Shown here: in pieces, positions 1-64,000 of the stretch
How the letters are laid out: the number at the start of each line of letters is the position of its first letter
Numbering within the stretch: position 1 is the stretch's first letter
Source: a virus
Virus record (IMG/VR): IMGVR_UViG_3300000530_000014
Coordinates: 4,968-68,967 of that record
Direction: 5' to 3' (one strand)
Length of the DNA: 64,000 bases
Translations under genes and position numbers: made by a program
The notes under the pieces: generated by a model
Told to the model about the DNA's origin: nothing
The model's database searches: none
What the model saw: only the letters and a program-made list of their open reading frames with translations

Positions 1-125
1 TGACTATACATATTCTTGTTCAGAATTTTATTGTCATACCAACATTCTGTAAGATAGATGTTATCTGACATTTTAAATACTTTGGCAATTCTAGTTCCTT
101 CTGTATATACTGTTAATAGTTCCAT
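1..125 (-). CDS. hypothetical protein, partial (runs off window start)
   Basis: ATG at 125 with AGGAG 7 nt upstream; reads MELLTVYTEGTRIAKVF... and stays open to position 1; not in ORF track. Confidence 0.6.
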   Translation of the reverse strand, partial: MELLTVYTEGTRIAKVFKMSDNIYLTECWYDNKILNKNMYS

Positions 126-135
126 TTTTTAACTC

Positions 136-2238
136 CTATGCTATTAATTTAATAAATTTATTTAACACTACTTTATTTTCCAATTTTGATTTGTTATATT
201 TTGAGAAGGCAGTTATCAATTTTCTTTTTGATGCATTATCCTCTACTTCAAATTCTTCGTTTTCCAAATCTGTAATTTTAAGAATGTAATATTCATCAAA
301 ACCAACCGATGTTACAACCGAATGATTTACATTTCTTAATGTTGATTCAACATATTCTTTTGCAGCTGGTGGAGTAAAATCTAAAACGGTTTTTTTGAAA
401 TATCTTTTGTTTACCAAATAAAATCCAATTACATGTGAATCTGTAATCTTTTTAAGACCTTTAATTAATTCACTTGTAGCATCCATTCTGCCATAATTTG
501 GCATTTTAATTTCAATTTTGGATACAGGATCTCTCAATACACTAATTCTTCTAGATGAATAAAATGGATTCATATGAACTGATCTTTTATTTGCATCGTA
601 ATAATTCCTTAAATAGTTACCTTCACCATCAGTTAAAATAATTGTATTAACTATCTGTAAATTATTTTTTGATTTAAATTGATTAACCAATCTCATACCA
701 ACAATAATTGCATCATTTAAAGGTGTACCACTTAATCTCATAAAATTAGGTATAGTATCATCGTTATAAACATCCAATAAAACTGTTGACATGTATGTGT
801 ATTCTTCCATATTCATTTTACTTGAAAGAAAATTTAATAATACAACATCCAATACAATATCATTTTCTTTTATATCAGATACAATTCTTTCCATTTTTTC
901 TTTTTGTTCAGGAATATCTCCAAAACTAAGTCTATCACTGAATCCATAAACTTCAAATGGAATATTAACTTTTTTACAAAACATGGTAATATACAATAAT
1001 TGTTTTACTGTTTCGTGCAAATGTTCGACCATTGAACCTGACCAATCAAGAAACAAAACAAGACCATGTGATTTACCTTGTGGCACAATACTGATTTTTT
1101 TGAAAATATCCTCATTAAATTTATATGAAAATATTTTAGACAAATTCAAATCACCAGTTTTTGATGTTGATGCTTTCTTTAATTGATCAGCATTTTTTCT
1201 CAATTCAAATTCTTTTACCATATAATTAACAATTTTATTTGCATTTTTCTTAAATGATAAATATTTTTCTTTTTTGTGTCCTAACAATTCATTGTAAAAA
1301 GAATTATTTAATAATTCTCTTTCATATTCTTTCACTTGTTTTACAATTATTTTATAATTCATAATATAATCATCAACAGTTTTCATTTCTGGAATATTAT
1401 AATATTCATATTCAATACCAGAATTTTCAAATAATGTTTTTTGATTTTTATTTAAAGCTTCATCAGTAAAAGATTTTAATGAATCATCTTTGTTATCATT
1501 TTTTTCATAAAAATCATTTTCTAAAGATTCATTTTCTTCACCATTTTCGGAATCAGATTCTTCTGTATTTTCATCTGAATCACCATAATCGGAATCTAAA
1601 TTCATATTTTTTTCATCATTTTCATCAAAATCATCCTCTTGATCCTCTTGGTCATCAGGTTCAAATTCTTTCATTTTTTGTTGTTCTTCAAGTTGTTGTT
1701 GCATGTAATCTTGAATTTTTTTTGAAACAATAATAACATCATCAAATGATTTTGTTTTTCTTACTTCATTTAATAATTCTTGTTCTATTTCATTAAATTT
1801 GATTTGTAATTGAGCACCAACTTTTTCAACAAGATTGATTCTATCAATTAAATTAATTGTTTCAAATGGTATATCTTTTACACCAAAAAAGTCACGATCC
1901 CAAAGATCACGATAACCTTTAATAAAAGAGAATTTTAAACCAGGATATTTGTCTTTTATTTTTCTTTCGATACGAGAATCTTCAACAACATTAAGAATTG
2001 ATTTTTTAATACCAAGATTCAGACATTTTGTTATATCTTCCAACTTAGTATAAAGTGCGTGGGATACTTCATGACCAACAAAAAGATCATAAAGGTATGG
2101 TTGAATATTGTTATTCAATGTAGGAATTGTTAAAACACGATTTTTTACATCAAAACTAGCTGTCTGAACATTTTTTTGTTCAACGATTAGATTTTCTGTT
2201 GCCATTAATTTAGCCAAAAGTGACTTGGATTCGATCAT
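136..2238 (-). CDS. CobT-like metallopeptidase/vWA-domain protein of T4-like phages
   Basis: N-terminal HEVSH (HExxH) motif, acidic D/E linker, vWA MIDAS motif LFLDWSGSM and ILTDGE; GGAG RBS. Confidence 0.8.
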   Translation of the reverse strand: MIESKSLLAKLMATENLIVEQKNVQTASFDVKNRVLTIPTLNNNIQPYLYDLFVGHEVSHALYTKLEDITKCLNLGIKKSILNVVEDSRIERKIKDKYPGLKFSFIKGYRDLWDRDFFGVKDIPFETINLIDRINLVEKVGAQLQIKFNEIEQELLNEVRKTKSFDDVIIVSKKIQDYMQQQLEEQQKMKEFEPDDQEDQEDDFDENDEKNMNLDSDYGDSDENTEESDSENGEENESLENDFYEKNDNKDDSLKSFTDEALNKNQKTLFENSGIEYEYYNIPEMKTVDDYIMNYKIIVKQVKEYERELLNNSFYNELLGHKKEKYLSFKKNANKIVNYMVKEFELRKNADQLKKASTSKTGDLNLSKIFSYKFNEDIFKKISIVPQGKSHGLVLFLDWSGSMVEHLHETVKQLLYITMFCKKVNIPFEVYGFSDRLSFGDIPEQKEKMERIVSDIKENDIVLDVVLLNFLSSKMNMEEYTYMSTVLLDVYNDDTIPNFMRLSGTPLNDAIIVGMRLVNQFKSKNNLQIVNTIILTDGEGNYLRNYYDANKRSVHMNPFYSSRRISVLRDPVSKIEIKMPNYGRMDATSELIKGLKKITDSHVIGFYLVNKRYFKKTVLDFTPPAAKEYVESTLRNVNHSVVTSVGFDEYYILKITDLENEEFEVEDNASKRKLITAFSKYNKSKLENKVVLNKFIKLIA

Positions 2239-2268
2239 TTGATTCTCCGTTTATCAATTTATGACTCT

Positions 2269-2297
2269 ATTATGACACAAAATCGTGTTTTTGTCAA
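2269..2297 (-). promoter_or_regulatory. sigma70-type early promoter
   Basis: minus strand TTGACA-N17-CATAAT upstream of the vWA gene. Confidence 0.75.
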
Positions 2298-2351
2298 GGA
2301 AATTCGATTTTTTGCTTATTTTTTCGAATTTTTGTTGTTTTTTTACAACAA

Positions 2352-2504
2352 CTATTGATTTTCTTTGATGAAATCGCTTAATTTATTGTAATTTTCAAGA
2401 TCCTCTTTCCAAAGACGCATTCTAGTCACCGCTGAAAGTGCTTGATCTAGTCTTTGCCAGGGTTCCATTTGTTCATTTTCAACTAAAACTGTATTTTCTT
2501 GCAT
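2352..2504 (-). CDS. small hypothetical protein
   Basis: ORF track 2352..2543; AGGTG RBS favours start at MQENT (2504). Confidence 0.55.
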   Translation of the reverse strand: MQENTVLVENEQMEPWQRLDQALSAVTRMRLWKEDLENYNKLSDFIKENQ

Positions 2505-2517
2505 TTTTTCACCTTTT

Positions 2518-2700
2518 TCATTGTTTAATAAAATAATTTTCACTATCTTTTAGGAATTGTTCATATTCCTTTTGAGATTTTTTCTTTCTTACTTCCGAAT
2601 TCTCATTTCTTCTATGTTTTTCCTTCGTAAAATTTTTTTGATAATCATAATCATCACTGTAATCGTGATTTTTTCTAAATTTTCCTACGAATTTTGACAC
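2518..2700 (-). CDS. small basic hypothetical protein
   Basis: 60 aa ORF with GGGAG RBS, in operon orientation. Confidence 0.65.
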   Translation of the reverse strand: MSKFVGKFRKNHDYSDDYDYQKNFTKEKHRRNENSEVRKKKSQKEYEQFLKDSENYFIKQ

Positions 2701-2709
2701 ATTAACTCC

Positions 2710-3132
2710 CTATGGTAACATTTTTGGAAATGCCTCTTTAACAAATTTATATGTTAAACCTTTAACACCTTGATCTTTTCTAAAGATACCAGCAATTACT
2801 TCAGCTTCTCTTGGTTCTAAAGATTCTAACATTTGAATTAATAACTCATTACGCTTTCTTTCTGTTAAAGATTCTGCTGTAGGATCACCTTTTCTAAACA
2901 AATACAATTTTTTTAATACATGATTGATTGTTGATAAGGAAATACCAGGAAGAGTATCTGGAATTTTATAATTTTCGGGAATGTCATTAACTTTCCACTG
3001 AATTTCTGGATGAAAAGTTAATTCCAATATCGTAACTAAAGGTTTGGACAGATTCTTTTCAATTACTGCCATTTTATCTTTTTTTGTTTTCGCTTCTTCA
3101 AATTCATCAAACACTTCATAAATATTTTTCAT
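2710..3132 (-). CDS. conserved T4-like phage hypothetical protein
   Basis: 140 aa, helical, tightly coupled downstream of RNase H. Confidence 0.7.
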   Translation of the reverse strand: MKNIYEVFDEFEEAKTKKDKMAVIEKNLSKPLVTILELTFHPEIQWKVNDIPENYKIPDTLPGISLSTINHVLKKLYLFRKGDPTAESLTERKRNELLIQMLESLEPREAEVIAGIFRKDQGVKGLTYKFVKEAFPKMLP

Positions 3133-3133
3133 T

Positions 3134-3979
3134 TTAAAAATCCTCTATTACATCAATTAAATTTTTTAATTTGTTTTCAATAAAATAAGTTAACAACTTT
3201 GATCTAGGAGGAACTTTTGTTTCCTCATATGTATTTATGATCTTACGCTTGATCTCTTCTGGTATGAAGGATAAATCAATCAGTGTTTGATTTCTTGACC
3301 AATATTCTTTTTGTATTTCAGTATAATTTTCATATGATTCACCAATCAATTTTTCTTTGATACCTTTTGTTAGTGATTTTTGTTTACCACCTAATACAAA
3401 AACATCACCGGGAGATAATATATTTGGAATACCATCACCTTTATCACCTTCAAGAATTTTTAATTTTAATTCTAATGTTGGATTTTCAGATTTTATATAT
3501 TTCTTTTGAACAGGATTATATTGTGAAACATTTTTACCATATTTTTGTAGTTGTAAAAAGTCACCATCACTGGAAAGAATAACAATTTTTTCTTCTTTAG
3601 CAAATAAAGGAACTAAAGTACCAATGATATCATCTGCTTCAGCATGTTCAACATCTATTACTTTGTATGGAAAGTTTTCTTTCAATTCACTTTTCATTTT
3701 ATTAAGAACATTAAAAATCATATTCCAATCAAGAGCAGATTTTTCTCTTGATTTTTTTCTACCTGCTTTGTAATAAGGGAAAATTTGTTTGCGCCAATAA
3801 TCTTTATTATCACAACACAATACAACCTCACCATATTCTTTTTTAAAGTTTTTAATATGGAATCGTAATGTATTAAGAATCATGTGACGAATAAGATCCT
3901 CATCAACAGGATCTTTCGTTTTTTGCACTTGAGGCATAATACCAGAAATTAATACTTGTGTTAAATCAACTAATATCAT
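3134..3979 (-). CDS. rnh: T4-type RNase H / 5'-3' exonuclease
   Basis: ILVD, YKAGR, EADDIIG, SSDGDFLQL, GDKGDGIPN motifs of the FEN1/T4 RNase H family. Confidence 0.92.
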   Translation of the reverse strand: MILVDLTQVLISGIMPQVQKTKDPVDEDLIRHMILNTLRFHIKNFKKEYGEVVLCCDNKDYWRKQIFPYYKAGRKKSREKSALDWNMIFNVLNKMKSELKENFPYKVIDVEHAEADDIIGTLVPLFAKEEKIVILSSDGDFLQLQKYGKNVSQYNPVQKKYIKSENPTLELKLKILEGDKGDGIPNILSPGDVFVLGGKQKSLTKGIKEKLIGESYENYTEIQKEYWSRNQTLIDLSFIPEEIKRKIINTYEETKVPPRSKLLTYFIENKLKNLIDVIEDF

Positions 3980-4003
3980 AATAAATCCAATTTACAGTTA
4001 TTA

Positions 4004-4360
4004 TTATGAATTATAACATACTGAATTAACTTTGTCAACTATCTCTTGAACAAATTTTGGAGAGTTGGTTGTTTTTCTGGCAACTACACCATACCAACCT
4101 TGAGGAATCATTTGTGACAGATATTCAAATGGTTCAATTAATACAGCATCAAAATTATCAAAATCTATCAATTCATCTGTTTCTTCATGAAAACGATATA
4201 AAAGAATATGATATGATTTTCCTAAATCACTTTCATTAACAGAATCACCTGGATCATTGTATTTGTTTATTTCTACTCTTATTGTACCGTCTTCTTCACC
4301 TGGATTTAAAAATATACAATCGTATTCTTTTTTTGAAAGTGGTTTTAGAAAATCTAACAT
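4004..4360 (-). CDS. hypothetical protein
   Basis: 118 aa ORF in operon, no recognised motif. Confidence 0.65.
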   Translation of the reverse strand: MLDFLKPLSKKEYDCIFLNPGEEDGTIRVEINKYNDPGDSVNESDLGKSYHILLYRFHEETDELIDFDNFDAVLIEPFEYLSQMIPQGWYGVVARKTTNSPKFVQEIVDKVNSVCYNS

Positions 4361-4776
4361 CTTAATCCTTTTATATGTGTTTTATGGACTCTACACATTA
4401 TCCATGTATTATAATATTCATCATTTTCTAAAACAGATTTTGTGAATTGTTCTTTAGCTTCAAGATATCCACATTCACCTTTTGTTTTACACAAATGGAT
4501 AATTTCTCTTTTGAAATTCTCTTGACCTAATTCTGAAACATCTTTTTTTAATTCTTCATTTGAACCAAAATAAGTTTCCCAGTTTGAAAAAACTTTATAT
4601 CTTTTTTTCTTACCTTTTACTTGTTTTGTTTTTGAAGAATAAAAAAACTTTTTACCGATATATTTTTTATTACTAATCAAGTTAGTTATAATATACACGA
4701 ATCCGTAGTATTCGTCAATCATTTCTTCGGTAAAAAAATGGTCTTTGTATAACCAATTACCATTCTTCATCTTCAT
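4354..4776 (-). CDS. GIY-YIG (Seg-like) endonuclease
   Basis: GFVYIITN...KKYIGKK, YFGS and conserved Glu (YLEAKEQF). Confidence 0.85.
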   Translation of the reverse strand: MKMKNGNWLYKDHFFTEEMIDEYYGFVYIITNLISNKKYIGKKFFYSSKTKQVKGKKKRYKVFSNWETYFGSNEELKKDVSELGQENFKREIIHLCKTKGECGYLEAKEQFTKSVLENDEYYNTWIMCRVHKTHIKGLRC

Positions 4777-4945
4777 CTAAATCCTCATCATATGATTCTT
4801 CATATTCTTCATTAATATCTTCAATCTGTTCACCACAGAACGGACAATGTTCTGGATACTCACTTGATACTAATTCTTCAGGATAACTTATGAAGAAAGA
4901 TGATTCACAATTTAGACACTCTCCTGATATTGCTTTATCTGCCAT
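4757..4945 (-). CDS. small zinc-ribbon protein with acidic tail
   Basis: CLNC...CPFC. Confidence 0.75.
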   Translation of the reverse strand: MADKAISGECLNCESSFFISYPEELVSSEYPEHCPFCGEQIEDINEEYEESYDEDLDEDEEW

Positions 4946-4957
4946 TTTATTTTTCCT

Positions 4958-5947
4958 TTAATTGGCCCAAACATCACCCCAATTTCCGGATAAAGATCCT
5001 TTAGCATAATCAGTAGCACGATTCTCAAAAAAGTTGGTATGTGTTGGTGCATTAATCATTTCTTCTACCCAAGGTAACGGATTTCTTTTTACTTTGAATA
5101 TACCTTTTAGTCCTAAAGAAATTAATCTTCTATCAGCTATATATCGAATATATTTCTTTACATCATCTGCTTCTAATTTTTCCATCGAACCCATAGAGAA
5201 AGCTAAATCAATAAATTTATCCTCAAGTTCTACCATTCTTTCAGCAATAGTATAAATTTTGGATTTTAATTCATCGTTCCAAATTTCTCTATTTTCTTCT
5301 ATATATGTTCTAAATAATTTGATCATTGATTCACAATGTTGTGTTTCATCAACGATTGACCAAGTAACGATTTGACCCATACCTTTCATCTTACCATTAC
5401 GAGGAAAATTCAATAACATAATGAATGAAGAAAATAATTGCATACCTTCTGTAAATGCACTAAACACTGCTATATGTGTTGCTGTATTTTCTTTTGTTGT
5501 ATTCTTAGATGAAATATCCATAACATAATCATGTTTCTCTTTCATTTCCGCATACTCAAGAAATTCATTATATGTTGTTTCTGGTAATCCTAATGTTTCA
5601 ATAAGATGTGAATAAGCAGCAATATGTAATGCTTCTCTTGCAGCAAATCCTAACAACATCATACGAACTTCTGGTTGAGGAAAATATGGAAGATAATTCT
5701 TAACATAACCGCCAGCTACATCAATATCACCTTGTGTGAAGAATCTAAAGATATTTGTTAAAAAATGTTTTTCCTCTTTGCTTAATTTCTTTTTCCAATC
5801 TTTCATATCCTCTAACATAGGCACTTCTGTATGTAACCAATGTGATTGTTCATGTTTCAACCATGAATCATATGCCCATGGATAACTGAACGGTTTAAAA
5901 TATGTTCTCTCATCAGATAAATTTAAATCTTTTGCTTTTTTAATCAT
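4958..5947 (-). CDS. nrdB: ribonucleotide reductase class Ia beta subunit
   Basis: FFTQGD, EALH, radical Tyr (AAYSHL), EGMQLF, DETQH, NFFE; start adjusted to MIKKAK. Confidence 0.95.
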   Translation of the reverse strand: MIKKAKDLNLSDERTYFKPFSYPWAYDSWLKHEQSHWLHTEVPMLEDMKDWKKKLSKEEKHFLTNIFRFFTQGDIDVAGGYVKNYLPYFPQPEVRMMLLGFAAREALHIAAYSHLIETLGLPETTYNEFLEYAEMKEKHDYVMDISSKNTTKENTATHIAVFSAFTEGMQLFSSFIMLLNFPRNGKMKGMGQIVTWSIVDETQHCESMIKLFRTYIEENREIWNDELKSKIYTIAERMVELEDKFIDLAFSMGSMEKLEADDVKKYIRYIADRRLISLGLKGIFKVKRNPLPWVEEMINAPTHTNFFENRATDYAKGSLSGNWGDVWAN

Positions 5948-5949
5948 TA

Positions 5950-7734
5950 TTATCCCTCGCAAGCTATACAATCGTTACCTTGAGCAATCTGTGTCATATC
6001 CAATTCTTTAATGACCTGTCTCTCAATTTTTTTAGATACTTTATCTGCTTTACCAATTTTTTCTGAACGGCAATAGTATAAAGTTTTTAGTCCTTTTTTC
6101 CAAGCCATAAAGTGTATAGCGTGTATATATTTGATATTAGAATCTGGTCTAAAGAATAAATTCAACGATTGTGCTTGATCGATATATGATTGTCTATCAG
6201 CAGCTAAATCGATAACCCATCTTTGATCAATTTCCATGGATGTTTTAAATACATCTTTTTGTAAATCATCTAATATATCTAAATGTTGAACAGATCCATC
6301 GTTAGCAATAATAGATGACCATACATCATTATACTCTTGTTCATCTTTTATTTTTTCACGAAGAATTTTATCTAACCATTTATTTTTGTTTAAGTATGAA
6401 CCTGACAATGTATCTTGACGATAAGCATTTGCACGATAAGGTTCAATACTAGGACTTGTATTACCCATGATAATGGATGAAGAAGCATTAGGAGCAATTG
6501 CCATCACATGACTAAATCTTCTTCCTGTACCATGAGCATCAGGTGCTTCTCCCCTTTCTTTTCCTAACTCTAAATTAGCATGATCTAAACTTTCTTTAAT
6601 ATGTTTAAATATTCTATTGTTAGTACCCTTTGCAACAACACTTTCAAAAGCGATTCCACTTTTTTGTAAATATGCATGAAAACCTAATGCACCAATACCA
6701 ATACTTCTTTCTTGTTTGGCAGAATATTTTGCTCTCTTAATACTATTTGGAGCATTATTAATAAAATACTCCAAAACATTATCCAACATTTCAGCAACAT
6801 CTTTTAAGAATAATTTATCGTCTTTCCATTCATCATAGTATTCTAAGTTAAGTGATGATAAACAACAAACAGCAGTTCTTTTTTCATTTGTTGGTAAAAT
6901 AATTTCTGAACAAAGATTTGATTGATGGATTTTCAATCCTTTATTTTTTAGAAAATCTGGTAACATACGATTACTTGTATCAATATAATGAATGTATGGT
7001 TCACCAGTGTGCATACGCAATTCCAGAATCATTTGCCATAAGTGTTTTGCTGATACAACTTCTCGTATTTCACCTGTATGTGGATCTTTTAATTCCCAAT
7101 CATCTTTTGCTTCTGGATCTAACATACATTTTTCAATGATTTGCATAAAATCATCTGTAATATTGATTCCATGATGTAAATTCAAACATCTAACATTAGG
7201 ATCTCCGGTAGGTTTTCTCATTTCAAGGAAAGAAATAATGTCAGGATGAGAAATATTAAGATAAGCGGCATAGCTGCCACGGCGAGTACGACCTTGACGA
7301 TAAGCCAAAGAACTCGCATCATATATTTTAAGGTGTGATAAAACGCCTGTAGACTTATCATCAGCAGAGCGAATACCAAAGCCAATACCAACACCGCCCC
7401 CGAGCATACTGAGCCAATTAGTTTCTGATAAGTTATCAACTAAACCCTCCGCTGTGTCTTCTATATAATTGAGAAAGCAAGAAATTGGCATACCTCTTTT
7501 ACTACGACCAAAAGAAAGAATAGGGGTAGAATAAGATAACCAATGTTTACTAGAATATTCATATAATCTCTGTGCATGATGTCTATTGGAACCAAATGCT
7601 TTAGAAACAAATGCGAATCGATGTTGTGGTGATTCTTCATCTTCTCTCATATAAGATTCTTTCAATCTTTTTATTCCTAATTCATCGAATAATTTATCTC
7701 TTTCCAAATCAATTTTAATTCCAAGATATTCCAT
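5950..7734 (-). CDS. nrdA: ribonucleotide reductase class Ia alpha subunit (short, no obvious ATP cone)
   Basis: STP, PISCF, QGRTRRGS, SNLCSEI, APNASSS, DQAQS, KTLYY, C-terminal CIACEG; start adjusted to MEYLGI. Confidence 0.95.
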   Translation of the reverse strand: MEYLGIKIDLERDKLFDELGIKRLKESYMREDEESPQHRFAFVSKAFGSNRHHAQRLYEYSSKHWLSYSTPILSFGRSKRGMPISCFLNYIEDTAEGLVDNLSETNWLSMLGGGVGIGFGIRSADDKSTGVLSHLKIYDASSLAYRQGRTRRGSYAAYLNISHPDIISFLEMRKPTGDPNVRCLNLHHGINITDDFMQIIEKCMLDPEAKDDWELKDPHTGEIREVVSAKHLWQMILELRMHTGEPYIHYIDTSNRMLPDFLKNKGLKIHQSNLCSEIILPTNEKRTAVCCLSSLNLEYYDEWKDDKLFLKDVAEMLDNVLEYFINNAPNSIKRAKYSAKQERSIGIGALGFHAYLQKSGIAFESVVAKGTNNRIFKHIKESLDHANLELGKERGEAPDAHGTGRRFSHVMAIAPNASSSIIMGNTSPSIEPYRANAYRQDTLSGSYLNKNKWLDKILREKIKDEQEYNDVWSSIIANDGSVQHLDILDDLQKDVFKTSMEIDQRWVIDLAADRQSYIDQAQSLNLFFRPDSNIKYIHAIHFMAWKKGLKTLYYCRSEKIGKADKVSKKIERQVIKELDMTQIAQGNDCIACEG

Positions 7735-7751
7735 ATAAATTCCTATTATTT

Positions 7752-8108
7752 TTATTTTGTGAATTGTTCTAATGATGGTGGAGTCCAACCTTCTGGTTTA
7801 AGAACTTTACCATCTTCTCTTTTGATAACTTTACCTGTTACAGGATCTATTTTTGATAAGTTTGATCTTGCTACTTCATCCCATGCTCCTTTTACATCAT
7901 ATCCTTGCATGTAACAATAACCTAGAATAACCCAAATCATGTCCATGCAAGCATCTAAATCTTCTTCTCTTGAATATGCCCTACAAAACTCATCATATTC
8001 TTCACCAATTAAAGTTTCATATAAATCAGCATTATCTTTTGACTTCTTTTGATCACATGCTTTAATAAATTTTTTCACATCATTAAACATATTACTACTC
8101 ATGAACAA
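7752..8108 (-). CDS. MazG-like / PRA-PH-like nucleotide pyrophosphohydrolase
   Basis: EEYDE, DACMDMIWV, EVARSNLSK, GKVLKP pattern. Confidence 0.8.
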   Translation of the reverse strand: MFMSSNMFNDVKKFIKACDQKKSKDNADLYETLIGEEYDEFCRAYSREEDLDACMDMIWVILGYCYMQGYDVKGAWDEVARSNLSKIDPVTGKVIKREDGKVLKPEGWTPPSLEQFTK

Positions 8109-8742
8109 ACTCCTTAATCATTGGAAAAATATTTTCAATAACACTAGCACATTCTATTGCAACCTGTCTATGTTCTTTTTGAGTTCCACTAGCACTTCGT
8201 AAGTCTATATAGTGAACCCAAGAACGCAATGTTCCATTCATATACATTCTACTTTTTGTTAATCCTTCTGGTAATACAGCTCTTGCTTGTTCTTTAGCTA
8301 TACCATGTCTAATTGCCCATCTGTATGTTTCATCACAAATATCAGTAATTCTTTCTTGTTTAAATTTCCAATATGTTTGCAAATCTTTATCATTCGTTTC
8401 GATGCTATTTTGTCTATTTTTTGTATCTTGTAGTCTTGCTTCTCTGATATCAAATCCCATTTCTGATGCATCAGCATATCTTTGACTGAATTCTTGAAAA
8501 GAAAATGATCTATGTCTTAAAATTTGACGAGCAATATCTCTTGTAGTATTAATTTCTAAACAAACATTGACCATTTCTAAAGGAGACCAATGTTTATTAT
8601 TGATTAAATATCTTACAAGTTTTTCTGCTGTTTCTACATTATTTTGATTTGAGGGATTAGATACTCTGGCAACATATGCAATTTGTTCAAGCAAATTTCT
8701 ACCTTCTGTATCTTGTGAGTATGATATAAGTTTTACATTCAT
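8095..8742 (-). CDS. thyX: flavin-dependent thymidylate synthase
   Basis: HWSPLE, RQILRHRSFSFQEFSQRY, EQARAVLP, QKEH. Confidence 0.95.
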   Translation of the reverse strand: MNVKLISYSQDTEGRNLLEQIAYVARVSNPSNQNNVETAEKLVRYLINNKHWSPLEMVNVCLEINTTRDIARQILRHRSFSFQEFSQRYADASEMGFDIREARLQDTKNRQNSIETNDKDLQTYWKFKQERITDICDETYRWAIRHGIAKEQARAVLPEGLTKSRMYMNGTLRSWVHYIDLRSASGTQKEHRQVAIECASVIENIFPMIKEFVHE

Positions 8743-9752
8743 TATATTTTTTTCCAGTTTACAAATTCCATTTTCGCTCTAAGATTAACAAAAGTATTTT
8801 GTTCAATTATATCCAATAATTCTTCTTGTGTATAACCACTCAAAATCATATCGTTAATATCTTTTTCTTCAATCATTTCAGGCCAAATAACAACACTATA
8901 ATGATTATCAATAGCTTTTTCTAATTGTTTAACAATTTCTTTATTTCTTGGTTCGTTATCAAAAATTAAAGTAATTTTTGTTTTATCTAAAACCTTACTT
9001 GCTGCTTGTAAATTTGAATCTGCTGTTGCAACTGCATTTGGTAAGAAAAGAGAATCAATTGGACCTTCTACAACATATACCATCTCTTCTTCGTTTATAC
9101 GATCAAGTCCAAATAATTTATTTTCAGATTCATCAACCTTCACTGTTATATATCTAATTTTGGATTCAGTTAATGATCTTCCTTGAAAACAAATAAGATT
9201 TTTTTCTTTATCATAAAAAGGTATCACCAATCTTTTTTCGTCATCAATTAAACCATTTTTTTCAAGTTTCATACTTTCAACAAATTTTTTAAAATCTGGA
9301 GAATAATATAAATTACCATAATGTTCTTTTGGTATTTGTCTATTGATCACATATTCTTTGGCAAAATGACCTTCTGGTAGTTCATCTATTGATTCCAAAT
9401 CGATTCGTTTTTTGAATACAGGTTTATCTTTAAACTCTTCAAAGGACGGTTTTGGATAGTTATGGTTGCGGGATTCATTATTCTTATATCTTTCTAAAGA
9501 ATACTCTTTTAAAAGTGTTGAATCGACTTTATCCAAGAAATTATAGAATGTATGACTGGCACCACAGTTATGACACCGAAAGAAATAATCATTACCCTTT
9601 CGGTATATAAAACCCCTAGCTTTTGATTTGTTTTTTTGTGAATCGCCACAGATTGGGCAACGAAAATTATAAAGATCCGTCTTTTTCTGAACGAATCTTT
9701 CTAATTTATGTGAAACACGATGCAAATAAGTTCTATCAATATAAACACTCAT
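8742..9752 (-). CDS. T4 gp61-type DNA primase
   Basis: Zn finger CPICGDS...CHNC, FQGR, TOPRIM VEGPIDSLF, FDNEPRN, KDINDM. Confidence 0.93.
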   Translation of the reverse strand: MSVYIDRTYLHRVSHKLERFVQKKTDLYNFRCPICGDSQKNKSKARGFIYRKGNDYFFRCHNCGASHTFYNFLDKVDSTLLKEYSLERYKNNESRNHNYPKPSFEEFKDKPVFKKRIDLESIDELPEGHFAKEYVINRQIPKEHYGNLYYSPDFKKFVESMKLEKNGLIDDEKRLVIPFYDKEKNLICFQGRSLTESKIRYITVKVDESENKLFGLDRINEEEMVYVVEGPIDSLFLPNAVATADSNLQAASKVLDKTKITLIFDNEPRNKEIVKQLEKAIDNHYSVVIWPEMIEEKDINDMILSGYTQEELLDIIEQNTFVNLRAKMEFVNWKKI

Positions 9753-9772
9753 AATATACCAATAATGTAAAG

Positions 9773-10267
9773 TTATCTAGCCAATAATTTTATAATTGTA
9801 TCAGGTTCTATCTTTAATAACAACCATGATAACACAATTATACCACCTGTTACCATCCATTTCCACTTATCCAATTGTTTGTGTTCTTGGTAATTAAATG
9901 ATTTGGTTTTTGATATTTCATCTTTAACCATATTTAAATTATCAGAATCATCTAAAGTGTGTTCTTTAAAATCTTCTCTAAAACTTCTTAATTCTGACAT
10001 TAGTCGTATTTCTGCTTCCCTAATACTGGTTATAGCATCATCTATTCTTTCGTGTATTTCTTTTTTATCATCATTATCTTCAAGTCTTCTATTTTCCATT
10101 CTTTCATATATTTTTGAAATACTGGCTGAATGGTGTTCAACTAATTTATCAACAATATTGTGTAGTTTATCTGATAATGCTGTTAATGTAGATACTTGTT
10201 GCTTAAGAATACCAACATCAACTTTTTGTTCTATACACTCTTTTATTTTTTGTTGTTCTTCTGACAT
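9773..10267 (-). CDS. coiled-coil protein with C-terminal membrane anchor
   Basis: KWKWMVTGGIIVLSWLLL hydrophobic tail after a long helical region. Confidence 0.7.
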   Translation of the reverse strand: MSEEQQKIKECIEQKVDVGILKQQVSTLTALSDKLHNIVDKLVEHHSASISKIYERMENRRLEDNDDKKEIHERIDDAITSIREAEIRLMSELRSFREDFKEHTLDDSDNLNMVKDEISKTKSFNYQEHKQLDKWKWMVTGGIIVLSWLLLKIEPDTIIKLLAR

Positions 10268-10279
10268 TTTTATTCCGTT

Positions 10280-10588
10280 TTAGTTTGTATTATTAAGTTT
10301 TTCTTTTGTTCTCCCCCACGCTGTAACACTTAATATACCACCCATTGAAACATGAAATAATCCCGCACCCTCTAAAGTTATAGGATGCCATTGTGTTTGA
10401 ACAGACCCATGACCTATGATTTGAATTATACTCCAAAATATTGGAGCTATTACAAAATCAAACAAATTGATGATAACATATGCCCAGCCCATCATTGGAC
10501 GCCATTTAGAATGTATCCAATGTTCTTTTTTATCTTCAGAATCTATTTGATCGTTGTTTTGTTGTTCTTCAGGAGTTTGATTTTCCAT
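10280..10588 (-). CDS. putative holin (3TM-holin-like), copy A
   Basis: HSKWRPMMGWAY, two TM stretches, W.P.TL.GAGLFH, GRTKEK; homologous to 24861..25211; lies in lysis cassette. Confidence 0.7.
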   Translation of the reverse strand: MENQTPEEQQNNDQIDSEDKKEHWIHSKWRPMMGWAYVIINLFDFVIAPIFWSIIQIIGHGSVQTQWHPITLEGAGLFHVSMGGILSVTAWGRTKEKLNNTN

Positions 10589-10600
10589 AACATACCCCTT

Positions 10601-10807
10601 CTAAATTGTTTCGGCTAATTTTAAAGCTCCCAACAATATTTCACGGTATGTAATGTCATCTTGTAATTCACTTGCAGAATCTTGTATTTGTTGAGAAACA
10701 TTCAAATCGTTGATTAATTCTTTATAATCATCTGAAGAAATTTCTCCATTTTGGTACTTTTGTTTATAATTTTTAGCCATTTCAGCTAATTGTTGTAATT
10801 GGCTCAT
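10601..10807 (-). CDS. small helical lysis-cassette protein, copy A
   Basis: 68 aa; syntenic with and similar in pattern to 26717..26974. Confidence 0.65.
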   Translation of the reverse strand: MSQLQQLAEMAKNYKQKYQNGEISSDDYKELINDLNVSQQIQDSASELQDDITYREILLGALKLAETI

Positions 10808-11172
10808 CTTGGTCTATTTCCTATTACCTTTTGTATTTCTTCTGATGATGATTCTATTATATTTAGTTTTGCTTGACAATAAAATTGATCAGTATTATTT
10901 TTATTTTTTAGTTCACTAACTATTTTAAATAAATCAGATGTCATTTTTATTGTTAATTCATTTGCAGGTAAATATTCACTATAATTTTTTAATTCATATG
11001 ACGATATATAAATTTCATTTATAGTGTCTCTATCACATTTATTCAGTAACGATAAAGTTCTAACTTCATTTACTAAGGCATATTCATTTGGATCAAAAGG
11101 TGCCATAAAAATTTTATCATAAGTTGCACATGATGATAATAAAAATGATAATAAGATTATGGTTCTTTTCAT
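10804..11172 (-). CDS. lipoprotein of unknown function in lysis cassette, copy A
   Basis: lipobox LSSC; PFD..EY.L, FYC.AK and terminal G.RPR shared with 26971..27375. Confidence 0.75.
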   Translation of the reverse strand: MKRTIILLSFLLSSCATYDKIFMAPFDPNEYALVNEVRTLSLLNKCDRDTINEIYISSYELKNYSEYLPANELTIKMTSDLFKIVSELKNKNNTDQFYCQAKLNIIESSSEEIQKVIGNRPR

Positions 11173-11175
11173 TTG

Positions 11176-11784
11176 TTAACTCAATATTTGTAAGTTATTG
11201 TTATAATGATTTAATCTATCTTCTAATCCTAATGTACCACCGTTTATTATTCTTGTCATTCTTTCAATATCGCCATTATCAGCACATTCATTTAAATTAT
11301 GTTTTTTCCAAAACCAACATGCTGATTCTACACAACCATCTTTTGTTTCCATATAAGATGATGTATCATTTAATGATTTTCCTATACTATCAGCAAATTG
11401 TTGATAATTTTCTTTACCTGTAATTTGAATTAGACCTCTTCCACAAAATCTCCATCCATCACCTGATTGTTCATCACCATTACCCATACGATTTGCATAT
11501 GCACGATTGGCAATCATTTCAGGATGCATAGCGTATTGATTTGCAATTTCATCTGTTGGAAATTCTCTTGGCCATACTCTTCTTAATGATTCTGCTCTAT
11601 AATATAAATTCTCTACAACACTTTTAAAATTATTTGATTCGTGTTGTGTTTGTGCAATAAATGCAGCAACTCTTTGTGGTGTATTAATTTCATAATCATC
11701 TAAAAAATTGGATAAAGAATCATACCAATCACTTAGATTGTTGTTTTGAACCATTTGATTCAATTGATCTAATGTTAAATCCAT
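11176..11784 (-). CDS. glycoside hydrolase family 19 endolysin, copy A
   Basis: FIAQTQHES, ENLYY, GDGWRFCGRGLIQITGKENY, TRIINGG..GLEDR. Confidence 0.92.
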   Translation of the reverse strand: MDLTLDQLNQMVQNNNLSDWYDSLSNFLDDYEINTPQRVAAFIAQTQHESNNFKSVVENLYYRAESLRRVWPREFPTDEIANQYAMHPEMIANRAYANRMGNGDEQSGDGWRFCGRGLIQITGKENYQQFADSIGKSLNDTSSYMETKDGCVESACWFWKKHNLNECADNGDIERMTRIINGGTLGLEDRLNHYNNNLQILS

Positions 11785-12082
11785 CTTGAACTCCTTCGAA
11801 TATTTTTTTCTGTTTATTGTACCACTCTATCCAAGCATTCAATTTCGCTTTTGTTTCATAATAAGTACCATAGTTTTCATTTGCATTTTCTAATAAATCC
11901 GCAAGTGTTTTTTTATCTGATGATAGTGATTTAAGGTTTGGTGCTGGTTGAAGAAGTTCCTTTGGTGCTTGTGGAAACTTTTCCTGTAACGGCACTGTTG
12001 TAGAGCATCCAGGCAGTATCATTAAGTTTACAATCAGAATTAATGATATTCCTATCGTGTTGTATATTTTTAGATATTTCAT
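11729..12082 (-). CDS. outer-membrane spanin (Rz1-like lipoprotein), copy A
   Basis: lipobox LPGC, Pro-rich FPQAP..L..P then helix; overlaps the i-spanin 3' end. Confidence 0.7.
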   Translation of the reverse strand: MKYLKIYNTIGISLILIVNLMILPGCSTTVPLQEKFPQAPKELLQPAPNLKSLSSDKKTLADLLENANENYGTYYETKAKLNAWIEWYNKQKKIFEGVQDGFNIRSIESNGSKQQSK

Positions 12083-12416
12083 TCACTCTTTCCTTAATAA
12101 TAACTGTTTTGTGTTTCAAAGCATCGTTTAGTTTTTGATTGACATCAGCTGATTGTTGTTCAGCTATTTTTATTTTGTTTTCTAAATCTTGCATCTTCAA
12201 TTTATAATCCAATTCTATACCATAACCACCCTCAAAATATATTGATACAACAAATATTAAAATTCCTAACCATTTCAATAATAAAAAATATGGAGTTGAT
12301 ATTAAAGGAATAAATTTAAGTTCTCCAAAAAGAACCAAAATGATACCAAATATCATTCCAAAATATATTGTTGTTTGTAACCATTCAGTGGGTATAAAAT
12401 TTAATAACCAAATCAT
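11931..12416 (-). CDS. inner-membrane spanin (Rz-like), copy A
   Basis: N-terminal TM segments, periplasmic coiled coil, C-terminal Cys. Confidence 0.7.
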   Translation of the reverse strand: MIWLLNFIPTEWLQTTIYFGMIFGIILVLFGELKFIPLISTPYFLLLKWLGILIFVVSIYFEGGYGIELDYKLKMQDLENKIKIAEQQSADVNQKLNDALKHKTVIIKERVNEISKNIQHDRNIINSDCKLNDTAWMLYNSAVTGKVSTSTKGTSSTSTKP

Positions 12417-12422
12417 AATTTT

Positions 12423-12644
12423 TTATATAGTAGGTTTTTTTCTTTTAACATTCATCATAACAGGTGATGGTGGATTATATGCTTTTTTCTTTTTCATTTG
12501 AACACCTGGTTCACCAAAATGACTTCCAGGAGGTTGACCTATACCAGCAATATTTCCACTACCTGATGTATTGGTTGGACCAGCAGAACCACCACCAATT
12601 GCTCCTACACCCATTTCTGTAATAAAGTCTTTAAATGTTTTCAT
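12423..12644 (-). CDS. small putative head-internal protein
   Basis: N-terminus MKTFKDFITE resembles the T4 capsid-targeting sequence MKTYQEFIAE; Gly-rich body. Confidence 0.55.
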   Translation of the reverse strand: MKTFKDFITEMGVGAIGGGSAGPTNTSGSGNIAGIGQPPGSHFGEPGVQMKKKKAYNPPSPVMMNVKRKKPTI

Positions 12645-13027
12645 ATGTTTTTTAATGTTCTTAATATAGTTAAATCTATTGGTATAGATGATGAATATAT
12701 TTCTTTTCCGTTTATACCTTCTATTTTTTCGGGCATTATTCTTAAATAAAATAAAAATGTTTTTAATATATCATAATCTCTGCTATCAATTTTAAAAAAT
12801 AAAATTCTTGATGTAACTTCTGGACCAAAAACATTATTTAATAAAATTATATGATTTAATATTAATCTTTCTTTTAAAATACTTTTAGTTTTATATCTTC
12901 TAAAAAGTCTTTTTAAATATTTTATTCTTTTTATATCATCTTCAAACTCTGACATTATACAATGTGGTGACATATAATGTTTAGTTGCATATAATATAAA
13001 ATTATCCTCATTCAAATCATCAAACAT
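12641..13027 (-). CDS. conserved T4-like phage hypothetical protein
   Basis: YATKHY.SP.C...EF.DD..RIKY, ERLILNHIILL.NVFG pattern. Confidence 0.75.
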   Translation of the reverse strand: MFDDLNEDNFILYATKHYMSPHCIMSEFEDDIKRIKYLKRLFRRYKTKSILKERLILNHIILLNNVFGPEVTSRILFFKIDSRDYDILKTFLFYLRIMPEKIEGINGKEIYSSSIPIDLTILRTLKNI

Positions 13028-13028
13028 A

Positions 13029-13514
13029 TTATCTTTGTCGTGGATCTAAGTTTCCATGTGTTTCGAAATCTGTTTCTGTTTTATTTTCTAATTCTAATAT
13101 ATCATTTAAACCATCTTCATCCACAACCATAGCGATAGATTCAAAATTGCCATCATTTGCTATTTCATAATGAAAGTAAAGAAAATATTTCTCACCTTGA
13201 TCTGCATGAGGAGGAGATACCATGCCATTAAGTTCTGCACCTGATGCATATGCAAATTGTGTTAAAGCCAATATTTCTTCACCTTCAAGACTATTGGCAA
13301 ATATAACTTTCGGTAATGTTATTCCATACAAAGACATTACCTTAAAAATTCTTAACCAAATCGTATAAGGACTTACAAATGTTCCCGCTGTTGCTGCCAC
13401 TAAGTTACGATTCAACTCTGATAAAGTTTCTGGATCATTTATATCCACTTTATTCTTAATAACAGTCACAACAGGAACACTACATTCCTTAATAAATTGA
13501 TTAAATGATAACAT
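13029..13514 (-). CDS. hypothetical protein, possible head-internal protein
   Basis: N-terminus MLSFNQFIKE resembles a capsid-targeting sequence. Confidence 0.6.
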   Translation of the reverse strand: MLSFNQFIKECSVPVVTVIKNKVDINDPETLSELNRNLVAATAGTFVSPYTIWLRIFKVMSLYGITLPKVIFANSLEGEEILALTQFAYASGAELNGMVSPPHADQGEKYFLYFHYEIANDGNFESIAMVVDEDGLNDILELENKTETDFETHGNLDPRQR

Positions 13515-14095
13515 TATACACCAGGGAAAATGTTACCAGCAGATGTTGTTCCGCTACTCGCATTTGCAGCTTGTGTATTTGCTAAAGCAACCAATGTTTC
13601 ATTTAAGTAACGAACAGTACCATCATTATTAATTTTCTTAAATGTATGGTTCCATCCTTCATTAACATTACCCACAATCGTATTTGCAATTCTTGTTGGT
13701 GTTACTAATACTGTATCTTGGTTATAATTTAATTCAACTGGTTTGTTAACATTGTATGCAATAGCAGTATCGAATTCAACTATTGTACCAACTGCAACAT
13801 TACTTGTTACATTTGCACTTAATGTTACTGTTGTACCAACTACTGAAATTACTGTCGTATTGCTTTCAAAGAAACCTGGATAACCGTCAGCTGAAAGACC
13901 GCTTGGTTGAGTTCCTTGTCCAGCAACATATACATATTGACCAGCAACAATACCTGTTGCAGATACAACATTAATTGTATTATTTCCTGCTACAGCTTGT
14001 GCTGATAAAGCGACTTGAACTGTATCTCTTGTTTGACGCTCATAATCAAATTTTGGTTTTTGATTAGATGCATCTGTATTACCCCATGTTGGCAT
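13514..14095 (-). CDS. putative virion structural protein
   Basis: MPTWGNTD start, beta-rich T/V/N/G composition, ETLVA motif; TAAATA upstream. Confidence 0.6.
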   Translation of the reverse strand: MPTWGNTDASNQKPKFDYERQTRDTVQVALSAQAVAGNNTINVVSATGIVAGQYVYVAGQGTQPSGLSADGYPGFFESNTTVISVVGTTVTLSANVTSNVAVGTIVEFDTAIAYNVNKPVELNYNQDTVLVTPTRIANTIVGNVNEGWNHTFKKINNDGTVRYLNETLVALANTQAANASSGTTSAGNIFPGV

Positions 14096-14130
14096 GACTA
14101 TCTCCTTAAATTATACTTGGGTTTGTGTTA

Positions 14131-15330
14131 CTATTTATCTTTCTTTTTATTAAGTGTTTTATTAATTGAATTATCGTTTTGACCAGGTCTTTGTGCCATT
14201 ACTGGATCTATTTCCACATCATCTCTTTTTTGTCCAGTTAGTGTTTTACCACCAGTTAATGTTGCAGCAGCTCTTGGTTTATTATCACCATAATTTTGAT
14301 TTTCATCTGGTATAATATGTTTTGGTTTTTTGCCATATGTTTTAACTGATTTATCTTCTTTTTCATGGTCAAACATATCTTCTTTAACCATTCTATGCTT
14401 TTTATAAATTGCTTTAATTATTCTTGCAGATTTTGCTTTTTCTGTTTTCAATCTATCAGCTGGATTAGGTTTTAATGTTTGATTAGGAGTAGTTCCCATA
14501 TCAAAAGATGTTTGTGTTGCTGCTTGTGGATCTTGAAAAACATCTTCTGATGCAAGTTTAATACCTTTTTCACGTTTATTAATTATATTTGTAGCTAAAT
14601 TAGGATATTTTGTTTTTGATGCATAAGGTTTCAATTCATCAACAGATTTTTTTGCTTTTTCCAAATATGATTTTTTTGTTTCTTGTGAAATTTCATCAAT
14701 TTGTTCAAAATCTTCTTTTCTAATTGTTTTTTTAATATCTTTCATTGTATTGGATAATTGTTTGGCAGAAGCTACCATAACATTACCCCATCGATCTGTT
14801 GATTTTTTATGTTGACCTTTTGCAGTTAATTCATCAGCAGATTTTTTTGCTTTATCTTTGTATCTTTGTAGTAATTCATTACTCAATTCATCAATTTGTT
14901 CTAATTCCTCTTTTTTCAATGCTCCAGAAGGAGTTTTGATTGGATCACCTTTTTCGTATGATGATCTCAATTTTGAAACTCGTTTTTCTGTTGGTGAAGT
15001 AGAAACTCTATCTCTTCCACCATGTTGATTAACATCTTCTTGAACTTTATCGTTTTTATGTGATATTGCCCACATTTTGAATTGATTGGATTTGGAATAT
15101 GCAACTTTACGAGGCATACTTAAATACTTTGGATCAACACCCAAAGAACGAATAAATCTGTCTAATAAACTTTCATTCAATTGTTCTTCTGTTATACCAG
15201 CTTTTGCTGACCATGGATCCAAAGGATCTGTTCCAAAAGTTGATTTTGGTGCAGTATTCACTTTAATAGCATTAGGTATTAAATCTTTTGCTTTTTTGTG
15301 AATATCTTTTATTATCTTTTTCTTATCCAT
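14131..15330 (-). CDS. basic modular head-internal/prohead-core-like protein
   Basis: K/E-rich; repeated EQIDE(L/I)S....Y..KAKKS.DEL modules. Confidence 0.6.
   Translation of the reverse strand: MDKKKIIKDIHKKAKDLIPNAIKVNTAPKSTFGTDPLDPWSAKAGITEEQLNESLLDRFIRSLGVDPKYLSMPRKVAYSKSNQFKMWAISHKNDKVQEDVNQHGGRDRVSTSPTEKRVSKLRSSYEKGDPIKTPSGALKKEELEQIDELSNELLQRYKDKAKKSADELTAKGQHKKSTDRWGNVMVASAKQLSNTMKDIKKTIRKEDFEQIDEISQETKKSYLEKAKKSVDELKPYASKTKYPNLATNIINKREKGIKLASEDVFQDPQAATQTSFDMGTTPNQTLKPNPADRLKTEKAKSARIIKAIYKKHRMVKEDMFDHEKEDKSVKTYGKKPKHIIPDENQNYGDNKPRAAATLTGGKTLTGQKRDDVEIDPVMAQRPGQNDNSINKTLNKKKDK
14132..14137 (-). promoter_or_regulatory. T4-type late promoter motif
   Basis: ATAAATA upstream of 13514..14095 followed by AAGGAG RBS. 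Confidence 0.6.
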
Positions 15331-17356
15331 TTAATTCATCACCTTCTGCTACACCTTGCTCTTTACGGCTATCTAACTTGTTGAACGCTTTTGCGAAACC
15401 CATTACACTCTTGCTGGCTTTTTTGTCTGGACGCTTTGTAGGATCCATTTTATGCTTACGAGAATCAGCATCAACTTTAGTTAGATAGTTAGATAATGTT
15501 TTATTGCTAACTTCTTCCAATGAGCCTTCTTCAACAGACTCTTCTAATTCTTTTATTAGCATATCGATTTTTTCATTACGTTCTTCCTGTAATTGATCCC
15601 AATAATTCTGTTCACGGGATTCACCAAATTTTGTTTGATAAGCATTGGGATTCATGCTGTGTCTAGTGCCTAACACACGCATACCTTCTCCGGCTAATAA
15701 TAAGTCATACATTAATTTGATAACTTTAAAAGGACTGTTTAATTCATCAATCTTGTGATAAAAATAAGAGATCTTTTCTGGTTTCATCCTGCGCACAGGT
15801 TTACCTTTGATCAATTCTTTAGCACGTGCTTTAAGAGTAGGTAGATCGTGTATGCGCTCTAGATTCTTGATATCGTCTGCGGTAAAATTATCTTCTTCAG
15901 GATCGTGACCTTTTGCTTCGTCTAAGTCAGACAAACGATAATAGTGTTGTCTTCTATAGGATTCTGCAGCTTCTTTATTGTCAAATGTAGCTACATGACG
16001 GTCGTCCCAACTGAATACACGGAATACTTTTTTTGTACGACCATCGGCAGTGGTTTCTACAGCCGATTTAATATAAGGCGATGACCGCTGTGATGCTTCA
16101 TTGGCAACATTACCACCACCGCCCATTGGGCTAGTAGTATCAGAGGGACCACCTTCGATGCCTGTGCCGTAGTCTTCCTCTATACCATCATTAACTTTAC
16201 GTGTGCCGTGTACTTCTACATTACCTTCTGCTACATCTTGCCTTTTACCGCCATGGACAACATAGTATGGTTTTGGTGTGAGTTTTACCAGGCCAAAAGT
16301 TGCTAACAACTTTTCATTTGATCCAATCAAGTCTTTTGCTCGTTCAATGGCTTCTTCAGGTGTATTTCCACGCAATAGAGTCAGTTCTTTGCCAGTGGAG
16401 TCTGTTAGTGAGTATTGATTGTCATCATAATCAGGCCAGTTTTCCGCCACACCTTCTTTTTTATACTTCTTAGAGGTTTTAAGATCTTTCACAAAACGAT
16501 TGAAAGCCGATTGGGGATTGCCTTTTTCACGGGCTGTAATATCCAAAAATCTTGTAGCACCATTTTTCATTGTGATTTTTAGTGCTCCTGGTCCGAAATA
16601 ATCATTTGTATACCAACTTGCTACTCCAACCACCTGACCTGTCTTATTGTTGATGATTTCATAGTCAGTATCTTTTGCCTTTATTTCATCTGTATACTCA
16701 TCAGGATCACCAGGTTTAACATATTTGTTTACATTTGTTTTCTTTAGAATGTAGCCTTCCGCTACACCTTCGTTTTTATGTTTGAAATATTCTACTTCGC
16801 GCTCGCGTTTCTCTGCGCCGGCTTTGGTAGGATACTTACCTAGATTCTTACCTGTTTTTTTAGATTTCAATTCGTATCCACCTTTAACTTTAGAAATATG
16901 TTCTGCTACTTCTTGATCGTGCGCCCAGTTTCGAACGTCTGAGTCTCGATTATACATGTCTGCTTCTTCTGCATCGCTGTCTGCATAGTCGTTAAAGCTA
17001 ACATCACTGCTATGAAAACTATGTTTGCCATGATTATATAAGTTAACTACAACAAATCTTTTGTCTTTGCCAAAATCGACAATTTCTCCAGTTGCACCTT
17101 TAAACTTTACTGGCCCTGTGATAATAACTGGATCACCGGTGTGCAACTCCTCGGCATTTTCGTCGACCCCGGTTAGTGCAGGGATAGTATCTACGACCTC
17201 ATCGGATTCGCTGGTCCATTCTCCCCCGGGGGTCGCACCACTGGACCATTCTCCATCATCGGGGCCAGTAGACCAAGAATTCTGTGCACCATGCCATGCA
17301 TCACCAGAATCTTCTTTTATGGATTGTTTTTTGTTAAAGAGATCATTTATAAACAT
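15323..17356 (-). CDS. GVAEG-repeat modular head-associated protein (possibly chimeric at 3' end)
   Basis: GVAEG, GVAEN, DVAEG, GVAEG linkers separating unrelated-looking modules; spans the compositional shift. Confidence 0.6.
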   Translation of the reverse strand: MFINDLFNKKQSIKEDSGDAWHGAQNSWSTGPDDGEWSSGATPGGEWTSESDEVVDTIPALTGVDENAEELHTGDPVIITGPVKFKGATGEIVDFGKDKRFVVVNLYNHGKHSFHSSDVSFNDYADSDAEEADMYNRDSDVRNWAHDQEVAEHISKVKGGYELKSKKTGKNLGKYPTKAGAEKREREVEYFKHKNEGVAEGYILKKTNVNKYVKPGDPDEYTDEIKAKDTDYEIINNKTGQVVGVASWYTNDYFGPGALKITMKNGATRFLDITAREKGNPQSAFNRFVKDLKTSKKYKKEGVAENWPDYDDNQYSLTDSTGKELTLLRGNTPEEAIERAKDLIGSNEKLLATFGLVKLTPKPYYVVHGGKRQDVAEGNVEVHGTRKVNDGIEEDYGTGIEGGPSDTTSPMGGGGNVANEASQRSSPYIKSAVETTADGRTKKVFRVFSWDDRHVATFDNKEAAESYRRQHYYRLSDLDEAKGHDPEEDNFTADDIKNLERIHDLPTLKARAKELIKGKPVRRMKPEKISYFYHKIDELNSPFKVIKLMYDLLLAGEGMRVLGTRHSMNPNAYQTKFGESREQNYWDQLQEERNEKIDMLIKELEESVEEGSLEEVSNKTLSNYLTKVDADSRKHKMDPTKRPDKKASKSVMGFAKAFNKLDSRKEQGVAEGDELNG

Positions 17357-17357
17357 G

Positions 17358-17969
17358 TTATTTGTTCCCTGAGGCCTGTTTCATCACATTACTTAGCTGT
17401 TGTACCTGGCTGGGTGTAGCAGTGGCCATGAACTTGCTTAACTGTTCACCTGATGTCATGGCTAATTTTTTAGTTTCGGGATCCATGCCTGCACCGGTAG
17501 GGTTATTAGTTAGTTTAGGATTTTTAGCAATGGCTACTGAAGATTTAGCAGCAGCACTAGGACTGACTGCGCTGGGTAAATCGAGACCTGTTTTGGCACG
17601 CTGTATATTCTGCATAGCCTGATCTGTCTGTTTCTGTAGCGCCGCTTTGTCTTGCTGTGTCTGTTGTTGTGGTTGGCTGTTATCTGCGCCAAATTCTTTA
17701 AGATATTGATCCCAGGATTGGCGTAATTCTTCCTCGAGATCAACATCTTCCTCACATCCACCTACACCCATACCAGGTTTAGGTGGATTAGGATCTGTGC
17801 CCTTCCAGTATCCACCAAATTTAGCACCACTAGGATTATGAGCAGCATCAGCCATAGACCCTTCAGATTTGGGTTTTTCCTTAGACTTTTTCTTAGCAAT
17901 AGCCGCCTGTTGTGCTGGATTAGCAGCTTCTACTTTGGCTAGAGTTTCTAATATTTTATAAATGTTCAT
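17358..17969 (-). CDS. Q/A/G-rich putative head-internal protein
   Basis: low-complexity 203 aa ORF in the same operon. Confidence 0.6.
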   Translation of the reverse strand: MNIYKILETLAKVEAANPAQQAAIAKKKSKEKPKSEGSMADAAHNPSGAKFGGYWKGTDPNPPKPGMGVGGCEEDVDLEEELRQSWDQYLKEFGADNSQPQQQTQQDKAALQKQTDQAMQNIQRAKTGLDLPSAVSPSAAAKSSVAIAKNPKLTNNPTGAGMDPETKKLAMTSGEQLSKFMATATPSQVQQLSNVMKQASGNK

Positions 17970-18253
17970 TATCTGCGTACCTTTACTGAGCCACCTTTTG
18001 ATACTTGATTAGTGTATCGCTTCTGTCTGCGTATGATATCTGTAGGGCCTGCGCCTAATGGGCCAACGACTGCCGATACTGAAGCCACCCCAGTGGCACC
18101 AGCAGTGGCTTCTTCGCTTAATAGTTGTTGATATAAGTCTTCTGCATGCTCTCTTGCAAAAGGTACTGGTTCATCCGGAATTGCATTTTCCGCAACAGGA
18201 GTGCTATTTTCTATTTTTTTCTCTGTTTTTTGTATAAAATCTTGTGTTTTCAT
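17969..18253 (-). CDS. small putative head-internal protein
   Basis: EEATAGAT motif, late promoter upstream. Confidence 0.6.
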   Translation of the reverse strand: MKTQDFIQKTEKKIENSTPVAENAIPDEPVPFAREHAEDLYQQLLSEEATAGATGVASVSAVVGPLGAGPTDIIRRQKRYTNQVSKGGSVKVRR

Positions 18254-18264
18254 GATCTTTTTCT

Positions 18265-18290
18265 AGTGTTTTAGTTATTTATACTACACT
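18265..18290 (-). promoter_or_regulatory. late promoter TATAAATA in the loop of an imperfect hairpin
   Basis: AGTGT-AGT-ATAAATA-ACT-AAA-ACACT on minus strand. Confidence 0.55.
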
Positions 18291-18550
18291 GTAACAAAGT
18301 CATAAGAACAGTTGTTGCCGTCTAGAGTTATATTTTTTACAGTTATATGTCCGCTACCTGATACTTGAGTAATTTCTAGTCTATGATTACCTGGATTGAG
18401 ATTGACAAATATGTTCTCACGTATAAAAATCTCAGGGCCAGGCCAGACAAAGTCTCTTTCAGTCAGCAGATCGCCATCTACAAATATCCTATACCTTGGA
18501 GGTATATCGCTGTAGCTGGCATAAACGTCTGCTGTGAGTTTATGTTCCAT
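18284..18550 (-). CDS. hypothetical beta-rich protein
   Basis: 88 aa, P.YRIFVDGDLLTER; resembles 19404..19850. Confidence 0.65.
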   Translation of the reverse strand: MEHKLTADVYASYSDIPPRYRIFVDGDLLTERDFVWPGPEIFIRENIFVNLNPGNHRLEITQVSGSGHITVKNITLDGNNCSYDFVTV

Positions 18551-18551
18551 G

Positions 18552-19370
18552 TTACCCTTTGCCTACAGAACGTTTAACTGTTTTTTGTCCTGTTTTTGGA
18601 GAACGTGTAGGGAAAAATGCCTGCATTTCTTTACCTAATGTTTCTCCGTTGACTGCATTTTGATCACCTGTGACTGCCATGACATATCTGGGATCTTTGG
18701 TGTTGCGCACTACCCCCACTCCTGCTGCATCTTCCTTGACAGCATTAGCGCCTAGTTTACTATCCATGATCTGTTGCGCTTCTGGGGTATATCTGCCAAA
18801 CAGTTCCTTGACTGCAACCTTGCGCCGTTGTTCATCTGACTGGGTGTATAAACTGCGCAATTCTGTACCGCTGCGCATGGGCTGACCTAATATTTTAAAA
18901 TCAAATGTCGGTACAGTCATGATATAGGCGTGCTGATCTGCACGCTGGCACTGTCGTATGTCTTTGAACGGTTGGAAGTAGCTAGGAGATCCATCTTTCT
19001 TAGAGCCAAAACTAAATCTAGGATCTTCTGCCATGTCTTTGGCACTGACAGCAAATATAGCCACGGTATTGGCTTTGTCCACGGAAGATAACAAGGGATT
19101 CCGCAATAACTGATCTATCACATAAGGTTGCGAGGATTCAACGATGCGATCATTGGGCACGCCCGTCAACATCATAAAATACTGTTTTTCTGTGAAATTA
19201 AAAGGACTGCGAGGAGGGTCTAATTTATTGCTGGTAGCAACAAACACATTATTACGACCAAATTTACCTGTTAGATGCTCGTAGACAGCATAATGTCCTT
19301 TATGCCAAGGTTGGAATCTACCGGGATAGATGACTAATAATCGTAATTCTGTTAATTCAGTTAAAAACAT
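18552..19370 (-). CDS. HIGH-superfamily cytidylyltransferase-like nucleotidyltransferase
   Basis: YPGRFQPWHKGH (HxGH) and RSGTELR (SxS/TxxR-type) motifs. Confidence 0.8.
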   Translation of the reverse strand: MFLTELTELRLLVIYPGRFQPWHKGHYAVYEHLTGKFGRNNVFVATSNKLDPPRSPFNFTEKQYFMMLTGVPNDRIVESSQPYVIDQLLRNPLLSSVDKANTVAIFAVSAKDMAEDPRFSFGSKKDGSPSYFQPFKDIRQCQRADQHAYIMTVPTFDFKILGQPMRSGTELRSLYTQSDEQRRKVAVKELFGRYTPEAQQIMDSKLGANAVKEDAAGVGVVRNTKDPRYVMAVTGDQNAVNGETLGKEMQAFFPTRSPKTGQKTVKRSVGKG

Positions 19371-19401
19371 AGTAATAGTTCGCTCGCTATTACTATATTT
19401 A
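19368..19401 (-). promoter_or_regulatory. start-codon-sequestering hairpin overlapping late promoter
   Basis: TAAAT-ATAGTAATAG-CGAGCGAA-CTATTACTAT-G: perfect 10-bp stem whose 3' arm includes AT of ATG. Confidence 0.75.
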
Positions 19402-19403
19402 GT

Positions 19404-19850
19404 TTAGATAGTTTCCAGCAACCAGATATAAAACGGACTAGAAAACTCTAATATATAAGTACCGTTCCACCCAAAGTCGATACAATTATCTAATACAGGT
19501 CTTAGAGGATCGTCGCCAATGAACTTGGTATGAGTCCAAATTATACCACCGAGATCTATTTCGTCTATCTCAATTTTTTTAATATGTAGTAACATATCTT
19601 TGAGTATTGCAGTCTTATCAGTGTTTTCGACGGTATCAGTGTCGGTTTTATTTTCTAATCTTAATTTTAATGTATGATTATTATCTATCTCGACAGCGAT
19701 GTCAAATTCTACGTTAAACTCCTCTCCGCTAGCAACATCAACAAAATTTTCTAATACACTGTCGTCATTGATTAAGACAGCGTATTTTGGTCTTTTGTCC
19801 CAGTATGTGCTACTCAAAGTAAGTTTAACGTGTAATTTTTCTTTTTCCAT
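19404..19850 (-). CDS. hypothetical beta-rich protein
   Basis: 148 aa, ends GWNGTY.LEFSSPFYIWLLE. Confidence 0.65.
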   Translation of the reverse strand: MEKEKLHVKLTLSSTYWDKRPKYAVLINDDSVLENFVDVASGEEFNVEFDIAVEIDNNHTLKLRLENKTDTDTVENTDKTAILKDMLLHIKKIEIDEIDLGGIIWTHTKFIGDDPLRPVLDNCIDFGWNGTYILEFSSPFYIWLLETI

Positions 19851-19853
19851 AAA

Positions 19854-20741
19854 CTACCCTTGTGCTTCTGTAGGAACCAATGGTTTTTCTAATTTAGCAC
19901 CCTGCGCTTTTAGTGTGTCTTCGATGATACCCATGCTGCCACGCTTGCCAATAGCGATTTTGTCTAAATCACCTGCGTATTCATAGTGACCCACATGATT
20001 TAACAAGACTTTGCTGTGCGCCCAGATCTCGCCACCGATAGCCTGCCAACGTCTGCAGAACAGCCAATCTTCTGATAGATAGTGTCCGCGCTCGTCGATT
20101 TTACAGTCAAAGATACTGTACATCATAGGTTCGTACTGTTTACCTAGACCTACATCGTCGACATATTTGGTTTCAGGATGCGCTGAGATCAACTGCTCGT
20201 AGACGTTGCGCTTGAACATCAAGAATCCTGTACCCATGGTATCCACAGTAAAGATATCACCCTGTATTTTGGTCTGTGGTTTTAAGTTGATAACATAGCT
20301 GACAGGCAAGGCTTTTTTAGGATACAGCCCACCGATAACATCTTTGTCGTATGCTAGCATGCTAAGGATACTCTCAGGTTGGAATCGTATATCGGCATCA
20401 ATAAACATAAAATGAGTGGCATGCTCGTTGGTCATCATTTTAGCCATCAAGTTATTACGAGCACGTGTAACTAAACTTTCGTTAACCATAGTGTCTAGGC
20501 TCCAGTTAAGACCGGCCTGTTGTGCTAACAAGGTAAATCTTAAAAAACTGGTCATGGTAGGTTCAGAAACCATCCCACCGTAGCAAGGGATTCCGATATG
20601 CAAGTGTACTTTACGGAAATCAAAAGCTACCCCGCCGGGTGCTCCATGGGCTTGTGGCTGTTGTGTTGCTTGTTTCTGTTTAGCTGCTGCTTGTTTGATA
20701 AGATCTACTGCTGCACTTTGACTGATTTTTTTGTCGCTCAT
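19854..20741 (-). CDS. GT-A fold glycosyltransferase-like protein
   Basis: IGIPCYGG, ESLVTRARN, FIDAD (DxD), GTGFLM, LSEDW.FC, H.G. Confidence 0.8.
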   Translation of the reverse strand: MSDKKISQSAAVDLIKQAAAKQKQATQQPQAHGAPGGVAFDFRKVHLHIGIPCYGGMVSEPTMTSFLRFTLLAQQAGLNWSLDTMVNESLVTRARNNLMAKMMTNEHATHFMFIDADIRFQPESILSMLAYDKDVIGGLYPKKALPVSYVINLKPQTKIQGDIFTVDTMGTGFLMFKRNVYEQLISAHPETKYVDDVGLGKQYEPMMYSIFDCKIDERGHYLSEDWLFCRRWQAIGGEIWAHSKVLLNHVGHYEYAGDLDKIAIGKRGSMGIIEDTLKAQGAKLEKPLVPTEAQG

Positions 20742-20764
20742 CGATATCTCTCTTGGTTAATTGA

Positions 20765-20941
20765 TTATGCTTTGCTAATTTCGACAACGACACCGTTGCC
20801 TAGTAATTCTTCTGCTACTGATGATAATGCTTCTAATGATTCATTGCTTACGAGGTCTGCATCTGTTACAGTACCATCTGGTGTATTTTTATGTAATTTG
20901 CTTACAGTAATAACGATCACTTCTTCTTGAATTCGAGCCAT
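20765..20941 (-). CDS. small hypothetical protein (58 aa)
   Basis: hand-translated MARIQEEVIVITVSKL...VVVEISKA; AGGAG RBS; fills gap; not in ORF track. Confidence 0.7.
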   Translation of the reverse strand: MARIQEEVIVITVSKLHKNTPDGTVTDADLVSNESLEALSSVAEELLGNGVVVEISKA

Positions 20942-20966
20942 ATGCCACTCCTTGAATTATATGCAG

Positions 20967-21704
20967 TTATTTATCCTGCACTATCAGCTCGTGGCAATTT
21001 AATATTATTCCCGGACAGATAAGGCTGATCATCTGTGTTATTTCGCTAGAGTCTGAATAAAAGTACCCGCTCCTTAGATATTGACTATTACCGCTTAACA
21101 TTTGGTATGTTGACGGCAGGATTTCTACAGAATTGGGAAGAAAATTAATCAGATAACCTAATATCTGTTGTTTAATCTCTTGGCCGTATCTACCGTCTCG
21201 GAACAATATCTTATATCGATAACCTATGTCTGTTTTTCTCAAGATCGCGCCCGAATTTAACAATTCAGCAGTTTCAGCATTTTTAGGACCTGTGATGCTG
21301 TGCAGATGTACCTTAGAAACGCTCTGTAATTGGTCTCCTAAGATATCTTTTAAGATTTCTTCGGATCCTGCGTATATGATCATTCTAGGTTCTTCTACAC
21401 GCAGTCTGACGCCTGCAGGACATTGATTTTTGAAGTTGCGCAGTATCTCTAATGCTGTTAGGTCAAGATCTTCTAGCTTTACTTTATAGAAATACTTGTA
21501 ATTCCAATGTCCTATATAACCAAAACGATTGGCTACTAATTGCCTAGCTAAGAGACTGGATTCAAAACTACCAGTATCTTTGATCAAGTCGATCCCACGC
21601 ACATTTAATATCAATCGATAGAGATACCGTCCAAAGAATTTTTTCTGTGTATGCTCTACCGCGATGCAGGGATTAGCTTTGGTCCAGTACGACATATCCA
21701 GCAT
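20967..21704 (-). CDS. hypothetical protein
   Basis: ORF track 20967..21758; start adjusted to MLDMSYW. Confidence 0.6.
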   Translation of the reverse strand: MLDMSYWTKANPCIAVEHTQKKFFGRYLYRLILNVRGIDLIKDTGSFESSLLARQLVANRFGYIGHWNYKYFYKVKLEDLDLTALEILRNFKNQCPAGVRLRVEEPRMIIYAGSEEILKDILGDQLQSVSKVHLHSITGPKNAETAELLNSGAILRKTDIGYRYKILFRDGRYGQEIKQQILGYLINFLPNSVEILPSTYQMLSGNSQYLRSGYFYSDSSEITQMISLICPGIILNCHELIVQDK

Positions 21705-23961
21705 CGTCAATCTCCGGTGGTGCTGAAACCGTGCCCAGAACCTTAAATGTAAATTCATCTGCAGAATAATCTACTTCAACTGTGCTGTGCGGAGCGATAG
21801 ATTCAAACAAGATCTTTTTACTTAATGGCACTTTGATAAGATCATTGATCTTGCGTGCTAAGGGTCTAGCACCCATTTTACTATCGTATCCGACCTCGGC
21901 TAACCTATCTACTGCTGCATCAGTTAATGTGATACTGATAGATTTTTCACTGAGCAGGTCGTTGACTTCATGTATGAATTTAGCAACTATACGACGTATG
22001 CTGGCAGTATCTAGTCGATTAAATTTACAAACACCATCTAATCTATTACGGAATTCAGGTTTGAAAAAGTCTTTTACTGCACGATCATCTTCGCCGGACT
22101 TCTGTAATTCTCTACCAAACCCAATATTGTTGCGCTCATTATCACTGGCACCTAGGTTAGATGTTAAGATGATTATAGCATTACGTGCATCTGCTTTCTT
22201 ACCGTTGCTGGATGTAATGACACCTTCATCCATTAACTGCAATAGTATATTGGTAACATCTGGATGAGCTTTTTCGATCTCGTCAAATAAAACAATACAG
22301 TTGGGATTTTTTTCTAAATCTGAAATCAATTGTCCGCCACCTAAGTTTCCATCGTCGTACCCCACATATCCCGGAGGAGCTCCAATCAATTTTGCTGCGG
22401 TGTGTTTTTCTTGGTATTCACTCATATCGTAGCGTACCAACTTCATACTCATGCCCTCCGCCAGCAATTTAGCTAGTTCGGTCTTACCAGTACCAGTGGG
22501 CCCTAAGAATAAGAAATTACCAATAGGCTTGTTTAACGGTTTTAACCCTGCACGTGCTACATAGATTTTTTCTAACACTGTATCTACTACACTGTCTTGG
22601 CCGTAGAGTCTGGTTTTGATAGTGGTTTCTAAGTCGCTTAGATTTTTAGTGCTTTCTGCACCGATCTGTTCAACAGGAATTTTGGTAAATTTACTGATGA
22701 TGTCTACTATATGACTCTTCTGTAGACTCCAATCTTCTTCCTGTGTGATTTTTAATTTAGCAGCAGCAGTATCCACTAGATCAATAGCTTTATCAGGTAA
22801 ACGTTTGTCATGCTGATAGCGTACACTGAGGTCGACAGCAGCGTCGATAGCTTCGTCTGTGATCTCTCCAGCATGGAAATCCTCGAGATAAGGTCTCAAT
22901 CCACGCAAGATATCTTTAGCCACTTGTGGAGTAGGTTCCTCCACAGTCAATCTATAGAATCTACGCATGAGCGCACGATCTTTTTCAAAACTCTGAGAAT
23001 ATTCTTCCCAGGTGGTTGATGCTACTACTTTGATTTGTCCCTTGCCCAGTGCTGGTTTAATCATGTTAGCAAAATCTATGTTGCTATTGCTGCCTGCACC
23101 TGCGCCACGCATCTGATGTGCTTCGTCAATAAACAGGATACATTTACCTTTGGCGATCAATGCTGCAATAACATCTTTAAATTTTTCTTCAAACTCGCCG
23201 CGATATTTGCTGCCTGCTAATAAACCAGCGATATCTAGATTGTATACTGTATAGTCTTTTAAATACTCTGGGACTAGACCGTTGACAATATTACGTGCTA
23301 ATCCTTCTGCGATAGCAGTCTTACCAACACCAGGATCGCCTACTAGCAATACATTACTTTTATTTCTTTTAGCTAATACGTGGGCGATCTCATCTAGCTC
23401 GAACTCCCTGCCTACTACTGGATCAATCTTGCCATCCTCTGCACGTTGATTTAAATTTTCGCAGTATTCTTTCAACACTTCATCTACACGTGAAGGAGTA
23501 ACATTACGAGTCTTAGGTTTGGTTTCTACATAGTATTGATCATAAAATTCGGCAATACCAGATGTGTCCATACCATATTTAATAAAGAAATAACTGCTGT
23601 GGCTCTTATGTTCATTGGCAATACTAAGGAAGATATCAATGATCTGTACATGATGTTTACCACTGAACAACACTGTGGTGAATGCGCGATTGAACACACG
23701 CTCTAGTGCCTGTGTCTTTTTAGGAGTAACATTCTCAACAGTAGCAGACATATAATTTTGTTTTTTGATATGCTTTTCTAATTCTGTCAACAATCCAACT
23801 ACATCAACACCGTAGGCTACCATGAGATCTAACCATGGCTTGTAAGTCATGAGACCAAATGTTAAATGTTCTAATGTTACATATTCATGATTGTGTTTTT
23901 TAGCTACTTCTGTAGCTGTGGAGATTACTACTTCGATTTCGGGATTATGTTGTATGCTCAT
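21673..23961 (-). CDS. clpA: ATP-dependent Clp protease ATP-binding subunit (ClpA-like)
   Basis: Clp-N HEYVTLEHL, two AAA+ modules (GDPGVGKT, GPTGTGKT), DEAH/DEIEKAH, PDKAID, GARP. Confidence 0.93.
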   Translation of the reverse strand: MSIQHNPEIEVVISTATEVAKKHNHEYVTLEHLTFGLMTYKPWLDLMVAYGVDVVGLLTELEKHIKKQNYMSATVENVTPKKTQALERVFNRAFTTVLFSGKHHVQIIDIFLSIANEHKSHSSYFFIKYGMDTSGIAEFYDQYYVETKPKTRNVTPSRVDEVLKEYCENLNQRAEDGKIDPVVGREFELDEIAHVLAKRNKSNVLLVGDPGVGKTAIAEGLARNIVNGLVPEYLKDYTVYNLDIAGLLAGSKYRGEFEEKFKDVIAALIAKGKCILFIDEAHQMRGAGAGSNSNIDFANMIKPALGKGQIKVVASTTWEEYSQSFEKDRALMRRFYRLTVEEPTPQVAKDILRGLRPYLEDFHAGEITDEAIDAAVDLSVRYQHDKRLPDKAIDLVDTAAAKLKITQEEDWSLQKSHIVDIISKFTKIPVEQIGAESTKNLSDLETTIKTRLYGQDSVVDTVLEKIYVARAGLKPLNKPIGNFLFLGPTGTGKTELAKLLAEGMSMKLVRYDMSEYQEKHTAAKLIGAPPGYVGYDDGNLGGGQLISDLEKNPNCIVLFDEIEKAHPDVTNILLQLMDEGVITSSNGKKADARNAIIILTSNLGASDNERNNIGFGRELQKSGEDDRAVKDFFKPEFRNRLDGVCKFNRLDTASIRRIVAKFIHEVNDLLSEKSISITLTDAAVDRLAEVGYDSKMGARPLARKINDLIKVPLSKKILFESIAPHSTVEVDYSADEFTFKVLGTVSAPPEIDDAGYVVLDQS

Positions 23962-23969
23962 AAAAATAT

Positions 23970-24806
23970 TTATTGTTGGTTAATCAATGAACGCAAAGTT
24001 TCTATCTGCGCGGTTGTTAAATTATTCGGAATTTCTATGACGGTATCGATATATAGGTCTCCTCGATTTTCTGTGTTCATTTGGTATAGCCCTTGACCGG
24101 GTATGCGGAATTTTGTTCCTGCTTGTGTTCCTGGTGGAACAGTAAGATTAAATTGTCTCCCATCTAGTCCTGCGACCGTTATCTGTCCGCCTACTATTGC
24201 AAGTAAACAGTTTACATTAACAGGATGCACGAGGTCAATACCATTAGCAGTATATCTTTCGGCATTGTGCACTCGAAAATGCACAAATAAGTCACCCCTA
24301 GGTATGGTATTAAATAGATTATCACCTAACCCAGGATATTTAATATTAGTGCCATTGGTAACACCTTTAGGTATGTTTACTTCCACAGTAAAAGCATGCC
24401 CATTAGTAGTCTGCACATTGATCATACGCTTCTGTTCTGACAAAGTAGTCACTAGAGGCAACACCACTTCTACACGTATGTCTTTGTTTTTACGAGTAGA
24501 TTGTCTGCCAAAATCTGGCCCTACACCAAACTGGAATCCGAAATTTCGAAATATCTCCTGTATGTCTTCAGGAGCTCCATGAAAATTGCGGAAATGTTGT
24601 CTGCCCCCGCCTTGTCTTTCCAGATCGTATTGTTCGCGTTTCTCTGGATCACTGAGCGTATCGTATGCTGATTGTATTTCTTGGAATCGTGCAGTATCTC
24701 CGCCACGATCAGGATGATATTGGCTGGCCAGCTTTCTATAAGCACGTTTGATTTCATCTGGTGATGCTGATTCAGCAACGCCTAGTGTAGCGTAGTGTGT
24801 CATCAT
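23970..24806 (-). CDS. dnaJ: DnaJ/CbpA-type co-chaperone (no Zn finger)
   Basis: J-domain with HPD, G/F region, C-terminal domain RGDLY. Confidence 0.92.
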   Translation of the reverse strand: MMTHYATLGVAESASPDEIKRAYRKLASQYHPDRGGDTARFQEIQSAYDTLSDPEKREQYDLERQGGGRQHFRNFHGAPEDIQEIFRNFGFQFGVGPDFGRQSTRKNKDIRVEVVLPLVTTLSEQKRMINVQTTNGHAFTVEVNIPKGVTNGTNIKYPGLGDNLFNTIPRGDLFVHFRVHNAERYTANGIDLVHPVNVNCLLAIVGGQITVAGLDGRQFNLTVPPGTQAGTKFRIPGQGLYQMNTENRGDLYIDTVIEIPNNLTTAQIETLRSLINQQ

Positions 24807-24809
24807 TAG

Positions 24810-24838
24810 ATTATAAAAGAAAAACCGGTAGAAATCAA
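24810..24838 (-). promoter_or_regulatory. sigma70-type promoter giving near-leaderless dnaJ mRNA
   Basis: TTGATT-N17-TATAAT ending 3-6 nt before the tandem ATGs; no SD. Confidence 0.6.
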
Positions 24839-24850
24839 TCTAACCGGTTT
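24816..24850 (-). terminator. intrinsic terminator after holin B
   Basis: AAACCGGT/ACCGGTTT stem followed by T-run on minus strand. Confidence 0.6.
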
Positions 24851-24860
24851 AATTTGATAC

Positions 24861-25211
24861 TTAGTTTGCGCCTGCTTTCTTCTCTTGTGTGCGCCCAAAT
24901 GCAGAAATACCTAACACAGCACCCATGGCTAAGTGGAAAAATCCTGCTCCTTTTAGCGTAATAGGATCCCATTGTGTTATCTGGCTAGGATGTAAGAAAT
25001 ACTGCAATACTCCCCAAAGTACAGGAAATACTACAAAATCGCATAAGCATACTAACATGTACAGCCATCCCATCGTTGGACGCCAGTATTGTTTCATCCA
25101 ATGCTCCTCTAGTTTTTTTTCTTCTGTCACTGGCATCGCGACAGTTGCAGGTTGTGCGACTGCTGGTGTAGCTATCGGTGCATCTGGTGTTGCGATATCT
25201 TGATCTGCCAT
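24861..25211 (-). CDS. putative holin (3TM-holin-like), copy B
   Basis: HWMKQYWRPTMGWLY, W.PITLKGAGFFH, GRTQEK; homolog of 10280..10588. Confidence 0.72.
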   Translation of the reverse strand: MADQDIATPDAPIATPAVAQPATVAMPVTEEKKLEEHWMKQYWRPTMGWLYMLVCLCDFVVFPVLWGVLQYFLHPSQITQWDPITLKGAGFFHLAMGAVLGISAFGRTQEKKAGAN

Positions 25212-25219
25212 TTTAGCTC

Positions 25220-25405
25220 CTAGGCGTAGGTTGTTTGATCGTGTTCAGAATGATGCAAAACCTGATCGTTACGATCATATATCTTAAATGAATCTGCATC
25301 TGATTTTTTTGCAAAATCAAGTGCCTGCTCAAAGTCTTCAAACATATGATCAACAAAAGTCAGTATACCGTTAATCCAATTGTGTAATCTTACTTTATGC
25401 GACAT
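25220..25405 (-). CDS. small hypothetical protein, tandem paralogue 1
   Basis: H.WING.L, (F/L)E.AL.FAK, KIY.., ends TYA as in 25417..25614. Confidence 0.7.
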   Translation of the reverse strand: MSHKVRLHNWINGILTFVDHMFEDFEQALDFAKKSDADSFKIYDRNDQVLHHSEHDQTTYA

Positions 25406-25416
25406 TAAATAGATCC

Positions 25417-25614
25417 TTAAGCGTAGGTTTTTGCTGTAGGAGCAGCTACTTCGTGCACCATTTGATCTGCATTGTTGTAGATCTTGATATGCTCGCCATC
25501 GAAGCGTTTAGCAAAAGACAATGCTTCTTCTAAACTAGCTAGGATATGTTCTTCGATTCTTAATTCTCCGTTGATCCAGAGATGTCTACGTACTTTATGT
25601 TTTGCTCCGCGCAT
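25417..25614 (-). CDS. small hypothetical protein, tandem paralogue 2
   Basis: same motifs as 25220..25405. Confidence 0.7.
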   Translation of the reverse strand: MRGAKHKVRRHLWINGELRIEEHILASLEEALSFAKRFDGEHIKIYNNADQMVHEVAAPTAKTYA

Positions 25615-25617
25615 GTG

Positions 25618-26694
25618 TTATTTTCCTTTAAAATATTTTAACCAGATCTTTTCAGTTCTGTTAGTATATTTAGTCAAATTTCTTTGATTTAGTCTAACGT
25701 TTAAGTCAGGAAATTCTACCGCACGATTCATAGCGTGGAAGATGCTATCACTGTCTGCAGGCATAGCATTGAATAATCTGCTGCTCCAAGGTATCTCTGT
25801 AGTGCCCACAATAGGTACACCTTGACTTATCAGATCAGCAGATACTATATTAAATGTCTCGGAAAAGTTAACCTGTAATCCTACATCCATGTCAGCACAG
25901 ATTTCTAAGAATTCGTCTCTAGGAGTCCACTCGTGCCCTATCAATTGATGCCCGTGGTCAGCTAGATGTTCAAACATGTTACGCAGATTCTGTAGTGCCG
26001 GTGACCCCTGCATTTCTACTCTGGTAGCATTGACATGGAATCTCAACTGTTTGCCGTGGTAGTTAGCATATTTTATAGCTGCCACTGCCTGCAATAGATG
26101 ATTTTTCAAAGGTCGTATAGCACCAAAACAAGCTACATCTATCCAATAGCGACGGCCTTTGAACTGTCCATCGGATTCTCTTTGGTATTTTTTATAGGTC
26201 TGTGGGTAATAATTAGGAAGATAGAACACACGATTTTTTATTTCCTGATCATCAATATTCCTATGTGTGGCCAGATAGGTACGCACTTCATCCAACATGC
26301 GTGGTGCATTAGCAGCGATATCTACGGTGGGAAATTTAATATATTCCCCTAACCAATCCATGGCTATACCTTCGCCTGCCATGAAAGGCATCTCGCTGTG
26401 TAGTCGTATGATCCACTGTACATCAGGATGCAGTTTGACTAATTCGCTGAATTTGCTGGGAACTACCCATAGTGCTTCGATGATAACATGTGTAGGTTTA
26501 TAGTCTGAGACCAATCTATCGATGTCATTATTATCCACTGCAACATCTAATCTAGCTTCTATTTTGTTTTTAACTAGCATATCCGCAACAAATTTAGCTG
26601 AATTATATAATCCTGTGCTTAATCCCTGAGGACTGTGTTTTACAGGATTGAAGTCTTCTCGACGTTTTAATATAAATTGAATTTTCACTGACAT
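25618..26694 (-). CDS. GT-B (GT4-like) glycosyltransferase
   Basis: FGAIRPLKN, SETFNIVSAD...GVPIV acceptor/donor motifs. Confidence 0.7.
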   Translation of the reverse strand: MSVKIQFILKRREDFNPVKHSPQGLSTGLYNSAKFVADMLVKNKIEARLDVAVDNNDIDRLVSDYKPTHVIIEALWVVPSKFSELVKLHPDVQWIIRLHSEMPFMAGEGIAMDWLGEYIKFPTVDIAANAPRMLDEVRTYLATHRNIDDQEIKNRVFYLPNYYPQTYKKYQRESDGQFKGRRYWIDVACFGAIRPLKNHLLQAVAAIKYANYHGKQLRFHVNATRVEMQGSPALQNLRNMFEHLADHGHQLIGHEWTPRDEFLEICADMDVGLQVNFSETFNIVSADLISQGVPIVGTTEIPWSSRLFNAMPADSDSIFHAMNRAVEFPDLNVRLNQRNLTKYTNRTEKIWLKYFKGK

Positions 26695-26716
26695 GGTTGA
26701 TGATACATCGATAGAG

Positions 26717-26974
26717 TTATACAGCTCCAGCTAGAGCGATCAGACCATTGATAACAGTATGCAGAGTCTGTTTCATCGACAGTTGCCCCATGTCGTTGAT
26801 TATTTCCAACTGTGCCTGTACATCCGCTAGCACAGCCTGTGTCTCATCTGCAGACATCTGTCCAGACTGGCACTGTTGAGCGATATCTTTGATGGTACGT
26901 GCTGCGTCAGCGAACACTGCGTCATTTGAGGTAATTATCTGTTCTAATTCTTGGAAGATTTCGTTGTAGTTCAT
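26717..26974 (-). CDS. small helical lysis-cassette protein, copy B
   Basis: 85 aa; Q.GQMSAD vs QNGEISSD in copy A; syntenic. Confidence 0.65.
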   Translation of the reverse strand: MNYNEIFQELEQIITSNDAVFADAARTIKDIAQQCQSGQMSADETQAVLADVQAQLEIINDMGQLSMKQTLHTVINGLIALAGAV

Positions 26975-27375
26975 CTTGGTCTTGTTCCCTGTACATGTTG
27001 TATTAATTTTGCTGCGTTAGCGATACTGGTGAATTTAGCTTCACAGTAGAATTTGCTAACAGATTTTGCTGTGCGGTATCTAGTGTTTAATTCCTGCGCT
27101 ATAGAATCTAATGCTACGGCTGCTCGCGCACTGTCTGTGTCATTGGGAAGACCATTCTCATAGACGCTGTATAAGCGTGTTTGATCTGCTACTGCTGAAG
27201 CATTGATCTTGCTCTGTACAGGACTGCCACAGTCGTTTTTAGATACTTCTGCGCTGTCCCGTATGGTAGTGATCAGTTGGTACTCGCTGGAATCAAAAGG
27301 TCTTGTATTATAAGCTTCTAATACAGCACAGTTGCTGAGTGCTAGTACTAAAGGCAGGATTAATAATTTTTTCAT
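26971..27375 (-). CDS. lipoprotein of unknown function in lysis cassette, copy B
   Basis: lipobox LSNC; PFDSSEYQL, FYCEAK, terminal GTRPR. Confidence 0.75.
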   Translation of the reverse strand: MKKLLILPLVLALSNCAVLEAYNTRPFDSSEYQLITTIRDSAEVSKNDCGSPVQSKINASAVADQTRLYSVYENGLPNDTDSARAAVALDSIAQELNTRYRTAKSVSKFYCEAKFTSIANAAKLIQHVQGTRPR

Positions 27376-27638
27376 TTTACGCTTTCAAATATTTTTTTCT
27401 GATCATTGTACCACTTGATCCATGAATCTACTTTGGTCTGACAGACCCGGTACTGTGAATAATTGCCAGTGACAGAAGTCAATACATCACTGAACTTGGG
27501 GTTTTTCTCTGTTATAGGCTGAAGATTGCGACATTCTGTTATTAGATCTTTGGGCACGTCAGGGAACTTTCTTTCTACAAAAGGTGTAGTGGAACAGGCG
27601 CTTAAGAACAGGACTAGTATCAAGCCGACATATTTCAT
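27372..27638 (-). CDS. outer-membrane spanin (Rz1-like lipoprotein), copy B
   Basis: lipobox LSAC; KFP.VP..L, WI.WYN.QKKIFE shared with copy A. Confidence 0.75.
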   Translation of the reverse strand: MKYVGLILVLFLSACSTTPFVERKFPDVPKDLITECRNLQPITEKNPKFSDVLTSVTGNYSQYRVCQTKVDSWIKWYNDQKKIFESVK

Positions 27639-28081
27639 TGTTGCCCTCCAGCAGCTTGATTCAATATAGACACTACGTCTGGTGTGATTTTACATGTAGC
27701 ATCTAACTGTGTTTTTGCTGTCTGTATGCGTGCCTGTACAGCCTGTTTATTGTCGTGTATGATCTTGACACGATCTACATAGACTTTTTGTATAACTGTG
27801 TTAGTTTCTTGGCTTTGCGCTTCAGTTGCTTTGACCTTTGCCTGCATGTCTTTGATCTCGTTTTGATAGATACTGGTCACTCCCGATCCACCAGACATAA
27901 AAACGCCGAATAAGCATAGTATCACAGCCAAAGGTCTGATAATCAACGCCCAGGGTTTAATCTGTGGCAATCTGGATAGAAATCCTACAACAAAGTACAC
28001 CCCTGCACCGGCCCCTGCTAGAGCTGGCCAGATCCATACAGGTATGTTGCCTACGATGAGATTGACTATCCACGACATCAT
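27635..28081 (-). CDS. inner-membrane spanin (Rz-like), copy B
   Basis: two TM segments then coiled coil, C-terminal Cys. Confidence 0.72.
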   Translation of the reverse strand: MMSWIVNLIVGNIPVWIWPALAGAGAGVYFVVGFLSRLPQIKPWALIIRPLAVILCLFGVFMSGGSGVTSIYQNEIKDMQAKVKATEAQSQETNTVIQKVYVDRVKIIHDNKQAVQARIQTAKTQLDATCKITPDVVSILNQAAGGQQ

Positions 28082-28085
28082 GCTA

Positions 28086-28709
28086 TTAGCTTTGGAAAAG
28101 ATCTAAGGCTTGATTGTAGCGATTGGTGCGATCTTCGAGACCCAATGTGCCACCATTGATAGCACGTGTAACATGCTCGATATCACCATCATCGCTCTTG
28201 GCATTTAAATCGTGTGCTTTCCAGAAATAGCAGGCAGACTCTACAGCGCCGTCAGGTGTTGCACAGTACTCTACTGCTTCTTCCAGGCTCTTACCAATAC
28301 TGGCAGCAAAATGCTCGTAGTTGGTCTTGCCAGTCAACTGTATAAGTCCTCGACCATGGTAGCGCCACCCATCACCAGACTCTTCGTCGCCATTGCCCAT
28401 GCGATTGGCGTAAGCACAGTTAGCGATTTTTTCTGGATTATGTGCATATTCTTCTACAGTATCTGCTGAAAAATGGCTGGGCCATACACGCAGCAATGAT
28501 TCTGCGCGATAGTTCAAGTTTTCTTGTAGTGCTGTGTAGTCGGCTGATTCATGCGCGGTCTGTGCTATAAACATAGCCACACGATTGACGCTAGTGATCT
28601 CGTAGCGTGGTAGCACATCATTTAATGCTTGGAACCATTCGCTGGTTTTGGCATTATCGTGTAATAGTGTACGCAACTGATCTTCGGTAAAATTAAAATC
28701 AAAACTCAT
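28086..28709 (-). CDS. glycoside hydrolase family 19 endolysin, copy B
   Basis: FIAQTAHES, ENLNY, GDGWRYHGRGLIQLTGKTNY, TRAINGGTLGLEDR. Confidence 0.92.
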   Translation of the reverse strand: MSFDFNFTEDQLRTLLHDNAKTSEWFQALNDVLPRYEITSVNRVAMFIAQTAHESADYTALQENLNYRAESLLRVWPSHFSADTVEEYAHNPEKIANCAYANRMGNGDEESGDGWRYHGRGLIQLTGKTNYEHFAASIGKSLEEAVEYCATPDGAVESACYFWKAHDLNAKSDDGDIEHVTRAINGGTLGLEDRTNRYNQALDLFQS

Positions 28710-28742
28710 AGTTATCTCCGGATGTATTGATAACTGTATTTA
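28707..28742 (-). promoter_or_regulatory. late promoter with 7-bp hairpin abutting endolysin RBS/start
   Basis: TAAATA-C-AGTTATC...GGA-GATAACT-ATG. Confidence 0.55.
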
Positions 28743-28747
28743 GCTGA

Positions 28748-29305
28748 TTATCGGCGTATGCCTGCTAAATTTCTTAGAGTTTCTGTGTGATCGTTTTTAG
28801 GAGCACGTGTAGTAACTGGTATGCCTGCTGCTGTGCGCATCTCGTCGAGATCGGTCTTGTTGTTGATTCGATCGTAGTCTTTGGGAGTTGCAGGTATGAG
28901 ATCTTCCAGTGCTTCTAGGCTATACGGAGCTTGTTTGTGTGTCTTGTAGTAGCGCACACGCCAGTCGCTTAGTTTCTGATCAGTGACATTCATGAGATCG
29001 TGCATGAAATCGTCGATATCTTTGATTGATTCTGGTGCTCGTTCTAGCTCAATAAACACTAAGTAATCGCCGTCTTCCATTTCTCCAGAACTTAAGTCAG
29101 CATCAATGACCCAACTGTAGCCTTTTTCTGCGAAACTCACTAGATCCTCTGCGGGTTCTTTACCAGTGACTTTAAAGCTCAACACTATAACATCACGGTC
29201 ATCACCTAATTTACTTTGGAATTCGTCGCAGTGCAGTTCTGGGTGTACTAGTCTTTTGAGATCACCTTGTTCGAGACCTTCGAGGATATCACGCATTTTC
29301 TTCAC
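28748..29305 (-). CDS. hypothetical protein (possible head-associated)
   Basis: MKKMRDILEGLE start, ends LRNLAGI. Confidence 0.65.
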   Translation of the reverse strand: MKKMRDILEGLEQGDLKRLVHPELHCDEFQSKLGDDRDVIVLSFKVTGKEPAEDLVSFAEKGYSWVIDADLSSGEMEDGDYLVFIELERAPESIKDIDDFMHDLMNVTDQKLSDWRVRYYKTHKQAPYSLEALEDLIPATPKDYDRINNKTDLDEMRTAAGIPVTTRAPKNDHTETLRNLAGIRR

Positions 29306-29819
29306 CTGTGTCTAGATCTGGATTCTGTTGCAGATCGCTGTCTGCGCCAGTCTCGTATGCTTGATCGATGTCTTCCATGTCTACTGTACCTGATTCTAAT
29401 TCTAGCGCACCTTGTTTGATATCGTGCATGAGTTTTTTAGGCATGATGATTTCTACTAACCAAATTGGAGTATCAGTTAATCTCGGTACTCGAGTACCAG
29501 GTCTAAAATCTGTAGGATGTCTAACTTGTACTGGATGTTTAAAAAAATCCTGTCGATAGTTGACTTCGCAATCGTAGTCACTTAGACGTACGGCACCGCG
29601 TGGGTCCGGCATCTTAGCATAAGGCCACATGAATGTGCAACCTACAAAATATTTTTCATAATCGGGGCCTTTGACCAATTCCCCTGATTTCCAATTGGCA
29701 AATGAGTACAGATCCAGTTCATCTAGTACACGTTCAAAATCCATGAGAGAATCCACAACCGAATCGGTCATGAATATCTTTTTTGTATTGTCTAATAAAT
29801 CTTTAATATTTGCAGGCAT
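29289..29819 (-). CDS. hypothetical protein
   Basis: 176 aa, TAAATA 8 nt upstream of ATG. Confidence 0.65.
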   Translation of the reverse strand: MPANIKDLLDNTKKIFMTDSVVDSLMDFERVLDELDLYSFANWKSGELVKGPDYEKYFVGCTFMWPYAKMPDPRGAVRLSDYDCEVNYRQDFFKHPVQVRHPTDFRPGTRVPRLTDTPIWLVEIIMPKKLMHDIKQGALELESGTVDMEDIDQAYETGADSDLQQNPDLDTGEENA

Positions 29820-29865
29820 AGTAATATTATTTATCTAGAGTCTTTATTATGCATGATAGTAAATG

Positions 29866-30513
29866 TTAAGGATTTCCTATTAGTTTTTCGGGAAATTTAC
29901 TGAAACTAACTTGGAAATTGACCCTTAGCCCCGACATATTTTCTACACTATGTATCACTCTTGTATCTAATAGATACCAACATTTTGCAGGCCCATTAAC
30001 TGATTTGATCAATTTTAGATGCGGTCCTCTGTTGACAGCTAGTCCAGGATCTCTAAAAACTGGATGACCTTCCTCTTGCCAAAAAGATAATGTAGTATTG
30101 CCACCGGTTTCTACATTATATAATAACACATACTTTCTTGTGGTATCTGTGTGTGGAAGTTGCTCGGTATCAAAAAACATAATTCCTGAATTATAATCAT
30201 CGAATTCGTCAATGATATTTTCACGGACCCAGTTTTCATATTCACTGGTAAATCTATGCCTGACATTTGGATTTGACGCCATTGGCTTTATCCAATTATA
30301 TTCTTGATTTTTCCAATCTGTCACTGTATCGACCCGCAAATAGTTCTTGTCGTCTTGCTTAAACAGGGGTTGTGCAGGACGATACACTTTATCAATTTTT
30401 TCTACTAGATGATCGGGCGGATGTGGTAAGTGATCTAAAACTATGTAATACCAATCAGTCTGTTGCATTGATGATCTCCTTACCCCAAAATGCAGAATTC
30501 CATAGTCGTTCAT
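29866..30513 (-). CDS. 2OG-Fe(II)/cupin-fold oxygenase-like protein
   Basis: LPHTD (HxD) ... distal IHSV, followed by LRVNFQVSF (conserved Arg). Confidence 0.6.
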   Translation of the reverse strand: MNDYGILHFGVRRSSMQQTDWYYIVLDHLPHPPDHLVEKIDKVYRPAQPLFKQDDKNYLRVDTVTDWKNQEYNWIKPMASNPNVRHRFTSEYENWVRENIIDEFDDYNSGIMFFDTEQLPHTDTTRKYVLLYNVETGGNTTLSFWQEEGHPVFRDPGLAVNRGPHLKLIKSVNGPAKCWYLLDTRVIHSVENMSGLRVNFQVSFSKFPEKLIGNP

Positions 30514-30688
30514 GTAAGAAATACCAGGAAAATACGATAATTAATTCTCCTAACGCCATTTTTGTTGCGAGATGTACATCGCCGTTAAGATACATAGATA
30601 ATGCAAACATAATTGACGATGTAGAAATCCTCCAGGTGATCGCTTTTACAAGGCTGCGTAGTCTAAATTCGTTAAATTTAATAGTCAT
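30455..30688 (-). CDS. DUF2061-like small membrane protein
   Basis: RSLVKAITWR...YFLHERLW signature. Confidence 0.8.
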   Translation of the reverse strand: MTIKFNEFRLRSLVKAITWRISTSSIMFALSMYLNGDVHLATKMALGELIIVFSWYFLHERLWNSAFWGKEIINATD

Positions 30689-30734
30689 AGTTATCCGTTA
30701 AAAAAATAATATAGATTTAATACTTAGTGGTAAG

Positions 30735-30754
30735 AAAAGCCCGCCGAAGCGGGC
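30735..30754 (-). terminator. intrinsic terminator after dctP-like gene
   Basis: GCCCGC-TTCG-GCGGGC-TTTT (UUCG tetraloop). Confidence 0.85.
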
Positions 30755-30764
30755 CTGGAGTTGA

Positions 30765-31709
30765 TTAAGAATTTTTGATTTTAGCTACTAGGCCGTCGGC
30801 AAAGTAGTTGTCGTACATGCTGTAGACTTCGCTAGTAACAGCTTTGAATTTAGCTAGCTCTTCTTCGGACATATGCACAACTTCAACACCTTTGGCTTTG
30901 CATTCTGCTAAGATATTGGGAATATCAGCAACGCTTTCACGACGTTCGGCGCGAGCAGCAACAAAAGCAGCTTTTGCTAGGATGTCCTGCACTTCTGCAG
31001 AGAACTGTGCAAAAAAGTCTTTGTTGACGATGATGCTGGTCAAGAACAGGCTGTGTGCTGTATCGTTGACTACTTTAAAGCTCTTGTATTGGTCTAATGG
31101 GAAAACACGCACATATGTGCTTTCGCCGGCATCAATAACACCTGCATCGGCTGCTTGGTTCATTTCTTCTAGGGCGATGTTTTCAAAGGGTTCTGCACCT
31201 AGCAGTTTAAATGTATCAACTGCCACTGGGCTACGGCTAGTACGAACACGTTGACCGCGCCAGGCTTCTACTGTATCTGCACGGAAGTTAGCAGGAACAA
31301 CACGATATCCACCTGAATATGTAAAGCTCATTGCTTTGATATTAGAGTTGGCACTTACACCTTCTAGCAATGATTGACCAATTTCACCTTCAAGCACACG
31401 ATCGGCATGTGAGTGATCTGTGAAAATAAAAGGTAAATCTAAAGCGTGTAAATCTTTGTTGTAGTCAGCTAACCATGTGGTATAGATGTGGCTCATTTCA
31501 ATAGCACCGCTGTCGATCAATGACATCAAGTCATTTTTTGTGATGCGTTTGCCATCGTTGTATTTGTTAGCATAGTCGGTCAAGCTCAATACTTCGATAT
31601 TGAACATACCGTTGGTTTTTTCGTTTACTTCTTTAGCGAAACGATCAGCTACTTTTAGAAACAAACCAATTGGTTCGTGTGCGATAACCCATTTAACATG
31701 ATGTGTCAT
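30765..31709 (-). CDS. TRAP-transporter DctP-like solute-binding protein lacking signal peptide
   Basis: LDLPFIF, GGYR, RGQRVRT (carboxylate-binding Arg), G..DAGEST, T.HSLF; begins MTHHVKWV with no hydrophobic leader. Confidence 0.85.
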   Translation of the reverse strand: MTHHVKWVIAHEPIGLFLKVADRFAKEVNEKTNGMFNIEVLSLTDYANKYNDGKRITKNDLMSLIDSGAIEMSHIYTTWLADYNKDLHALDLPFIFTDHSHADRVLEGEIGQSLLEGVSANSNIKAMSFTYSGGYRVVPANFRADTVEAWRGQRVRTSRSPVAVDTFKLLGAEPFENIALEEMNQAADAGVIDAGESTYVRVFPLDQYKSFKVVNDTAHSLFLTSIIVNKDFFAQFSAEVQDILAKAAFVAARAERRESVADIPNILAECKAKGVEVVHMSEEELAKFKAVTSEVYSMYDNYFADGLVAKIKNS

Positions 31710-31866
31710 TTTTTATTCCTTTAAAAGTAAAATATTAGTGATTTCGCTAGTAGATACTTCTACGTACGGCTCGGCGTTCTGCATGTTACACAGCAGTAAA
31801 AAGGTATTACCTTAGGCGTCGATTTAGATCCGGCGTCAGAGATGCTGGCGCTGCTAAGATTATTTA
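31710..31866 (-). promoter_or_regulatory. long 5' leader of dctP-like gene: late promoter, short hairpins, four CGCC repeats, possible 36-aa uORF
   Basis: TAAATA at 31866-31861; stems AAGGT/ACCTT, CTGC-TGT/ACA-GCAG, GTAGA/TCTAC; uORF 31870..31760. Confidence 0.5.
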
Positions 31867-31879
31867 TCATTTTTTCACA

Positions 31880-33175
31880 CTAAATTAATATTTGTGTCAA
31901 TTTGCAATCTTTTATTAAATTAATCTTTTCTTTAGGTCTACCAGTCTGTGTTTTATAATCCTTGTTATCAAAAGCCAGTTTAGGTTTAGGTATATTGCAG
32001 GATCCTATGTAATAAAAAGGACTAGTATTAGGAATAAACCCTACTTTTTGTCCCATTTGTTCGGAAAAAAACTTATCATCGATCTTGTCTGTTAAAAATT
32101 TCAATCCGTTCTCCCATACAGTGTAAATCTCGGTTCCCTGCAGGTTAGTGTAAAACCAATGATCCATTTCATTATAAAAACTATTAGTAGGTTTTGCTGT
32201 CTGCCAAGTATCTAGATCATAATCTGGGTAGATTATGCTTTTGACTAACCATTCGTATGCAGTACGATGTTGTATGCTGGTATTGGGGTAAGAAAATAAG
32301 TGCTGTAAATTATGATTTTGTGGTTGCTCAAAATAGTTACGCACCATATGTGCTTGCTTACAGATCATTTCTGGTAAATCGGGAGTCCAGTAGAATAATT
32401 CTGTGGTTATGTTTGTATAGTCACCGACTACCGGGCTTGGATGGTTTGCCTGTACATCCATAAAATATAGATACCAAGCTCCGTTGATGACAGTCAGTTT
32501 AGGTTTATCAACCCCGTATAAAGCGCAGATTTTCTTACCGGTGTCTGCGAGATTTCGCTGTTCTTTATTTCCTAGATTATCATGTTTAATACCGTGCCCG
32601 GGTTGGAACCAATCTCTAGTAGTAAATACCCAAGATTCATCTTTCATGTAATCGTCATTTAGCAGATTCTCGCTGTAGTCGTAAAAAGTAGTCTTGGTCT
32701 CAGGAAAGTTTTCAGAGATCCATTTAAACAACGGTAGTCCGGCAAATTTCCATTCACTGAGTGTATTTTCTGCTTTAGTATTGTAAGGATCATCTGTGAC
32801 CCCTTTGTCAGTTTGTTTAGGGTATCGGAAGATGACTTCATCGAGATGTATGCCATTGAGCAAGAAACTGAATATAGCCGTGGTGCTGTCTCCGCCCCCG
32901 CTGGCTTCAATCCTTATATAATCGTAAGAATCTCTTAATTGTTGTGCTCGTATACGATATAATTCTCTCAGTGACGGTACAGGTTCAATGGACCAATTAA
33001 AACTGGCGAATTCTCGATTATTGAAAATCCATTTTGGATATACATTTAATTCAGTGGCGCGCATTAATGCTGCTGGTTTAGAAAAAAATATTTCGTCGTT
33101 GACTCGGTAATATCCAAGTTTTTTGTTTTCTTCTATCTTCCTATATATAGATTTATCCATTGTTTTTTTACTCAA
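31880..33175 (-). CDS. PP-loop (AANH superfamily) ATP pyrophosphatase-like protein, paralogue 1
   Basis: IEASGGGDS PP-loop; GVDKP; full-length similarity to 33168..34382. Confidence 0.72.
   Translation of the reverse strand: MSKKTMDKSIYRKIEENKKLGYYRVNDEIFFSKPAALMRATELNVYPKWIFNNREFASFNWSIEPVPSLRELYRIRAQQLRDSYDYIRIEASGGGDSTTAIFSFLLNGIHLDEVIFRYPKQTDKGVTDDPYNTKAENTLSEWKFAGLPLFKWISENFPETKTTFYDYSENLLNDDYMKDESWVFTTRDWFQPGHGIKHDNLGNKEQRNLADTGKKICALYGVDKPKLTVINGAWYLYFMDVQANHPSPVVGDYTNITTELFYWTPDLPEMICKQAHMVRNYFEQPQNHNLQHLFSYPNTSIQHRTAYEWLVKSIIYPDYDLDTWQTAKPTNSFYNEMDHWFYTNLQGTEIYTVWENGLKFLTDKIDDKFFSEQMGQKVGFIPNTSPFYYIGSCNIPKPKLAFDNKDYKTQTGRPKEKINLIKDCKLTQILI
32844..32893. repeat. 50-nt exact duplicate of 34063..34112 inside the PP-loop paralogues
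   Basis: agatgtatgccattgagcaagaaactgaatatagccgtggtgctgtctcc occurs at both sites. Confidence 0.9.
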
Positions 33176-34382
33176 ACCTATCTTGTATTTTAACTTTTAT
33201 CATTCTTTCTTTAGCAGGAGTTGCATCTCCGATGCAGTAAAAAGGACTAAGGAAACCTACAAACCCTACAGGTCGTCCTAATTCATAATTAAAATATTTA
33301 GAGTCAATCATGTCTACCAGCAGTTGTTGCCCTGCTAGTTGTTTTTTGTATGCATCTGATTCGGAAAAATTTACTGCGAACCAATGATCCATTTCGTTGT
33401 AAAAACTATTAGTAGGCTTCGCTGTTTGGAAAGTCTGCGGATCGTAATCGGGATATATCAGCGGTTTTACAATCTGTTCATAGGTCGTCCTGTTTGAGAT
33501 ACTGCTGTTTGGCCATCGTAACAGGTACTGTAGATGTTGATTTTCGTGTCTCATGAACCAGTTTCTAATGATATGAGCCTGTTTTTGCGGTATAGCAGGC
33601 AAATCAGCGGTCCAATAAAAGTATTCGATTGATATATTTGTGTATCCTTCAGTTACAGGGTTGCTGTGGTTCGCCTGTAGATCTAGGAAGTATAGATACC
33701 ATTTGTTATCTTTGATACACATCTTAGGTTTATCGATACCATAAAGCACACAGATTTCTCGACCGGTATCAGCTAATTTCCTATGCTCGTTCATACCAAT
33801 TGGATCATGTTTAAATACATGAGCTATTTGGAAATAGTCTTTGCCTTTCAGTACCCAGGTATCATCAAAATCACAGTCTAGTATAAATTCGCTGTAGTCG
33901 TGTATGGTTATTTTAGTCTTAGGATAATTTTTTTCTATCCATTGTAACAAAGGTTTTGCAGCAAACCTAAACTCACTCAAGGTATTTTCCGGTCTAGTGT
34001 CATGAGGATTGTCAGTTACATCTTTTTCGCCTTTGCTTGGATATCTAAAAACAACTTCGTCTAGATGTATGCCATTGAGCAAGAAACTGAATATAGCCGT
34101 GGTGCTGTCTCCACCGCCACTGGCCTCTACTCGTATCCAATCATAGCGATCTCTTAGTTGTTGTGCTCTCTGACGATATAACTCTCTTATGTCGTCGGCT
34201 GGCTCCGTTGCCCAATCTAGCATTCCGAATATATCATTATTAAAATTCCAGTGCGGGAATTGATTAGTCTGTGTCGCTTCTATCAGGGCCTGGGATTTAA
34301 TATAGTGGATACGGTCTCCTACTGTATAAAATCCTAACTTAGGATCTTTTTTAAAATATTTTTCTGTTAAATCAATGGTCAT
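33168..34382 (-). CDS. PP-loop (AANH superfamily) ATP pyrophosphatase-like protein, paralogue 2
   Basis: VEASGGGDS PP-loop; GIDKP. Confidence 0.72.
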   Translation of the reverse strand: MTIDLTEKYFKKDPKLGFYTVGDRIHYIKSQALIEATQTNQFPHWNFNNDIFGMLDWATEPADDIRELYRQRAQQLRDRYDWIRVEASGGGDSTTAIFSFLLNGIHLDEVVFRYPSKGEKDVTDNPHDTRPENTLSEFRFAAKPLLQWIEKNYPKTKITIHDYSEFILDCDFDDTWVLKGKDYFQIAHVFKHDPIGMNEHRKLADTGREICVLYGIDKPKMCIKDNKWYLYFLDLQANHSNPVTEGYTNISIEYFYWTADLPAIPQKQAHIIRNWFMRHENQHLQYLLRWPNSSISNRTTYEQIVKPLIYPDYDPQTFQTAKPTNSFYNEMDHWFAVNFSESDAYKKQLAGQQLLVDMIDSKYFNYELGRPVGFVGFLSPFYCIGDATPAKERMIKVKIQDRFE

Positions 34383-35032
34383 TTACCTAATCTCTGTTGT
34401 CTTGTTGATTGACATCCTGCTAAGACTACATTGTCTAACCAGTGGTTGTCAATATATTTTACATACTTGTGATTAGCATCTTCTGTGATAAATCGAGATA
34501 ATTTTTCAGGATTTGTTTCAACGGGGAATCTTAGCGTCCTGCCTACCCAATTTATATAATGCTCGCGATGCAGGAAAAATGCTTCGTGGTCTAGAAAGTG
34601 CACAGGCAGTCCGCTGGGGATTAATATGTTATAGTAGTAATCCTGTGCAATAGGTGTGGTGTGTTCTTTTCTTACTCTCAACTGCTGTAGCTGATTTATA
34701 TTCTGATCACGTACTATCACAGCTATTTCTACTTCAACTCCGAATAACCGTGCACGTTTGGCTACTTCCAGTATTTTAGGTGTATAGCGCACACCGTCGA
34801 AGAAAAAAGGGCAACTGACATTAGCTAAAAAATATTCGCCATTGGCGAATTTATCGGCGGATAACTTTTCTGGGTCAACCCAGTATTCAGCAAAAGGTTC
34901 TTGATCGCTAGGAACCCAGTATTGATCCTTCAACTCCTCCCATCCCGAGACCTCAGGATGTAGGCTTAATATCCTGCTGAATAAGTGATTTCCTGACCCT
35001 TGGGGACCTGTGATGATCAATAGTTTTTTCAT
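34379..35032 (-). CDS. sulfotransferase/P-loop-fold protein
   Basis: ITGPQGSGNHL N-terminal loop, IVRD motif; paralogous to 35029..35670. Confidence 0.6.
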   Translation of the reverse strand: MKKLLIITGPQGSGNHLFSRILSLHPEVSGWEELKDQYWVPSDQEPFAEYWVDPEKLSADKFANGEYFLANVSCPFFFDGVRYTPKILEVAKRARLFGVEVEIAVIVRDQNINQLQQLRVRKEHTTPIAQDYYYNILIPSGLPVHFLDHEAFFLHREHYINWVGRTLRFPVETNPEKLSRFITEDANHKYVKYIDNHWLDNVVLAGCQSTRQQRLGK

Positions 35033-35670
35033 GGTTTTTGTTTAAAAATATGCCCGTAGTGATTACCTGCATCCAATGGGTTTTCTTCTACATATTTTAT
35101 ATATTTTGCATTGGCATCTTGTTCTAATATTTCATTGATTTTCGGGTTATCGTGCGCTATAGGAATGATCAGATCTAAAGATCTGAGATAGCTTGAACGA
35201 TAAAGATGCAGTAATTCGTAACTAAGGAAACTAGCTATCGGACGTAGATTTTCTAATTCCTCTAAGAACATAGGCAGAGTAGGCTCTGATCTTATCCTAG
35301 TCTGTTGTTTGTGTAAGATATTCTGATCTCTTCCTATGACTGCTATCTGTACCGCTATATCTAATGACATCAGTTGTTGCAGGAATCTTCGTATATCTAG
35401 GCGGTATAAAGGATTTTCCTCTGATCCCGGAATGCCCAACGGAACACTGATACCGGTCACATAATAATCGCTTTGATTCCAATCAAATGTTTTTAATAGT
35501 CCAGGATCGCGCCAGTATTCAGCAAATGGTTCACAGAATCTGTGTGGTTCCCAGTAGTTTTCTAATAGACTACGCCAACCGTATACTTGTGGATGTAGTG
35601 CAAATATCTTGCTCCAAAGATGATTTCCTGCACCCTGTGGTCCTAAAACCACTAGCATTTTTTTCTTCAT
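35029..35670 (-). CDS. sulfotransferase/P-loop-fold protein
   Basis: VLGPQGAGNHL, IGRD, FLSYE, DAN.KYIKY. Confidence 0.6.
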   Translation of the reverse strand: MKKKMLVVLGPQGAGNHLWSKIFALHPQVYGWRSLLENYWEPHRFCEPFAEYWRDPGLLKTFDWNQSDYYVTGISVPLGIPGSEENPLYRLDIRRFLQQLMSLDIAVQIAVIGRDQNILHKQQTRIRSEPTLPMFLEELENLRPIASFLSYELLHLYRSSYLRSLDLIIPIAHDNPKINEILEQDANAKYIKYVEENPLDAGNHYGHIFKQKP

Positions 35671-36341
35671 GCAATAGTTTTTTTAAGTTCTGTTAAAAAC
35701 TTTTGTGTCTGATCAGTGATAATACCGGTTAACTGTAGTGTAACACGAGGATGTTTACCGGCATTAGCGGTACAGTGCGGAACATTACGCCAATCAAAGG
35801 TATGCACTTCACCAGCTTTCCACCCACGATGATGATAGTTACCATACTCCCAAAACTGCCCTGGTTGCCAATCTGTCAGTTGTACAAAATAACGTCCTAC
35901 TAATTCAGGATGACTAGGAAACCATTTGTACAATTTGTCGATGTGTAGGTGGAACAGTTGTCCTGGCATCTGTACATGTATACGTGCCATTGAATCAACT
36001 AAGGCGAACGAATCTGCGATTTTTTGCAAGTTAGGACTTAATGTCCAATCTAGATTGGTTATAGTTACCTTAGGATCTATGCCCAATCTTTCTAGATCGT
36101 ACTCTTCATCTTCTAGTTCAGGCTTAGGTACATCAATTCCTGACCCTTTAAATCCCCGCGTTTCCCAGTTAGCCGGTTTACTACGTGTGATAATCTCTTC
36201 TATGTCAGAGGTAAGGTTAGATACATCAACATTACCTAGGTGTACAACGGTATCCCACCGTGGATCCATGCGATCAACATCAAAGTGATACGCACTTTTT
36301 TCCACCAGTTTGTCCCAGCTGCTTTTACGTTCTTGGCTCAT
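35667..36341 (-). CDS. AspH-like 2OG-Fe(II) oxygenase/cupin
   Basis: FHLHID (HxD) ... VPHCTAN, PRVTLQLTG; start adjusted to MSQERK. Confidence 0.7.
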   Translation of the reverse strand: MSQERKSSWDKLVEKSAYHFDVDRMDPRWDTVVHLGNVDVSNLTSDIEEIITRSKPANWETRGFKGSGIDVPKPELEDEEYDLERLGIDPKVTITNLDWTLSPNLQKIADSFALVDSMARIHVQMPGQLFHLHIDKLYKWFPSHPELVGRYFVQLTDWQPGQFWEYGNYHHRGWKAGEVHTFDWRNVPHCTANAGKHPRVTLQLTGIITDQTQKFLTELKKTIA

Positions 36342-36958
36342 ATGATTTTTACCCCTACATCTGATCTTATATAGTCTTGCTGATATTCCTGTGGAGGTTC
36401 TGTTATGTGTAGCGCACGACAAGCAGATAAATTATCATTGACTATGTAACCGCCATACTGATTCCAGGCTGTTAAGATATCGGCGTTTTGTCGCTTAATA
36501 TGTTCGGCCATGTGTTTTAAATCGATATAGTATTTGTTGTACAGTGGATAGGTGATATCAAAATGTCCGCATTTAACCCACCAACCTAGACAGGCATCGT
36601 CGTCTCTGTGCACTAAAATCACCGGACAGTCGGGCCAGTTTTTCTTTAGAAAGTCAACATGATGTGCAAAAACATGACTTTTGATTATGCGGACACCCGT
36701 GCCTGAGAATGGGCGATCGAATTCCTGCTCACACTCTTCTCGGGTATGTTGATCTAATCGATCAAACCAATCACCAAACTCCATACCTGGATCAAAGTAT
36801 GCGCCTAGATGCATGAGATCTAAGGTTCCCGGCGCATCATGATAATAAGTACGTGCTTCGGAATAATCACTTTGATCGAGGTCGGGACTGTAATAAATGT
36901 TCTTACAGACGCTGCTCCATTTTGATCCTGGGGCGCCTGCGATAAAAATGTATTTCAT
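36338..36958 (-). CDS. sulfotransferase/P-loop-fold protein
   Basis: FIAGAPGSKWS, IIKSH, ILVHRD resemble 5'-PSB, catalytic KSH and 3'-PB elements. Confidence 0.6.
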   Translation of the reverse strand: MKYIFIAGAPGSKWSSVCKNIYYSPDLDQSDYSEARTYYHDAPGTLDLMHLGAYFDPGMEFGDWFDRLDQHTREECEQEFDRPFSGTGVRIIKSHVFAHHVDFLKKNWPDCPVILVHRDDDACLGWWVKCGHFDITYPLYNKYYIDLKHMAEHIKRQNADILTAWNQYGGYIVNDNLSACRALHITEPPQEYQQDYIRSDVGVKII

Positions 36959-36959
36959 A

Positions 36960-37508
36960 TTATCCTCTTAGAAAATCTTCTATTTCTTCTGGTAACCAAG
37001 GTTTAATCATGCGTTCAGGATGCCAGGTAACGCCTGCGATTTTTCCATCTATCCATGATTCGACATTACCGTCGTCATCTAAGGCCAGTATCTTCCCAGA
37101 AGTGTGTATTCGAGAAATAGTTTGATTATGATAACTGTTTACTTCTTGTGCTGACCCACGATACCATATATTATGCACGGTATCTGAGTGTCTGTCAACT
37201 GGTACGACTGATCCACCTAATAGATCTATTAATAAAAAACTTCCATGACAGACACCAATGATAGGTTTTGATTGTTTGAGCATTTCAGCGGAAAGTTTTG
37301 TTTCAACAGTACGACGTAATACGCTGTCGTCGCCGCCGGTGATGATTAATAGATCTATACTATCTGCTAGTTTTTGGAAATCTTGTTTTAAATTGTTTGG
37401 AATAAAAGTAAGCATATGATCCTCGAGATAAGCATACCAGCTTTGATCTAAAGAATCATATGCTCTGTTGCGATGATATAGTATGCGTTGACTCAATCCT
37501 ATTTTCAT
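36960..37508 (-). CDS. class I glutamine amidotransferase / gamma-glutamyl hydrolase (peptidase C26-like)
   Basis: ITGGDD, IGVCHG (nucleophile Cys), VNSYH, WHPE (His-Glu). Confidence 0.88.
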   Translation of the reverse strand: MKIGLSQRILYHRNRAYDSLDQSWYAYLEDHMLTFIPNNLKQDFQKLADSIDLLIITGGDDSVLRRTVETKLSAEMLKQSKPIIGVCHGSFLLIDLLGGSVVPVDRHSDTVHNIWYRGSAQEVNSYHNQTISRIHTSGKILALDDDGNVESWIDGKIAGVTWHPERMIKPWLPEEIEDFLRG

Positions 37509-38515
37509 TATAGTTTTTCTAATAGATTACAAAAATCTCTGGTATTCTTTGGCAGAATGTTGAGATTATAACATTTTATTTCAAATCCACGATCTCTAAG
37601 TGTTTTTTGTATCCACGCCTCGTCGATTATCGATAGAGAAATATGTTCCCAACTATAATCTTCTTGATTTAAGATTTTGTTAACAATAGTCTGGCATTCG
37701 TTATCTCTATTGATATAAAACTGTTTTTTGAGCCATTCCTGCCTGATGTATTCTATTTCGTGATCGCTTACATTCTGCATATCGATTTCAAAAAAAGACA
37801 GTACAGTTTTTATGTAATTTTTAAAATCAGATTTAATACTACTAAGTGGAATAAAAATTACATCATTTGTTACAATCGACTTCTGCGCATATTGAAAAGA
37901 TGAAATTTCTACCTCAGATCTTGAAAACCAGTACAAGGATAATAATTCTCTTAATTCCCAGTTACCGAAATCGTCAACATTTCCTTTATTCCAAGCTCTA
38001 ATATTTTCAGTATCTACCTCTATTTGTATGTATGCTTTTAATCTATCTATTATATCAAAATGCATCGAAGGCAAGTACTTTTTCTGATATCCGAGACAGG
38101 AATAATCTTCATTGAATACCTCATCACTTAGAAATGATTTAGTAAAACCATTATTTTCTTTCCATAATACAGATCCCGAATCGGGGTACAAAATTAATAT
38201 TTTATTAAAATGTTTAATTAAAAATTCAATATCATCAATAATTACTTGAGCCATTCCGTATGTATGACACCGTTTGTTTTGATTAATTCCCTCAAATAGA
38301 TTTGGATGTATTCTAGAAAATTTAAATTTATTATTCAGTCTGATATGTTCAAATAATTTTTCTTTGGGTATAAAAAAATTGCCCTTAAATTTATGACTAT
38401 TTCCATTTTCGTTAAAAGGTAATGATGTACGCACACCATCGAAATAATTAACTAACCATTCAGTGAATGTTCCGTAGCATCCGCCAGGATAATAGATTAG
38501 ATTTTGATGTTCCAT
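37508..38515 (-). CDS. hypothetical protein, possibly sulfotransferase-like fold
   Basis: YYPGGCYGTF N-terminal loop, SRIHP; markedly AT-rich. Confidence 0.5.
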   Translation of the reverse strand: MEHQNLIYYPGGCYGTFTEWLVNYFDGVRTSLPFNENGNSHKFKGNFFIPKEKLFEHIRLNNKFKFSRIHPNLFEGINQNKRCHTYGMAQVIIDDIEFLIKHFNKILILYPDSGSVLWKENNGFTKSFLSDEVFNEDYSCLGYQKKYLPSMHFDIIDRLKAYIQIEVDTENIRAWNKGNVDDFGNWELRELLSLYWFSRSEVEISSFQYAQKSIVTNDVIFIPLSSIKSDFKNYIKTVLSFFEIDMQNVSDHEIEYIRQEWLKKQFYINRDNECQTIVNKILNQEDYSWEHISLSIIDEAWIQKTLRDRGFEIKCYNLNILPKNTRDFCNLLEKL

Positions 38516-38544
38516 TAAATAATTGATTTGAATAATTTTAGTAA

Positions 38545-38573
38545 AATATAAGAGGCATTGCGCCTCTTATATT
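38545..38573 (-). terminator. terminator hairpin after ferritin-like gene
   Basis: 12-bp perfect stem AATATAAGAGGC/GCCTCTTATATT, T-run after. Confidence 0.75.
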
Positions 38574-39267
38574 ACCAACCGTAAGCGGCAGCTACTAGTT
38601 CGCGACCTGATTCGACAGCAACGGTGTTTTTGCATGAGATTTCATACAAGTCTTTACGCATTTTAGCAACTAATTCTTCGCAACGAGCAAAGTCAGCTTC
38701 TGTTTTCAATAATTGTTCTAATTTACGTGCACCGATTTTAGCATGGAAGCCTTCGTCACGAGCGATCTTAGCATAAGCACCGCTGATGAATTTATCTTCG
38801 ATACATTCTGCCATCTGGAACCAAACAGCTTCAGCACGACCTTCGGCAACTAGTTGATAAGCAGCTAGTGCAACAGCATCGTTTTCAGCGTCATATTTTT
38901 CTAACAAGCCAGCACCTTTAGCTGTGGGTTTAGCAGCTTCAGCGGCAATAGCAGCTTCAACATCTACTGGTGCACCTTGGATGTGCTCGATAACTTCTTT
39001 AACTAAACGGAAGTGTACGGCTTCGTCCATGGCTTGTTTGGTCAATAGTTCTAGTTCAACTGGATCTGCGTCAGCTGGCATCTGTGCGATTGCGTTGCTG
39101 ATTTCAACCATGTTCATGCGTTCGTTGACCATACGACCGATAAAGTGCTCAACTAATTCTTCTTGAGCTGGTTTGCTATCAAAGTAGGCTTTGACGTTGA
39201 TCTTGCTAGCTTGGAACAGTGCTTGGTTCTCAGCTACGATTTTTTCAACAAATTGTTTTGCGTTCAT
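38572..39267 (-). CDS. ferritin-like diiron-carboxylate protein
   Basis: E...DEAVH...E...DEGFH: two ExxH motifs on a four-helix pattern. Confidence 0.8.
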   Translation of the reverse strand: MNAKQFVEKIVAENQALFQASKINVKAYFDSKPAQEELVEHFIGRMVNERMNMVEISNAIAQMPADADPVELELLTKQAMDEAVHFRLVKEVIEHIQGAPVDVEAAIAAEAAKPTAKGAGLLEKYDAENDAVALAAYQLVAEGRAEAVWFQMAECIEDKFISGAYAKIARDEGFHAKIGARKLEQLLKTEADFARCEELVAKMRKDLYEISCKNTVAVESGRELVAAAYGW

Positions 39268-39346
39268 TTTAGGATTCCTTTTGTATTGGAGTTTTCTATC
39301 GATAGATAACTAAGTGTATATATCAATTTTTAGCGATATACAGAAA

Positions 39347-39352
39347 TATTTA
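39347..39352 (-). promoter_or_regulatory. late promoter motif for ferritin-like gene
   Basis: TAAATA ~80 nt upstream of ATG, AAGGA RBS. Confidence 0.5.
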
Positions 39353-39373
39353 TCCTTTTTGAGAAAAAATACA

Positions 39374-40105
39374 ATGAACACTAAAATTTTTGCACTTATC
39401 GAAAAAAATCTAAAATCCGCCTTTGATGTACCTAAATACCAAAATCTAACATTCGATGAAAATACTATAGTAGAACAGTTACCTTGGACCCCAGCCAAAT
39501 ATCGTAAATTTAAAGATCGCGTTGAAGCAGAACTACATTTACCCTGTGATTATCATGGCACACTACTGGAAATAGTCGACGATTTAGATCAACGCTATAT
39601 TCATAGATTCTTCGCTGAAATGTGGAAGCCCAGGACCGGTGACTATGACTACAGTGGGTGGGCGTTAGTAGACGAAATTAATGAACAAGATCCGCAACAT
39701 GTATTGGATGTAGGCTGTGGGTATCATCCATTCAAAGGCCGTATTAAAAATCTCACAGGAATCGACCCTTACAATGACTGTGCTGATTATATGGTTGATG
39801 TATTAGAATATACCATGAATGTAGGGAAGCATGATCATATCGTTGCATTGGGATCTATTAATTTTGGCACTAGAGAGGATATTGAACAGAGATTCGCACA
39901 CTGTGTGAAACTATTAGCAGGTAACGGAAAGTTCTATCTCAGAGCTAATCCTGGGATTCCGCATAAAACAGGACCGTATGTAGATATATTTCCCTGGAGT
40001 TTCACTATAGTTGGAGAGCTAGCTGAAAAGTACAATTTAAAACTGCTAGAGTTTAAAAAGGATAAGAACGACAGATTATATTTTGTTTATCAAAAACTAG
40101 ACTAA
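39374..40105 (+). CDS. class I SAM-dependent methyltransferase with N-terminal extension
   Basis: VLDVGCG, GIDP, ALGSINF, LRANP; start adjusted to MNTKIF. Confidence 0.85.
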   Translation: MNTKIFALIEKNLKSAFDVPKYQNLTFDENTIVEQLPWTPAKYRKFKDRVEAELHLPCDYHGTLLEIVDDLDQRYIHRFFAEMWKPRTGDYDYSGWALVDEINEQDPQHVLDVGCGYHPFKGRIKNLTGIDPYNDCADYMVDVLEYTMNVGKHDHIVALGSINFGTREDIEQRFAHCVKLLAGNGKFYLRANPGIPHKTGPYVDIFPWSFTIVGELAEKYNLKLLEFKKDKNDRLYFVYQKLD

Positions 40106-40161
40106 TCATCTTCCTAGCTTAATACTTATGCTTACAAATAAAAAATAAACAGTATTGAAAA

Positions 40162-40227
40162 GTCGGTTCCTCCTGAGTCTAAATATTTGTGTAGCCGTTC
40201 ACTAACATTCAAGGAGGAACGACATTG
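40162..40227 (+). promoter_or_regulatory. RBS-sequestering hairpin with late promoter in loop (phoH)
   Basis: GTC-G-GTTCCTCCT-GA pairs with TC-A-AGGAGGAAC-GAC; TAAATA at 40180-40185; TTG start at 40225. Confidence 0.8.
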
Positions 40228-40980
40228 TCCAAAAGAAGACAGCGTGCAGAAGCATTATTCTTGCAAGAAAGCCCCGAACGTATAAATAGCAACAACGCAG
40301 TAAAATTTGATCACTATAGAAAACCTACTAGCCGTCAAATATCTTTAATTCCTAAAAGCCGCACACAAGAACAGTATATAGATCTTTTAAACGATCCCAA
40401 TAAACTGATCATATTCGCCACAGGCCCAGCAGGTACAGGTAAGACCATGTTAGCTGTGCTAGCAGCACTACGTGCTCTCCGTGAAGGAGCCTGTGAACAT
40501 ATAGTAGTTACACGTCCAGCGGTTGGTGTTGATGATGAGGAGCATGGATTCTTGCCCGGCGATTTAAATGAAAAAATGGCACCTTGGACTAGACCTATAT
40601 TTGATATCATTGGAGAATACTATCGCCAGCCTGACATTGTGCGCATGTTAGAAGAACGCACCGTTGAGATCAGTCCACTAGCATACATGCGTGGTAGAAC
40701 ATTCAAAAACAGTTATATCATCGCTGATGAGATGCAGAATGCTACACCTAGCCAGATGAAGATGTTGTTGACACGCTTAGGAGAAGGCAGCAAGATGGTC
40801 GTCACAGGCGACACGCGACAAGCAGATCGCCAGGACAGCGAGAATGGTCTATTAGATTTCCAACGACTAGTAGAACGCTATCAAACCTGTGATTATGTAG
40901 CAGGTGTAGAATTCCAGCACCGTGATATACAACGTCACCCGGCAGTGCTAGAAGTACTTAAGATTTATAACGAGTTGTAG
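40225..40980 (+). CDS. phoH: PhoH-family ATPase
   Basis: GPAGTGKT, VTRPAV, GFLPG, YMRGRTF, DEMQN, TRLG, GD..Q.D. Confidence 0.95.
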   Translation: MSKRRQRAEALFLQESPERINSNNAVKFDHYRKPTSRQISLIPKSRTQEQYIDLLNDPNKLIIFATGPAGTGKTMLAVLAALRALREGACEHIVVTRPAVGVDDEEHGFLPGDLNEKMAPWTRPIFDIIGEYYRQPDIVRMLEERTVEISPLAYMRGRTFKNSYIIADEMQNATPSQMKMLLTRLGEGSKMVVTGDTRQADRQDSENGLLDFQRLVERYQTCDYVAGVEFQHRDIQRHPAVLEVLKIYNEL

Positions 40981-40983
40981 AGT

Positions 40984-41217
40984 CTAACGATTCTTAAGAT
41001 TAAACAGTTGGTTGTGTAGCTCGCTGAGATAGTTATTCTGTCTAGCGAGCTTGGTCTCAAGGTCAACTACACGATTGCGCAGTTCATCAATCATGCGCTG
41101 TTGCTGATCTATAGTGACAGTAGTTTCTTTAAGGCGTTTTTCATGTGTCATTAGATTAGGACGCGGCGGTCCTGTATATGGTTTTTTTACTTTTGGCTTA
41201 TACATTGAATATTTCAT
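40984..41217 (-). CDS. small coiled-coil hypothetical protein
   Basis: 77 aa, heptad-like. Confidence 0.6.
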   Translation of the reverse strand: MKYSMYKPKVKKPYTGPPRPNLMTHEKRLKETTVTIDQQQRMIDELRNRVVDLETKLARQNNYLSELHNQLFNLKNR

Positions 41218-41298
41218 ACAGTATCCATCATAAATAAGATTGTAGTTCGCGATATGGGGATATCCAACTACTCTAACAGTCGATAAGGAACTATCAGC

Positions 41299-41865
41299 AT
41301 GAATAATATTTATTATGTCTACGCATACCTTCGTAGTAAAGACTCAAAAACCTCTAAAGCAGGAACCCCATATTATATCGGTAAAGGATGCGGGAAACGG
41401 TACAAGGCGAAACATGGTAACATACCGATTCCAATTGATAAAACTAAAATAGTTATACTTGAAACTAATCTTACTAACCTAGGTGCATGTGCGATCGAGC
41501 GCCGATTAATACGGTGGTGGGGTCGTAAAGATTTAGGGACCGGCATATTATTAAATCGTACAGATGGTGGGGAAGGAGCAACTAACTTAGTCGGTAAAAA
41601 AGCATGGAATAAAGGAGTACCGATGTCCGAGTCTGCTAAGGTACATCTTAAAATGATTAATACAGGAAAGAAAATGTCTACTGACACATACAATAAAATG
41701 CTAGCGATAGCAGAATTTAGAAAAAACAAACCCGGAAAACTGCATTCAGAAGAGACGAAAGAAAAATTACGTCTTATAAATCTTGGTAAAAAATACGGTC
41801 CTCGATCACAGGAAACAAAAAATAAAATTAGTCTAGCACTTAAAGGAAAGTCAAAAATCAGATAA
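41299..41865 (+). mobile_element. GIY-YIG-like homing endonuclease with NUMOD3 repeats
   Basis: YVYAY...[32 protein letters not shown] / [10 protein letters not shown]; opposite to local gene direction. Confidence 0.85.
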
Positions 41866-42181
41866 AATATTTATCCCCAGGTACACTAGGTGTTTTAACA
41901 CATAACGTGTATGTATCTTCGGGGTAGTAGACTTCGCACTGTTCTAAAGGTTCAAAGATAAAACCTTCGCCTGCACTGATCTTTTCGCCGTTGACTACAG
42001 CACAACCTGAAGTGATAAGATTGATCTCAGTGGCTACTTGATGATAATGTCTGCGACTGTGTGTTCCTGCACTATCAAACATATAGGCTACTTCAAATTG
42101 GTCGGTTGTGTAGACAGCACGTTCAAATGCGCCTACAAACCAACCCCTATCGCCCGATTCACTCTGCCGAAACTTTTTCAT
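41858..42181 (-). CDS. cupin-fold protein
   Basis: [12 protein letters not shown] (HxH...E), VKTPS.PGDKY. Confidence 0.75.
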
Positions 42182-42587
42182 CTGCAGACTTTTTCTTGCG
42201 AGATTTTTTAGGTTTTTCTTCTACGTCAACAGTGTCTGAGGATTCCTCTACAGTCTCTTCTTTGGGAATAAATTGTTCTAAGTATGCCATGTCTAACTGT
42301 GCCATGACCTGTATCACATATTGCGGGTATGCTTCAAGGAAATATTTAAACAATTCGTCAAAGGTTTTGCCATCGCCGAATCTATTGCGCTCAATCTTTT
42401 TAGTGTTGAGATTGAGTATAACACCTGCAGTAGAGATAGCAGATTTCTTCTCGCCTTTGGCAAACTCGATGCGTTCATCATAAGCGATATTTGCGGGATC
42501 GCTCATATATCCTTTAACGTGTGTCTGTCTAGGATCGCGTGGTCTCGCTGTATAATAAGCGTTTAGATAGATGTTTTTAGTGGTCAT
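42159..42587 (-). CDS. hypothetical protein
   Basis: 142 aa, acidic/basic tail. Confidence 0.65.
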   Translation of the reverse strand: MTTKNIYLNAYYTARPRDPRQTHVKGYMSDPANIAYDERIEFAKGEKKSAISTAGVILNLNTKKIERNRFGDGKTFDELFKYFLEAYPQYVIQVMAQLDMAYLEQFIPKEETVEESSDTVDVEEKPKKSRKKKSADEKVSAE

Positions 42588-43653
42588 TTGTTAAATTTAC
42601 TCCTAGGTAATCTGTATGATTAATATTTCTTCTCGAATCTAATTCATTGATAAAATGTCTAAGGCTATCATGGGAACCGTGGTTTAAAACTTTGTTTTCT
42701 AATAGAAAATCTACATTTTTTTTAAAAATTATATCTGTTTTATAAAATCTAATGTCTTTAAGATGTTCAATTTTATTGTAGGCATGTTGTTTTAGAGATG
42801 ATGGTAAATTTTCTATAGTTAAACTTTTAGCGCCTATTAAGTTAGACAAATTCCAAAACGCAGGAAACGATTCTAATTCAACGAAACTATCAAACCCCCA
42901 GATAGATACAGCATCAACTACAGTATTGAACATAATTTTAAAATCATTGGAAGAGACTATATTTAAATTTTCCATTAATTTATTCCAAGACATAGGATAC
43001 CTGTGATATTCATTTACTTTTCCTGTAGAATCAATTGATACCACAAGTAATACATCTTTAATTTTTTTTAAGTAACCGATTATTTCATCGGGAATATAAG
43101 TTAAATTGGTATTAATTACTAATTCGATATCTGGATTAATAATTGATACTTTCTTTATCAAATCTATGTAATCTTTTATTAAAAAAGGTTCTCCCCCGGC
43201 AAGATAGATTTTTTTTGTTTTATGTAAATCCAATGATAAATTTAAAGGATCTTTTTTTGGGAGCACGATTTTTAATTCTTTTTGCCATAAGCTGCTGTCA
43301 AATGGATTACACGAGACACAAGCTAAATTGCATTTATTATCATATCTTAAATCATAGAATACTGGGTTAAATTCAGGTGTTGATTCTGTATTAAAAAAAT
43401 TTCTTATTTCTGCGTTTTTTAACCATTTGATTGTTTCGTCTATCCGAGGACTTACTACATTATTTTCATCTTTTTCGTAGCAAGTACGGCAATGATCTAC
43501 TTTTTCACCTTGCCATATTTTTTCTAAGATTTCTTGCCGATTATCTACAGGAACCCGAGAATAACAACACAGATATTTTTTACCATCTAAATGGTAAAAA
43601 TCTTCAATCCACGGAACTACACAAAACGCAGGATTTTTTAATAAATTTTTCAT
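42577..43653 (-). CDS. radical SAM protein with N-terminal Cys cluster (SPASM/Twitch-like)
   Basis: CNLACVSC (CxxxCxxC), GGEP, NTN, SIDS; N-terminal FCVVPW...CC...CRTC. Confidence 0.88.
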   Translation of the reverse strand: MKNLLKNPAFCVVPWIEDFYHLDGKKYLCCYSRVPVDNRQEILEKIWQGEKVDHCRTCYEKDENNVVSPRIDETIKWLKNAEIRNFFNTESTPEFNPVFYDLRYDNKCNLACVSCNPFDSSLWQKELKIVLPKKDPLNLSLDLHKTKKIYLAGGEPFLIKDYIDLIKKVSIINPDIELVINTNLTYIPDEIIGYLKKIKDVLLVVSIDSTGKVNEYHRYPMSWNKLMENLNIVSSNDFKIMFNTVVDAVSIWGFDSFVELESFPAFWNLSNLIGAKSLTIENLPSSLKQHAYNKIEHLKDIRFYKTDIIFKKNVDFLLENKVLNHGSHDSLRHFINELDSRRNINHTDYLGVNLTNDH

Positions 43654-44576
43654 TGACCATCGATTTGACTGAGTTCTACTAGCATAGCTGATATGTTGAT
43701 CTCTTGATCTGCGCAGACTGGAGCATTGACCAAGGACTGTCTGATGACTAGTATAGCACGATCCTGTCCTTCTTCTGACTCACTCCATAGTTCTAAGTTA
43801 TCGTACGCCCAGCGGAAGATTCCATCCAAATCCTCTGCAGATGCTTGGCTGCAGATCGCTTGTCTGGCTTCTTTAACTTTTTTGCGCTTAAATAAATCTA
43901 CTGCGGTCAAACGCCAGTCTTGCACGCTACGATCGTTTTCGCTGGGTGCGTTTAAACTACCGGTAGTGCTGTTGGCTTGCAATAGATTTAAACACTTGCG
44001 CAGATCTGGATATGTGCTTTTGACATAGCTGTCTAATGTATCTAAATCAAACTCTACGCCTTCTTCAACTAACACAGTGGCTACACGTGCGGTAAATTCT
44101 GTGACATCAGTTTTATCAATATGGAACCCTTGACAGCGACTGTGTATAGCATCAATAATCCTGTGTGGATAGTTACAGGTCAATATGAATCTAGCTACAT
44201 CTGCATATGATTCCATAAGTCCACGTAATATAGCCTGTGCATTGACTGTGAGATAATCCGCTTCATCTAGCAATACTATCTTGAACTCGCCGAATGGCAT
44301 GGTGCTGACAAACCCTTCCACACGAGTACGTATAGTGTCAACGTTGTTGTCACGACTGGCGTTGATATGCAAGACATCAAAGTCGTTAACACCCAGCTCA
44401 TTGATCAATACCTTAGCCAGTGTAGTCTTACCAGTTCCGGGGCTGCCACTGAGCAAGATATGTGGTATCATTCCCTCTTTGATCCAATGTGAGACCTGTT
44501 GACGCTGATTCTCGTCTGTAAACACATATTCGCCAACAGTCTTGGGCCTAAATTTTTCTGTCCAAAGTTCACGCAT
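43650..44576 (-). CDS. RFC small-subunit-like clamp loader
   Basis: WTEKFRP, GSPGTGKTT, INAS, LDEAD, SRC, DLRK. Confidence 0.9.
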   Translation of the reverse strand: MRELWTEKFRPKTVGEYVFTDENQRQQVSHWIKEGMIPHILLSGSPGTGKTTLAKVLINELGVNDFDVLHINASRDNNVDTIRTRVEGFVSTMPFGEFKIVLLDEADYLTVNAQAILRGLMESYADVARFILTCNYPHRIIDAIHSRCQGFHIDKTDVTEFTARVATVLVEEGVEFDLDTLDSYVKSTYPDLRKCLNLLQANSTTGSLNAPSENDRSVQDWRLTAVDLFKRKKVKEARQAICSQASAEDLDGIFRWAYDNLELWSESEEGQDRAILVIRQSLVNAPVCADQEINISAMLVELSQIDGQ

Positions 44577-45015
44577 TTATTTCTTCCTCTAAATATCTCT
44601 TGAGTTCTTTGTCTGTGGGTTCTACACTATAGTTCTGTTTAAAAAAGATTTCGTAGCTGTCTGAACCATATTTTCCGATGCCATACAGCATTTTAGCATC
44701 TATACCGTCCCAAGTCAAAAAGTCTTCGCTCATGCGTCGTAATCTGTGTTCGCGCACATTTACCATACCTAATGGTCGTATGACATCTTTGACTTCTTCT
44801 AGTGTACTAGTTAGAAATAACTTAGGCGTAGGCCAAAGACTTAAAAACTTGGGCAATACTATTTTTACTGGTTTGCGACCTGTTTGGTTGAGCATGATAA
44901 CACCAACCATATGTTGCCATGCTCCCGAGATCTGTTGTTGCACCATGAGATCATCTCTCAAGGCTAGGATTTCAATATCCTTATCGTTCGTTCCTGCTCC
45001 CATTCTTCCTGCCAT
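44569..45015 (-). CDS. MBD4-like HhH DNA glycosylase
   Basis: LNQT, LW P, PLGM, GIGKYGSDSYEIF (HhH plus catalytic Asp); true start probably near 44961. Confidence 0.8.
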   Translation of the reverse strand: MAGRMGAGTNDKDIEILALRDDLMVQQQISGAWQHMVGVIMLNQTGRKPVKIVLPKFLSLWPTPKLFLTSTLEEVKDVIRPLGMVNVREHRLRRMSEDFLTWDGIDAKMLYGIGKYGSDSYEIFFKQNYSVEPTDKELKRYLEEEINA

Positions 45016-45197
45016 TTCGGTTCGTCATCAAATTGTGGTAGATTGCTGTACTGTTCATCTAACCATGATTTTAACAGGAATAGTTCATATTTGCAATGAT
45101 AACTGGTAAAACCGTCATTGTAAGGACTGTTTATTTCTCTTAACATCTGAGCGATAGCACTGCGTGCCTCTCTAAGATCAGGTTTACGGAACCCCAC
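44964..45197 (-). CDS. hypothetical protein
   Basis: 77 aa ORF in operon. Confidence 0.6.
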   Translation of the reverse strand: MGFRKPDLREARSAIAQMLREINSPYNDGFTSYHCKYELFLLKSWLDEQYSNLPQFDDEPKWQEEWEQERTIRILKS

Positions 45198-45201
45198 AGT
45201 G

Positions 45202-45573
45202 CTACCACCGTTCTCGACTTTCTACAGCGACTGCTGAGCTCTGTGTGTCGTCTGCAGGTTCTTCGTCAGTGACTAACATGATATCAGCATGATCTACACG
45301 ACGTATGACATGCTCGCCCAAATCATCTTCGATCTTGACGCCGCGTGTCCATCGCCCGTGTGCTACTAGGATCCACTGACCTACCTGCACATCCTGTTGA
45401 TCTGGACCTACTGCATAAACCCGTGCCCAACGTGGTCTGATACCAGCTGAACGGGCATCGTCATTTAATAAGAACAAACCACCTGAGGTGCGACGTTCAC
45501 CAAAATTCATGTCCGACACTATAACGTGATCGTTTAATGGTTGAATAGTTTTAATCTTAACGGCTGTGATCAT
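45202..45573 (-). CDS. groES: GroES/Cpn10-like co-chaperonin
   Basis: IQPLNDHVIV, T.GGLFL, VYAVGP, VQVGQ. Confidence 0.85.
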   Translation of the reverse strand: MITAVKIKTIQPLNDHVIVSDMNFGERRTSGGLFLLNDDARSAGIRPRWARVYAVGPDQQDVQVGQWILVAHGRWTRGVKIEDDLGEHVIRRVDHADIMLVTDEEPADDTQSSAVAVESRERW

Positions 45574-45576
45574 CTG

Positions 45577-46029
45577 TTAGATCCTCGATGGTCCATTGTT
45601 TTTGCGGACAGTTCTAGGATCAGGTAGTGGTTCCTGTGTCACAGTCTGTGATTTTGCTACACTACTGGCTAGACTACCTCGTGTTGCAGGTTGTGGTGCC
45701 GAATCAACAGATTCTGCAGGTTTTTCCACCGGAACTGTTAGGTTTTTAGCTAAATCATTGAGTTTTTTTGCATCTGTGGCTTCGATTAATCGTTGTTGTG
45801 CCATGTAGTTCTCCGGGTCAGTGGGACTGTAAGGTGTATCTGCTTCTGGAACAGAGTAGATCTGATCCATTAATTGATTTCTGCTGACTGCTATTTCATT
45901 TTTTGGACCTAGTAGATCACCTCGAGCATTGGTCTTCATATTTCCCACGGTCAAGGTGTTTTCATTCTGTAGTTTAATGCGGTCTACATCAATCATCTTG
46001 CCGCGTGCTGTTTTATAGAGCTTGGCCAT
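45577..46029 (-). CDS. hypothetical protein
   Basis: YKTARGKMID, VGNMKTNARGD; TATAAATA at 46059-46052. Confidence 0.65.
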   Translation of the reverse strand: MAKLYKTARGKMIDVDRIKLQNENTLTVGNMKTNARGDLLGPKNEIAVSRNQLMDQIYSVPEADTPYSPTDPENYMAQQRLIEATDAKKLNDLAKNLTVPVEKPAESVDSAPQPATRGSLASSVAKSQTVTQEPLPDPRTVRKNNGPSRI

Positions 46030-46067
46030 TTGTCATTCTCCTGTGTCTTGATATTTATATGCCGTGT

Positions 46068-46604
46068 TTATTTCAAAAATTCATTTATTGGTAGATCGTA
46101 GTAAAGACTGTTGATCCTATGCACACCCAAGAGGTAAAGACAGTAGCTAGCTACGCTTGACCCTCTGCCCACTCCCCAGACTACGTTATTTGCACGCAAG
46201 GTATCAACAAAGTACTTTAGATAGCGTAATAGATTGAACGCTTCACGTTCATGGAACAGTAATAATTCTTCGCCTACACGTTGTAGTTCTGCCTGTGTGG
46301 TGCACTGATCCAGTAACCACTGTGCTATATCTAATTCTTTATATTCCTTGGGCATGTACCAGTTAGACTGCTGTCCCCAATCAAACTCTTCGACAGTTTG
46401 ATCGATCTCTCTGAGAAAACGGATTTTAGGTAAATCGGCGTAAAGTTCATCAACGCTGCGATTATACTGGTAGGCATCCTGTGCGCCTGGCGTTCCGCCC
46501 ATCATTACTAAAAATTTATCTAATGAAAGATCAGGGTCCTGGTATAATAAATCGCATAGTTCTTCCGGAGTGGTCCAGCATTGTCCGTACTGATCGTAGT
46601 TCAT
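46068..46604 (-). CDS. stand-alone N-terminal palm piece of a DnaE/PolC family polymerase (split gene)
   Basis: RVGEEL, GVGRGSSVAS, YLLGVHRINSL.YDL...EFL matches GPGRGS.AGS...DPL.Y.L.FERFL; ends before the PDIDxD motif. Confidence 0.8.
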   Translation of the reverse strand: MNYDQYGQCWTTPEELCDLLYQDPDLSLDKFLVMMGGTPGAQDAYQYNRSVDELYADLPKIRFLREIDQTVEEFDWGQQSNWYMPKEYKELDIAQWLLDQCTTQAELQRVGEELLLFHEREAFNLLRYLKYFVDTLRANNVVWGVGRGSSVASYCLYLLGVHRINSLYYDLPINEFLK

Positions 46605-46840
46605 TTGATATCGATTATGCCTTTAAAATTCCCGGACTGTTTCTGCATCTCTTCTAGTGCTTTTTGCTCTCGTCGAGAAATCTCTTCTTTATAATCTTGT
46701 ATTAATAATTGCAGTTGATAGACCATATCTGGCTTGCCCATGCGATAAGCACTGGTAAATCTAGCCATAAGATCGTTGTATTTTTTAGTAAGATCTTCTT
46801 GGCTTAGCTTACTAAGATCGGGGGTCAGTGGATGTCCCAT
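46601..46840 (-). CDS. small helical hypothetical protein
   Basis: 79 aa in operon. Confidence 0.65.
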   Translation of the reverse strand: MGHPLTPDLSKLSQEDLTKKYNDLMARFTSAYRMGKPDMVYQLQLLIQDYKEEISRREQKALEEMQKQSGNFKGIIDIK

Positions 46841-47274
46841 TAGATATCTCCAGATTTCCTATTTTCGCTATAGTGTGCATCAAACTTACCACCAGGATAG
46901 CGTGCTTCTAATTTGCGGACATTTTCAGCGATGACATCATTGGGGTCTAGCTGTAGTGCTCGGCAGGCGTTGATCCAATACCACATGATGTCACCTAATT
47001 CTCTTTTCATGTGAAAAAGATTTTCTTCGGTCAGTGGTTTACCTTGGAAAAACATTTTTTTAGGTATTTCACAGAATTCACCGGTTTCGGCTGCTAGTCC
47101 CAATGCCCCAGTTAGCAACAGCGGCACGTTAACGTATGGTCCGTGTGAATTAGTTTTAAAATCAAAATTACCATCTAATTCATCTAAACGATCCATAAAA
47201 GTGGTTAAATCGTTGCTGGCTTCACTGGTAACTGCACCTACGAATTCAGAATATTTGTTTAAATCGATCGTCAT
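46840..47274 (-). CDS. mazG: MazG-like nucleotide pyrophosphohydrolase
   Basis: GLAAETGEF, RELGDIMWY, N..KL.ARYP. Confidence 0.88.
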   Translation of the reverse strand: MTIDLNKYSEFVGAVTSEASNDLTTFMDRLDELDGNFDFKTNSHGPYVNVPLLLTGALGLAAETGEFCEIPKKMFFQGKPLTEENLFHMKRELGDIMWYWINACRALQLDPNDVIAENVRKLEARYPGGKFDAHYSENRKSGDI

Positions 47275-47292
47275 ACTTACTCCTTTTGTATT

Positions 47293-47322
47293 ATTATACT
47301 AGAGAGTTTGTATGACTGTCAA
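47293..47322 (-). promoter_or_regulatory. sigma70-type promoter
   Basis: TTGACA-N18-TATAAT, AAGGAG RBS before mazG. Confidence 0.7.
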
Positions 47323-47331
47323 AGATATTGA

Positions 47332-48576
47332 TTACCAGCTGGTGCCGGTGTAGGCTATGCGTTTCCAGGTATTGGTAGCAGTACAGACATAGAAATAATT
47401 GCTGTCCCAGGCGATCTGACCAGCAACTCCTGCGCTACTACTGGTAGCAGGTACACCAGAAGTTGATAATATCACATTACCAAAAAATCTTGCACTTTGA
47501 TCGTTTTCTAAACCTAATGCTTGATCCACAGAATGTATACCCTGTGGTAATTCCCCACCGTCAGGTTTGGTATAGAATGCAATATTACCACCTAATCCAT
47601 AGGCTACATTTGATCCGGTAGCATAAAATACCATGCTAGCTGTCTGTTGGAAAGCATTGGATGTACCGTTATATCCAGTAAGATCTACGGCATTAACATA
47701 TCCCAGATAATCATCGCTCTGTACCGGAACAAACACATTAGCTGCTAGGTTACCACGTATACCGGTAACAGTATATCCCCCAATATGTCCTGTATCTAGC
47801 GTTGAATTATTAATATTAGCAAGTGATAGATTTCCTGCTCCGACTGTGTTTATTGATCCGTTGACAGCAACGGCATTCTGCCCAGCTTCTAATGCCAGCG
47901 CATAATTTAATGCTGGCCCAAATCCTAACATAAATGTAGGTGTCATAGTTGGGTTATAGTATATGCTTGGATCACGGAAACTAGCACGATTTCGTGTAAC
48001 ATCAAATATTAGATAATTTGTACCACCGTCGATAGAACTAAAGTCAAAAATATAGTTACCTGGCTGATCAAAAGTCAACAGCCCATCTCCGGCATGTCCG
48101 GCTAGGTCGCTGATAGCGATATCAACGCTAGGAGGTAATTCAACTGTATGGGTAACATTAGTAACATCGATCCATACTCTCATCAAACCATAGCCTAGTG
48201 CACCTGATCCTACAGATGCAGGCCAGTTGATAAATGATAGTGTGATTGGCCCTGCTGTGGTTATTTTTTGGAAATTAGCCTGATCGAAATCTAAAACCGC
48301 TGTGCCAGTGACAGCTCCTAAATCTATTAGACTCTGTGTCCATGCTGATAGTTGAGGCCTACGCAACTGTGTACCTGCCATATCATTGGTAATGGTCTGT
48401 CCATTGAGAGCAGATGTAACTACTGCTTTTGCCTGTAGATCAGATATCTCACTAGCAGCATAGATAAAGTTATTGCGTGTATTTGTGAAATTATCTCTGA
48501 ATCCCTGGCTGGGATTATCCTGGTTCGCTACGGGAAACGTACCATCTATGTTATAAGGGTTGATATTTGATGCCAT
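47332..48576 (-). CDS. virion/tail structural protein
   Basis: N-terminal QDN..QGFR.NFTN domain; C-terminal GQIAWDSNYFYVC...WKR tail-fibre-type motif. Confidence 0.7.
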   Translation of the reverse strand: MASNINPYNIDGTFPVANQDNPSQGFRDNFTNTRNNFIYAASEISDLQAKAVVTSALNGQTITNDMAGTQLRRPQLSAWTQSLIDLGAVTGTAVLDFDQANFQKITTAGPITLSFINWPASVGSGALGYGLMRVWIDVTNVTHTVELPPSVDIAISDLAGHAGDGLLTFDQPGNYIFDFSSIDGGTNYLIFDVTRNRASFRDPSIYYNPTMTPTFMLGFGPALNYALALEAGQNAVAVNGSINTVGAGNLSLANINNSTLDTGHIGGYTVTGIRGNLAANVFVPVQSDDYLGYVNAVDLTGYNGTSNAFQQTASMVFYATGSNVAYGLGGNIAFYTKPDGGELPQGIHSVDQALGLENDQSARFFGNVILSTSGVPATSSSAGVAGQIAWDSNYFYVCTATNTWKRIAYTGTSW

Positions 48577-48586
48577 CTACGATTCC

Positions 48587-49333
48587 TTAGACTAACGTTA
48601 TATTACCCCAAGTGCCATTGGCATAGCCTTGGAATGTATTAAAAGTATTATTATAGATCAGCATACCGTTTTCGGGGGTGATCGTATTTCTCTGTGCTAA
48701 ACTGATGTTGGCTAACTGTAGTGCGCTACCTAGCGCAGTAGTACCGGATATAGTCACATTACTGGGAATAGAGACATTAGGCCCAAATCCGACTGTGGTT
48801 CCACCGTTGCTGTATGTTATCTGTATTCCATCTAACCCTGTGAATTGACCTAACCAACTGGCCCACTGTGGGGGATTCACCGATTCGCAGATGCCAATCC
48901 AATACGCACTGGTAGCTAATAGAACAGGATTATTAATGCCTGCTTCATCAATCTGACCACCTGCACTTGGATATAGATAAACTCCGTTCAGTGAATTCTC
49001 ACCAGCATCTATATAAACTATCTGACCTGGATATGTAGGAGTAGGCAGTAAGATACCTGTTCCAGCAGAAGCCGAAGTCACTTTTGTAACCTGTGTAGTT
49101 ATCGGTGTCGCTGTAGCTTGACTATTACCGCCTGCAACGATGCTGGCAAAACTGCTGTTACCATAAACCTGCAGAGTAGCTACATTACCCTGTATCGCTG
49201 TGATCTCGCTGGCAGCTGTAACGAAATTATTGCGTATGTTAGTAAAATTTGTCCGAAATCCCTGTGTATCATTATCCTGTCCTGCGATAGGATAAGTTAT
49301 GTCGATGTTATTTGGAAATATATTTGATGCCAT
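48587..49333 (-). CDS. virion structural protein, paralogue of 47332..48576
   Basis: same N-terminal MASNI.P.NID.T.P.A.QDN domain; C-terminal GMLIYN motif. Confidence 0.7.
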   Translation of the reverse strand: MASNIFPNNIDITYPIAGQDNDTQGFRTNFTNIRNNFVTAASEITAIQGNVATLQVYGNSSFASIVAGGNSQATATPITTQVTKVTSASAGTGILLPTPTYPGQIVYIDAGENSLNGVYLYPSAGGQIDEAGINNPVLLATSAYWIGICESVNPPQWASWLGQFTGLDGIQITYSNGGTTVGFGPNVSIPSNVTISGTTALGSALQLANISLAQRNTITPENGMLIYNNTFNTFQGYANGTWGNITLV

Positions 49334-49371
49334 TCGTGTCTACCTTTATATGTTATTTATTTAAACGAATG
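49331..49371 (-). promoter_or_regulatory. start-codon-sequestering hairpin with late promoter in loop
   Basis: CATTCGT...TAAATAAATA...AAGGT...ACGAATG (7-bp stem covering ATG). Confidence 0.6.
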
Positions 49372-52300
49372 TGTTCTCTTTAGGGAAATGCAAGATATGG
49401 TCGTTGGTCCCCGGGGCATAATACTGATCTCGTAGATCAAAGAATTTAGTCGAATCCCCATTGAATGTAGTGCGATTTCTTATAGCTATGGTATTATAGT
49501 TATAGACGATATAATAAGGAACGGTCTGTCCCACACTTAAATTAAAGTTATAGTACATGATAGCACCACCATACTGTCCAAACAAAACTCTGACTCTTTG
49601 GAATATTTCTATTTCCTGGACAAATACCAAGTCTACTACGTTATTGACAATTTGTATCTGCCAGATACCACCACGTTCATTGACTGCACTAGTTCCTTGA
49701 GATTTTTCTAAAAATCCGGGTATCAGTGAATATTTGTCGTAGGCTTCGGAATCATAACCTTCGACTACAGGAGTCAAGATATTATCTCCCAGGAAAGCAT
49801 CTTGATAGCTCACCCAACCATCGTAAGGCCCAGCGTTCAAGAAATTTTCCTGTTGCACGAAAATTAGTGTGTCCCCGGACTGGAAATTAGTAACTCCTGA
49901 AATTCCACCTTGGCTATTAATGTAATCTACAGTTCTACCATTGATTTGATCGAATGGTACTGTAGCGCCGTAGTAAACTGTCCCGGTTAACTCGCCAATA
50001 TTTTGATTTGGTAAACTATCAAATGTCGTTTCTCTTCCTAGATAGTAAGATGAACTAGCAGTGTTGAAATTTGTTGTGTAATAGTCGTCTACGAAATATC
50101 TATCAACAGTAAAGTCGATGCTATTGAAGTTAATACCACTATTTTGTAATCTATAGGCAATAAGATTGCTGGCGCCTGGTTTAGTATAGGCTAATACTAC
50201 AGCTCTAGTAAAACCCAACGGTGGGGCAAATGAATTAGACACTGTACCTAATTGATTGCTGGTCATCCATGGTGGTAAGGATCCTTGATCATAGTAACCA
50301 ACGTTAGCCACTAGTCTATCAATCATATTAGTTGAACTATTGGGATAGGCGATATTGTAACTGTTTCCTACAGAATCTTTATAAGGATTAGTAATAACTC
50401 CGGCTAGATTGATTTCAAGAGCTGGGCCTTGTCCTAAAGAATTTAATCCAGGATCAACAACTTCAACATATACTACTTCGTACTTTACCGAATAATTGCT
50501 ATCTAAGACAACCGCGGTTTTAACATTACCAAACGTGAAATTTTTAGTATAATGGTTCTCTGCTATAGCATTAGCATAGGTATTTAAATCATCAGGAGAC
50601 AATCCTGGCAAGAATAACATTTCAATATTTTGTTGTACACCAAACCAAGGATCATCCGGTCTATAGATTAACTCAGGAGGAAAAATTTCTGTATTAGTTA
50701 TAGTGTCGTACCATATCTTACGTTGCTTCTGGTCAGGTAATGCTCGAAGATATAGATTATCGTATGGTTTCTGATCAGCTATGGCCATGGTTAAGGTAAA
50801 TTGTTGTGTGCTGCTGATGTTTCCGTCGGTAGCTTCAACAGTAAACACATATTGTCTATCTATGGTGGTGGCATTAGCATCTATAGATGTAGCATATCCG
50901 TCTAAGGTAAATGCTTCAAAAGTCACACGACCTGCTAATTCCCCTTGACTGGTAAGAGCAAGACCTTGCGGCAATCTTATTTTTACATTTGCCTGATCTA
51001 CTAAATTGTAGGTCAGTGGATTTCCGGTTTTTGTCACAGCTTCAATGTACAGGTCACTTACTGAACCGTTGTCTATCACTCCAAGATTGGCATTAGTAGT
51101 CCATTCAATTACATCGTTGATATTACCTAATACCGGGAGATTAAAATATACAGGTGTGCTAGAATAAGTTATACCGTTGACAATTCTGCTGGCCTGTAGA
51201 CCAAAAGTATATACTTCGTATGCAGATGATTGAGGAGTTACTTTTCCGTATAACCAACCAGACTGTTGATCTAATATTAATCCTGGAAGATTATTGGTAC
51301 CCGTAGTACCACTGGCATAACTATCGAACCCTACTCCGGTTAAATGTGTGATATCATCGCCACCGAAATCAAATCCAGCATCTTGCCCTAAAACATAAGC
51401 ATCAAATGTTCCTACGGTATTAGTTAATGAATAAGTTATAGTATCATTTTGAAAATCAGTAGCAGTGAATTTATATGCATAATATGCACCAGCTCGTGCC
51501 ACTGGCAGTGTAGTAATGTTGCCATTGGTTATAACGGGAATGTATACATTCCCTGCATCGGTAGTTAGATATGAATTATCGACAGTGAGGTTGGCATTAT
51601 CTGCTGTAAATGCAGATCTACTGATAACATTGATGATATAATTCTGTAGATCGTAGTTAGCACCATCATATGCTTGAACAGTAAAATTATAACTTAAGGT
51701 CTGACTCAGCTGATTAAAATCGTAAGGGGCGTAATCGTATTCTGCATAATCTAAAATCGCCCCAGATCCCCCAGCAGCCGGAACATCACTATCATACCCG
51801 GCAGGACCGTTTAATCCAACTATGGTGCTAGGTAATAAATATCCGCTGAGTAATCCTGTGTTATCTAATGAGATTCCTGGAGGTAAAGATCCTATATTAG
51901 ACCATTGTATTATTACATTAGGATTCAATTCCGCAACTGTTAATCGTTGACTATAATAAGTACCGTCAAAGTAGGATCCGAGATAATTTGTAGTGGGTTC
52001 AATGACTGGACCAGTAACGTTAGTCACTGTTAAACTGAATGCTCTATCTTTAATATGCCCTAGACTATTAGTAGCACGTATAGTAAAATCAAATGATGTT
52101 GATTGATCAACTGCTATCGCATTGAGCAGTTCTGGAACTCCTTGCAGGTAGCCTGCAGAATTTACTATCATTCCTCCGGGTAAAACGCCTGATACTAGAG
52201 AAAATGTTACAGAGACATTTGACTGTGTTTCTACTACTTCAAGAGGCAATTGGTAATAGGTCCCTGCAGGAACTATCCCTAAACTCCCGCTAGGTGTAAT

Positions 52301-52621
52301 CCAATCAAGATCTCCGTTTACTGTTCCGTTGACTGTAATATTAAAAGATCTATCTGCAGGTGTGCTGGCAGAATCCGATGACGCTCTAACTAAGAAGTTA
52401 AAGGTCTCTGATGTAAAGTAAGCACCCGACACAGCTGAACCTGATATCGTGCCATTGGAATTTAATGTCAATCCAGAAGGTAAACTACCTTGTATGATTT
52501 TATAGGTAACAGTGCTATTAGGATATTGATAGTCCGCTGCCTGTAATTCTATCGTCACAGGATTATACAGTGGTATCGCACCTAAGTTACCCGAATTAGT
52601 CAACCATTGAACACTAGCCAT
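49361..52621 (-). CDS. large virion/baseplate protein with repeated Ig-like (He_PIG-type) domains
   Basis: repeats of W.T..G.LG, GSLPSGL.L...G.ISG, F.F.VRA. Confidence 0.75.
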   Translation of the reverse strand: MASVQWLTNSGNLGAIPLYNPVTIELQAADYQYPNSTVTYKIIQGSLPSGLTLNSNGTISGSAVSGAYFTSETFNFLVRASSDSASTPADRSFNITVNGTVNGDLDWITPSGSLGIVPAGTYYQLPLEVVETQSNVSVTFSLVSGVLPGGMIVNSAGYLQGVPELLNAIAVDQSTSFDFTIRATNSLGHIKDRAFSLTVTNVTGPVIEPTTNYLGSYFDGTYYSQRLTVAELNPNVIIQWSNIGSLPPGISLDNTGLLSGYLLPSTIVGLNGPAGYDSDVPAAGGSGAILDYAEYDYAPYDFNQLSQTLSYNFTVQAYDGANYDLQNYIINVISRSAFTADNANLTVDNSYLTTDAGNVYIPVITNGNITTLPVARAGAYYAYKFTATDFQNDTITYSLTNTVGTFDAYVLGQDAGFDFGGDDITHLTGVGFDSYASGTTGTNNLPGLILDQQSGWLYGKVTPQSSAYEVYTFGLQASRIVNGITYSSTPVYFNLPVLGNINDVIEWTTNANLGVIDNGSVSDLYIEAVTKTGNPLTYNLVDQANVKIRLPQGLALTSQGELAGRVTFEAFTLDGYATSIDANATTIDRQYVFTVEATDGNISSTQQFTLTMAIADQKPYDNLYLRALPDQKQRKIWYDTITNTEIFPPELIYRPDDPWFGVQQNIEMLFLPGLSPDDLNTYANAIAENHYTKNFTFGNVKTAVVLDSNYSVKYEVVYVEVVDPGLNSLGQGPALEINLAGVITNPYKDSVGNSYNIAYPNSSTNMIDRLVANVGYYDQGSLPPWMTSNQLGTVSNSFAPPLGFTRAVVLAYTKPGASNLIAYRLQNSGINFNSIDFTVDRYFVDDYYTTNFNTASSSYYLGRETTFDSLPNQNIGELTGTVYYGATVPFDQINGRTVDYINSQGGISGVTNFQSGDTLIFVQQENFLNAGPYDGWVSYQDAFLGDNILTPVVEGYDSEAYDKYSLIPGFLEKSQGTSAVNERGGIWQIQIVNNVVDLVFVQEIEIFQRVRVLFGQYGGAIMYYNFNLSVGQTVPYYIVYNYNTIAIRNRTTFNGDSTKFFDLRDQYYAPGTNDHILHFPKENTFV

Positions 52622-55134
52622 TAAAGTATTACCGCTATAATAATTTTAACGCCATCTGATAAATCTGTAGTCAAGGATTTGGCAAACACCGCTTGACCGT
52701 ATGCGGTATTAGTTCCAACGCTGACAGCATAGCCTGGCATGTTGCCTGCTGTAACTAAACTGTCTCCTTTGTTTACAGGTCCTACAACCTGTACAGGAAT
52801 CTTACCACGTAATGCTACCGGCAATCCTGGGCTCATGGCATTCATTAGATAAGCAGGATCTGTAGATATAGCTCCTGCTACTCTGGCATCTGCAAACTGT
52901 GCGGTAACGGTGATTTCTTCTGTACCGCCAAACACTACTACCATTCCTGGTGTATAATCACTGTCAGCTACATACCTTTCTGCCAAGTCAGCGTAGTATG
53001 CGTGAGTAGCAACACCATAAAATTGATTAAACCATGCTGTAGTAGAACCAATGTTGTAAGTAGAATTAGCTGTTGGGATTATATCAGCACCAATATTAAC
53101 TTGCCCTGTGAATGTCACTGGATTGCTTGTTGTAGCGCCACGACCGGTTACTGATTGCAGTGTGCTGGTGTCGTTTACTGTTACTGCTCCAGTTGCACTG
53201 CTTACACTGATATCTGTGCCAGCTACTAAACTGGTTACACCAGTATTAGTTATAGTTACTAATCCAGTAGGTTGGTTAACGCTAATGCCTGTGCCTGCTG
53301 CTATAGTAGTGCTTGTACCTGAAACTGAATCGATAGTGATGCTGCCTGTGTTGGCACTTAATCTAATATTAGCGCCAGCAGTTAACGATAATACACCGGT
53401 GTTGGTGATCGTTAATGGATTAGTGCCGCTGACAGTTATACCAGACCCAGCAGCAGCACTAATGATACCTGTGTTAGTAATGATTATAGTACCGGTGCTT
53501 TGATTAAGGGTGATACCTGTGCCTGCGGTAGCTGACGTAACGCCTGCATTAACTAAAGTAACACTGCCTGATGGACCAGAAATTGTACCTCCACCACTGA
53601 GTCCTGAGCCTGCTACTATACTGACGCTAGATAATACTCTACTGCCACTATCATATAACGAATTAGCATATAAAGAACTATTAATTGCTGTATTACCAGA
53701 GACAGATAGTGATGTTAATGTGCCTACGCTAGTTATGCTAGTCTGTATGGGCTGGATCACTGTTCCTTGAAGTTGTCCGGTAATTTGATACGCAGAGACA
53801 TTACCTGCTGTGATATTTCCTGTAACTGTTAATGCCGGGAGGTTTGATAAAGTAGCACCGGAAAAATTAACAGATCCAGTAGCAGTTAGATTAGTAACAC
53901 CAATACCAGTAGCACTAATAGATCCCGCATTCAACGATGTCAGCGTACCTAAACTGGTTATATTAGGTTGTGCACTGGTCATGACAGTGCCATACAAAGG
54001 ACCTACCAGGCCAGTCGAGGATGCTATATTTCCGCCGGCATTAATAGTACCGCCTACTCCTACACCACCATAAGTTACAATAAGAGCACCTGTGCTAGGA
54101 CTATAGCTCGGTGTTGTGGCGGTCATGCTGACGTTACCGGAAAATACTGTCGTTCCTGTATATAATTGTATACCAGGTGTATTGGTTGTTATCACAGGAT
54201 AGCCATCTGAAAAAATAGTGCCAGTGACAGATAAGTTTCCCAGGATATTTCCCGAGACCGAAGCGTTAGTGATATTAGCTTGCGCGGTAGTTATATTGCC
54301 ATAAAAATGATTGGCATAGACATTGCCTGCTACACCTGCACCACCTGCTACAATCAGCGCACCAGTATTGGTGCTAGTACTGTTGGTTGCATTGCTTAAA
54401 AACTGACTACCAAATTGTGTATTACCATAGACTCCATCATAGACTACACTATTACCTAATGTAGCATCAGTGGTAGTCTGTTTATATACAAAGTTCTGTG
54501 TTAGATCCTGGAATCCAAAAAATGCAAAAGCATTAGAACTGGTTGCAGTGTTATAATATTTGCCAAATATACCCACGTCCTTGACATCACCGGGCGCTAA
54601 ATTAGCATGTAACTCTAGCAAACCAGCATCACTGCTGGCGCTGACAGTGTTGACATTAACTACACCTTGTGCATATATATTACGGAAAAAATAAGTCGGA
54701 CTACCTAGATCGTAGGTTAAGTTAGCAGTAGGTATTATATTGGTGCTGACTAAAATATTTCCGCCAGTAAATTTTGGGTTACCGGAGACAGTGATGTTAC
54801 CAACATAGGTATTGCCTTGTGTGATACTGACACCAGAATTATATATACCAGAATTAGCTATAAAATTATTTGCAGTTATATTGCTAGTAAAATTAGCAAC
54901 TGTACCAGTTGCATTAGCGAAAAAACTGTTATTAGCTGTTAAGTATGTTGCGAATAGATTTTGTCCTACATTGGCGTATAAAAAATCTATGCTAGGTTGT
55001 GCTAGAAACACAGACACATTACTGAAATTTTCGTTTACTTTAATAAAAGCATCACGTATTGGATCCCCGGTGCCGTCGTTAGGAGTCGTTCCATCATTGA
55101 TCGTTATTATCTGTGTAGCATTCCAAAAGGCCAT
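52621..55134 (-). CDS. tail fibre protein
   Basis: N-terminal INDGT.PNDGTGDP.R.AF.K.N.NF, T/G/V/N-rich repeats, C-terminal YADLAERY...PVAL.G..PV.V.G. Confidence 0.8.
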   Translation of the reverse strand: MAFWNATQIITINDGTTPNDGTGDPIRDAFIKVNENFSNVSVFLAQPSIDFLYANVGQNLFATYLTANNSFFANATGTVANFTSNITANNFIANSGIYNSGVSITQGNTYVGNITVSGNPKFTGGNILVSTNIIPTANLTYDLGSPTYFFRNIYAQGVVNVNTVSASSDAGLLELHANLAPGDVKDVGIFGKYYNTATSSNAFAFFGFQDLTQNFVYKQTTTDATLGNSVVYDGVYGNTQFGSQFLSNATNSTSTNTGALIVAGGAGVAGNVYANHFYGNITTAQANITNASVSGNILGNLSVTGTIFSDGYPVITTNTPGIQLYTGTTVFSGNVSMTATTPSYSPSTGALIVTYGGVGVGGTINAGGNIASSTGLVGPLYGTVMTSAQPNITSLGTLTSLNAGSISATGIGVTNLTATGSVNFSGATLSNLPALTVTGNITAGNVSAYQITGQLQGTVIQPIQTSITSVGTLTSLSVSGNTAINSSLYANSLYDSGSRVLSSVSIVAGSGLSGGGTISGPSGSVTLVNAGVTSATAGTGITLNQSTGTIIITNTGIISAAAGSGITVSGTNPLTITNTGVLSLTAGANIRLSANTGSITIDSVSGTSTTIAAGTGISVNQPTGLVTITNTGVTSLVAGTDISVSSATGAVTVNDTSTLQSVTGRGATTSNPVTFTGQVNIGADIIPTANSTYNIGSTTAWFNQFYGVATHAYYADLAERYVADSDYTPGMVVVFGGTEEITVTAQFADARVAGAISTDPAYLMNAMSPGLPVALRGKIPVQVVGPVNKGDSLVTAGNMPGYAVSVGTNTAYGQAVFAKSLTTDLSDGVKIIIAVIL

Positions 55135-55180
55135 ATTCTCAAATCCTGATAATTTATAATTATTTATCGGATTTGGAGAA
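55132..55180 (-). promoter_or_regulatory. RBS-sequestering hairpin containing late promoter (tail fibre)
   Basis: TTCT-C-CAAATCC-GATAA...TTATC-A-GGATTTG-AGAA-T-ATG; TAAATA at 55166-55161. Confidence 0.8.
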
Positions 55181-55196
55181 AGCTGATAATTTGAGT

Positions 55197-55517
55197 TTAG
55201 ATAGCGAAACTGCTACCGCACCCACAGGTAGCGGTAGCATTGGGGTTATCAATAGAGAAACTGTTGCCCATTAAGCTGGTTTTATAGTCGACTGTACAGC
55301 CTTCTACATATTGAAGGCTCAGTGCATCAATCAACACTTGTATACCCTGTTGTTCAACAACGAAATCATCGTCATTTTGCTGTTCTTCCACTGCGAAACC
55401 GTAATTAAAGCCCGAACAACCACCGCCCGAAACAAACATGCGTAGTCGTGCATCAGCGGATTCTTTACTTAATATTTCTTTGATCTGCTGGGCAGCTGCG
55501 TCTGTGATAGTTATCAT
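55197..55517 (-). CDS. A-type Fe-S carrier (ErpA/IscA/HesB family)
   Basis: GGGCSGFNYGF, NPNA.ATCGCGSSF; start adjusted to MITITD. Confidence 0.93.
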   Translation of the reverse strand: MITITDAAAQQIKEILSKESADARLRMFVSGGGCSGFNYGFAVEEQQNDDDFVVEQQGIQVLIDALSLQYVEGCTVDYKTSLMGNSFSIDNPNATATCGCGSSFAI

Positions 55518-56059
55518 AGTCTGTGATTTACCTGATCCCAATCGATAATACGCCAGAATCCGTCGATATACTTGCTTTTGTTTGAACCATAGTCATGTAA
55601 GTAAGCATGTTCCCACATGTCTAACAATAGCGCGATGTCTGTGCGTTTAGCATGATTGTGTATGGTCTTAATCGTACCGGATTTACTGAGATAAACCCAG
55701 CCTGCGCCCTGTAGTTTCAGTGCCTGTTCTTTAAATTTATCCTTGAAATCACTGTAACTCTTGTGGTTACGCTCGATAATGCTTTTGATAGTACCACGAG
55801 GTTGGCGTGCACCGGGCTTGGCAAATTGTGCGAAATAGATGCTGTGCAGGTAAGCGCCAGCTTCGTTAAACACAGGATCACCTTCGCCTTTGTTATAACG
55901 ATCAACATAGCCTTTATATAGCTTATCATAATGCAGAACTAGTTCCGCGGAACTCATAACCGGGGATAGTGCTGTATGGCTGTAGGGCAATTTAATCTGC
56001 TCTAGTTCCGTTTTGTTTTTAGATTCTATTAGATCTATAGTTGTTCTAATATCCATCAT
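55514..56059 (-). CDS. Fe/Mn superoxide dismutase (compact)
   Basis: LPY...[28 protein letters not shown]. Confidence 0.9.
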
Positions 56060-56274
56060 TTAGTCCTATAAGTTATACGACCTCGGGATAGATCGTATGT
56101 GCTCATTTCTACTTCTACACGATCACCTAATAATATACGTATATTATTCTGTCTAAGTTTACCACCTAAGGTAGCAGTGATAAGGTGATTGTTTTCTAAT
56201 CTTACACGAAACATAGCAGAAGGTAAACATTCTTCAATTTTACCTTCCATTTTTATCATATCTTCTTTGGCCAA
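56056..56274 (-). CDS. infA: translation initiation factor IF-1
   Basis: MAKED.I..EG...E.LP..MFRV.LEN, IRIL.GDRV.VE...YDL.RGRI.YR. Confidence 0.95.
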
Positions 56275-56306
56275 GCTATTGCATCTCCCTGGGAATAATA
56301 TGATAT

Positions 56307-56702
56307 TTATCTGCGCATGCGACTGATAGCCACAGCTTCTTCATCGCTGAAAATCGGAACCATGTTACTTTTATGCATGGTACCAATACCTTTCATGGCA
56401 GTACCGGTATAGACCTTCTGCTCAGGTTTAGCACAGGTATCCCAAGTATCAGGACGGCTGCTGGGTATGTTATCTAGGCTGTTTCGACGACGGCCGGCTG
56501 AGTCTGGAGTGTAAGGTTTGGCCTTGAGAGCACGTTCACGCTTGCGTTGTTCCTGCTCTGCACCGTGTTTCGCCAGCAGTTCTTTCCATTCGTCGCGAGC
56601 ACGTTCAGCACGCTGTTTCTGCTCGCTGGTCCTATAACTGGATTTTTTACGACTTTTGCCAGTGGTGTTATACATTGGTGGTAATAAATGCATTCCGCTC
56701 AT
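56307..56702 (-). CDS. conserved phage hypothetical protein
   Basis: [19 protein letters not shown] motif. Confidence 0.7.
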
Positions 56703-57028
56703 GATGTTTGCCTTTTAGATGACCAATATTTATTTTTTCTTATCTGCTTCATTTTTTCGGATAATTTAGCTTTAGATTCGATAGACATAGGTTTGCGTTT
56801 TTTTCCGATATGTAATTCTCGTAATTTAACTTTAGTCTCTTCTGTGTGAGATTTTCCACTAAATGACGGATCTCTACCTTTTAAACTTTTGTTTATTTTT
56901 TCTTGATGTTCGGTTGTTCGCGTATAGCCTCTGAGACTTTTACTAATAGATAAAAAGATATTATAACAGATTAGTGATTTACAGTCTAGATAATGCTTTC
57001 GACTTTGACAGTTTCTTCCCATGCCCAC
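56699..57028 (-). pseudogene. NUMOD3-repeat remnant of a homing endonuclease
   Basis: RTTEHQEKINKSLKG, HTEETKVKL, MSIESKAKLSE; no nuclease domain. Confidence 0.5.
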
Positions 57029-57348
57029 CCGGTGTCACGTGCTAGTACACCTGCACCTTCCTTGACAAAGATATGCGAAGGGAATCTGCTTTTAATGTTT
57101 TCAATCAATTGAACCTCATCTGCGCCCTGTGCTAGAAAAGCTCCACTGTGTTCGTCGTACCAAAAAGTCACGCCGTCATGCTGTTCTTCCTTGATGCTGT
57201 GCACAGACTCTGCTAGAAACTTTTGCACATGTTCTTGTAATACCTGCTGGATCTGTTGTTCGAGACGTTTAAGATAGAATTTTCTATAGGCCAAGTAAGC
57301 TAAAACACCAACTGAAAAAGCAGCAAACCAATCAAGTAACAGTTCCAT
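56986..57348 (-). CDS. membrane-anchored hypothetical protein
   Basis: N-terminal TM; FLAQG motif. Confidence 0.65.
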   Translation of the reverse strand: MELLLDWFAAFSVGVLAYLAYRKFYLKRLEQQIQQVLQEHVQKFLAESVHSIKEEQHDGVTFWYDEHSGAFLAQGADEVQLIENIKSRFPSHIFVKEGAGVLARDTGWAWEETVKVESII

Positions 57349-57379
57349 AGCATCTTCCTTATTTTTGATATCAACTTAT

Positions 57380-57408
57380 ATTATATATTTATGGTAATTA
57401 TTGGTCAA
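57380..57408 (-). promoter_or_regulatory. sigma70-type promoter with embedded TAAATA
   Basis: TTGACC-N17-TATAAT. Confidence 0.65.
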
Positions 57409-57409
57409 A

Positions 57410-57559
57410 TCAATGCAGATGAGTGATTAAAGTATATACTGCTACCATATTTACCCAACTGGCAATCATGTTTACCCATCCCGAGAATCTATAGCCGTGA
57501 TGGAAACTATATAGGGCGAAAAACAGATTAACAAACATAAAAATTAAACTAACCAGCAT
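57410..57559 (-). CDS. small membrane protein (49 aa)
   Basis: hand-translated MLVSLIFMFVNLFFALYSFHHGYRFSGWVNMIASWVNMVAVYTLITHLH; GGAG RBS; not in ORF track. Confidence 0.55.
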   Translation of the reverse strand: MLVSLIFMFVNLFFALYSFHHGYRFSGWVNMIASWVNMVAVYTLITHLH

Positions 57560-57560
57560 A

Positions 57561-57767
57561 TCAACTCCAGGTTAGTACGAACCAATCAAGTGTCTCTCGA
57601 TCAGGTATGTTGATGGTAAGACCTTCTATCGTACAACCATGTCGATCACACCAATCTAATAGATCTTTTGTGTGCTCAGTCCAATATCGGAAATCTGTCA
57701 TCATGACAACAATATGCTCATCGTAATAATCAGCGACTAGAAATCTATGATCTTTCAGCTGATCCAA
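57561..57767 (-). CDS. small protein, L(K/R/T)W(S/G) family
   Basis: ends DWFVLTWS. Confidence 0.65.
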   Translation of the reverse strand: MDQLKDHRFLVADYYDEHIVVMMTDFRYWTEHTKDLLDWCDRHGCTIEGLTINIPDRETLDWFVLTWS

Positions 57768-58014
57768 CTGCGCCCCATTTTAATAAAAAGAAACTGTAGT
57801 CCTCGTCGGACATGTCTCCTTGGATATCCACAGTCTGACTAAAACTCTCCAGCGAAGGGGAGATATAAAATCTTAGATTATAAGCATGTTGGTGACACCA
57901 CTGCCCTATTTCACTTTTCTCCCACTGATAGATAGGCTCGGCGGCATAAATTTCGGGATCTTCGACATCTCCCATAGCAAATTGGTGTAAGAGTCTCGGT
58001 TTCAACTGTTCCAT
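57745..58014 (-). CDS. small protein, L(K/R/T)W(S/G) family
   Basis: GDVEDPEIYAAEP; FFLLKWG. Confidence 0.65.
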   Translation of the reverse strand: MEQLKPRLLHQFAMGDVEDPEIYAAEPIYQWEKSEIGQWCHQHAYNLRFYISPSLESFSQTVDIQGDMSDEDYSFFLLKWGAVGSAERS

Positions 58015-58022
58015 ATCCTGTT

Positions 58023-58688
58023 CTAAGAAATAAGTTTATCTAGCCAACGTTGATTGGCATCCTCTACGTCTAATACGGTAACTACATCTGCTGTGCGGAA
58101 CACAGGATCCCAACTGGGATCGCTGACGATCCTTGCACCTAGACGCTCATATACCTGTATAAGTTTAGGCACAGGATTCGCTCCCATTATTAGATCATCG
58201 GGCACAGGAATAAGGGGCATAGCATGTGCTCCAGAAAGATATTGGTATCGTTCCCTCCAACGATCTCTGGCTTGAATGATGTTGGTTTCTGCAGGTTTGA
58301 TGCTAGCAGTGCCAATAACATATCTGCGATTGATCTCTGCAGCCAGTTCCAGTATACCACCCCAGAGAGTAGGGATAGTACCAGCATGCCTGTGACCGGG
58401 ATCTACTGCTGCACGTCCGATCTCTAGTATCTGATCTCTGGGTAACGCCAGTCCGGTGATGTCAAACTCTGACTCGGTGTAAAATCCCCGAGGATTATCT
58501 GTTATAGTGCGATAGTAACCCACTATTTCACCGCCCGACACAGCGGTCACGTGATATGCATATTGATCCCAAGGATCGCGATCCTGTTCGGCAGTGATGC
58601 CAAACGCTGCTCCCATGATCCCGGCACGGAATGCTAGGGCTGCTGTTATATCATCTGTGGGTTTTAAAATATGTAATTGTATGCTCAT
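58023..58688 (-). CDS. OlsB-like GNAT acyltransferase (ornithine-lipid/N-acyl amino acid synthase family)
   Basis: D.D.WD..AYH, IVGYYR, FYTESEFD, LEIGRAAV.P, LWGGI, GTASI, P.LI..Y.RLGA, DP.F.TAD. Confidence 0.8.
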   Translation of the reverse strand: MSIQLHILKPTDDITAALAFRAGIMGAAFGITAEQDRDPWDQYAYHVTAVSGGEIVGYYRTITDNPRGFYTESEFDITGLALPRDQILEIGRAAVDPGHRHAGTIPTLWGGILELAAEINRRYVIGTASIKPAETNIIQARDRWRERYQYLSGAHAMPLIPVPDDLIMGANPVPKLIQVYERLGARIVSDPSWDPVFRTADVVTVLDVEDANQRWLDKLIS

Positions 58689-58692
58689 AATT

Positions 58693-58929
58693 CTAAGACC
58701 ATTTTAACAACCATATAGTAAGATCATCTTTTGACTCAAACATTAATTCCCCAGACAATTCACCGATATCTCGATAGACTGCATGATATTCCTTTAACTG
58801 TTGATTTATAGCATCTACTGTCACATCTTTCCGTTCGTCTCGTTCAAGAGATTTTAACCGTGCTTCGAAGAAATTGCGCCAGGCTGTGGGACACTCTGCA
58901 TATGAACCTAATTTTAGTCGTGCTGTCAT
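58693..58929 (-). CDS. small protein, L(K/R/T)W(S/G) family
   Basis: ends FESKDDLTIWLLKWS. Confidence 0.65.
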   Translation of the reverse strand: MTARLKLGSYAECPTAWRNFFEARLKSLERDERKDVTVDAINQQLKEYHAVYRDIGELSGELMFESKDDLTIWLLKWS

Positions 58930-58930
58930 A

Positions 58931-59185
58931 CTAACCCCACTTTAGTATCATCTGTGTTAACGACTCTTTGCTAGCATTAACAATAGTATAATCTAATTCA
59001 AATTTTGAACCCGTGTAAGCATAGGTCCAACAACGAAGGAAAAGATCTAATTTGATATTATTCAGCTCTGCCCAAGCTGATATGTCGCGTTCCAAATGTC
59101 GAGTATCGTTGGGCATTTCTCTAGAATCGAATGATACTTTTAACATATTTTTTTTATAACAAGTATAAAGACATACAGTCGGCAC
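58931..59185 (-). CDS. small protein, L(K/R/T)W(S/G) family
   Basis: ends LTQMILKWG. Confidence 0.6.
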   Translation of the reverse strand: MPTVCLYTCYKKNMLKVSFDSREMPNDTRHLERDISAWAELNNIKLDLFLRCWTYAYTGSKFELDYTIVNASKESLTQMILKWG

Positions 59186-59186
59186 A

Positions 59187-59399
59187 CTAACTCCAACGCA
59201 GTAAAAATGCTGTAGCTGATTGCTCGTCGCGGAATGTCATCGAATTACCGTATCGTATATCTTCTGTATCAATATTGAATTCGCTGTCTAACCAAACTAT
59301 TATATCTGCGAATTCTTTGCTCCAGACATTATCAAAGAAATGTGTTACTAATTTTTCCCAGTAAGGCTCTTTTGGCACAGTTATCATGGCTATCCTCAA
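59187..59399 (-). CDS. small protein, L(K/R/T)W(S/G) family
   Basis: ends FRDEQSATAFLLRWS. Confidence 0.65.
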   Translation of the reverse strand: MRIAMITVPKEPYWEKLVTHFFDNVWSKEFADIIVWLDSEFNIDTEDIRYGNSMTFRDEQSATAFLLRWS

Positions 59400-59432
59400 T
59401 TATACAATACTAATATTATACAATTAACTGAA

Positions 59433-59906
59433 TTATTGGTCTTGTTCTTTGAGTATACCAAATATCCGTTTCTGTTCACGATAGTGCTCTAGTTTCCGTT
59501 GATATTCATCTGCCAGTTGCTGTAATTCTTCGAATTCTTTCTCTAGCTCAGGGTCTCTTTTCGGTTGAATGGGTATGCGCAAGGAGTCGCGTATCTCTTT
59601 TAAGACATCTCGGAGGCTTTCGCCGCCGAGCCAGATATCTCCAGATGCTTTGAGATCTTTGAGAGTTATCCCTTCATGAGATATTTCAACAGCAGGATTG
59701 ATACTTGGGTCCGATATAGTAGCACGGGCACCGGTAGAGCCATCCCAGGTCATGGTATAGGCCCCTGATCCAATGCCAGTGACACTGGATGTTGGGATAG
59801 TTATATTCCTATATGTGACTCCAGCAGCTGTGAGATCAGTTACAGAGTATTTGTCTGACCATTCATCGTAAGCGTTCAATATAGTCTGTGTATTATCAGT
59901 GCTCAT
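59433..59906 (-). CDS. hypothetical protein
   Basis: 157 aa; S/T-rich N-terminus, coiled C-terminus. Confidence 0.6.
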   Translation of the reverse strand: MSTDNTQTILNAYDEWSDKYSVTDLTAAGVTYRNITIPTSSVTGIGSGAYTMTWDGSTGARATISDPSINPAVEISHEGITLKDLKASGDIWLGGESLRDVLKEIRDSLRIPIQPKRDPELEKEFEELQQLADEYQRKLEHYREQKRIFGILKEQDQ

Positions 59907-60063
59907 TTTTGACCTTTAGTATTCGAATATTACCTTTGGCAAAGTCCAGTGCTTCGGCAAATGTATAAAACCACTTGCTGACAGGCTCGCCTGTTATATT
60001 ATCTCGCCAGCGATAGGCATGCGCATATCCATCCTTGGATGGTTTAATTTTTTCTAAATGCAT
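59896..60063 (-). CDS. small hypothetical protein (55 aa)
   Basis: hand-translated MHLEKIKPSKDGY...FAEALDFAKGNIRILKVKNEH; fills gap; not in ORF track. Confidence 0.55.
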   Translation of the reverse strand: MHLEKIKPSKDGYAHAYRWRDNITGEPVSKWFYTFAEALDFAKGNIRILKVKNEH

Positions 60064-60064
60064 A

Positions 60065-60652
60065 TCAGTCCCATAAACTCTGATAATACCGGCCGAAAAA
60101 CATAAGTCCGCGGCTCAGACGACGTTGGCCTTTTGTGTATGCTTTTTTATCCCAATCCTTCTTACCATCTGCCTGGACGGTATAGTATTGATCCGTCCAA
60201 TCATCTTTGACTAACTGCTCGAAGGTCCAGATCATTTCTCCCAGGATCCAGTCCCAGCGTTGGTGTAGATTACGGTCTGCGTCCTCGTCTACGCCCGATC
60301 TAGGACTGGTACTGGTAGACCTAAGATATCGCGGAACATCAGAATCTGGTACCTGTGGCGATCCATGTTTTTCATCACGCAACTGTCGCAACATGGGCAA
60401 GATGATATGGGCCAAGGTATGATCCATACTCCAGGTATCCCAGGGATCTATCTTGACCTTTACTGTACGCTGTCTTCGATCATGCACCCATTGGCAAAAT
60501 CTTAACAGTACACTAGGCCTGTCGTCGGGTCCAGCCAGCCAATCGCCAAATCGATCTACTAGCTCGTGGTCCCGATCTAACCAAAACAACAGTTTTTCTG
60601 CTATCTGATAAGGCCCAATCCAGTTGACATAAGGTCCAATCTTTACCTTCAT
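60065..60652 (-). CDS. conserved phage hypothetical protein
   Basis: W.GPYQIAE, DTWSMDHTLA.II.PML.QL, RWDWILGEMIW.F, FG.YYQSLWD. Confidence 0.7.
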   Translation of the reverse strand: MKVKIGPYVNWIGPYQIAEKLLFWLDRDHELVDRFGDWLAGPDDRPSVLLRFCQWVHDRRQRTVKVKIDPWDTWSMDHTLAHIILPMLRQLRDEKHGSPQVPDSDVPRYLRSTSTSPRSGVDEDADRNLHQRWDWILGEMIWTFEQLVKDDWTDQYYTVQADGKKDWDKKAYTKGQRRLSRGLMFFGRYYQSLWD

Positions 60653-60653
60653 G

Positions 60654-60878
60654 TTAGATGATTTCGCTGTTTTCGATTAATTTGAATTTAGCTATTTCCA
60701 GTGCACCTACTATTTTACTGACACTGTCGATAGCACTGTGTATGATACGATAGCTACCACCTTTGAATACTATGGCCACTACTTCATCGGGATCTTCTTC
60801 GATGATATCATCTATCAGTTCACCCACGCCATTTTCTCTACGCTTGACTTCTTCAAGGTTAATGATCTTGTCGTCCAT
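60654..60878 (-). CDS. hypothetical protein
   Basis: 74 aa in operon. Confidence 0.6.
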   Translation of the reverse strand: MDDKIINLEEVKRRENGVGELIDDIIEEDPDEVVAIVFKGGSYRIIHSAIDSVSKIVGALEIAKFKLIENSEII

Positions 60879-60921
60879 TGAAATTTTCTCGGTTAAAAAC
60901 TAGATTTTAGTGTATTTCGCT

Positions 60922-61305
60922 CTAGATGTCAAGGAATTTTCTAGACAGTAGCAACCAACCGATGCTGTTGATATCATGTTCGATCTCTTCAGTGACATAG
61001 CTTTCCTCTACGAAACCTGCTATATCCTCGATCATGATGCCCGAACCTGAACAGAACCACGTGGTGTATTCTTCTTTTTGTCTTATTTCTGCTATGATAT
61101 TGGCAGAAGCAAGCCAAGTACATTCCCACTTGATATTGGACAGTATGCCCCATGCGTCTTCGGGTTGATAGGTATTGTTACAGAGAGCTGCGTATAGATT
61201 CTGCGCATAGATCACATCTCGGCGCACTCTATCAACTATAGAGTCGGAAATCTTTATATCTCTTTCGAGATTAAAAACTCGGCGTGGCATACAATTATTT
61301 AACAA
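60922..61305 (-). CDS. hypothetical protein, paralogue of 62461..62853
   Basis: YAQNLYAA.CN, (W/Y).CSG, G.V.E..VT.E shared. Confidence 0.65.
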   Translation of the reverse strand: MLNNCMPRRVFNLERDIKISDSIVDRVRRDVIYAQNLYAALCNNTYQPEDAWGILSNIKWECTWLASANIIAEIRQKEEYTTWFCSGSGIMIEDIAGFVEESYVTEEIEHDINSIGWLLLSRKFLDI

Positions 61306-61327
61306 AATCGTAAGAAATCGCAGCCGT

Positions 61328-61352
61328 AAAAAAGCCCGCAGACATCGCGGGC
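61328..61352 (-). terminator. intrinsic terminator after HTH gene
   Basis: GCCCGC-N7-GCGGGC-TTTTTT. Confidence 0.8.
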
Positions 61353-61371
61353 TGGTCTTGCAGTGGTCAGA

Positions 61372-61665
61372 TTACTTATCTAAACCCATTGACATAGCAC
61401 GATAGGCCAAGGCAACCATCTTGCGACTGGCCTCCCCGTATTTGTACTCAGTTACCGTAACACCGTTACCAGCTTTACGTGTGTTGGCATAGATAGCATA
61501 ACCACGTTGACGGATGTTACTGATGGTTGCGCTGGGGTTTTTGATACCAAAACGATGAGCGATAGTGCTTTCGCTGAGTACTTCGCGATCTAACACCAAA
61601 GCTTTGAACAACTTACCCTGTTTGGTTTCAAGGTCGAAACGTTTTAAATTAAGTTTTACAGACAT
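61372..61665 (-). CDS. winged helix-turn-helix DNA-binding protein
   Basis: LS..TIAHRFGIKNPSATISNIR..GY.IY; own promoter and terminator. Confidence 0.7.
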   Translation of the reverse strand: MSVKLNLKRFDLETKQGKLFKALVLDREVLSESTIAHRFGIKNPSATISNIRQRGYAIYANTRKAGNGVTVTEYKYGEASRKMVALAYRAMSMGLDK

Positions 61666-61716
61666 CTAAGTTCTCCTAAAATGATTACTGCTAGTTGATA
61701 CTAACAGCATAGGTAC

Positions 61717-61745
61717 ATTATGTGCTAGTATTATTTTTAAGTCAA
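61717..61745 (-). promoter_or_regulatory. sigma70-type early promoter
   Basis: TTGACT-N17-CATAAT, AGGAG RBS. Confidence 0.7.
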
Positions 61746-61769
61746 CAGTTAATTTTGCCAAAATCGTCA

Positions 61770-61775
61770 TAAATA
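61770..61775 (+). promoter_or_regulatory. late promoter motif for plus-strand pair
   Basis: TAAATA then AAAGGA RBS before 61808. Confidence 0.6.
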
Positions 61776-61807
61776 CAGTTACTAATCTTTTTTAAAGGAA
61801 ATAAACT

Positions 61808-62083
61808 ATGTCATACCCACAATATGGACAGGCCGATTATGTTAACGTTGCAGTTTCCCCAGAAACTGGACTGGCAAATTACCAACCAATATATCCAACA
61901 GCTCCAGTGACAGTAGTCGGTGGACACTCACCTATGTATGCTTATATATCGCCAGAAATAGGACGAGCATATTATAGTCCCATGTATAGTTATGAGCCAG
62001 TGACTGGAGTTGCTTATCACCAACCAATATATCCAACAGCCCCAGTGACAGTAGTTGGTGGTTATAATACACCACAGAGCTAG
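61808..62083 (+). CDS. Pro/Tyr/Val/Gly-rich repeat protein
   Basis: QPIYPTAPVTVVGG twice, SPMY twice, SPE(T/I)G twice. Confidence 0.7.
   Translation: MSYPQYGQADYVNVAVSPETGLANYQPIYPTAPVTVVGGHSPMYAYISPEIGRAYYSPMYSYEPVTGVAYHQPIYPTAPVTVVGGYNTPQS
61881..62061 (+). repeat. 43-nt direct repeat (61881..61923 and 62019..62061)
   Basis: two mismatches, both synonymous (gct/gcc, gtc/gtt). Confidence 0.9.
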
Positions 62084-62087
62084 ATAA

Positions 62088-62459
62088 ATGGCTAACGAAT
62101 CCGGGTACAACGAATCTTTTGAAAATTCGGAAATAGCTGACATTATATTTCCGAGTAATTGGCCTGAGGTTGGGTCAGCTAATTACCAACAACCTACCAC
62201 TCCGCCAGTGGTAGGTGTAGCCGTAAAAACTCCTATATCTGTACCTACGCCTGAAACTGCTAGATCTAATCTCTCGCAACCGGTGTACATGATGTCAGAA
62301 ACCGCAACGGCTGTGTATAACGGTAATCCCTATAACATCAATCCTGAGATCGGCGAGACAGTGCACGAACCATTCCCAACACCATTGGGTGTACAACCAC
62401 ACTTTAAAGATCCTACCGAAAACTGGTACTGGGTCTACGGTAATGGCGGCGGCTATTAG
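62088..62459 (+). CDS. Pro-rich protein related to 61808..62083
   Basis: WPEVGSANYQQP, TPETA, NPEIG motifs; ends WYWVYGNGGGY. Confidence 0.65.
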   Translation: MANESGYNESFENSEIADIIFPSNWPEVGSANYQQPTTPPVVGVAVKTPISVPTPETARSNLSQPVYMMSETATAVYNGNPYNINPEIGETVHEPFPTPLGVQPHFKDPTENWYWVYGNGGGY

Positions 62460-62460
62460 A

Positions 62461-62853
62461 TCAATCGTCGTCGGTGTAAGGCACGGGATACCAACCTAAT
62501 CTGGCTAGGTCTGCACGCACTTCATCGGTGACCGTACCTTCTGGTACGAATCCTGTTTCTTCGCGCCACTCTGTCGGATCACGGTCATAATCTGCTAGGC
62601 CACCCATACCCGAACAGTAGTAATCTAGATAATCCTCATTCTGATCTCTTAGTCTAGCTACGATACCGCCAGCGGCACGCCAGCTGGCGGTCCAGTATTG
62701 ATCTTTGAGTATAGTCACAACATCTGCGGGTTGCCACTGCATGTTGCAAAAAGCAGCATATAGATTCTGTGCGTATCTGCGACTTGACTGTATCTTCTGC
62801 ATGATCTCACTGTCGTTGGTAACAGCCCCTACGAGAGATAGCGAGTCCTCCAT
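62461..62853 (-). CDS. hypothetical protein, paralogue of 60922..61305
   Basis: YAQNLYAAFCN; start adjusted to MEDSLS. Confidence 0.65.
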   Translation of the reverse strand: MEDSLSLVGAVTNDSEIMQKIQSSRRYAQNLYAAFCNMQWQPADVVTILKDQYWTASWRAAGGIVARLRDQNEDYLDYYCSGMGGLADYDRDPTEWREETGFVPEGTVTDEVRADLARLGWYPVPYTDDD

Positions 62854-63467
62854 TATCCTATGCCTCTGCCTAGTATAGTACCATACACCGGTTGTTCTTC
62901 TGTCTCTAAGACAGTAAATCCTAGGTTTAATAGATAAGGTATTGCAGCACCGGATTTTCCTGAATAGTGCCCCCACCAACGATTGTACCAGGTATCATCA
63001 CAGACTACTAAGCACTGTTTGCCCAATGCCAGGGTGGCTGCTACAATCTGAGCTAGATGTGCACGCTGGCTGTTAAGATTAGTCATATCCTGCCCCAGCA
63101 TACGATAGCGTTGCTTCTGTTCAAGCACAAAATCTTCGGGCTTTTCTGGATGCCAATCCCAATCAAAATTGTCTAGATATAAAAAACTAATACTATTGTT
63201 GTGTGCAGGAAATTTTTTTAAAAATTCTTCGCCGGACTGATTAACGATCTCAACATTGTCTAGATTCATCCGGCAAACAAAATCACAATTATCGGGGTCT
63301 ATATCTACGGTCCACAGGCGACGATCAAATCGTTTGGCCCACCCAGCGATGGTAGGAGTGCTACCGTCGTCACCATTACGGCTAGTTCCTATTTCAACAA
63401 ACTGTCCGATACATTCTGGATCAAGTTGATCTAGATATTGTTCGGCGCGACGATAGATCTGTCCCAT
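62853..63467 (-). CDS. SAM-dependent methyltransferase-like protein
   Basis: FVEIGTSR, TVDIDP, FLYLDNFD, VCDDT, GK motifs. Confidence 0.75.
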   Translation of the reverse strand: MGQIYRRAEQYLDQLDPECIGQFVEIGTSRNGDDGSTPTIAGWAKRFDRRLWTVDIDPDNCDFVCRMNLDNVEIVNQSGEEFLKKFPAHNNSISFLYLDNFDWDWHPEKPEDFVLEQKQRYRMLGQDMTNLNSQRAHLAQIVAATLALGKQCLVVCDDTWYNRWWGHYSGKSGAAIPYLLNLGFTVLETEEQPVYGTILGRGIG

Positions 63468-63469
63468 GA

Positions 63470-63634
63470 TTAACTGGATCGACGATTTCTGTTGTTTTTG
63501 TTGTAAACTTCCTGTTCAGCTAATCGAGTATAAAGCTGGGCAATAAATTTTCTCTGAGTGGGGTCTGTTGCCATTAAAGACATCATAGTCTTAATAGGTT
63601 TTTTTAATAAAATAGATCTTGAATCATATGCCAT
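63470..63634 (-). CDS. small hypothetical protein (54 aa)
   Basis: hand-translated MAYDSRSILLKKPIK...NRNRRSS; AGGAG RBS; not in ORF track. Confidence 0.6.
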   Translation of the reverse strand: MAYDSRSILLKKPIKTMMSLMATDPTQRKFIAQLYTRLAEQEVYNKNNRNRRSS

Positions 63635-63636
63635 AG

Positions 63637-63867
63637 TTATTCTCCTTTGTTGTCTTTAATAATTGCACCATTGCCCATCATACCATACTGTTTAGCCTGC
63701 TCAATAGCATATAGCCTTTGCTTTTCTTGGTACTCGGATTCAGTTAATCCGTGCCAACCTATACACCGGCCAGTAGGACTGCGTCCACAGCCACAATCAC
63801 CAATCGATTCCGTTACTCTTACTTGCATTGTCTTCCCCTTTACATGTACAATTTCTTCCTTGATCAC
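63637..63867 (-). CDS. CDGSH-like iron-sulfur-binding small protein
   Basis: CGCGRSPTGRCIGWH resembles C-x-C-x2-S-x3-P-x-C-D-G-S-H. Confidence 0.6.
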   Translation of the reverse strand: MIKEEIVHVKGKTMQVRVTESIGDCGCGRSPTGRCIGWHGLTESEYQEKQRLYAIEQAKQYGMMGNGAIIKDNKGE

Positions 63868-63994
63868 AGTTACCAGTACAGCGATTCGTTATATTATCGT
63901 CCCATATGTATCGAAACATGGGTGTGACGTAACTGCGAAAAACCATACCAAATGCCCAACCCACGATAAAAAATACTATCGATTGATCTGTCAT
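63797..63994 (-). CDS. small membrane protein with Cys motif
   Basis: N-terminal TM; CTGNCDQGRNCTC. Confidence 0.55.
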   Translation of the reverse strand: MTDQSIVFFIVGWAFGMVFRSYVTPMFRYIWDDNITNRCTGNCDQGRNCTCKGEDNASKSNGIDW

Positions 63995-64000
63995 TTTAAC

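Follow-up and report, generated by a model that had tools for sequence, protein, structure and literature searches.

A leaderless TRAP DctP-type binding protein encoded beside PP-loop enzymes and behind a structured leader RNA in phage DNA

By definition, TRAP binding proteins are exported subunits of transporters, and they often co-purify with their ligands. Enzymes built on binding-protein folds are also known, among them MqnA, MqnD, THI5 and DszB. PP-loop enzymes of the type considered below activate a carboxylate or carbonyl by adenylation before converting it into an amide or thio derivative. Among the members of binding-protein profiles, cytosolic single-domain proteins of other function exist (PMC9602780). 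Within the TRAP family, the carboxylate arginines have been described with the residue numbering of structure 4P47 (PMC11668362), and the SiaP residues that dock on the membrane subunits include D58 and S60 (PMC9352664) as well as K143 and D181 (PMC9971032). The literature searched yielded neither an example of a DctP-type cytosolic enzyme or carrier nor a description of a leaderless phage DctP, which is the subject of this work; the tree-based origin, the second independent loss of the leader and the genome-wide DctM tests are new here.

The window is a stretch of 64,000 nucleotides (positions 4,968 to 68,967 of IMG/VR record IMGVR_UViG_3300000530_000014) from a virus record of 70 kb that is ~20% complete; its features are collected in Table 1. 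The open reading frame of interest starts with MTHHVKWVIAHEP, and its product matched PF03480 over residues 19-298 in a profile search (E 5.9e-46; 157.5 bits, cut-off 23.4). It also scored above the cut-off of NF037995 (112.5 bits, cut-off 50) and below that of TIGR00787 (120.7 bits, cut-off 175). The AlphaFold model adopts the two-lobed TRAP binding-protein fold, and a structure search with this model gave superpositions on TRAP binding proteins at TM 0.85-0.88 and 17-24% identity. Its first beta-strand comprises residues 3-9, so the protein begins at the mature fold.

Table 1. Features of the window around the DctP gene (positions are those of the window)
Feature	Positions	Strand	Basis or remark
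2OG-Fe(II)-oxygenase-like protein (HTD...H)	29866..30468	(-)	Atlas structural look-alikes of 2OG-Fe(II) families, TM 0.55-0.6
DUF2061 small membrane protein, recurrent neighbour	30455..30688	(-)	PF09834; in 10 DctP loci; leader RNA heads DUF2061 in 6 loci
Intrinsic-terminator-like UUCG hairpin	30737..30756	(-)	U-run follows; -14.9 kcal/mol, z -3.1
Leaderless DctP-fold protein, 314 aa	30765..31709	(-)	PF03480, pLDDT 97.5, TM 0.87-0.88
RBS AAGGAAT overlapping in-frame TAA	31713..31721 (AAGGAAT 31721-31715)	(-)	sequence
Structured 5' leader RNA, ~115 nt, six helices, riboswitch-like candidate	31743..31857	(-)	covariation
T4-type late-promoter-like motif (G)ATAAATA	31861..31868	(-)	~6 nt before first paired base of leader RNA
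PP-loop (SGGGDS) adenylating-enzyme-like protein, paralogue 1, directly upstream of DctP	31880..33160	(-)	53% identical to paralogue 2
PP-loop (SGGGDS) adenylating-enzyme-like protein, paralogue 2	33168..34382	(-)	model pLDDT 88.9; 776 homologues
Rest of accessory module: two P-loop proteins, oxygenase-like, sulfotransferase-like, class I glutamine amidotransferase	34379..37508	(-)	profile matches
Ferritin-like diiron protein	38572..39267	(-)	window's strongest codon bias; own ATAAATA 86 nt upstream

A preliminary description of this DNA had reported an AAGGAAT ribosome-binding site and no hydrophobic leader, and both observations held when alternative starts were checked. The RBS-like AAGGAAT is present, and the in-frame TAA that overlaps it (31715-31713) leaves a single codon before the ATG, so an upstream start cannot add a leader and this route is ruled out. 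The homologues in related phages agree: by hydrophobicity and reading frame, none of 120 close homologues has a hydrophobic leader, and the 48 viral loci scored, in which a stop precedes Trp7 by 7-25 codons, are all leaderless. The TctC genes that stand behind the same leader RNA carry hydrophobic leaders and thus provide an internal control for the leaderless call.

The window had also been said to lack membrane TRAP genes, and this extends to the whole 70-kb record (~20% of a genome), which contains neither DctM nor DctQ. Both were absent from all five complete carrier genomes of 162-174 kb, and DctM was absent from 11 genomes of 315-375 kb (ten of them at least 90% complete), six of which carry DctP. 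Altogether, no DctM was found in 10 near-complete carrier phage genomes, with DctQ looked for in five. The exception is one phage group (L043-L045), in which dctQ and dctM lie two genes upstream of the leaderless DctP; the transporter there has its own leader-bearing DctP, without significant similarity to the leaderless one. One of these loci (L044:5227-9117) encodes a complete TRAP transporter (DctQ, DctM and leader-bearing DctP) followed by the leaderless DctP, with three PP-loop genes before the transporter. At 59 bacterial loci, one query pair detected no dctQ/M within 8 kb, and DctM was absent altogether from 10 of 22 carrier metagenome-assembled genomes, whose completeness is not known. 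With the leader route closed and cognate membrane TRAP genes lacking, the earlier view that this is not a classical exported TRAP subunit stands, and the phage DctP is very probably not a subunit of a TRAP importer.

A protein exported by a non-classical route and working with a host or phage DctQM would explain the full DctP fold, the gene order in L043-L045 and the retention, as mapped by sequence only, of the Glu equivalent to SiaP E172 (E182 in 101 of 120 homologues; E181 invariant). Yet the transporter of L043-L045 is already served by its own DctP, no partner was found at the bacterial loci or in 10 of the 22 carrier metagenome-assembled genomes just described, and on the same mapping the equivalents of the other SiaP docking residues (D58, S60, K143 and D181) vary among the 120 homologues, with a 9-residue insertion at the alpha-2 docking region. 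We regard such a partnership as hardly plausible.

Compared with the TRAP DctP family (PF03480 and NF037995; HiSiaP, OaIseP 8T9T and Oant_4429 4P47), the phage protein shares the fold and much of the pocket. The arginine singled out earlier as carboxylate-binding, in RGQRVRT, is R156, which aligns in sequence with Arg173 of PDB 4P47, as R136 does with Arg152; both are kept in 120 of 120 close homologues, and in the wider leaderless clade just 53% of members keep R156. E196 and H219 correspond to the neighbouring Glu and His of the TRAP pocket (alignment to 4P47, numbering of PMC11668362). On the other hand, besides the missing signal peptide and dctQM, the insertion near the docking helix and the score below TIGR00787, the same alignment shows the pocket Asn213 replaced by S197 and the aromatic lid (position 196) by L180, each in 120/120. 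H11, E12, H74, Y76, Y131, R201 and S220 are invariant in the same 120 proteins, H11, E12 and R201 being additions relative to the TRAP family, and conservation reaches at least 98% at 167 positions. The subfamily-specific cleft set consists of H11, E12, Y76, Y131, R201 and H219. An equivalence between Y131 and IseP Tyr153 was dropped, as their offsets from the arginine differ. Because the cleft residues are invariant while most docking equivalents vary, the ligand cleft appears to be under more selection than the transporter interface.

Such a cleft could also be catalytic. MqnA/MqnD, THI5 and DszB likewise combine a leaderless binding-protein fold with a place in a biosynthetic cluster, although they belong to a different subfamily and catalysis by the phage DctP is hypothetical. 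The protein would then be an enzyme of the same pathway, with H11, E12, H219 and R201 as catalytic residues. This would fit the near invariance of H11, T130, S132, H219, T224, E255 and R256 throughout the subfamily, in exported and leaderless members alike, the replacement of the pocket Asn and aromatic lid by S197 and L180, and the precedent of cytosolic proteins with other functions among binding-protein profiles (PMC9602780). The top fold matches listed, however, are TRAP binding proteins throughout, and biased codons together with a dedicated transcript would suit a stoichiometric role better than a catalyst, so that we consider an enzyme unlikely.

The gene neighbourhood is dominated by the two PP-loop paralogues. 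The best fold matches of paralogue 2 are weak (carbapenam synthetase, beta-lactam synthetase and GMP synthetase ATPase; E 3e-4 to 2e-3, TM ~0.2-0.3), and by these weak matches the pair appears to belong, distantly, among the adenine-nucleotide alpha-hydrolase-type enzymes. Paralogue 2 is related to the PP-loop family that adjoins DctP in T4-like phages (HH probability 94.9, 83 columns). The proposed link between DctP and its adjacent cluster was borne out in most homologous loci: a PP-loop (SGGxDS) gene adjoins DctP in 40 of 49 viral loci and lies at most four genes away in 44, with adjacency in 36 of 45 when copies of this phage are left out. About 30 of the DctP loci come from related T4-like phages, and the loci are therefore not independent. 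Five complete genomes have one to three members of the PP-loop family each, and in 5/5 the best match abuts DctP. Similarly, in an independent set of loci found through the RNA, a window-type PP-loop gene is present within 6 kb in 30 of 38 DctP loci, and in 13 of the 14 that are well flanked. The link is not obligatory, since L116, a relative of 322 kb that has DctP in the same position, lacks a PP-loop gene within 8 kb, its locus containing TctC, an oxygenase, a P-loop gene and DUF2061, and since five bacterial loci pair the leaderless DctP with an MFS transporter and a 2OG-like gene instead.

Other members of the window's cluster also recur beside distant leaderless DctPs. The 2OG-like product is 50-54% identical to that of the gene directly upstream of the leaderless DctP in these five bacterial loci, and a 2OG-like gene is found beside a distant leaderless DctP there and in L119. 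Homologues of the gene at 35667-36341 and of the P-loop pair flank DctP in L116 and L119, and a homologue of the diiron protein directly precedes a distant leaderless DctP in L118, with two homologues in G003. Given this recurrence, the cluster behaves like a toolkit whose parts are reshuffled, not like a fixed operon. Within the accessory module, the glutamine amidotransferase match is above its cut-off and that to Sulfotransfer_3 below it.

Two further associations were observed around phage DctP genes. In L007 (3427-6297) and ~30 similar T4-like loci, a radical SAM/SPASM enzyme is encoded just upstream of DctP, among tail-type genes, and about half of these loci also encode a Cys/Asn-repeat peptide; the combination resembles a RiPP maturase system, with scores below every NCBIfam peptide-maturase cut-off. 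An AMP-binding ligase, a short-chain dehydrogenase and a BKACE-family enzyme recur together near the leaderless DctP in three different phage contexts (L006, L028 and L116).

Several features suggest that the DctP gene is built for high expression, which is the form in which the earlier claim of abundance can be upheld. The UUCG terminator previously assigned to the gene was recovered as a hairpin followed by a U-run (30756-30737), which a simple terminator scan missed, and a similar hairpin follows the DctP gene in most homologous loci. In most of them it lies between DctP and the downstream PP-loop gene, so co-transcription is not necessary. The reported preference for gct, ttc, aac and atc was confirmed in part: relative to the other phage genes, AAC (12/17, p 0.003) and ATC (12/18, p 0.02) are enriched, and GCT and TTC are not significant (p 0.48 and 0.45). 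Arg CGY (13/13, p 7e-5) and the avoidance of ATA (0/18, p 3e-4) are significant as well. Upstream stands an ATAAATA motif, which we take to be a late promoter from its function in T4. Of 52 ORFs, 10 have a motif of this type in the 170 nt preceding them; shuffled sequences gave 3.1, and none of 500 shuffles reached 10. TAAATA precedes 132 of 135 scored RNA copies, partly by design of one search pattern. A sigma-70 promoter scan of the window showed no excess over shuffles. In one mine-drainage metatranscriptome, contigs match at 100% identity over 30874-31038 and 31157-31577; this is a contig-level, query-chosen observation, and the contigs may be DNA.

Counter-defence genes are normally early, and this late-type motif bears on the analogy with phage signal-sequestering proteins that the preliminary description had drawn. 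A sponge for a host signal or defence molecule would resemble Tad1, Tad2 and Acb2 in being phage-encoded, soluble, cytoplasmic and a putative small-molecule binder, and the phage DctP is in addition apparently abundant and highly conserved, and three arginines in it could bind a phosphate; in some TRAP proteins, glycerol phosphates are bound between both arginines (PMC11668362). Nevertheless, its fold and size are unrelated to those of Tad1, Tad2 and Acb2, no sequence or fold match to these sponges was found, the matches listed being TRAP proteins, and its context in phages and bacteria is one of enzyme clusters, with bacterial relatives in acyl-activation and amidation clusters. The analogy was not upheld, and a sponge appears quite improbable.

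Between the late-type motif and the gene lies a structured RNA, whose structure emerged from comparison only, single-sequence folding of the leader giving no signal (z 0.92). The 158 nt from ATAAATA (31867) to the ATG are conserved before DctP in L037, L051 and L070, even though the L070 protein is just 43% identical. Two pattern scans of IMG/VR recovered at least 144 distinct copies. In 100 copies, the six-helix structure, which was derived from the same sequences scored for covariation, has 94.7% of cells paired, compensatory changes in 20 of 28 pairs and a covariation of 0.468, against 0.184 in shuffled and at most 0.098 in slid alignments; the long-range pair 34:111 is G-C in 92 copies and A-U in 6. 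GACG, UUU and AACGCC form invariant unpaired or core strands, and the invariance of 26 positions is in part a product of the search patterns, in which they were fixed. Varying pairs contain more G-U than A-C, so the sense strand is favoured. With model R1, which had the window copy in its training set, that copy scores 98.8 bits. Searches of Rfam 15 with two copies, at gathering cut-offs and at E<=10, gave no relevant match. A coding role was rejected, with leader lengths spread evenly over the three frames and 75 of 108 copies having no open frame, and so was a dispersed repeat, with 1-2 copies per genome.

The carriers of this RNA are phages of 315-375 kb. It was absent from the 162-207 kb DctP carriers tested and is therefore not required for the DctP protein. 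Among 150 Polynucleobacter-family genomes, with 24 candidates scored per genome, it was found in one phage-like contig only. The 22 full metagenome copies listed all have 31-45% GC, and nearly all follow TAAATA. Among the copies listed, the first gene behind the RNA is DctP in 38, TctC in 25, TauD-like in 11 and DUF2061 or PP-loop in 6 each, others being porin, SBP_bac_8, OpuAC/NMT1, TctA, MFS, desaturase and radical SAM enzyme genes. The median distance from RNA to start codon is 31 nt, and a PP-loop gene lies within 6 kb of 83 of the 144 copies listed.

Like riboswitches and orphan cis-regulatory motifs of Rfam 15 and the phage RNAs of Fremin et al. (PMC10690425), the main text of which mentions neither DctP nor TctC, this is a covarying multi-helix 5' leader with invariant unpaired bases, and like riboswitches it precedes interchangeable transport and small-molecule genes. 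It differs in having been found in phage-like DNA only, after a late promoter, and in lacking a consistent expression platform: a competing hairpin was flagged computationally in ~12 of 112 copies, with none evident in the window copy, and terminator-like hairpins using the RNA 3' strand were seen by eye in L125, L128 and L275. It is thus riboswitch-like in position and anatomy, a candidate only, and may instead act as a protein-binding or stabilising leader. The exported binding proteins and porins that it heads point to an envelope or uptake theme. Variants of the RNA were also observed. In ten loci (L181, L240, L242, L261, L262, L265, L266, L271, L273 and L279), the central domain is swapped and the 5' hairpin and 3' end are kept, mostly before radical SAM and TauD-like genes; a shortened form without the long-range helix and last hairpin occurs in L070, L126, L168, L171 and L177, always before DctP; and the central domain is duplicated in tandem in L125 and L244.

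These exported companions behind the same RNA, together with the late promoter motif and the strong codon bias, would also suit a binder that is associated with the virion or released at lysis, such as a particle metabolite sensor or a post-lysis scavenger, for which a leader would be unnecessary because lysis would release the protein. In ~30 T4-like phages, moreover, DctP stands among very long genes that we take to be of tail/baseplate type, upstream of what are presumably neck and terminase genes. Against this, no anchor or fusion has been added, most homologues measuring 313-316 aa, phages whose gene sets are unrelated still share the protein at 66-85% identity, as two Patescibacteria bins do at 73-75%, and the linkage of DctP to enzymes recurs in bacteria, which have no virion. 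In our judgement, this is an unlikely role.

We favour, with a probability of about 45%, a reading in which the phage DctP is an abundant late cytoplasmic organic-acid carrier for the phage ligase module, under control of the leader RNA. The gene would be transcribed late as its own message and the protein made in excess, accumulating in the cytoplasm and binding a small organic acid, a carboxylate or possibly a sulfonate. There it would hold or buffer what the adjacent ATP-dependent ligase(s) and oxygenases consume or produce; these enzymes would form a phage small-molecule or surface-modification module. The leader RNA would govern expression of the DctP gene, plausibly as a sensor of one of the module's metabolites. 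Against this reading stand the optional nature of the PP-loop link, the relatedness of many of the loci, the terminator between DctP and a downstream PP-loop gene, the loss of R156 in part of the wider leaderless clade, the envelope or uptake theme among genes behind the RNA and the scarcity of competing hairpins. As far as sequence can tell, the probable task of the protein is to handle an organic acid within the infected cell, not to import one. Among the options offered by the preliminary description, a substrate carrier for the adjacent cluster is thus the best supported; its points that the protein departs from classical export, lacks cognate TRAP genes, is built for high expression and is linked to the cluster stand, its sponge analogy does not, and the leader RNA and the Bdellovibrionota origin were missing from it.

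A broader proposal, tentative and on the doubtful side, is that freshwater-type jumbo phages possess a late small-molecule regulon, in which a module of ligases, oxygenases and binding proteins is under the control of a phage-specific class of metabolite-sensing riboswitch, and a TRAP binding protein from predatory bacteria serves as intracellular carrier (or catalyst) for the metabolite sensed. If this were true, the ligand of DctP would point to that of the RNA. The protein is soluble and easily expressed, and one experiment could name a metabolite of the phage pathway; its ligand, once named, would also be the first candidate to bind the structured RNA, which is uncatalogued and phage-restricted. 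Export was lost on at least two occasions in a large, tightly conserved clade whose members keep company with adenylating enzymes, which suggests a second use of the TRAP binding fold, and annotations of these phage genes as auxiliary genes for nutrient uptake are probably wrong.

The search for DctP homologues returned 780 proteins, the best 120 at 78-85% identity, with no close homologue among the cultured phages of INPHARED. An identical protein is encoded on contigs of 181 kb and 340 kb, and the window therefore comes from a jumbo phage. The record itself may be a chimera of two phages. Its G+C content is 25-32% before ~15.3 kb of the window and ~40% after, and positions 1-~15,300 have their own lysis-type cassette, homologous to that at 24.8-28.7 kb (GH19 lysin pair, E 1e-78).

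The nearest cellular relatives belong to Bdellovibrionota, Elusimicrobiota and Myxococcota and form an exported, previously undescribed 'W-x-x-A-H-E-P' subfamily with 35-47% identity and the same cleft residues. Like the phage protein, they have no dctQM nearby, and their neighbours are acyl-activation clusters (ACP-like proteins, AMP-binding ligases, MBOAT proteins), NMT1-type ABC systems or AsnB-like enzymes. Most cellular members keep a classical signal peptide, whereas the phage clade has lost its leader and sits behind a late promoter; among 150 representatives, 72 have a hydrophobic leader, 52 have none and 11 have a non-hydrophobic extension. In trees, whose root rests on one long outgroup branch, the main leaderless group falls inside a cluster (support 98) of leader-bearing Bacteriovoracaceae and Bdellovibrionales proteins, its own monophyly being moderately supported (0.98 in FastTree; SH-aLRT 91 and 49 in two subsets). 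The phage clade thus appears nested among exported, dctQM-unlinked Bdellovibrionota proteins. A second leaderless group, from Myxococcota, Elusimicrobiota and Planctomycetota, is separate from the main one and has an AsnB-like amidotransferase within ~4.6 kb in 5 of 6 loci. A single origin of both groups was rejected (AU p 0.018, under a simple model and with groups named after a first tree). These phylogenies imply at least two losses of the leader, in both cases next to PP-loop adenylating enzymes.

Some leaderless DctPs are found in bacterial bins. Two Patescibacteria bins (L054 and L055) carry the protein at the 73-75% identity given above, with a PP-loop gene four genes off in L055. The cassette in which an MFS transporter and a 2OG-like gene accompany the leaderless DctP (L056, L057, L058, L061 and L100) comes from bins of Bacteriovorax/Bdellovibrio and from one gammaproteobacterial bin; it is nested in the phage-dominated clade and possibly moved back from phage. 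Phage-like contigs with a leaderless DctP or the leader RNA occur in a Polynucleobacter bin (L069, L097 and L281), a weak hint at the host or mis-binning. Finally, a second, divergent leaderless DctP paralogue, in tandem or elsewhere, was observed in L025 (10958-11983; ~37% identity), L042 (10992-12011), G018 and G019.

Follow-up and report, generated by a model that had tools for sequence, protein, structure and literature searches.

An apparently undescribed four-hairpin RNA, probably a cis-acting late mRNA leader, ahead of exchangeable accessory genes in uncultured jumbo phages

Described phage leader RNAs and the present locus

The sites putL/putR of phage HK022 and nutL/nutR of lambda are promoter-proximal antitermination RNAs. 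In T4-type phages, PeSL (promoter-early stem-loop) cassettes were reportedly described in the hyperplastic regions by Arbiol et al. in 2010, and they are said to be numerous per genome, to use sigma-70 early promoters and to have a single terminator-like stem-loop. Moreover, phage-borne 5'-UTR RNAs located before host-like auxiliary genes are known as Rfam families, namely the cyanophage PhotoRC-I/II, manA and wcaG motifs and the glutamine riboswitches (Weinberg et al. 2010, PMC2864571). A catalogue of 8,495 candidate structured RNAs has been compiled from IMG/VR, and 879 of these precede a gene by at most 25 nt (Fremin, Bhatt and Kyrpides 2023, PMC10690425).

We focused on an element found in the window, i.e. 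the whole stretch of 64,000 nt of viral DNA analyzed here. Like PhotoRC-I/II, manA, wcaG and the glutamine riboswitches, it is a covarying phage sequence, probably RNA, which is placed just 5' of host-type metabolic or transport genes and was reached by comparative genomics of metagenomic phages. Unlike them, it has no match in Rfam 15 and belongs to an uncultured lineage with genomes of about 290–375 kb; it is composed of four hairpins in tandem, has ACGCC/GACG repeated four times and shows no evident ligand or expression platform. With put and nut it shares the position right after a putative promoter, one or two copies per genome, hairpins combined with conserved unpaired bases and the lack of a fixed distance to the gene, but it is similar to them in neither sequence nor fold, having four hairpins instead of two or of a boxA/boxB pair. 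As in the PeSL cassettes, a promoter and a structured element would head variable accessory genes and may aid their shuffling. PeSLs differ from it, however, in that the element is limited to one or two copies in a genome, is preceded by a late-type box and comprises four hairpins whose junctions are invariant. The guanidine-II (mini-ykkC) riboswitch likewise has tandem hairpins that are not enclosed by a helix, together with a repeated element containing ACG; its ACGR lies in the loops of two small hairpins, whereas ACGCC of the present element is located in junctions and in the lower P1 stem; the Rfam model of guanidine-II does not match the element.

The catalogue of Fremin et al. has the same source (IMG/VR) and deals with the same kind of object. 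Its main text (PMC10690425) makes no mention of DctP or TctC, and the element may be listed there anonymously. Apart from this possible listing, our literature searches returned no description, name or Rfam entry for the motif, and it apparently represents a structured RNA family not described previously.

The element is located in a non-coding intergenic gap of 170 nt (31710–31879, minus strand), between the stop codon TAG (31880–31882) of a 431-aa gene and the ATG (31709) of a DctP gene. A reading made from the letters alone, here referred to as the sequence-only reading, had singled out this gap as the longest GC-enriched non-coding gap of its cluster. This holds: no longer gap exists in the co-directional 27–39 kb cluster, and GC is 0.49 at 31750–31849 versus 0.25–0.29 in the AT-rich spacers on either side. 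The genes flanking the gap are all on the minus strand. The gene behind it (30765–31709, minus strand) encodes a solute-binding protein of the DctP family (TRAP; Pfam PF03480, E = 6e-46) of 314 aa without signal peptide. This DctP unit is ended by an intrinsic terminator (30732–30755, minus strand), GGCCCGC-UUCG-GCGGGCU followed by UUUCUU, which was read from the sequence and found by a terminator scan, and no other terminator-like site is present at 30500–33300. Past the terminator, a DUF2061 gene of 77 aa (30455–30688, minus strand) and more co-directional genes follow, including virion proteins and an endolysin-like gene. On the other side of the gap, the 431-aa gene (31880–33175, minus strand) is adjoined by a tandem paralogue (33168–34382, minus strand). 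Neither of the two belongs to a Pfam family, and no solved structure matched the 431-aa protein. Both possess SGGGDS near residue 90, and a protein atlas gave a weak QueC-like/PP-loop lead for both; the SGGGDS motif supports the PP-loop lead for the 431-aa gene, which is below called the PP-loop gene in this putative sense.

Relatives and conserved architecture of the element

The single sequence of this region shows no unusual stability (MFE −26.2 kcal/mol, z = +1.16 versus shuffles), and since it folds no better than shuffled sequences, the case depends on comparison with other sequences. The sequence-only reading had matched the region to no Rfam family, and in fact a scan of the whole window against Rfam 15 found nothing at gathering thresholds, while a permissive scan (up to E = 10) of 31650–31950 returned chance matches to snoRNAs and lncRNAs with 13–16 bits and E of 5–8.

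The same reading had proposed to align the regions upstream of homologous phage dctP genes, which succeeded by one route and failed by the other. The first comparison set comprised the 49 IMG/VR loci with the closest DctP homologues (66–84% identity), whose gene context is different. In these loci, neither the leader nor the 36-aa peptide that had been read from it found a relative by blastn-short and tblastn, and the covariance model detected the element in two of the 49 (L034 and L048). As 47 of the 49 close DctP homologues in other phages are without the element, DctP expression by itself does not require it. The informative relatives are the loci recruited through the upstream PP-loop gene. 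Many of them have a DctP homologue of 35–47% identity about 150 nt 3' of the PP-loop gene, their gaps can be aligned, and a regular expression found the element in 20 of 27 such loci (L051–L077).

A pattern scan of IMG/VR with the 5' half of the element gave at least 120 matches among the matches listed. The covariance model, R1, matched 64 times in the first 100 viral pattern loci (45–125 bits) and 39 more times among the remaining loci and the window. One joint alignment holds at least 95 R1 matches, corresponding to at least 91 distinct sequences from IMG/VR phage contigs (45–131 bits). In the window, as in the whole 70-kb contig, R1 matches exactly once (31738–31875, minus strand; 125 bits, E = 4e-29), and this full match covers the upstream box, the four-hairpin RNA and a short 3' flank.

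We also applied R1 to 100 bacterial pattern loci among the matches listed for 185,579 bacterial and archaeal genomes, and none of them passed, which indicates strong enrichment in phages while falling short of proving absence from bacteria. The bacterial pattern matches are chance matches in GC-rich genomes. Among 50,697 GenBank phage records, there was no match for the 2.5-kb region, the upstream protein or the element. Six phage records of 316–374 kb, 89–100% complete by CheckV, contain one or two copies each; in the two-copy loci L065, L121 and L086, each copy heads its own gene. A related record of 289 kb contains zero copies, and its PP-loop gene abuts a virion gene with no gene between them. 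A complete phage of 171 kb, which has a close DctP homologue, likewise contains zero copies. The element is specific to one lineage of uncultured jumbo phages, which is known from metagenomes alone.

The structured part occupies 31746–31854 on the minus strand and is conserved in 91 distinct sequences as four tandem hairpins, P1–P4. It begins with GCA, directly followed by P1 (31845–31851 with 31833–31839; together 31833–31854), which is 99.5% paired. Three of the six P1 pairs covary (AU/GC/GU) and three are invariant, and an internal C-A mismatch (31848 with 31836) is present in 91 of 91 copies. Junction J1/2 (31814–31832) consists of CGGA, a variable stretch of 7–11 nt and GACGCC-U; its CGG and GACG are invariant in a MAFFT alignment of 17 sequences and at least 90% conserved in the 91 sequences. 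P2 (31801–31813), AAGGU/ACCUU with the loop AAU, is 100% paired with compensatory changes at all four modelled pairs (GC/AU/CG/UA). Next comes an invariant UUUAC, the last C of which opens P3 (31790–31796 with 31779–31786, bulged U at 31783; together 31779–31800), with 90% of cells paired and compensatory changes at seven of seven modelled pairs. Junction J3/4 (31764–31778) is made up of AACGCC, 2–6 variable nt and CCGUA, with ACGCC and CCGT unchanged throughout. A pairing of ACG and CGU within this junction is predicted by RNAalifold, and as these bases never vary, it carries no covariation signal either way. The last hairpin, P4 (31746–31763), is GUAGA/UCUAC followed by a conserved UAGC; 93% of its cells are paired, and its four modelled pairs all have compensatory changes.

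The invariant junctions between the hairpins can be written as GCA-ACGCC, GACGYCGGA, GACGC, UUUAC, AACGCC, CCGU and AGC. Within these segments, which are single-stranded or mismatched, the ACGCC/GACG element is repeated four times, with variable spacing and between hairpins that differ in length. The MAFFT alignment of 17 sequences has TAAATA, GCA-CGCC, GACG-CGG, GACG, TTT, ACGCC and CCGT as unchanging blocks, and the stems between them vary. The flanking proteins of these relatives are just 35–65% identical, yet the junction nucleotides do not change. The sequence-only reading had listed four CGCC motifs and the stems AAGGT/ACCTT followed by TTT, CTGC..GCAG and GTAGA/TCTAC; all of them are present on the minus strand where it had placed them, and each of the named stems covaries in the 91 sequences. 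A fourth stem, P1 (GCGCCAG/CTGACGC, 31845–31851 with 31833–31839), had been overlooked.

In the alignment fitted to the covariance model, 95.4% of 1844 cells are paired (four hairpins, 21 pairs, 91 distinct sequences), compensatory changes occur at 18 of the 21 pairs (499 cells, 59 further pair types), and the covariation score is 0.652, a value that drops to 0.131 or less if the 3' partners are shifted by 1–3 columns. The score of 0.652 was reached by none of 500 shuffles. Model-free checks on fewer sequences, by plain MAFFT alignments and RNAalifold, recovered P1 and P2 in one case and P3 and P4 in another, all with compensatory changes. A mutual-information scan of all column pairs yielded just the four hairpins and no long-range pairs or pseudoknots, and it lent no support to a closing helix that would join the 5' GCA flank to the 3' AGC flank. 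The possible pairings ACG/CGU, CGG/CCG and UUAC/GUAA consist entirely of invariant bases and lie outside the reach of covariation. We conclude that a real conserved structured nucleic-acid element is almost certainly present. On the strand of the downstream gene, G-U pairs exceed A-C pairs (44 versus 20), and this excess gives modest support to an RNA that would be transcribed from the gene's strand.

Covariation had also been set against codon-level conservation as the means of telling an RNA from a peptide, and the outcome is one-sided: the structure covaries strongly and the coding frame is not kept. The 36-aa ORF (31760–31870, minus strand) does exist as an ATG-initiated frame of 36 codons with a CCxxC, and it has no Shine-Dalgarno sequence, as had been noted; its ATG overlaps the promoter-like box. 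We judged it to be non-coding, as it has no tblastn relative in the 49 DctP loci and no conserved frame in the 91 copies. An ATG-initiated ORF of at least 30 aa extends over the element in only 13 of 91 copies, with differing frames and offsets. Stop codons in all three sense frames are found in 63 of 86 copies, and the length from GCA to CCGT falls into all three mod-3 classes (37/27/22), so that it is not bound to multiples of three. The CCxxC arises because the conserved RNA segment UUUAC-P3-AACGCC is translated, and "FYCCVTCRTP" is seen again only in copies whose frame by chance covers these nucleotides. A Cys-rich 36-aa peptide, whether as the leader of a Cys-sensing attenuator or as a precursor for the cluster enzymes, had been offered as an explanation and can be set aside in both forms, its probability being close to nil. 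Annotation of the 36-aa ORF as a gene is to be avoided.

The upstream box and the exchangeable downstream genes

T4 late promoters have the sequence TATAAATA, and transcription starts about 6 nt downstream of it. A box resembling it, ATAAATA, is located at 31861–31867 (minus strand), 6 nt 5' of the first conserved nucleotide of the RNA, and is a candidate late promoter. The form [AC]TAAATA is kept in 90 of 91 copies and ends 4–7 nt before GCA in 89 of 91. Moreover, 12 of the 16 coding-strand ATAAATA boxes of the window are found in non-ORF DNA, which makes up 11.7% of the window (binomial P about 7e-9). Eight of the non-ORF boxes lie 12–45 nt before a start codon, and one gene of this kind matches a PHROG virion-protein family. 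The distance of 158 nt between box and start codon at DctP is exceptional compared with the 12–45 nt of the other boxes. From its sequence and placement, the TAAATA box looks like the late promoter of this phage. Given the distance of 4–7 nt and the spacing of T4-like late promoters, we put the start of the RNA at or next to GCA; the transcript would then have a leader of about 150 nt, versus the short other late leaders here.

A same-strand ORF follows 89 of the 91 copies, the other two being at contig ends, and the orientation of the element is always that of the downstream gene. This ORF usually starts 10–45 nt past the model match (range −14 to +216 nt), where the match takes in some 10 nt of 3' flank. 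P4 is followed by an AU-rich spacer that cannot be aligned between copies; in the window it occupies 31710–31745 (minus strand) and contains the Shine-Dalgarno sequence AAGGAA of DctP (about 31716–31721). In several relatives, a sigma-70-like promoter (TTGACA, 17–18 nt, TATAAT) is present inside or after P4, and hence the gene there can also be transcribed without the leader.

We classified the downstream proteins by clustering and Pfam scans. DctP (26 copies) and TctC (24 copies), which are carboxylate-type binding proteins, account for over half of the downstream genes, and the remainder is heterogeneous. It includes PP-loop ATPases of the same family as the upstream gene of the window (9 copies), DUF2061 (5), hexapeptide acyltransferases (4), SBP_bac_8, fatty-acid desaturases, TauD and porins (3 each), TctA, a tryptophan halogenase and an Asp/Arg hydroxylase-like protein (1 each), and several genes of no recognised family. 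A cargo of this kind bears on the idea of a metabolite-sensing riboswitch, in which an aptamer, perhaps for a carboxylate of the DctP/TctC/PP-loop ATPase module, would control the downstream gene. DctP, TctC, SBP_bac_8, the porins and TctA all serve solute binding or uptake, and with the PP-loop ATPase-like proteins, DUF2061 and the 2-oxoglutarate-/O2-dependent oxygenases the cargo is partly coherent; on the other hand, desaturase, halogenase and acetyltransferase fit no single ligand. Judged by TctC and the porins, the candidate hosts would be Burkholderiales-like. PP-loop genes adjoin the element in about two thirds of the loci: of 79 loci, 30 have a homologue at most 1.5 kb upstream, and of 89 loci, 34 have one at most 4 kb downstream.

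The constancy of the element ahead of so variable a gene can also be explained at the DNA level, by a recombination hot spot or cassette junction, an origin or a packaging signal, with the hairpins formed in single-stranded DNA. In keeping with this, members of different gene families intermingle in a tree of the element, which as a tree of 135 nt is weak evidence, and the window DctP is nearer to the DctP of another phage group (66–84% identity) than to those of syntenic relatives (35–47%), which suggests that the DctP ORF was swapped in behind a retained leader. Nevertheless, RNA is indicated by the compensatory changes in four short, separate hairpins and by the excess of G-U on the gene's strand, the orientation always follows the downstream gene, and homology-driven exchange would be a by-product of the conservation and not its cause. 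An element acting as DNA is very unlikely, and RNA rather than single-stranded DNA is probably the form in which it works.

The position directly 3' of a promoter-like box invites a further explanation, i.e. a promoter-proximal RNA that acts on RNA polymerase in the manner of HK022 put or lambda nut and makes late transcription terminator-resistant. An RNA of this type could be present just once or twice in a genome, as observed, and could work at varying distances from the gene in the absence of an expression platform, and in the window a strong terminator after DctP is followed by the co-directional genes for virion proteins and the endolysin-like protein. However, besides the lack of likeness to put or nut mentioned above, a recognisable terminator is found within 120 nt after only 15 of 69 downstream genes, many ATAAATA boxes of the window have no element, and in tandem cassettes each gene has its own copy, which differs from put and nut and would be superfluous for a processive signal. 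We regard antitermination as improbable.

Possible modes of action

The sequence-only reading had suggested a novel cis-regulatory RNA, either a riboswitch or a protein-binding one. Sequence, structure, covariation and position speak for its first part. The element is most likely a leader of late mRNAs for exchangeable accessory genes; for a cis-acting mRNA leader as such, judged from the sequence comparisons, we estimate a probability of about 0.7. The element would form the 5' end of a late mRNA, as a leader of about 150 nt for the next gene (here the signal-less DctP with its own terminator), and would act in cis on the downstream transcript.

No expression platform could be recognised. A consensus scan found no terminator within the leader. 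P2 as a terminator candidate has only 4–6 bp, then 3–5 U, then AC. The pyrimidine-rich 3' arm of P2 was considered as a mask of the ribosome-binding site and was rejected, since shuffled controls behaved alike: in 74 copies, the Shine-Dalgarno/start region had a predicted accessibility of 0.515 next to the element, compared with 0.500 when the element was shuffled. With neither a terminator nor Shine-Dalgarno sequestration predicted, a classical riboswitch is not supported. A spacer that varies in length and sequence and sometimes has a promoter of its own, the missing closing helix and the 0 copies in the 100 bacterial loci examined also weigh against a riboswitch. In its favour, stems that covary freely around invariant junction nucleotides are typically seen in aptamers, and about two thirds of the loci have PP-loop ATPase genes next to the element. 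On balance, we consider a riboswitch possible but rather unlikely. The same degree of doubt applies to a wider formulation, in which the element would be a new riboswitch aptamer restricted to phages, or an RNA acted on by the adjacent PP-loop ATPases; it would sense a metabolite tied to the conserved phage module of PP-loop ATPases, signal-less DctP and DUF2061.

The PP-loop ATPase superfamily includes tRNA-modifying enzymes, and the element could be an RNA with its own job, such as a self-cleaving ribozyme for trimming the cassette mRNA, a small RNA or decoy that works in trans, or an RNA that the neighbouring PP-loop ATPases use as substrate or guide. Invariant unpaired bases and low copy number would agree with such a role; no terminator separates the upstream gene from the element, so that read-through transcripts would contain it, and PP-loop genes with the SGGGDS motif adjoin many loci. 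Against this, no terminator follows P4 and therefore no discrete small RNA is predicted, no Rfam ribozyme family is matched, and the association with PP-loop genes may be plain synteny. We hold an independent RNA of this kind to be unlikely.

For the cis-acting leader, the lack of a platform together with the four-fold ACGCC/GACG repeat between hairpins of variable length leads us to favour a protein (or RNA polymerase) over a classical riboswitch. The absence of a closing helix, of long-range covariation, of a terminator and of Shine-Dalgarno sequestration is counted in the same direction. On a scaffold formed by the hairpins, the ACGCC/GACG repeats and the C-A mismatch would be displayed to a trans-acting factor, most likely an RNA-binding protein encoded by the phage or the host, and the bound factor would set elongation, stability or translation of the accessory-gene cassette. 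This full mechanism with a protein as the recognised partner is a tentative proposal from sequence patterns, to which we give somewhat less than even odds. Invariant junctions with variable stems, for their part, fit a metabolite aptamer or a ribozyme equally well.

Leader RNAs with invariant junctions and such covariation are usually functional, as riboswitches, ribozymes or specific protein operators. The present element marks the head of the most freely exchanged cassettes of these phages, with three solute-binding families, porins, oxygenases and PP-loop ATPases. It can be used as an anchor in searching for accessory-gene islands, and it predicts late expression from a dedicated leader. 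If a phage riboswitch were true, it would mean late control over the uptake and binding proteins that jumbo phages deploy, and it would give a handle on the chemistry of the PP-loop/DctP/DUF2061 module, which is seen in hundreds of phages. Moreover, a compact RNA of about 110 nt is usable for ligand or protein fishing and could reveal the role of the cytoplasmic DctP/PP-loop module. As for the location of the proteins behind the element, TctC, SBP_bac_8 and the porins have signal peptides and all DctP proteins have none. The PF03480 profile begins at residue 19 of the window DctP, and all 19 of the 19 full-length DctP proteins behind the element open directly at the mature fold.

Possible exchange and splitting of the DctP gene

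We compared the DctP gene of the window (30765-31709) with those of loci carrying close homologues (L002-L050) and those of syntenic jumbo-phage relatives (L055-L075). Its product shares 66-84% identity with the DctP of a different phage group, whose records are about 170 kb and lack the RNA element, while identity to the DctP of the syntenic relatives is only 35-47%. This difference suggests that the gene was replaced through exchange between phage lineages. In some phages of the other group, the DctP gene is immediately followed by a divergent paralogue of itself (30-33% identity; L022:4979-5977 and L039:5013-6008).

In three relatives (L071:2742-3700, L072:5368-6323 and L075:6262-7214), the DctP gene behind the RNA element is broken at an identical position, giving overlapping ORFs of about 157 and 161 aa that match one half of PF03480 each. 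These may represent a conserved split gene or a common frameshift.

The DctP terminator directly precedes a gene for a 77-aa DUF2061 membrane protein (30455-30688, minus strand; PF09834, E = 1e-12), and DUF2061 recurs behind the RNA element in other loci. This gene is shorter than the usual ORF length cut-off.

Candidate late and early promoters

The ATAAATA heptamer, a candidate T4-like late promoter, is overall rarer than chance in the window (22 observed against 35 expected), yet non-ORF DNA is enriched in it. Minus-strand boxes with first bases at 57392, 55167, 49360, 46058, 29834, 23973, 20974, 18282 and 14138 are found outside ORFs or at gene junctions. Most lie directly 5' of a start codon, and one gene behind such a box matches a PHROG virion-protein family.

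Several relatives (L148:1353-1415, L155:2346-2407, L149, L163, L169, L129, L053 and L134) have a near-consensus sigma-70 promoter (TTGACA, 17-18 nt, TATAAT) towards the 3' end of the element or in the AU-rich spacer, either within the loop of the last hairpin, P4, or directly 3' of it. In such relatives, an additional early transcript of the downstream gene may be made that lacks the leader.

Genes flanking the element and DctP

Upstream of the element, the minus strand carries a tandem pair of paralogous genes (31880-33175 and 33168-34382), each encoding a protein of about 400 aa. Neither protein has a Pfam family, and both carry an SGGGDS PP-loop motif at about residue 90, with a weak QueC-like lead from the protein atlas. 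In nine relatives, a member of this PP-loop family itself lies behind the RNA element. Further upstream, notable minus-strand genes are grouped in a cluster (34379-38515), including those for two paralogous P-loop proteins with the motif GPQG[SA]GNH (34379-35032 and 35029-35670), a weakly matched sulfotransferase-like protein (36338-36958) and a class-I glutamine amidotransferase (36960-37508). Together with the PP-loop pair, the cluster looks like a pathway modifying a small molecule or polymer.

A glycoside hydrolase family 19 protein with the chitinase class I fold (28086-28709, minus strand) is probably the endolysin. Its gene forms one co-directional block with two genes matching PHROG virion-protein families (28748-29305 and 29289-29819).
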